The notes below the pieces were generated by a model that was given only the letters and a program-made list of their open reading frames with translations, was not told the origin of the DNA and did no database searches. A DNA stretch of 20,517 nucleotides, from assembly GCA_040904565.1 (NCBI GenBank), contig JBBDTI010000079.1, positions 50,262-70,778 of the forward strand, given 5' to 3'. Position 1 is the first letter of the stretch. Each line of letters begins with the position of its first letter. The DNA comes from Rhodothermales bacterium (GTDB lineage: Bacteria > Bacteroidota > Rhodothermia > Rhodothermales > VXPQ01). Made by a program: the position numbers and the translations under genes. Below, piece after piece: positions 1 through 20,517 of this stretch.

Positions 1-200
1 CGGACGCCGTCTTCCAATACGTTAAATTACCTTATGCGGGCGGGTCGTGCAGAACGTGTGACCAGCACGAGCCCGTAAGCCCAAAGCGCATCTGCGCGTA
101 CGTGGAACGCCTACGACGGGGGCAGGGTCGAATGGACCGATACCGGCGCCAGGGTTTACGAATAGGACCGAATGCAATTCAAGTTTGACGATACGACGCG

Positions 201-1121
201 ATGCGAGGAAAAGTAGGTATCATCGGAATGGGCTGGGTTGGATCGAGTGTAGCCATCTCGAGCCTTCACGCCGGCGTGGCCGGCGAATTACTTCTGAATG
301 ACATCCGCGGCGAGATCGCCGAAGGAGACGCGATGGATCTTGCCCACGGGGCCATGTTCTATCCGTCCGCGCGCGTACGTACGGCGGGGGTCGAAGAGAT
401 GGTCGATTGTGACGCCGTGGTCATTTCGGCGGGCCGGGGCGGCGGGCCGGAGGAGTCGCGGTTGGATTTACTGCGAGACAACGCGCGTCTCGTTCGTGAG
501 GTAGGGCGGAAGCTCTCCGGATGTAGCGGCGTCATCATCATGGTGACGAATCCCGTAGACGTATTGACGAAAGTGCTCACCGACGCATCCGGCCTGCCGC
601 CGTCGCGGGTGATCGGCACCGGCACGATGCTGGATACGGCGCGCCTTCGCCAGGTGCTGAGCGAGCGCATCAACGTCAATCCACGTTCGATCCACGCACA
701 GGTCGTCGGTGAGCACGGCGATTCGGAGGTCGTTCTCTGGTCGTCGGCCAGCGTAGGCGGCACGCCGCTGCGAGCGTGGGAGAAATGGGATGAAGCGATT
801 GAGGACGAGGTTGCCGAGACGGTGCGTAAGGCGGCTTATGAGATCATTCATCGCAAGGGTGCGACGAACCACGCGATCGGACTCGTGACGGCGGATTTAC
901 TCAAGAGCATCACGCGATCCGAGCGCCGCCTGTTGACCGTAACGCGCGTCCAGGAAGAGGTCCTCGAGCTGGACGACGTCGCGCTTTCGCTCCCGGCCGT
1001 GGTGTCCGATCGCGGCGCTACCCACGTGGTTCGTCCTGAGATGGACGAGGCGGAGCACGCGGCGCTGATGCGCTCCGTCGACGTGCTCCGATCCGCGGCG
1101 GCGTCGATCGACGGGGGATGA
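201..1121 (+). CDS. ldh: L-lactate dehydrogenase / L-2-hydroxyacid dehydrogenase (LDH/MDH family)
   Basis: Rossmann GMGWVG with a downstream Asp (LNDI), SRLDLL, VTNPVD, IGTGTMLDTARLR, catalytic GEHGD and KGATNHAIG. The specificity residue (LDH Gln102) is Gly. Confidence 0.88.
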   Translation: MRGKVGIIGMGWVGSSVAISSLHAGVAGELLLNDIRGEIAEGDAMDLAHGAMFYPSARVRTAGVEEMVDCDAVVISAGRGGGPEESRLDLLRDNARLVREVGRKLSGCSGVIIMVTNPVDVLTKVLTDASGLPPSRVIGTGTMLDTARLRQVLSERINVNPRSIHAQVVGEHGDSEVVLWSSASVGGTPLRAWEKWDEAIEDEVAETVRKAAYEIIHRKGATNHAIGLVTADLLKSITRSERRLLTVTRVQEEVLELDDVALSLPAVVSDRGATHVVRPEMDEAEHAALMRSVDVLRSAAASIDGG

Positions 1122-1172
1122 TCGAGGAGGCTGACCCGCGAGCACCGACCGGTCCGGATCGACCGGGCACCG

Positions 1173-1657
1173 TCAGTAGGCGGCGTGGAGGACGTTGAAT
1201 TCAGCCGCGTCCTCATCACGGAACCGATCCGTTCCATACCACCATCCGCCGCGGATCCTGGACGGGATGGTGTATCCGCCAAAGGTACGTTCTTCCTCCA
1301 CTTCGAATCCGTAGGGATGAGCTGCCACTGCGATACACCGACGTTGCCGTAGCGCATCATGTCAACACGCTTCAACGATCCGGTGTTATCGACGGTGAGG
1401 ATGATAGGGACGTCCTCACGATCCGTCGACACCGTTACGGTAGCCCTGTATTCGTCGATCTCCGACCAGCGTACGCGGGAGGACGGCATGAGAATCGACG
1501 GTACCCAGACGGATTCGGCTACCGATCGGTGTCGGGACGAGCGAGCGACGTCCGGACCTCTTTCGATACGAATCGGCAGGAGGCCGAATATCCTCACCCG
1601 CACGCCTCCCCTCCCCTGTAGATAGGTATCCGTGACGCGAACGGCTACGGGTCCCAT
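1173..1657 (-). pseudogene. DUF6544-like protein, frameshifted and apparently 5'-truncated
   Basis: Minus-strand frame MGPVAVRVTDTYLQGRG...AESVWVPSILMP...MRYGNVGVSQWQLI continues, after a 1-base shift at the GGG at 1314-1316, as PYGFEVEEERTFGGYTIPSRIRGGWWYGTDRF...HAAY*, with the stop at 1173-1175. There is an in-frame TGA five codons upstream of the ATG. Confidence 0.7.
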
Positions 1658-1828
1658 CTGTTCTCGACCTGATCAGGCCACGCACGCAGTCAGCATATAC
1701 CGAACGCGCCGCCCGAACAACAGATCTGCCCGGAAGATCCGGTGGGGAGACGCCCGACGGACGGACCGGGAATAGCCTCGACTCACCGGGAAGGATGCGT
1801 CCAGTGGACGAGGCCGGGACCAGCCGAT

Positions 1829-1844
1829 TCAGGGAATCCCCCAC
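1829..1844. promoter_or_regulatory. Putative operator TCAGGG-AATC-CCCCAC upstream of the CBS-usp-usp operon
   Basis: Imperfect 16-bp palindrome. Similar copies lie at 1742-1757, 1852-1867, 5537-5552 and 9524-9539. Confidence 0.5.
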
Positions 1845-1974
1845 GCTCGTTGTAGGAAATCCGCTTCGGAATGAATGCACGGCTCCACGTATGTTTATTT
1901 GTATCAGAAACCCCGCCCGCGACCGGAAGTCCAGGCGGGCCATTGGTGTTCGGGCATTAGCAACGGTGATCCGC

Positions 1975-2478
1975 ATGACGACGATAGCTGCCAATCTTAC
2001 CGCAAACGATATCATGACGACGGAGGTCGTTCCGGCCAAAGCGGACTGGCCGCTGGACCGATTGGCGGAATTTCTCATCGAAAACGATTTTTCCGGAGCT
2101 CCCGTCGTGGATGACGACGGAGCGCTGGTGGGCGTCGTCTCGCTCGTCGATCTCGTGCGGCACGACAGCCTTCCGGAGACCGTCCCCTGGACTCGCACGC
2201 TGGCGGATTACTTCCGGCACGACGAATACAAGTTCAATCTGGAAAACCAGTATGCCGACGAAGAACTGGCTATGCTTCGCGTCGATGGTGACACGACCGT
2301 CACGGTTGCCGACATCATGAATCGGGATATTTATTCCGTCGATCCCGAGACGCCCATCCAGGTCGTTGCAGACATGATGGCCGGCGGGCAGATCCACCGC
2401 GTGCTCGTTACTTGTGCCGGTGAAGTAGTAGGCGTCGTAACTACTCTGGACCTCCTCCAGATACTTCGAGAATCCTGA
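1975..2478 (+). CDS. CBS domain pair (Bateman module) protein
   Basis: TANDIMT...FSGAPVVDDDGALVGVVSLVDL and TVADIMN...IHRVLVT...VVGVVTTLDLL. Start moved from 1795 to ATG 1975, which has GGTGA at 1965-1969; the upstream 60 codons are not protein-like. Confidence 0.9.
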   Translation: MTTIAANLTANDIMTTEVVPAKADWPLDRLAEFLIENDFSGAPVVDDDGALVGVVSLVDLVRHDSLPETVPWTRTLADYFRHDEYKFNLENQYADEELAMLRVDGDTTVTVADIMNRDIYSVDPETPIQVVADMMAGGQIHRVLVTCAGEVVGVVTTLDLLQILRES

Positions 2479-2501
2479 GGTTTCGCGACCTTACATAGAC
2501 G

Positions 2502-3539
2502 ATGGCTACCGACGTGACGGATCAGGGGACCGAGATGAAGACTCCACGACGCATCTTCCATCCGACGGATTTTTCGCCGAGCGCTGACGCCGCTCTGCAT
2601 GTTGCGATCGACGCCGCTCTGCGTTTCGATGCCCCGCTTCTGGTCGGGCACGTGGTGTACGGTGGACGTTCCTATTGGGAGGTCGACCAGCCGAACGATC
2701 GTGCCGGCGTGGAGAAACGGTTGCGGGAGCATGTGGCCGAAGCGATTGGGGCGCACGGGGAGGCCACCCTCGAGCGGCTGGACGTTACCTATCACGTCAT
2801 CGAGCACGAGACCGCGCCGGCCGGCGTGCTTCATTTTGCACATGAATCCGGCATCGACCTGATTGTACTCGGCACGCACGGAAGGCGTGGCCTTCGAAAG
2901 CTGATCCTCGGGAGCGTCTCGCTTCACGTATTGCACGCGTCCAGGATCGACGTCCTGCTGGTACCGGCGACCGTCGAAGAACGGCGCGAAGGGCATCTTC
3001 TGGTACCGATCGATTTTCACGAGCGGACGCATGCCGTCGTCATGAAGGCCGGCGAACTCGCCGACGCTTACGGGTTGCCCGTTACGCTTCTTCACGTGTT
3101 GGATGCACCGGACTCTTCCCCCCTTCGAACCGGAGAGGTGCTCTCAGCCGAAGTTGCCGACCTCGATTCCGTTGCCCGCGAGCGTCTCGAAGAATTCGCC
3201 GGCGTGCTGGCCGATCATTCCGAGGTGAGCGCCCACCTGGTAACCGGCCGTCCCCAGAATGAGATAATCCGCTGGCTTAACCGTGACGACGTGCGCATGA
3301 CGGTCCTTGCGTCGGCGGGGATGACTCCGACCGAGCGTCTCAGATGGTATCCATCGGATCGCGATCTGGGCGAAGAGATCAGGTGGGCGGTGGGTCGCGT
3401 CACGGAACGCGTCGCCGTACGTTCCCCGGTGCCGGTATGGATCGTCAAGCGGTTCGAAGAGGAGCACGCGGTCTTCGACGTGCCCGACGGGATGGACGAA
3501 GCTGCAGCGTATTCATCGAGACGACAGGTACAGGGATGA
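2502..3539 (+). CDS. Universal stress protein, tandem USP domains
   Basis: RIFHPTDFS, DLIVLGTHGRRGLRKLILGSVS; second domain HLLVPIDF...GRVTERVAVRSPVPVWIV. An alternative start is ATG 2535, after AGGGG. Confidence 0.92.
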   Translation: MATDVTDQGTEMKTPRRIFHPTDFSPSADAALHVAIDAALRFDAPLLVGHVVYGGRSYWEVDQPNDRAGVEKRLREHVAEAIGAHGEATLERLDVTYHVIEHETAPAGVLHFAHESGIDLIVLGTHGRRGLRKLILGSVSLHVLHASRIDVLLVPATVEERREGHLLVPIDFHERTHAVVMKAGELADAYGLPVTLLHVLDAPDSSPLRTGEVLSAEVADLDSVARERLEEFAGVLADHSEVSAHLVTGRPQNEIIRWLNRDDVRMTVLASAGMTPTERLRWYPSDRDLGEEIRWAVGRVTERVAVRSPVPVWIVKRFEEEHAVFDVPDGMDEAAAYSSRRQVQG

Positions 3540-4495
3540 GCGACCAACAAGCCGCAACGCATGGCAAGCGTGAGAAACATTCGCTCAACGTACGGCGCAT
3601 CGTAGTGCCCACGGATCTTTCGCCCATTGCCGACGAAGCCCTTGCGCGTGCCCTTGAGATCGCGCGGCCGACGGGCGCGAGCATCGAGGTGTTGACGGTG
3701 TTGGGTCAGGTGGATGGGGACTCGTTCAATCCGATACGCTATTCCCCCGAGGCATCGGCACGTAAGGAATCGAGCACGAATCTCTTAAGGGAGTCCCTCC
3801 ACGCGCTGGTAGCGCGGCACGACACCGAAGGTGTGCAGGTCTCGGTGTCTGTACGTAAGGGACGGCCCCTGCACACCGTTCTCACCTTTGCTCGGCGCGA
3901 GCGGGCCGATCTGCTCGTCGTGGGCACGCACGATCGCGGCGTACTCCATCACTTCCTCGTCGGCAGCATGGCGGAGGAACTGGTTCGCCGTGCCCCGTGC
4001 TCCGTGCTCGTCGTGCACGAACGGGATGAGCGGCCGGCGGCCGGCGTTCGCAGCGTGCTCGTTCCGGTGGATCTGTCGGAGGCTACCGGGCATCTCCTGC
4101 GATACGCGGCGACCGTGACGATGATGCTCGATGCAAGAATGAACGTCGTCCACGTAGTCGAGCCGATCCCCGTGCTGGACACCTTCTCCGGAGCCATGAC
4201 GCTTCGGGACATGGTACCGGACATGAAGAAGCACAGCGCCGCAGAGCTTCAGAAGATGCTCGACCGGATCGATCTGAGCTTCTTTACCGACGGTGGCGAC
4301 TACGGCGTGTTCGTCGACGAAGGCCACGCCGCGTCGTCCATCGTGGATCGATCGAAGCGTGAGGAAGCGGACCTCATCATCATTGGAAAGCGAGGACGCT
4401 CGGCCATCGAGCGGTTCTTTATCGGGAGCGTCACCGAGCGCGTCGTGCGTCACGCACCATGCCCCGTACTGGTCGTAGAAACGACGGCCCCCTAA
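3536..4495 (+). CDS. Universal stress protein, tandem USP domains
   Basis: RIVVPTDLS, VGSMAEELVRRAPCSVLVV, DLIIIGKRGRSAIERFFIGSVTERVVRHAPCPVLVV. Start placed at ATG 3536, an ATGA overlap with the upstream stop, rather than 3344. Confidence 0.93.
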   Translation: MSDQQAATHGKREKHSLNVRRIVVPTDLSPIADEALARALEIARPTGASIEVLTVLGQVDGDSFNPIRYSPEASARKESSTNLLRESLHALVARHDTEGVQVSVSVRKGRPLHTVLTFARRERADLLVVGTHDRGVLHHFLVGSMAEELVRRAPCSVLVVHERDERPAAGVRSVLVPVDLSEATGHLLRYAATVTMMLDARMNVVHVVEPIPVLDTFSGAMTLRDMVPDMKKHSAAELQKMLDRIDLSFFTDGGDYGVFVDEGHAASSIVDRSKREEADLIIIGKRGRSAIERFFIGSVTERVVRHAPCPVLVVETTAP

Positions 4496-4523
4496 GTACA
4501 TCGTATTTATGAATCGATGTACT
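4495..4523. terminator. Hairpin between convergent usp genes, possible bidirectional terminator
   Basis: AGTACATCG (4495-4503) and CGATGTACT (4515-4523) form a perfect 9-bp stem that spans the whole gap. No clear U tract. Confidence 0.5.
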
Positions 4524-5451
4524 AAGTAACCGGCTGCCTGGTCTTACGGTTGGCAGAACGCTGGGACCTGTCCTCACGCTGTCCGCACGTGTTGATGAGA
4601 ATGACCGGGCATGGAGATCGTCCGACCAGCTCTTCGACGGCCTGCTCCGACGGCGAGTCCATCGACGCGAGTCCGGGAGCCTGTACGATCAATAAATCGG
4701 CTTCGTGCTCGTTGACGAATGCCAGCGTATCGTCGACCGCGTTGCCTCGGACCGGGTGCAGATGAATGTTTTCTTCATCGAGCTTCATCTCGTGGCGGCG
4801 TCGATGTCGCTCGATGATCTGCCGGAGATTTCGCTCGGTGTCGTCCCAGTCAAGCGCCGGACCGTCCGGGTCCAGACCCTCGACCTGAGCCAGCACGTCC
4901 AGCCGCGATCCAAACAGGTTGGCCACGTAGGCGGCGGCTCCGAGCACTGGTTCGATCAGATGAGCATAGGATACGAACGTTACGATCCGCTCGATGTCGC
5001 TATCGATGGCTTCCGGCCGCACGAGAGGCGGGACGATGAGAACCGGGCAGGTCGATCGGCGGATGACATCCGTCGCCACGCTGCCAAGCATGTAATCGCT
5101 CGCCTCCCCTTCCCCATGGGCGCCCAGCACGATGAAATTCATGCCCGTTTTATGGGCTTCCTGTATAATTACGGGGCCGGGAAGCGGTCCGTGACCGATG
5201 ATGAATCGAACATCTGTCGATAACCCGCCCGTGAGGGCTCGGAGTTCTTCGACGCGCTCAGCCAGCGAAGCGTCGCTCGCGGCGATCGTCTCATCAAATT
5301 CCTCGATACGATACGCTCCGACGCCGGGAACGACGTGAAGCACATCCAGGGGCACCTTGAACAGACGCGCAAGGAGAAGGGAGAACCCCATCGCATTTTT
5401 TGCGGATGGGGAAAAGTCCGTAGCGTGTAAAACGCGCTGAATCTGCAACAT
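4522..5451 (-). CDS. Universal stress protein, tandem domains with the second degenerate
   Basis: RVLHATDFS, IVLGAHGEGEASDYMLGSVATDVIRRSTCPVLIV; C-terminal ADLLIV...RSPCPVILI. Confidence 0.92.
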   Translation of the reverse strand: MLQIQRVLHATDFSPSAKNAMGFSLLLARLFKVPLDVLHVVPGVGAYRIEEFDETIAASDASLAERVEELRALTGGLSTDVRFIIGHGPLPGPVIIQEAHKTGMNFIVLGAHGEGEASDYMLGSVATDVIRRSTCPVLIVPPLVRPEAIDSDIERIVTFVSYAHLIEPVLGAAAYVANLFGSRLDVLAQVEGLDPDGPALDWDDTERNLRQIIERHRRRHEMKLDEENIHLHPVRGNAVDDTLAFVNEHEADLLIVQAPGLASMDSPSEQAVEELVGRSPCPVILINTCGQREDRSQRSANRKTRQPVT

Positions 5452-5889
5452 GATGGTCCCCGCTGATCTGGGTTACGCTAAAGAAAGTTTACGGCCACGA
5501 TTACCGAGATCGTGACGGCGTGTGCCTATGGAGGGTGGGGGAGCAACCCTGATTCGCGTGTAAGGAGAATTCGTAGCGTGCGTTGTGTTCGTAGACTGTA
5601 TTAGAGGTCGTGTTCAAAGGTCGTGCTCGACGGTGTACTCGAAATCCAGTCAATCGCAGCACCGAGGGTGCGGGAAAAACCGTACGTGCGGTTCGGTACG
5701 AACCTGCACATCCACCCTACGGGATCCCGTACAGGCGGCAGGCCGCCTATCCAATAGATTAACAAGAAATGGATGGGATACTGGTGCACCGCAACCCGGG
5801 TATCTTTACACTTGTTAGCGTGCCGGATGTTGCGCAGAAAAAAGCGTGCGACACTAGAGTATGTTGAGAAATAATCTGGAGGTCAGACG

Positions 5890-6747
5890 GTGATTAAGAG
5901 AATTCTCGTTGCGCTCGATCCGGTAAAGGATACACGGATTGCGACCCGGTATGCTAAGGAGCTTGCGCAGCGCTACGATGGGGAAGTATCCGGCCTGGCC
6001 GTCGTCGATACGCGCGGCATTTCAAAGGAAGTGGGGCCGGGCGGTGCCGTGGGCGCTATGTATTACGCCGAAAAGTTGCGTGAACAGATTACGACCGAGA
6101 GCCGGGAGGCAGCCCTGAAGCTGCTCGAAACGTTCCAGTCGGATCTGGACGCCGACGGCGTCTCGCATGCCGAGCAGGTTCGCGAAGGAGTGCCGGCCCG
6201 GCGCATCGTGGAGGATACGAAGTATCACGACGTGCTCGTCGTTGGACGCGACCCGCATTTCTACTATCCGAATCCGGACAAGAAGACCCACACGCTCGCC
6301 CAGATTGTGAAGGACGGCATCGCGCCTACATTGATCGTGCCGGATACGTATCGACAAGTCGCCAAGGCCGTCGTCGCCTACGACGGAAGCGCTGCGTCGG
6401 CGCGGACGCTGCAGCGGTACGCGCAGCTGAAGCCTTTTGGCCGCGAGACGGATCTCGAGGTCGTGCACGTCCGCGGCCGTTCGGGTGAAGACGCCCAGCG
6501 CGAGTCCGACCTGCTGCTCATGCTGGCGACGTCGTACCTGAAAGCGCACGAATTCGAGCGGGTCCACGCCTCGAGCCTGCAGTCGGACGCACCGGGCGAT
6601 GGGATTCTTTCTCACGCGCAGTCGGTGGGTGCCGACCTGATCGTGGCCGGCGCCCATTCCGTTTCGGCCATCAAGCGAATCGCGTTCGGGTCGACGACGC
6701 GGCATCTACTGGACCAGTGCGAGTTGCCGTTCTTCATCTATCATTAG
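5890..6747 (+). CDS. Universal stress protein, tandem domains
   Basis: KRILVALD, VVAYDGSAASART, ADLIVAGAHS...FGSTTRHLL. GTG start with GGAGGT at 5878-5883. Confidence 0.92.
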   Translation: MIKRILVALDPVKDTRIATRYAKELAQRYDGEVSGLAVVDTRGISKEVGPGGAVGAMYYAEKLREQITTESREAALKLLETFQSDLDADGVSHAEQVREGVPARRIVEDTKYHDVLVVGRDPHFYYPNPDKKTHTLAQIVKDGIAPTLIVPDTYRQVAKAVVAYDGSAASARTLQRYAQLKPFGRETDLEVVHVRGRSGEDAQRESDLLLMLATSYLKAHEFERVHASSLQSDAPGDGILSHAQSVGADLIVAGAHSVSAIKRIAFGSTTRHLLDQCELPFFIYH

Positions 6748-6767
6748 GCGCAGTATCGTCATAGGCG

Positions 6768-9494
6768 ATGCCGTCGGGTCCAGGTATGAATGAGGGTGTG
6801 CAGCCGGGTGTCAAGCGGGAGCAGGACGGGCCGGCGGTTGCGACCGATGACGCTCCCTGGTCTGTTTCTCCCGATGCCGTTGCGGCCTCCGCTGGAGTTG
6901 ACGTTGAAAATGGGCTGACCGACGAAGAGGCCGACGAGCGACGCCGTCGCACGGGGCCAAACGACCTGCGCCGTCGAAAGCCGCGCAGCGCCTGGTCCCT
7001 ATTCGTCGCGCAGTTTCGGAGCCTGGTCGTCGCGCTCCTCATAGGTGCCGCGGTGGTGGCGTTTGCCTTCGGCGAAAATCTGGAAGCGTGGGCCATCGTC
7101 ACGGTCATTGCGATCAACGCGGCGCTGGGGTTTATTACGGAGCTCCGCGCCGTTCGCTCGATGGAGGCGCTGTTCGCGCTTTCGAGGGTAACGGCGCGCG
7201 TGCTGCGCGGCGGTGGGACCCGAGAGATAGACGCCGTCGAACTGGTTCCGGGCGACGTGGTCGTGTTGGCAGGCGGCGATCTTGTCCCTGCGGATATGCG
7301 GCTGATTACGGCCTCGAAGCTGCAGGCGGATGAATCGAGCCTTACGGGTGAAAGCATGCCCGTGGGGAAATCTATCGACCCGGTGGACGCGGGGTCGGCG
7401 CTCGCCGAACGCTCGTCCATGTTGTACAAGGGTACGTCCGTGACGCGAGGTTCGGGCGTCGCCGTCGTAACGCAGACCGGGATGCGCACGGAGCTGGGCC
7501 GCATCACGGAACTCGTCGCCGAAGCCGTGGAGGAGCGCACGCCGCTCGAGGTTCGGCTCGATGCGCTGGGACGGAAGCTGATCTGGGTCACGCTCGGCAT
7601 CGCCGCGCTTGTGAGCGGTGCAGGTATCCTGCGAGGGAAGGACCTCTTCCTCATGATAGAGACGGGCATTGCGCTGGCGGTGGCTTCCATTCCTGAGGGG
7701 CTGCCCATTGTCGCTACTATCGCGCTGGCTCGCGGCGTACGCATCATGGCGCGGCGCAACGCTCTGATCAACCGGCTGTCCTCCGTCGAGACGCTAGGGG
7801 CCGCAGGTGTAATCTGCACGGACAAGACGGGCACGCTTACTGAAAACCGGATGACCGTCGTGCGCCTTGCCGTCGCCGGCAAAGATGTCCGACTGGATGA
7901 AGAGGAGGGGTTCGAGACAGAGATTGCCGGGGATCTAACATCCGCCGTCCGCTCCGCCCTGGAGGTGGGTGCGCTGTGCAACAATGCAACACGCGCCGAA
8001 GACGGTGAGACGTCCGGAGACCCCCTCGAAGTGGCCCTGCACGCTGCTGCCGCCGGGTTCGGTATCAAACAAGGCGATCTCCTGACGGATTGTGAACGCG
8101 TCGACGAGGAGGCTTTTGACGCGGATGTAAAGATGATGGCCACCGTGCATCGTTGCGGAGATCGATATCGATACGCCGTAAAGGGAGCGCCGGAAGCCGT
8201 GCTCGAGGCATGTGGGTACGAGCAAACCGATGAGGCAGCCTCTCCGCTGGACGAAAGCCGTCGCGCTGCGTGGGAGGAAAAGAATGAAGCGCTTGCCGCG
8301 GGTGGACTGCGAGTACTGGCGCTGGCCGAGAAGTACTCCGACAGTAGGGAGGACGCCCCGTACGAGGGGCTCGTCATGCTCGGCCTCGTAGGCATGGCCG
8401 ACCCGCCGCGCTCGGACGTGCGCCCATCGATCGAGCGGTGCAAGTCGGCGGGCATCCAGGTCGTGATGGTTACGGGCGATCAGCCGGTAACCGCGCTCGG
8501 CATCGGACGTGAAGTCGGACTGGTGGACGAAGGAGAGGACCTGGTCGTACGAGGAAATGAGCTGCCGGCAATGGACTCAGCCACCGACGAGCAGAAAGCT
8601 CGGCTCCTCCGCGTTCCGATCTTCGCTCGCGTGACGCCCGCACAGAAGCTCGATCTGATTGCGCTTCATCAAGGGGGTGGCCACGTCGTCGCCATGACGG
8701 GGGACGGCGTTAATGACGCCCCGGCACTGCAAAAAGCTGACATCGGTATTGCCATGGGACGCCGCGGCACCCAGGTCGCCCGTGAGGCGGCGGATATGGT
8801 CCTGCAGGATGACGCGTTTTCAACCATCGTGGCCGCGGTGGAACAGGGCCGGATTATTTTCGGAAACATCCGCCGATTCGTCCTCTACCTGCTGTCCTGC
8901 AATGTCAGCGAGGTGATGGTCGTTGCGGCGGCGACGCTGGTAGGTGGTCCATTACCTTTGCTGCCCCTGCAGATCCTGTTCCTCAATCTCGTGACCGACA
9001 TCTTCCCCGCCCTGGCTTTGGGTGTGGGGGCGGGCGATCCGGCCGTCATGAAACGCAAACCTCGCGCGGCGAACGAGCCCGTGCTCTTGAGGCGGCACTG
9101 GTTGGTTATCGCCTTCTACGGCGTCCTGATGACGGCTTCCGTTCTCGGTGCGCTGTTCGTCGCCTTGAACGTACTGCATCTCCCGGCTGAAGAGGCGGTG
9201 ACGCTTTCGTTCCTCACGCTTGCCTTTGCACAGCTTCTGCATGTGTTCAACATGCGTTCGAAGGATTCTAGCACGTGGAAGAATGAGGTGGTCCAGAACC
9301 CTTTCGTGTGGGGAGCCATCGTCCTGTGCACGGGACTCCTGCTCGGTGCCGTCTACGTACCCGATCTGGCAGAGGTGCTCAGCGTACACCGGCCGGACGC
9401 GATGGGCTGGCTTACCGTCGCCGGATTCAGCCTGATTCCGCTCGTGGTCGGGCAGGTCGTTCTGATCCTTGGGGGAAACACCGCGGTAGAATGA
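6768..9494 (+). CDS. Cation-transporting P-type ATPase, P2A (SERCA/CtpF/PacL-like, probably Ca2+)
   Basis: DESSLTGES, IPEGLP, phosphorylation motif ICTDKTGTLT, KGAPE, DPPR, MVTGD, MTGDGVNDAPAL, YLLSCNVSE and LNLVTDIFPALAL. An alternative start is ATG 6786. Confidence 0.96.
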   Translation: MPSGPGMNEGVQPGVKREQDGPAVATDDAPWSVSPDAVAASAGVDVENGLTDEEADERRRRTGPNDLRRRKPRSAWSLFVAQFRSLVVALLIGAAVVAFAFGENLEAWAIVTVIAINAALGFITELRAVRSMEALFALSRVTARVLRGGGTREIDAVELVPGDVVVLAGGDLVPADMRLITASKLQADESSLTGESMPVGKSIDPVDAGSALAERSSMLYKGTSVTRGSGVAVVTQTGMRTELGRITELVAEAVEERTPLEVRLDALGRKLIWVTLGIAALVSGAGILRGKDLFLMIETGIALAVASIPEGLPIVATIALARGVRIMARRNALINRLSSVETLGAAGVICTDKTGTLTENRMTVVRLAVAGKDVRLDEEEGFETEIAGDLTSAVRSALEVGALCNNATRAEDGETSGDPLEVALHAAAAGFGIKQGDLLTDCERVDEEAFDADVKMMATVHRCGDRYRYAVKGAPEAVLEACGYEQTDEAASPLDESRRAAWEEKNEALAAGGLRVLALAEKYSDSREDAPYEGLVMLGLVGMADPPRSDVRPSIERCKSAGIQVVMVTGDQPVTALGIGREVGLVDEGEDLVVRGNELPAMDSATDEQKARLLRVPIFARVTPAQKLDLIALHQGGGHVVAMTGDGVNDAPALQKADIGIAMGRRGTQVAREAADMVLQDDAFSTIVAAVEQGRIIFGNIRRFVLYLLSCNVSEVMVVAAATLVGGPLPLLPLQILFLNLVTDIFPALALGVGAGDPAVMKRKPRAANEPVLLRRHWLVIAFYGVLMTASVLGALFVALNVLHLPAEEAVTLSFLTLAFAQLLHVFNMRSKDSSTWKNEVVQNPFVWGAIVLCTGLLLGAVYVPDLAEVLSVHRPDAMGWLTVAGFSLIPLVVGQVVLILGGNTAVE

Positions 9495-9523
9495 CGCCTT
9501 CTCGATCGCGCCGGGCGCCCATG

Positions 9524-9539
9524 TCATGAAATCCCCTAC
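9524..9539. promoter_or_regulatory. Putative operator TCATGA-AATC-CCCTAC
   Basis: 13/16 identical to the site at 1829-1844; intergenic. Confidence 0.5.
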
Positions 9540-9609
9540 ACGGGGGTCCTCTATATCCCTTCATGTCGGGCCGTGATTTCTGTTGAAATGGCTGTTCGGC
9601 CGGTCGCTA

Positions 9610-9618
9610 TGCTATAGT
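9610..9618 (+). promoter_or_regulatory. Extended -10 promoter element TGcTATAGT
   Basis: TGn plus a 5/6 match to TATAAT, upstream of the 9701 ORF. There is no good -35 at 17-bp spacing. Confidence 0.4.
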
Positions 9619-9700
9619 CAGAACGAGAAACGCCGGGCGGGGCCCGGTGCAGTGAAGTTCAGGAAGACCCTACGGACGCTTAGTCGTGGAGGATGCCGCC

Positions 9701-9961
9701 ATGCTAGATAAGCCCATCATCGACCGAGAGAAGATGCAGAAGGACGACGAGCGCCGCCAGCTCGTCATGGACGTGGCGGAGAAAGCATCGCGCCTGCTGG
9801 GTCCCGGAGAAACGCTGAACCGACCCGTCCGAAAGGACGACCGCATCATTTTCACCGTTCAGCACGGTCGGGGTACGGAGCGGCGCATGCACCGGCCGAT
9901 ACCGTCCGTTAGAGAAAGGTCCGTCCGCTACACGGCGTGGTTCGAGAATGGTGTGATTTGA
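9701..9961 (+). CDS. Small hypothetical protein (86 aa)
   Basis: ATG 9701 is preceded by GGAGG at 9688-9692, codons are GC3-rich and the ORF sits in an otherwise empty gap. No family recognised. Confidence 0.65.
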   Translation: MLDKPIIDREKMQKDDERRQLVMDVAEKASRLLGPGETLNRPVRKDDRIIFTVQHGRGTERRMHRPIPSVRERSVRYTAWFENGVI

Positions 9962-9969
9962 TGTTTCCG

Positions 9970-10290
9970 CGGCGGCATTGAGATCGTGCCCTCGTGGTGG
10001 CGGCGGGACCCGCGAGGGTACCTGAGAACCGCCGGCGTCGTCGTACACGCGATGCGTGCGCGGCGAAACCGCGCGGCGCGGGGGTAAAAGGCGGCAGTCG
10101 GCTCGTCCGACCCGCCTCCTGGAGGTCGTGACCCTGGGGGAGGGTTGCGACCTCCTACTGTTACCCCCATCCCCGCGAGCAGAGTATGGTGCGAGTAGAG
10201 TAAGTACGACCGCGTAGTTCATTCCCCTACGCGGCTACCAGCGATACCGGACAGACGGCGCGTCCGGTGCACTACGGCGCATAGGGGCGC
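9970..10290 (+). ncRNA. Candidate structured RNA element of unknown family
   Basis: Nested stems: 9986-9997/10010-10021, 10040-10046/10204-10210, 10058-10063/10069-10074, 10080-10087/10161-10168, 10089-10101/10107-10117, 10121-10135/10141-10155, 10210-10217/10227-10234 and 10246-10252/10262-10268. Mismatches read as G-U on the + strand. Confidence 0.4.
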
Positions 10291-10406
10291 GGACTGTCAT
10301 GAGCGCTTACGGCCTCTTCCGATATTAGATGCCGAAACGAAAGCAAAGTAGACGCTCGCTTGCAGAGAGCACGCGTCGACCATTCACATACAGACCTCCA
10401 CATTCC

Positions 10407-11006
10407 ATGAAGAACTCCCCTGTGCTGTCTATCCTCGTGCTCTCCTTTATTTTGATCGCTGCCACCTGGTCGGCCGATCCAACGCAGATGACGATAACGC
10501 CTGAAAGTCGCATGTGGGTCGACGGAACGTCGACCGTGCACGACTGGACGTGCGATGTCGGTGAGGTCGACGGCAACGTGACGCTGGATGCCGAAACCGG
10601 TGCCGTGTCGAAAGCCGCCGTCACCGTTGCCTCGTCGTCGATTGAATGCGACAGCCGCACGATGAACAGGAAGGTCGCCGAGGCTCTGGCCATCGATGAT
10701 TTCCCGGTCATTCGCTATACCCTGAGTACGGCCGATGTCATGAGTTCCGGCGAGGAGCTGCGTATCGACGCCGTGGGCACCCTGGAGCTGGCGGGTGCCA
10801 GCAAGGAAATGAGCTCGAGCCTGGTCGGGCAGCCTGCTTCGGAAGGCGGTTACGTGTTTACGGGTACCCTGCCGATCACGATGTCGACCTTCGACATCGA
10901 TCCGCCGACCGCCATGTTCGGTGCCCTCAAGACGGGAGACGACGTAACGGTTCGGTTCGAGATCTACGCCGTTCCCGGGAGCGGTAGACTGTCTAGTGGG
11001 CAGTAA
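10407..11006 (+). CDS. YceI-family polyisoprenoid-binding protein, secreted
   Basis: Signal peptide MKNSPVLSILVLSFILIAATWSA; ESRMWVDGTSTVHDW, FPVIRY, GTLELAG, FDIDPPTAMFGALKTGDDVTVRF. Start moved from 10329 to ATG 10407. Confidence 0.9.
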   Translation: MKNSPVLSILVLSFILIAATWSADPTQMTITPESRMWVDGTSTVHDWTCDVGEVDGNVTLDAETGAVSKAAVTVASSSIECDSRTMNRKVAEALAIDDFPVIRYTLSTADVMSSGEELRIDAVGTLELAGASKEMSSSLVGQPASEGGYVFTGTLPITMSTFDIDPPTAMFGALKTGDDVTVRFEIYAVPGSGRLSSGQ

Positions 11007-11044
11007 ACGCGAACGGGGCCGTGGTGCACGAGTCAATAAATCCG

Positions 11045-11068
11045 GGTCGCCGGACTTGACCGGCGACC
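11045..11068. other. Intergenic hairpin
   Basis: GGTCGCCGG-acttga-CCGGCGACC, a perfect 9-bp stem between yceI and usp. It has no U tract, so it may be an mRNA stabiliser or processing site. Confidence 0.45.
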
Positions 11069-11089
11069 ATCACATGAGAGGGATTTGAT

Positions 11090-12004
11090 ATGCGCTTCAA
11101 CACAATTCTCTTTACAACGGATTTTTCTGACTGTGCGGAGCGAGCCTTCTCCCACGCGTCCCATCTATCCGCTCGATACGATGCGCACCTTCACGTGCTG
11201 AATGTGGTGCCTCCGGGTCATTCACCGGATGAAGGACCGCTGGCCTATATGGACCTGACGAAGGAAGAGGATGTCTGGACCGATGCGTACCAGGCGGACG
11301 CGGAGGATGGCGTAGCCGTCGTTCACAGCAGCATCAAGGCGGCCTCTGCGGTGGAGGGCATCCTCGAATATGCCAAGTCGTACGACGTCGACCTCATCGT
11401 CATGGGTACGCACGGCCGCACCGGCATCGACCATCTGCTGTCCGGCAGCGTAGCGGAAGACGTCGTTCGACATGCGTCGTGTCCCGTGCTGACGGTCCGA
11501 TGCAGCGAGCGTGCCGGGTGGAAGGAACAGGTCAACAGAATCCTCGTGCCGGTTGATTTTTCCGAGCATATGGCCGTCGGGCCGGCTCTGGAGCTCGCGC
11601 GAATATACGGTGCGGAGGTCGACCTGCTTCACGTCATCGAAGAGGCCGTGTTGCCGACGATCTACGGCGTCGAACCACTCTCGCCCGGGGCCCCGCTCTA
11701 CGTGCAGCGGACGGAAGGTGCATTGAGGAAAGCAGTCGAGGATTTCGATACGGAGGACCTGGAGATCCGTGCGCACGTGCGGATCGGAAACCCATCCCGA
11801 CGCATTCTCGAGTTCGCCGAGGAAGATCGATGCGACCTCATCGTGGTGGCTTCGCAAGGACGAACGGGACTGGGGCGTCTGCTGATGGGTAGCGTGGCCG
11901 AAAAGGTCATTCGTCTGTCGGAGGTTCCCGTCTTTACAGTCAAACGTGGCTCCGGATTGGGAGATGCTGCAAACGGACACCGGCCGGACGCGGACGAGAA
12001 ATAG
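11090..12004 (+). CDS. Universal stress protein, tandem USP domains
   Basis: TILFTTDFS, DLIVMGTHGRTGIDHLLSGSVAEDVVRHASCPVLTV, RILVPVDFS, ASQGRTGLGRLLMGSVAEKVIR. Confidence 0.95.
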   Translation: MRFNTILFTTDFSDCAERAFSHASHLSARYDAHLHVLNVVPPGHSPDEGPLAYMDLTKEEDVWTDAYQADAEDGVAVVHSSIKAASAVEGILEYAKSYDVDLIVMGTHGRTGIDHLLSGSVAEDVVRHASCPVLTVRCSERAGWKEQVNRILVPVDFSEHMAVGPALELARIYGAEVDLLHVIEEAVLPTIYGVEPLSPGAPLYVQRTEGALRKAVEDFDTEDLEIRAHVRIGNPSRRILEFAEEDRCDLIVVASQGRTGLGRLLMGSVAEKVIRLSEVPVFTVKRGSGLGDAANGHRPDADEK

Positions 12005-12023
12005 CCGGGCGGGGTTACGAGGG

Positions 12024-14963
12024 TTAGAAGGGCAGGGTCGTTCGGATCCGGTAGTAGACCTCGTAGTGTCGTTTGCTTCCCAGATGGACCGAAGGTTGTG
12101 CCGCACCTAGCGCGTGCGAAATTCGAATCCTGTTCCCCAGCTGGAGGGCGTTCTTGAGTTCGAGCCCGACCCCGAGACGCTGAACGGGCCTTGTGCGTGC
12201 GTCCCGATTCCATACGATTCCGGCGTCGGCGAACAGGGCACCCGCCAGGCTGCCGAGTGACGCGACGCCGAGCAGAGATGTTTCGAGGCTGGATGCCAGG
12301 GGAATGCGATACGCTGCCGAGCCAAAGAGCAACCCGTCTCCGAGCGCATACGCGCGGAAGCCTCGGACGCGTTCCGAATCGCCGAGGAGCAGCGGCACGT
12401 CCGATGGCAGCGGCAGTCGTACCGCATCGTGGCGTGAAAGTCCGACGTAATTCTGGCTGAATGGTGCGCCTGTCTGCAGTTGCGCGCGCCCGTACACGAA
12501 AAGGCGATGGCGTCCAACGGCCGGGAAGACGCCGTACGCGGAAACATCCCCCCGAACAAATTCCGTGTCGGTACCCAGCACGCGGGCTGCGGCGCTTACC
12601 TGCAGGCGGACTCCGAGTCCGTCGAGCGGATGAATCACGTTGTTCCAGTAGGGTTGCTGTTTCCGCCACGTGAGTGAGACGCGCACGTCGGCCTGCTGGC
12701 CTTCTTCCGGGGCGGGTACGGCGGTGGATTCAAACGAATCCGGCGTCAACGCTTCTACGTCGACGACGCGAAGTCGTACCGACATCGTATGGGACGAATA
12801 CGGATGATCGAACCAGTCCAGCGGCCACGCCATCGTGATGTCGCCTCCTCCGTGCGCTTCAACGAGGAGGTCGTCCCCGTACATCCGTGCCGCGCCGGGG
12901 AGGTGATACGCATTGAGGCTCAGTGTGGGGAACCACTGGTTGTTGACGTAGGAGGCGAGTGCATAGGTATTTCCGATCGGATCGCGAAACGAGATACTTC
13001 CACCGGCCACGATTGCATGTTTGCCCAACGGTTCGATCCACGACGTCAGTCCAGCAATGCCCCAGTCGACCCCCGATTGGCCGCCCCCGGCCACCTGGGC
13101 GTAAGGAAGCGCCAGAGACATCACGTGGCGGAGATTGCGCGCCGGCGCATATCGGAATCGCTGCGCGATCAGGTCTTCGTCCGGCACCACGCTTTCGGGG
13201 ATGGTTGTGGGCGGCCGGTGTTCGGTCCACCTGCTATACGGCACAGGAACGCGAGCATCTGATTCGGCTGCTCTGCGCGAGGCGTCGATGCGATACGCTT
13301 CATCCGACGACTTCGTGGCGGACGTGGAGACGATCAGCGAGCCGGACGGGTAGAGCGAGTCGGCGGGAAGCCAATCCATGACCGAGGACCCGGTCGCGAG
13401 ATGGGTCACGCGCTCGTGCCGATTCGTCGTGCGATCGTAGACGAAGACGTTGGGGACGTCGTCTCGAAGCGACGTATAGGCGATGCGCTTGGCATCCGGA
13501 CTGTAGATGGGATCCCTGTCGTCGTGCCGGCCGTCGGTCAGACTCGAAGGCGTGCCGCTCGCCAGGTCGAGCACGACCACGTCGCGTCGGCCGCTGTGGC
13601 CGAATCGATCGAAAAGCAATTCTTCCCCTTCAGGATGCCATCGAAGAGACGAGACCTGGACATCTCCGTCGAACCGCGTGAGGGGGCGTGTGGAGTTCGT
13701 CGCCAGGTCGTGGACGTAAATATTTTCCGTGCCGGCATCCGAGGCCGTGAACGCCAGCGCACGGCCGTCCGGCGAAAAGGCCGGCGAGCCGGCCCGGCGG
13801 TCGAACGTGATTTGCTGCCGGTTGTCGCCGTCCGCATCGACAACGTACAGGTCGCGGAGCAGGGAGCCGTACCGGCCCCGGTGGAGTCGGGCGTAGGCGA
13901 GTCGGCGGCTATCCGGGCTCCAGGCCACGGGAGAAAGTATGGTTCCTTCTGCGACGACGGATACGTCGCCCGTTCGCCGGTCGACGACCTGGAGGCGACG
14001 TACGGGCCGGCGGATCGACTCGAGTGACAGAACGGCGATGAGCGAAGTATCCGGACTGTAGCTTACGTCAAAGTAATACTCCCCGGGGAGATCGATCGGG
14101 TCCACCCGCAGCGAGTCGACATTCTCCATCCCGGAGGCGAGCGTATTGTAATAGATGTTGACGTGCCGCCGCCAGTCGTCGTAGAAGTCTCGATACGACG
14201 CCCCCGTCACCTCGAGGAACGCCGCCTCGACGTCGTGTACGCGGAGGAGGCCGAAGAGGGCCGGTCTGCGATGAGCCAGGATCTCGACCAGCGTGGAGTC
14301 GCCGTACCGGTCGGCGAGATAACGTACCTGCGCGTGTCCCACCGCATACAGCAGACGCCCATTCCATAGCGACCGGCCGTCATCGTAGGAAAGTCGGTCT
14401 TCCAGCACGGCCGTCCGGAGCCACTGATCGCCGCGCAGGGCCGTCCAGTTCTCGGTCTGATACTGTGCGATCCCTTCCGTCCAGAAACGCGGAAGCGGAT
14501 TTCCGAACAGAAAGGTCGTCCACCGCGGACGGTCGAGTACCTTTTGGTAGTGAAAGATGTGGGCGATCTCGTGCGGAATGACGGAGCGCAACCATTTTTC
14601 CGATCCCGTCTTCGTTCGTGCAAATTCCGGCACGTGCACCCATATGTTCGTATGGCCCGTTCCGAAGGGCACCGCAAAGCCGTTGACGATCTCGTCTTCG
14701 TCGGACAAAAAGATGTCGATCCGCCGGTCGAAATCCAATTCTAGATTGCTGGACAGGGCCGAATAGCCGGCTTCCGCAATAGCTGCAGCCTCGGCCTCGA
14801 TGCCGGAGAGACGCTCGGGATACACGATCCGAAAATGTGCCGTTTCGACCACCTGCCACCGGAGTTCCGGGTGATTCCTTCCCGACAGGATGCTGAACCC
14901 CTGACCCTGCACCAACCCGGGGCAACCCACGAGGGCCACGGACACGATAAGGATGCGCAGCAT
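12024..14963 (-). CDS. Exported gluzincin-type peptidase domain + PD40/TolB-like beta-propeller + Omp85/BamA-like barrel (WD40-Omp85 type)
   Basis: Signal peptide; HEIAH and FWTEGIAQY; repeats YSPD, AWSPD, PAFSPDG, LRWHPEG, PIYSPD; HPLDG, VRGF, alternating beta-strand pattern and a C-terminal Phe. Start is ATG 14963 or 14981 rather than TTG 14987. Confidence 0.8.
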   Translation of the reverse strand: MLRILIVSVALVGCPGLVQGQGFSILSGRNHPELRWQVVETAHFRIVYPERLSGIEAEAAAIAEAGYSALSSNLELDFDRRIDIFLSDEDEIVNGFAVPFGTGHTNIWVHVPEFARTKTGSEKWLRSVIPHEIAHIFHYQKVLDRPRWTTFLFGNPLPRFWTEGIAQYQTENWTALRGDQWLRTAVLEDRLSYDDGRSLWNGRLLYAVGHAQVRYLADRYGDSTLVEILAHRRPALFGLLRVHDVEAAFLEVTGASYRDFYDDWRRHVNIYYNTLASGMENVDSLRVDPIDLPGEYYFDVSYSPDTSLIAVLSLESIRRPVRRLQVVDRRTGDVSVVAEGTILSPVAWSPDSRRLAYARLHRGRYGSLLRDLYVVDADGDNRQQITFDRRAGSPAFSPDGRALAFTASDAGTENIYVHDLATNSTRPLTRFDGDVQVSSLRWHPEGEELLFDRFGHSGRRDVVVLDLASGTPSSLTDGRHDDRDPIYSPDAKRIAYTSLRDDVPNVFVYDRTTNRHERVTHLATGSSVMDWLPADSLYPSGSLIVSTSATKSSDEAYRIDASRRAAESDARVPVPYSRWTEHRPPTTIPESVVPDEDLIAQRFRYAPARNLRHVMSLALPYAQVAGGGQSGVDWGIAGLTSWIEPLGKHAIVAGGSISFRDPIGNTYALASYVNNQWFPTLSLNAYHLPGAARMYGDDLLVEAHGGGDITMAWPLDWFDHPYSSHTMSVRLRVVDVEALTPDSFESTAVPAPEEGQQADVRVSLTWRKQQPYWNNVIHPLDGLGVRLQVSAAARVLGTDTEFVRGDVSAYGVFPAVGRHRLFVYGRAQLQTGAPFSQNYVGLSRHDAVRLPLPSDVPLLLGDSERVRGFRAYALGDGLLFGSAAYRIPLASSLETSLLGVASLGSLAGALFADAGIVWNRDARTRPVQRLGVGLELKNALQLGNRIRISHALGAAQPSVHLGSKRHYEVYYRIRTTLPF

Positions 14964-15000
14964 GACACGAAAATGACACATGTTCAAAAAATGTTTAGAT

Positions 15001-15024
15001 GGTATGACAAAACAATGTCATACC
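15001..15024. promoter_or_regulatory. Perfect inverted repeat GGTATGACA-N6-TGTCATACC, putative operator
   Basis: 9-bp perfect arms in an AT-rich divergent promoter region. Confidence 0.55.
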
Positions 15025-15138
15025 CGGTTCCTACGTTGTGATCGTCGATTCGCTAGTCGTCCGCGCAACGGAACGTGCTCGTGGATTGAAACGAAAGGAA
15101 GGCATGTCGTTCACAGCATACAATAAGAGGTTGCCGTC

Positions 15139-15882
15139 ATGGTACAGGCCGTCATGGACGCCGTTTTCAAGCCGTCGGGTGAGAGGGAACGCAGCGAGGA
15201 GCCGAGGCCGCCGCGTCATCGGACCGACGTTACGCTATTCTACGATCCACCATACGAAGATGAGCTCGACGATGTAATGGCTCGGCACCTAGTGGCGTAC
15301 CTCGTGCCCGCGGCGTCGCTGACGTACAGGGCGAAAGTCTGGACGTCGGCGTCCGCCTGCGGGTTCGATTTTCTCGTCGATCTGGGGACGCGCCGCGTTG
15401 CCATTGATTATACGGATACGCCGGTTGATCTGGAGACGGCGCTCGTCGAGGATAACGACGCGCTCGCGCTCGGTACGGGGAATGTGGATGTCATACTTCG
15501 AGTGCGTCGGAGTGATCTTGAAGATCGGCTCTACGACACGCTGCATTTGCTCGCCAAATGGGAGCCGAATCTCTTTACCCCGTACGGCCAGCGGATGTTT
15601 GCGCGCAGGGCATCGGAGGAGGCGCGCTGCGCCTTTCCGGAGCCCGAGGCTGACGTGGCGGCCATCTATTACGACGGAGCGTCGGGCGGTGTGCCGGCCG
15701 TTACGATCGAAGACGTGCTTTCGGGGGAGCTCTTCGAGTGGCCCGGTGACGAAGACGGGAAGGAGTCGGTCGTGATGCGGCGGATGTGTCGGGACAATCC
15801 GGGCTACTGGCGTCAGCAGTTCGAACGTGCACGGCTCGTCTACGAGCGGGCGCCCGTACGGAGAGCGGAGAGGCAGGCGTAA
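15139..15882 (+). CDS. Hypothetical protein, possible degenerate DUF559/Vsr-like PD-(D/E)xK fold
   Basis: FYDPPYEDELD...FDFLVDLGTRRVAIDYTD...DNDALAL...VILRVRRSDL follows the DUF559 pattern (ESxxE, xDF, AIExDG, RD, vlRf). GAGG lies upstream of the ATG. Confidence 0.6.
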   Translation: MVQAVMDAVFKPSGERERSEEPRPPRHRTDVTLFYDPPYEDELDDVMARHLVAYLVPAASLTYRAKVWTSASACGFDFLVDLGTRRVAIDYTDTPVDLETALVEDNDALALGTGNVDVILRVRRSDLEDRLYDTLHLLAKWEPNLFTPYGQRMFARRASEEARCAFPEPEADVAAIYYDGASGGVPAVTIEDVLSGELFEWPGDEDGKESVVMRRMCRDNPGYWRQQFERARLVYERAPVRRAERQA

Positions 15883-15885
15883 CAC

Positions 15886-15913
15886 AAAAAGGCCGCCCCG
15901 GTTGGGGCGGCCT
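15886..15913 (-). terminator. Rho-independent terminator of amt-glnK
   Basis: AGGCCGCCCC-ggtt-GGGGCGGCCT, a 10-bp stem followed on the minus strand by a T run. It also lies right after the stop of the convergent 15139 gene. Confidence 0.8.
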
Positions 15914-15955
15914 CCGGGCCCGGTGACAGCGGCGGGGGTGTATGGTGTGATGTAA

Positions 15956-16318
15956 CTAGACCGCTTCCGGTGATACCGGGGTTACCGCAGCGGCATCTTC
16001 CTCTCCCGTGCGGATGCGGTAGACTTTGTCGACGGGGAGAACGAAGATCTTGCCGTCACCGACGTCGCCCGTTCGGGCGGCCGATAGGATGGCCTCGACG
16101 GCACGCTCCACGTACGATTCGGTCACGCCGATGTCGAGCATAATCTTATCCGTCAGCTCCATCTTGACGGTTGTGCCGCGGTACGTTTCGACCTGCTCGG
16201 TTTCACCACCGTGGCCGCGTACGCGGGTGACCGTTAGGCCCTGCACGTCGGCCTGAAAGAGGGCGATGAGCACGGCGTTGAGTTTGTCTGGACGGATGAT
16301 GGCCTTTATCAATCTCAT
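15956..16318 (-). CDS. glnK: P-II family nitrogen regulator, GlnK
   Basis: AIIRP, YRG in the T-loop, K58, ARTGDVGDGKIFV and RIRTGE; directly downstream of amt. Confidence 0.95.
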   Translation of the reverse strand: MRLIKAIIRPDKLNAVLIALFQADVQGLTVTRVRGHGGETEQVETYRGTTVKMELTDKIMLDIGVTESYVERAVEAILSAARTGDVGDGKIFVLPVDKVYRIRTGEEDAAAVTPVSPEAV

Positions 16319-16356
16319 GGTTTTTCTCGGTCTATCTGGTAGGTGGACGGGTTTGC

Positions 16357-17706
16357 TTAGCGGGAGGCGGACGTAGCCGGTGTAGCCGTCATCTCGTTGC
16401 TGAGAAGCAGCACGGCACCTTCACCGTCCGTGTAGGCTTCCTCGCCATGGTTGGAAATGTCCATCCCCAGGCCTTCCGTGGATTCGTCGGGGCGGAGCGC
16501 CATCACCAGGCTCAAACCCTTCAGGATCAGGAATGTCGAGAGACCACTGTACGCCAGCACGGCTACGATCGACACGAACTGAATCCAGAGTTGGCCGGCA
16601 TTTCCGAAAAGGAGTCCGTCCGCCGCGCCGCTCCAGGCGCTCTGCGCAAACACGCCCGTGAGCAGGGCGCCGGTCATGCCGCCGATGCCGTGTGCGGCGA
16701 ACACATCGAGCGAATCGTCGAGGCGCGTCCGCGCTCTCCACTGAATCACATAATAGCTTGGAATGGCGGCGATGGCTCCCAGTGCGAGCGACGACATGGG
16801 CGAAATGAATCCGGCGGCGGGCGTAACAGCAACGAGGCCTACCACGATGGCGGTCGCGCCACCGACGGCCGTTACTTTGCCCGTCCGCATGATTTCAATA
16901 AGCGTCCACATGGCCAGCGTAGCGGCGGGTGCCAGCATCGTATTCACGAGTGCCAGCGAGGCGATTTCGTCCGCCGCCAGCGCACTTCCGCCGTTAAAGC
17001 CGAACCATCCGAACCAGAGGAGCCCGGCGCCCAGCAGCACGAACGGTACATTGTGCGGGAGGAGGGCCTGCCTGCCGTAGTCTTTTCGAGTACCCAGGAA
17101 GAGCGCTGCCACGACAGCCGCCGCGCCTGCATTGACGTGTACGACGGCGCCGCCGGCAAAATCGAGTGCGCCCAGGTCGCCGAGCCAGCCACCACCCCAC
17201 ACCCAGTGGCATACGGGTGCATAAACCAGCAGACTCCAGAGCACCATAAACATGAGATACGCGGGGAAACGCATCCGCTCAACGACCGCGCCCGAAATGA
17301 GGGCTACCGTAATGATGAAGAACGTTCCCTGAAACGCCATGAACAGCAGGTGGGGGATCGTACCGCTCGCTTCCAGTCCGACGCCGTTCAAAAAGACCAT
17401 CGACAGGTCACCGAAAAAGCTGGAGCCTTCTCCAAAGGCCAGCGAGTAGCCGATGATCGCCCAGAGCACGCCGGCAACCCCGAGAGCCACAAAGCTCATC
17501 ATCATCGTGTTGAGTGCGTTCTTGGAACGAACGAGGCCCCCGTAGAAGAAGGCGAGCGCCGGCGTCATCAGCAAGACGAGCGCCGTGGACATCAACATCC
17601 ACGCCGTGTCGGCGCCGGAGATGCCTGATTCCGCAGCGGCATCCTGCGCGAACGCCGGCTCTGCAAGCGCTATCAAAGTGAGAGTAAACAGTAGAATGCG
17701 ACGCAT
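16357..17706 (-). CDS. amtB: Ammonium transporter Amt
   Basis: Signal peptide ending AFA-Q; FYGGLVRSKN, ISGAVVERM, DFAGGAVVH, LWFGWFGFNGGS and DDSLDVFAAHG, so both pore histidines are present. Confidence 0.96.
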   Translation of the reverse strand: MRRILLFTLTLIALAEPAFAQDAAAESGISGADTAWMLMSTALVLLMTPALAFFYGGLVRSKNALNTMMMSFVALGVAGVLWAIIGYSLAFGEGSSFFGDLSMVFLNGVGLEASGTIPHLLFMAFQGTFFIITVALISGAVVERMRFPAYLMFMVLWSLLVYAPVCHWVWGGGWLGDLGALDFAGGAVVHVNAGAAAVVAALFLGTRKDYGRQALLPHNVPFVLLGAGLLWFGWFGFNGGSALAADEIASLALVNTMLAPAATLAMWTLIEIMRTGKVTAVGGATAIVVGLVAVTPAAGFISPMSSLALGAIAAIPSYYVIQWRARTRLDDSLDVFAAHGIGGMTGALLTGVFAQSAWSGAADGLLFGNAGQLWIQFVSIVAVLAYSGLSTFLILKGLSLVMALRPDESTEGLGMDISNHGEEAYTDGEGAVLLLSNEMTATPATSASR

Positions 17707-17762
17707 GACAGATATGGGTTGGGTGATTAAGATCCTTAATAATATATCCCCTATAGGCGAAT

Positions 17763-17791
17763 ATTCTAAGGTATAACTGGCTATCTGTCAA
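17763..17791 (-). promoter_or_regulatory. Sigma70-type promoter of amt-glnK
   Basis: Minus strand TTGACA-N17-TAGAAT in an AT-rich stretch, about 56 nt upstream of the amt ATG. Confidence 0.7.
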
Positions 17792-17864
17792 AATTAGTTA
17801 AGTACTAAAAGCGCTTCCGATTGATTTTTTTCATGAATCGTCTGTCAAGGCGGGTCGTCTCTGC

Positions 17865-17909
17865 AAAGAAAAAGCCCCGCCGGGCGACGGTTCGACGTCG
17901 CGGCGGGGC
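17865..17909 (-). terminator. Rho-independent terminator after the sugar dehydrogenase gene
   Basis: GCCCCGCCG/CGGCGGGGC stem (17874-17882 and 17901-17909) with an inner CGACG/CGTCG stem, followed on the minus strand by TTTTTCTTT. Confidence 0.75.
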
Positions 17910-17958
17910 CGGTTATGTAGGCGATCGTGCTGGGCTCAGATGATTCGGTAGTCGGGGA

Positions 17959-19278
17959 TTACATGCTTCCGCCGTGTACGATGCGCCAGATGCGCCCCTG
18001 CTGGCTGTCCGTCACGTACAGTGTGCCGTCGGGTGCCTGTGCGAGTCCCATCGGCCGGTAGGTGGCGTCGCCTGGACTCTCCAGTTCCTCGGCGCCTTTA
18101 AAACCTTCGGCAAACGTTTCCCACTCGCCTACCGGCTCTCCGGTGGCATCCATCGGTACGAAGGCTACCTGATAGCCCTCCTGAGGAAGCGGAGCCCGAT
18201 TCCACGATCCATGGAACGCGATGAAGGCCCCGTGCCGGTAGCGGGCCGGGAAGTGGGTTGCCGCATAGAAGAGCAGATCGTTCGGTGCGTAGTGTCCGGG
18301 GAAGGCCACGGCGGGATCCGGTACGTCGGCGCAGCGGCCAACCTCTTCACCGTTCCCGCCGTACTCCGGCATGAGCACCTTCTCGCCCTGGATGTGGTCG
18401 TAATAGCAATACGGCCATCCGAAGTCGGCTCCATCTTCGAGCAGGAGCATCTCTTCCGCTGGAAGCTCGGCGCTTTGCTCTTCCGAGAATCGGTCGTTCC
18501 AGAGCGCATGCAGCTGGTCGCGCCCGTGCTGCACTGCGTAGACGTGATCGGCTAGGGGGTGCCACTCGAGCGCGACGGCATTGCGGATGCCCGTCGCGTA
18601 CCGGTGGCCATTCTCCTGTAGCGTCTGTCCGGGCGTGTCAGCGTCGAACTGCCAGATGCTAGCCTGCCACTCGAGTTGTGGGCACGGATCCTGTCCAGGT
18701 GAACCGGGCGTCCGTGCCTGCTCCTGGCAGGCGTTCGATGGCCCGCCCACGTTGACGTACAGATTGCCTGCTCCGTCGATCGTGATGGATTTGGCGGCAT
18801 GGGAGCCCTGATCGGGGAAGCCGCCCACGACGAGTTCGGGCTCGTTTGCCGGAACGAGCTCGTCCGACAGCATGAATCGGTAGACGGACGTGTCGGTGGA
18901 TGCGTACAGGTAGCCGTCGTGAATCAGCAGCCCCGTACCGGCTACATCGCCGAACGTGCTCATGACGTCGGCCTTTCCGTCATCGTCGGTATCACGCAGT
19001 GCCGTAATGCCGCCTTCATCCGTCAGCTGCCGATGAATGGCGTACACGTCGCCGTTGTCGCGCACGTCGATGTGCCGGAGCGTCCCGAGTGTGTCGGCAA
19101 CGACCACCGCGCAGAAGCCGTCGGGCAATGAAATGGCTCCATCGTCCGCGTCGCAGATCGAGGAATCGACGGACATATCGGCAGACTGATCAGCGGGTGG
19201 GGCGTCGCATCCTATGCCGGCAACAAGTATGGCGAGTAGGGCGACCAGCGTCTTCGGATTGAATCGATCGTTGATCAT
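17959..19278 (-). CDS. PQQ-dependent sugar / L-sorbosone dehydrogenase family beta-propeller, probable lipoprotein
   Basis: LPDGF, LYVNVG, ATGIRNAV, GADFGWPYCY, GHYAPNDLLFY, AFHGSWNR and RPMGLAQAPDGTLYVTD. Start moved to ATG 19278 (MINDRFNPKTLVALLAILVAGIG-C) because the longer ORF overlaps the AKR gene. Confidence 0.88.
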   Translation of the reverse strand: MINDRFNPKTLVALLAILVAGIGCDAPPADQSADMSVDSSICDADDGAISLPDGFCAVVVADTLGTLRHIDVRDNGDVYAIHRQLTDEGGITALRDTDDDGKADVMSTFGDVAGTGLLIHDGYLYASTDTSVYRFMLSDELVPANEPELVVGGFPDQGSHAAKSITIDGAGNLYVNVGGPSNACQEQARTPGSPGQDPCPQLEWQASIWQFDADTPGQTLQENGHRYATGIRNAVALEWHPLADHVYAVQHGRDQLHALWNDRFSEEQSAELPAEEMLLLEDGADFGWPYCYYDHIQGEKVLMPEYGGNGEEVGRCADVPDPAVAFPGHYAPNDLLFYAATHFPARYRHGAFIAFHGSWNRAPLPQEGYQVAFVPMDATGEPVGEWETFAEGFKGAEELESPGDATYRPMGLAQAPDGTLYVTDSQQGRIWRIVHGGSM

Positions 19279-19376
19279 GACGCATCTGAATCGGTGATTG
19301 TGAACGGGATTCAAGTCGATCGTGTCGTATTGCAGCACACGTAATCCAACATATCGCGGCACGACGTTTATAGCCG

Positions 19377-20186
19377 CTACCAGGCCGGTGCCCAGGAGGG
19401 TTCGACGAGGCGCATGTCGCGCGCCAGAGACGAAATGCGCTCCATGTCCTCGTCTGACAGCTCGAAATCGAAGATATCCAGGTTCTCCCTCCGATGATCG
19501 GAACTGGAAGCTTTGGGTATCGCCGCGACGTGGTCCTGCTGCACCAGCCACCGTAGTGCGACCTGGGCTGCGGACTTGCCGTATTCGGATGCCACGTCAC
19601 GAAGGACGTCGTCACGAAGGACTTTACCGCGCGCGATCGGACAGTATGCCGTCATAAGTATGTCGTTGGCCCGACAGAGCTCCAGTAGTAAATCCTGTTC
19701 GAGGTATGGATGGTATTCGACCTGGTTGCAGAAAATGGGTGCGTGCCGGAGCGCCTCCTTCATCAAGCCGGACGTGAAATTGCTCACGCCGACGTGCCTC
19801 GTCTTCCCTTCCTCCTGCAAGGCGGACATTGCGGCAAGCGTTTCCGCCAAATTCATATCCGGGCCGGGCCAGTGAATCAGCAGAAGGTCGACGTAATCCG
19901 TCTGCAGCCTGGCCAGGCTCTCTTCCGTCGTCGCGCGGACGTCCAGCGGCGCGAGGCTGTCCATCCACACCTTGGTGGTCAGAAAGACGTCGCCGCGGTC
20001 GACATCGGCCTCGCGCAGGCCCTCGCCGACCTCGTTCTCGTTTCCGTAGATCTGCGCCGTATCGATGTGGCGATATCCCATTTCGAGGGCGTCGACGACG
20101 CCGCGGCGACACGCGCCGCCGGTCAGCCGGTACGTGCCGAATCCTAGTGATGGAACGTCTACGCCGTGGATGGTCTTGCGTATCAT
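19377..20186 (-). CDS. Aldo/keto reductase (AKR5, 2,5-diketo-D-gluconate reductase-like)
   Basis: LGFGTY, GYRHIDTAQIYGNE, FLTTKVW, DLLLIHWP, GVSNF, NQVEYHP, AIPKAS and ENLDIFDFELS. The D-Y-K-H tetrad is intact. Confidence 0.95.
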   Translation of the reverse strand: MIRKTIHGVDVPSLGFGTYRLTGGACRRGVVDALEMGYRHIDTAQIYGNENEVGEGLREADVDRGDVFLTTKVWMDSLAPLDVRATTEESLARLQTDYVDLLLIHWPGPDMNLAETLAAMSALQEEGKTRHVGVSNFTSGLMKEALRHAPIFCNQVEYHPYLEQDLLLELCRANDILMTAYCPIARGKVLRDDVLRDVASEYGKSAAQVALRWLVQQDHVAAIPKASSSDHRRENLDIFDFELSDEDMERISSLARDMRLVEPSWAPAW

Positions 20187-20236
20187 GGGTGCGTGATGGT
20201 AACTCTTTGGAACGGTCAGTATACGTGCAGCCAGCT

Positions 20237-20517
20237 ATGGATGATGCCGCCGAGATCGGTGCAGCGGACGAAAACCGGTGGGCCGATCTCACGCTTTCGA
20301 TGCCTCAGTTGATGCGGCGTGTGGGACGATGGGTTGTGCCGATCACCGTGTGTTGCTTTCTTCCCTATCTTCTCGTGTGGGGTTGGCCCGATCTACCGGA
20401 ATGGCGCGGGCTCGGCCCAACGGTCCTTGATATCCTGATCGGGACGCTCGTCGCACTTCTCTTATACGCTGTCAGCGCCTTCGTTCACGAAGCGCTGCAC
20501 ATCGCAGCGATGGTGAT
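20237..20517 (+). CDS. Membrane protein with HExxH (DUF3267/M50-like putative zinc peptidase), running off the window end
   Basis: Not in the ORF track. Hand translation from ATG 20237: MDDAAEIGAADENRWADLTLS...LPYLLVWGWP...LLLYAVSAFVHEALHIAAMV, two hydrophobic segments then HEALH. Confidence 0.72.
   Translation, partial: MDDAAEIGAADENRWADLTLSMPQLMRRVGRWVVPITVCCFLPYLLVWGWPDLPEWRGLGPTVLDILIGTLVALLLYAVSAFVHEALHIAAMV

Follow-up and report, generated by a model that had tools for sequence, protein, structure and literature searches.

A stress-gene island with a shared promoter element

The window, by which we mean the whole 20,517-nucleotide stretch of Rhodothermales DNA analysed here, holds genes for tandem-USP (usp), CBS-domain, CtpF-like P-type ATPase and YceI-like proteins together with one orphan gene (Table 1). 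An earlier note on this DNA had quoted nine 16-mers from the promoter regions of this cluster as copies of one palindromic operator. Every one of them is present where it was placed, but their reading as a 16-bp palindrome had to be given up: none agrees at more than 9 of 12 positions, a level that the genome reaches 1,295 times. The element that the promoters share is instead a 19-bp odd-centred palindrome, TGTAGGGGA(A/T)TCCCCTACA, which we obtained de novo from the DNA of relatives.

Table 1. Predicted sites, promoters and genes. Scores come from a matrix built from relatives only, and ranks are among 4.0 million genome positions.
Feature	Position	Strand	Details
Doubtful copy	97..115	.	8.5 bits, rank 414
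Doubtful copy	1741..1759	-	6.9 bits, rank 964; TATGCT at offset 53 toward DUF6544-like gene
Primary operator (predicted), CBS-usp-usp operon	1827..1845	+	12.2 bits, rank 59, ~ -66
Weak secondary operator (predicted), CBS-usp-usp promoter	1851..1869	+	3.9 bits, ~ -42, offset 30 to TATGTT
Predicted -10 hexamer TATGTT	1890..1895	+	
Predicted target operon, CBS-domain protein and two tandem-USP proteins	1975..4495	+	Pfam CBS, Usp
Predicted target, tandem-USP protein	4522..5451	-	Pfam Usp
Predicted -10 hexamer TAAACT	5486..5491	-	
Weak operator (predicted), minus-strand usp	5536..5554	-	3.6 bits, ~ -66, offset 54 to TAAACT
Weak operator (predicted), minus-strand usp	5559..5577	-	3.5 bits, ~ -89, offset 77 to TAAACT
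usp and CtpF-like P-type ATPase, cluster members	5890..9494	+	Pfam, NCBIfam
Strong primary operator (predicted)	9522..9540	+	20.8 bits, genome rank 2; centre 77 bp before -10, ~ -89; upstream of 91-aa orphan gene
Weak secondary operator (predicted)	9545..9563	+	4.4 bits, ~ -66
Predicted -10 hexamer TATGCT	9608..9613	+	offsets 77 and 54 from 9522/9545
Copy, probably chance	9656..9674	+	2.5 bits, rank 7,362; in leader, downstream of predicted -10
91-aa orphan ORF, predicted target	9686..9961	+	ORF call
Good operator (predicted), upstream of yceI-usp	10213..10231	+	14.1 bits, rank 22
Predicted target operon, YceI-like protein and tandem-USP protein	10407..12004	+	Pfam; start codon from sequence
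NarL-type response regulator, likely binder	C79:31386-32036		18 kb upstream of window, same gene island
Partner kinase	C79:29767-31389		FixL-like heme PAS domain joined to HisKA_3 transmitter

Length, symmetry and conservation of the motif

The motif was trained on the loci of the top 40 matches to the regulator described below, which came from 38 of the 47 regulator-positive genomes and gave usable intergenic DNA at 36 loci; locus L028, whose lower GC defeated gene calling, was left out. Among 239 intergenic regions of relatives, the top de novo dyads were CCCC-TACA, TAGG-N9-TACA and TAGG-N7-CCTA, and these led to a palindrome model of 15.2 bits with a half-site spacer of N5. A 16-bp even palindrome reached 8.8 bits and was rejected, and unconstrained models of widths 16 and 18 converged onto parts of the 19-mer. 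Since EM drifted to the site-frequency cap, fixed-matrix tests were used instead of a likelihood comparison with shuffles. Within the relatives' intergenic DNA the 19-bp spacing gave 57 matches versus 1.9 in shuffles, and the even register of the earlier note (18 bp including the outer bases) gave 9; in held-out loci, the counts were 76 versus 2.45 at 19 bp and 6 versus 3.05 at 18 bp. Spacings of 18 and 20 bp were close to background in both sets. An excess at 17 bp (15 and 21 matches) consisted mostly of slipped 19-bp sites, with 13 of the 21 overlapping one.

The held-out set comprised 60 of 80 further loci, the other 20 having been removed because of overlap with training DNA. It contained 75 sites of at least 12 bits, spread over 46 of the 60 loci, versus 1.45 in shuffles, which bears out the conservation expected in orthologous promoters. 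Enrichment in the window's own promoters was confirmed as well: its six promoter-side intergenic regions hold four sites of at least 8 bits versus a shuffle mean of 0.42, and none of 500 shuffles reached four. Three of the genome's four best sites lie in the same gene island, and the top nine are all intergenic.

The arms of the palindrome start with GTAGGG, which recalls the GTAG family of REPs, and six of the nine copies in the earlier list score below 9 bits. On another reading, the palindromes would be left over from REP-like or mobile elements, or would match by chance in GC-rich DNA. This is very improbable. The copies are few and degenerate, and not one of 203 convergent gaps carries a site of at least 12 bits. 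Sites keep fixed distances to -10 hexamers, lie a median of 149 bp ahead of start codons, and are retained in relatives across 37% to 79% GC. Membership of a REP or BIME family, with its many near-identical copies also downstream of genes, was rejected. For the strong copies the REP or chance reading is already largely refuted.

Tandem sites at fixed distances from predicted promoters

Secondary sites recur 23 bp from primary ones, at 6 of 105 tested positions in the relatives' intergenic DNA and 8 of 138 in the held-out loci; a distance of 24 bp accounted for 4 of 105 and 2 of 138, and every other distance for at most 2. The tandem arrangement proposed earlier therefore extends, as a 23-bp repeat, across the motif family. 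Of the two window pairs for which a common 23-bp offset had been claimed, 5536/5559 keeps it, whereas 1827/1851 is 24 bp apart in the 19-bp register.

Sites lie about 31, 54, 77 or 100 bp ahead of a -10 hexamer, as expected of an activator. Among 74 oriented sites, a TAnnnT hexamer occurred at offset 54 in 13, at 77 in 12 and at 78 in 7, the mean per offset being 0.83. This genome, which was outside the training set, behaved likewise: at 10 bits or more, 29 hexamers were in register and 2 out of register, and at 7 bits or more 44 and 17. The motif is therefore a conserved, promoter-enriched inverted repeat at a fixed, activator-like position relative to predicted -10 hexamers, as a NarL/GerE-type operator would be. 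A generic sigma-70 scan was uninformative, with 2 promoters found versus 2.2 by chance.

Within the window, the promoter of the 9522 site ranks first of 4,650 candidate -10 hexamers. The 9545 site, 23 bp downstream and absent from the earlier list, completes an arrangement in which the offsets to TATGCT equal the two peak offsets of the family. The orphan ORF behind it belongs to no Pfam family, and tblastn matched it neither in the retrieved loci nor anywhere else in the genome. The CBS-usp-usp promoter, with the 1827 site at offset 54 to TATGTT, ranks 9 of 4,650 (the operon start is taken from gene calls), and that of the minus-strand usp (5559 site) ranks 44 of 4,650, at a level where the control still yields out-of-register hexamers. 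Copies 1851, 5536 and 5559 are weak in score and correct in placement. Upstream of yceI, the 10213 site has no TAnnnT at a family offset on the plus strand, nor does the strong site at C79:34834; among relatives, 7 of 15 upstream regions of yceI have a site. The usp/CtpF-like ATPase promoter has very weak sites only, the best being 2.8 bits at 5668 with offset 78 to TAGATT.

The earlier caution that weaker copies may be chance was well placed, since one to three of the nine probably are. Chance is the probable reading for 9656 and a plausible one for 97 and 1741. Copy 97 has no -10 at a family offset toward ldh, its TAATTT at offset 77 points left, into an assembly gap, and none of eight ldh genes of relatives has a site.

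A linked two-component pair

The earlier note had attributed the motif to one uncharacterised regulator of the NarL/FixJ/LuxR type outside the window and had advised looking nearby. A receiver-GerE protein of NarL type, with its partner kinase, indeed lies in the same island, and the motif is concentrated around its orthologues. Its closest solved structure is DevR (E 3.8e-27). The kinase PAS domain matches FixL (PDB 1d06, E 3.7e-36), keeps the FixL proximal His and the distal arginine of IIGIGR, and contains no cysteine. This His/IIGxGR heme motif is present in 73 of 87 kinases; within this genome it occurs a single time. The kinase also has a GAF domain. No structure of DosS or DosT was matched at E 1e-8, and the sensor domain that is conserved is the PAS.

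Orthologues of the regulator were found in 47 of 60 relatives, at 59-91% identity. There the pair sits beside usp, cbb3 oxidase, acg and nos genes (usp at 40, ccoN at 22 and acg at 17 of 100 loci). The 45 commonest neighbour clusters included no further recognised regulator family. Counting some training loci, a site lies upstream of ccoN in 17 of 19 cases, of the regulator in 12 of 18, of the kinase in 31 of 53 and of usp in 18 of 41, versus 57 of 492 for other genes. The kinase operon of this genome has no site itself (best 1.8 bits in the nearest upstream gap). Cultured members among the matches were Roseithermus, Salinibacter, Salinivenus and Aliifodinibius, and Atlas searches returned generic families and one Balneolota cluster only.

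Motif presence tracks the linked regulator. Consensus matches numbered 123 versus 23 for the reversed control in the 47 genomes with the regulator and 6 versus 3 in the 13 without, a co-absence that rests on few lineages, 11 of the 13 being from one genus. Three matches checked in two regulator-less genomes were all inside ORFs, and 10 of the 47 regulator-bearing genomes lacked any match at up to three mismatches. The second order of the class shows only a weak contrast: counts at two mismatches were too noisy (45 versus 33 in the control with the regulator, 75 versus 86 without), those at one mismatch were 6 versus 1 and 2 versus 8, and usp upstream regions gave 3 of 20 versus 0 of 20.

Taken together, these data suggest that the 19-bp palindrome is the operator of the regulator at C79:31386-32036, that its partner kinase is a heme-based oxygen sensor, and that low oxygen would switch these promoters on; we put the probability of this reading at roughly three in four. 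One alternative is that the box is real but shared: several NarL-type paralogues would bind it, or chiefly a different regulator (C72:24438-25133, for example), and it would serve a whole subfamily and integrate several signals. That paralogue has an 18.8-bit site directly upstream, at offset 30 from a -10 hexamer, strong sites (at least 16 bits) occur at 6 of 20 paralogue loci, and several paralogues of relatives carry S-x-KT-x-ESYRARIK helices, some with the same recognition helix. However, both loci with several such sites (L213 and L223) encode heme-PAS kinase pairs of their own, next to ccoN or to hsp20 and PEP synthase, the site at L214 belongs to a usp gene, and 13 of the 20 loci have no site of even 13 bits. 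Strong sites (16 bits) number 2.45 per 100 kb near paralogous regulators versus 7.21 near orthologues, and the other three NarL-type regulators of this genome have different recognition helices. We therefore regard a shared box as unlikely.

Less likely still is that the regulator is right and the signal is not mainly oxygen, with NO, CO or redox acting at the heme, or a variable N-terminal GAF/PAS input taking its place. DosS and DosT respond to NO and CO too, nosZ and the gene for the Fe-S repair protein RIC lie near strong sites, and called kinase orthologues, fragments included, range from 258 to 891 aa, so that extra inputs differ among them. Against this, the FixL heme residues are kept in the PAS, no target is more constant than the cbb3 oxidase with its high affinity, and the hexamer in register does not point towards the RIC gene, which is oriented the other way.

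Proposed mechanism and known systems

If the oxygen reading holds, oxygen bound to the PAS heme would keep the kinase off, and deoxy-heme would let it autophosphorylate and then phosphorylate the regulator, by analogy with FixL. As in DosR, a phosphorylated dimer would occupy the strong site and recruit dimers to weak sites 23 bp off, and dimers on rungs centred near -43, -66, -89 and -112 would activate a sigma-70-type promoter. A FixK/Fnr relay is apparently unneeded, and in relatives the pair may often regulate itself. The pair probably acts as mycobacterial DosR does, but with a sensor of the FixL type, and it falls outside both families. The likeness to DosR and RcsB suggested earlier stands for the NarL type and the tandem sites, but the 19-bp odd box is that of neither.

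A similar plan is known from staphylococci, where NreB, a cytoplasmic oxygen sensor of PAS-HisKA_3 make-up, works with the NarL-type regulator NreC and a TAGGG...CCCTA palindrome. NreB, however, holds a cysteine-ligated 4Fe-4S cluster, unlike the cysteine-free PAS described here, and the NreC box (TAGGG-N4-CCCTA) has a 4-bp spacer instead of 5 bp.

With the DosR/DevR regulon of Mycobacterium tuberculosis the pair shares a HisKA_3 kinase and a NarL-type regulator. Predicted targets overlap with the DosR list in usp, hsp20, acg, a CBS protein and a CtpF-like ATPase, but here also include cbb3/ba3 oxidases and nosZ. The heme of DosS/DosT sits in a GAF domain, whereas the sensor here is probably a FixL-type PAS heme, and the 19-bp odd box differs from the 18-bp even Dev box. 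Direct control through strong and weak tandem sites adjoining the promoter would be common to both, with a period of 21 bp (-42.5/-63.5) for DosR (PMC3177182) versus 23 bp here.

Rhizobial and Caulobacter FixL-FixJ share the heme His and IIGIGR loop of the PAS, a likeness at the level of sequence, and, by prediction for the pair here, a low-oxygen output that includes ccoNOQP. The FixL transmitter is of the HisKA type, unlike the HisKA_3 transmitter here, and the whole proteins fall short of both families (FixL NF041777, 148 bits versus a cut-off of 850; FixJ NF006900, 80.9 bits versus 255). The FixJ site TAAGTAATTTCCCTTA, as given in PMC4999443, resembles the motif half-site, but is an even TAAG-N8-CTTA of 16-18 bp, whereas the element here is an odd TAGG-N7-CCTA. 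According to the same paper, FixJ acts mainly via fixK.

An Fnr, FixK or Crp-type protein downstream of the kinase pair might in principle bind the motif, as in FixLJ-FixK or the lxa locus of Burkholderia cenocepacia. PMC3721108 describes lxa as a usp-containing island with a shared promoter motif and low-oxygen induction; its gene content is similar to that seen here. Yet the lxa motif is an Anr/Fnr-like TGA-N6-TCA, unlike ours. No Crp HTH above cut-off, and no FixK-type protein, was found in this 95% complete genome, none of 18 family members has one, and only 17 of 61 genomes of the order do. Within the island, Crp boxes are absent and Fnr-like boxes are not in excess. Such a relay is accordingly about as improbable as a REP origin.

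Predicted targets and significance

In this genome the regulator is predicted to control usp, CBS, hsp20 and yceI, the ba3 oxidase region and cytochrome c-nosZ, as well as pyruvate:ferredoxin oxidoreductase and an acetate-CoA ligase with PEP synthase. Several of the best-scoring sites in the genome stand ahead of genes whose link to oxygen is not obvious. With somewhat less assurance we lean towards a broader proposal: the class Rhodothermia (Rhodothermales, Salinibacter and some Balneolales) would have a previously undescribed master switch for low oxygen, in which a FixL heme-PAS sensor and a DosS/DosR-type output would replace Fnr/FixK. Through the 19-bp box and 23-bp ladder, this switch would directly control oxidases of high affinity, a dormancy set like that of DosR, and clade II nosZ. 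We found no description of such a system in Rhodothermia in open-access full texts (main text). The logic of a two-component system and a palindromic operator is familiar. The system also suggests a separate origin for a DosR-like regulon that has another sensor and box. For oxygen control in Rhodothermia the proposal names a regulator, a signal, a binding site and a set of targets, all of which can be tested. If true, it would also provide a concrete mechanism by which oxygen governs N2O reduction in these bacteria, and control of Sec-dependent clade II nosZ is relevant to N2O sinks. The cytochrome c-nosZ operon has a site ahead of it in this genome and in at least two relatives (L035 and L068); L125 is a third candidate among the five loci that contain nos genes.

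A 19-bp palindrome defined from relatives

All nine strings from which the earlier note had built a 16-bp palindrome are present in the window. The best of them fits that palindrome at 9 of 12 positions, and since this level is reached 1,295 times genome-wide, the list by itself proves little. The motif was therefore defined independently: genes were called in 40 loci carrying an orthologue of the regulator described below, and spaced dyads were counted in 239 intergenic regions. The top-ranking dyads all fitted a single palindrome, and an EM model trained on this intergenic DNA returned TGTAGGGGA(A/T)TCCCCTACA, with 15.2 bits. Its spacing was rigid, with 57 matches at 19 bp in the training loci against 1.9 in shuffled DNA and 9 in the even register of the earlier note.

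In 60 held-out loci, which share no DNA with the training set, 46 carried the 75 sites of at least 12 bits (shuffled, 1.45); the 19-bp spacing had 76 matches and the 18-bp spacing 6. Because related genomes are not independent, such counts overstate significance; nevertheless, these loci cover GC contents of 37-79%.

The likely regulator and its probable signal

The earlier note was right in expecting a NarL-type response regulator encoded outside the window. Its proposed search for a nearby one finds a receiver-GerE protein in the same island, with DevR and NarL as its closest structures, next to a kinase with a HisKA_3 transmitter. The PAS domain adjoining the transmitter aligns with FixL structures, whose heme histidine and IIGIGR loop it shares. 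Of 87 kinases, 73 retain this heme motif, and this genome has a single copy of it. Neither kinase nor regulator reaches the FixL/FixJ cut-offs. By analogy with FixL, and judging from the targets, the kinase would sense oxygen through heme and be activated at low oxygen. No Crp/Fnr HTH was found in this genome or 18 family members, and across the order just 17 of 61 genomes had one.

Close regulator orthologues occur in Rhodothermales, Salinibacter-type and Balneolales genomes; 47 of 60 relatives have one (59-91% identity), with an almost invariant recognition helix. High-scoring kinase matches came only from within the class, in 23 of the 251 genomes sampled across the phylum, this genome counted. 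Kinase orthologues (loci L004-L141) differ greatly in the length of their N-terminal input region but share a conserved heme-PAS and HisKA_3 core.

Consensus matches followed the regulator: 123 against 23 for the control in genomes that have it, and 6 against 3 in the 13 that do not. Neither regulator nor kinase was found in five of these 13 on re-examination, and three box matches examined in regulator-less genomes were intragenic. In a second order the contrast had the same direction and was small. Neighbours over 100 loci included usp (40), ccoN (22), acg (17), yceI (14) and ldh (13); no other regulator was recognised among the 45 commonest protein clusters, a judgement based on the starts of their sequences and, for part of the clusters, on family scans. 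With training loci included, a site lay upstream of ccoN in 17/19 cases, the regulator in 12/18, the kinase in 31/53, acg in 6/10, yceI in 7/15 and usp in 18/41, compared with 57/492 for other genes. Altogether, the predicted operator is computationally well supported as a real one, and this can be tested directly in cultured relatives.

Sites in the island and the genome

The window (C79:50262-70778) of this 4.0-Mb genome carries genes for lactate dehydrogenase, a CBS protein, five USP proteins, a P-type ATPase and a YceI protein, which make up the right-hand half of a ~33-kb island. Besides the kinase and regulator, the left half holds a heme-copper oxidase (probably ba3, a name assigned by inference), a Sec-dependent nosZ with nosLDFY, usp, a sulfide:quinone-reductase-like flavoprotein, cytochrome c, an ECF sigma factor and hsp20. 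The window also contains, outside the island and without the motif, an ordinary pair of P-II and ammonium transporter genes. A DUF6544/DUF6920-like gene looks broken: of the 221 profile positions only 74-178 are matched, and its tail may be a 51-aa ORF that lies in another frame.

Window copies were scored with a matrix built from relatives only and ranked genome-wide (Table). The shared operator of the earlier note stands as a real promoter element, with 9 sites of at least 8 bits in the 15 promoter-side gaps of the island against 0.76 in shuffled DNA (0 of 500 shuffles reached 9), but its length was off and a few of its copies are probably chance matches. Sites of at least 12 bits numbered 5 in 4.1 kb of the island and 20 in the remaining 434 kb; convergent gaps had none. 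Other top sites adjoin genes for pyruvate:ferredoxin oxidoreductase, acetate-CoA ligase with PEP synthase, an NrfC/NrfD-like pair, cardiolipin synthase, SulP, a second PAS kinase and RIC, and several adjoin genes without an obvious oxygen link.

Sites and other features (bare numbers, window positions; C79, the contig carrying the window; offsets in bp from the start of the -10 hexamer)
Feature	Position	Score or rank in genome	Setting
Kinase, GAF-PAS-HisKA_3	C79:29767-31389		left half of island
Regulator, receiver-GerE	C79:31386-32036		left half of island
Site	C79:34834	rank 4	between oxidase genes and ygaP-usp
Site	C79:37711	rank 3	before cytochrome c-nosZ
Scaffold gap, ~100 N	C79 ~50163-50261		left of window
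Site (region 24-115)	97	middling	offset 77, TAATTT
DUF6544/DUF6920-like gene	~1170-1657 (-)		
Site	1741	middling	
Site	1827	rank 59	offset 54, TATGTT
Site	1851	weak	offset 30, TATGTT
CACGAT-N7-ATCGTG	5496-5514		
Site	5536	weak	offset 54, TAAACT
Site	5559	weak	offset 77, TAAACT
Possible sites 5668, 5690, 5715	5668-5760 (+)	2.8, -2.5, -4.7 bits	in-register hexamer TAGATT at 5755
Site	9522	rank 2	offset 77, TATGCT
Site	9545		offset 54, TATGCT
Site	9656	weak	within a leader
91-aa orphan ORF	9686-9961 (+)		
Site	10213	rank 22	strong; no in-register hexamer found
P-II and ammonium transporter genes	15956-17706 (-)		

Promoter geometry

The 23-bp tandem offset reported in the earlier note also holds in relatives, training and held-out, where secondary sites recur 23 (at times 24) bp from strong ones. 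Around 74 oriented sites of relatives, TAnnnT hexamers started 54 bp from the site centre in 13 cases and 77-78 bp in 19, against a mean of 0.83 per offset, and the better conserved half-site was the promoter-proximal one. If the hexamer start is taken as -12, the rungs of this ladder would lie near -66 and -89 and, by extension, at -43 and -112. The latter two show only faintly in relatives and were taken from sites of this genome, so that the next test is not fully independent at those two rungs: of 4,650 candidate hexamers in this genome, 29 scored at least 10 bits in register and 2 did so out of register. A random position meets one of the four main offsets with a chance of 3.9%, and because the weak copies 1851, 5536 and 5559 are in register, they are likely to be real secondary sites.

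None of eight ldh genes of relatives carries a site, and site 97 does not point at ldh; its hexamer faces left, into the scaffold gap, and a regulated gene may be absent from the assembly. The 91-aa orphan ORF follows the best-scoring operator ladder of the genome; it could be assigned to no Pfam family, and neither the fetched loci nor the rest of the genome had a match to it. Alternatively, its promoter may yield a longer transcript to yceI or a small RNA. The three possible sites before the usp-ATPase operon may form a very weak three-rung ladder. In front of the minus-strand usp gene, the operator pair and the predicted -10 flank a perfect inverted repeat that is separate from the box.

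Known systems and paralogues

The system lacks defining features of each family compared with it, DosR, FixLJ, lxa and NreBC. It probably acts as DosR does, controlling a usp/acg/hsp20 regulon directly from strong and weak boxes in tandem (PMC3177182), with a FixL-type sensor. The half-site of FixJ is similar, but its whole site is even in symmetry, and FixJ exerts its effects chiefly through fixK (PMC4999443; PMC13327599); the motif of the lxa locus is Fnr-like (PMC3721108). No description of this system was found in open-access text, and supplements or regulon databases may list the motif.

Paralogous regulators may cross-bind the box. Site density at paralogue loci is about one third of that at orthologue loci, and the richest of these loci hold second heme-PAS pairs or usp genes. 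Sites at other paralogue loci precede large kinase genes that, by their sequence starts, seem CheB-like or hybrid; these may instead be downstream targets. At L045 (C72:24438-29181, on another contig of this genome) and in three relatives (L215, L218, L229), strong sites lie upstream of a further NarL-type regulator or of an adjacent large kinase gene, which suggests a second regulatory tier. Second regulator copies with the same box nearby occur in some relatives (L213, L223, L026, L043), set among ccoN or hsp20/PEP synthase genes; those of L213 and L223 come with a heme-PAS kinase.
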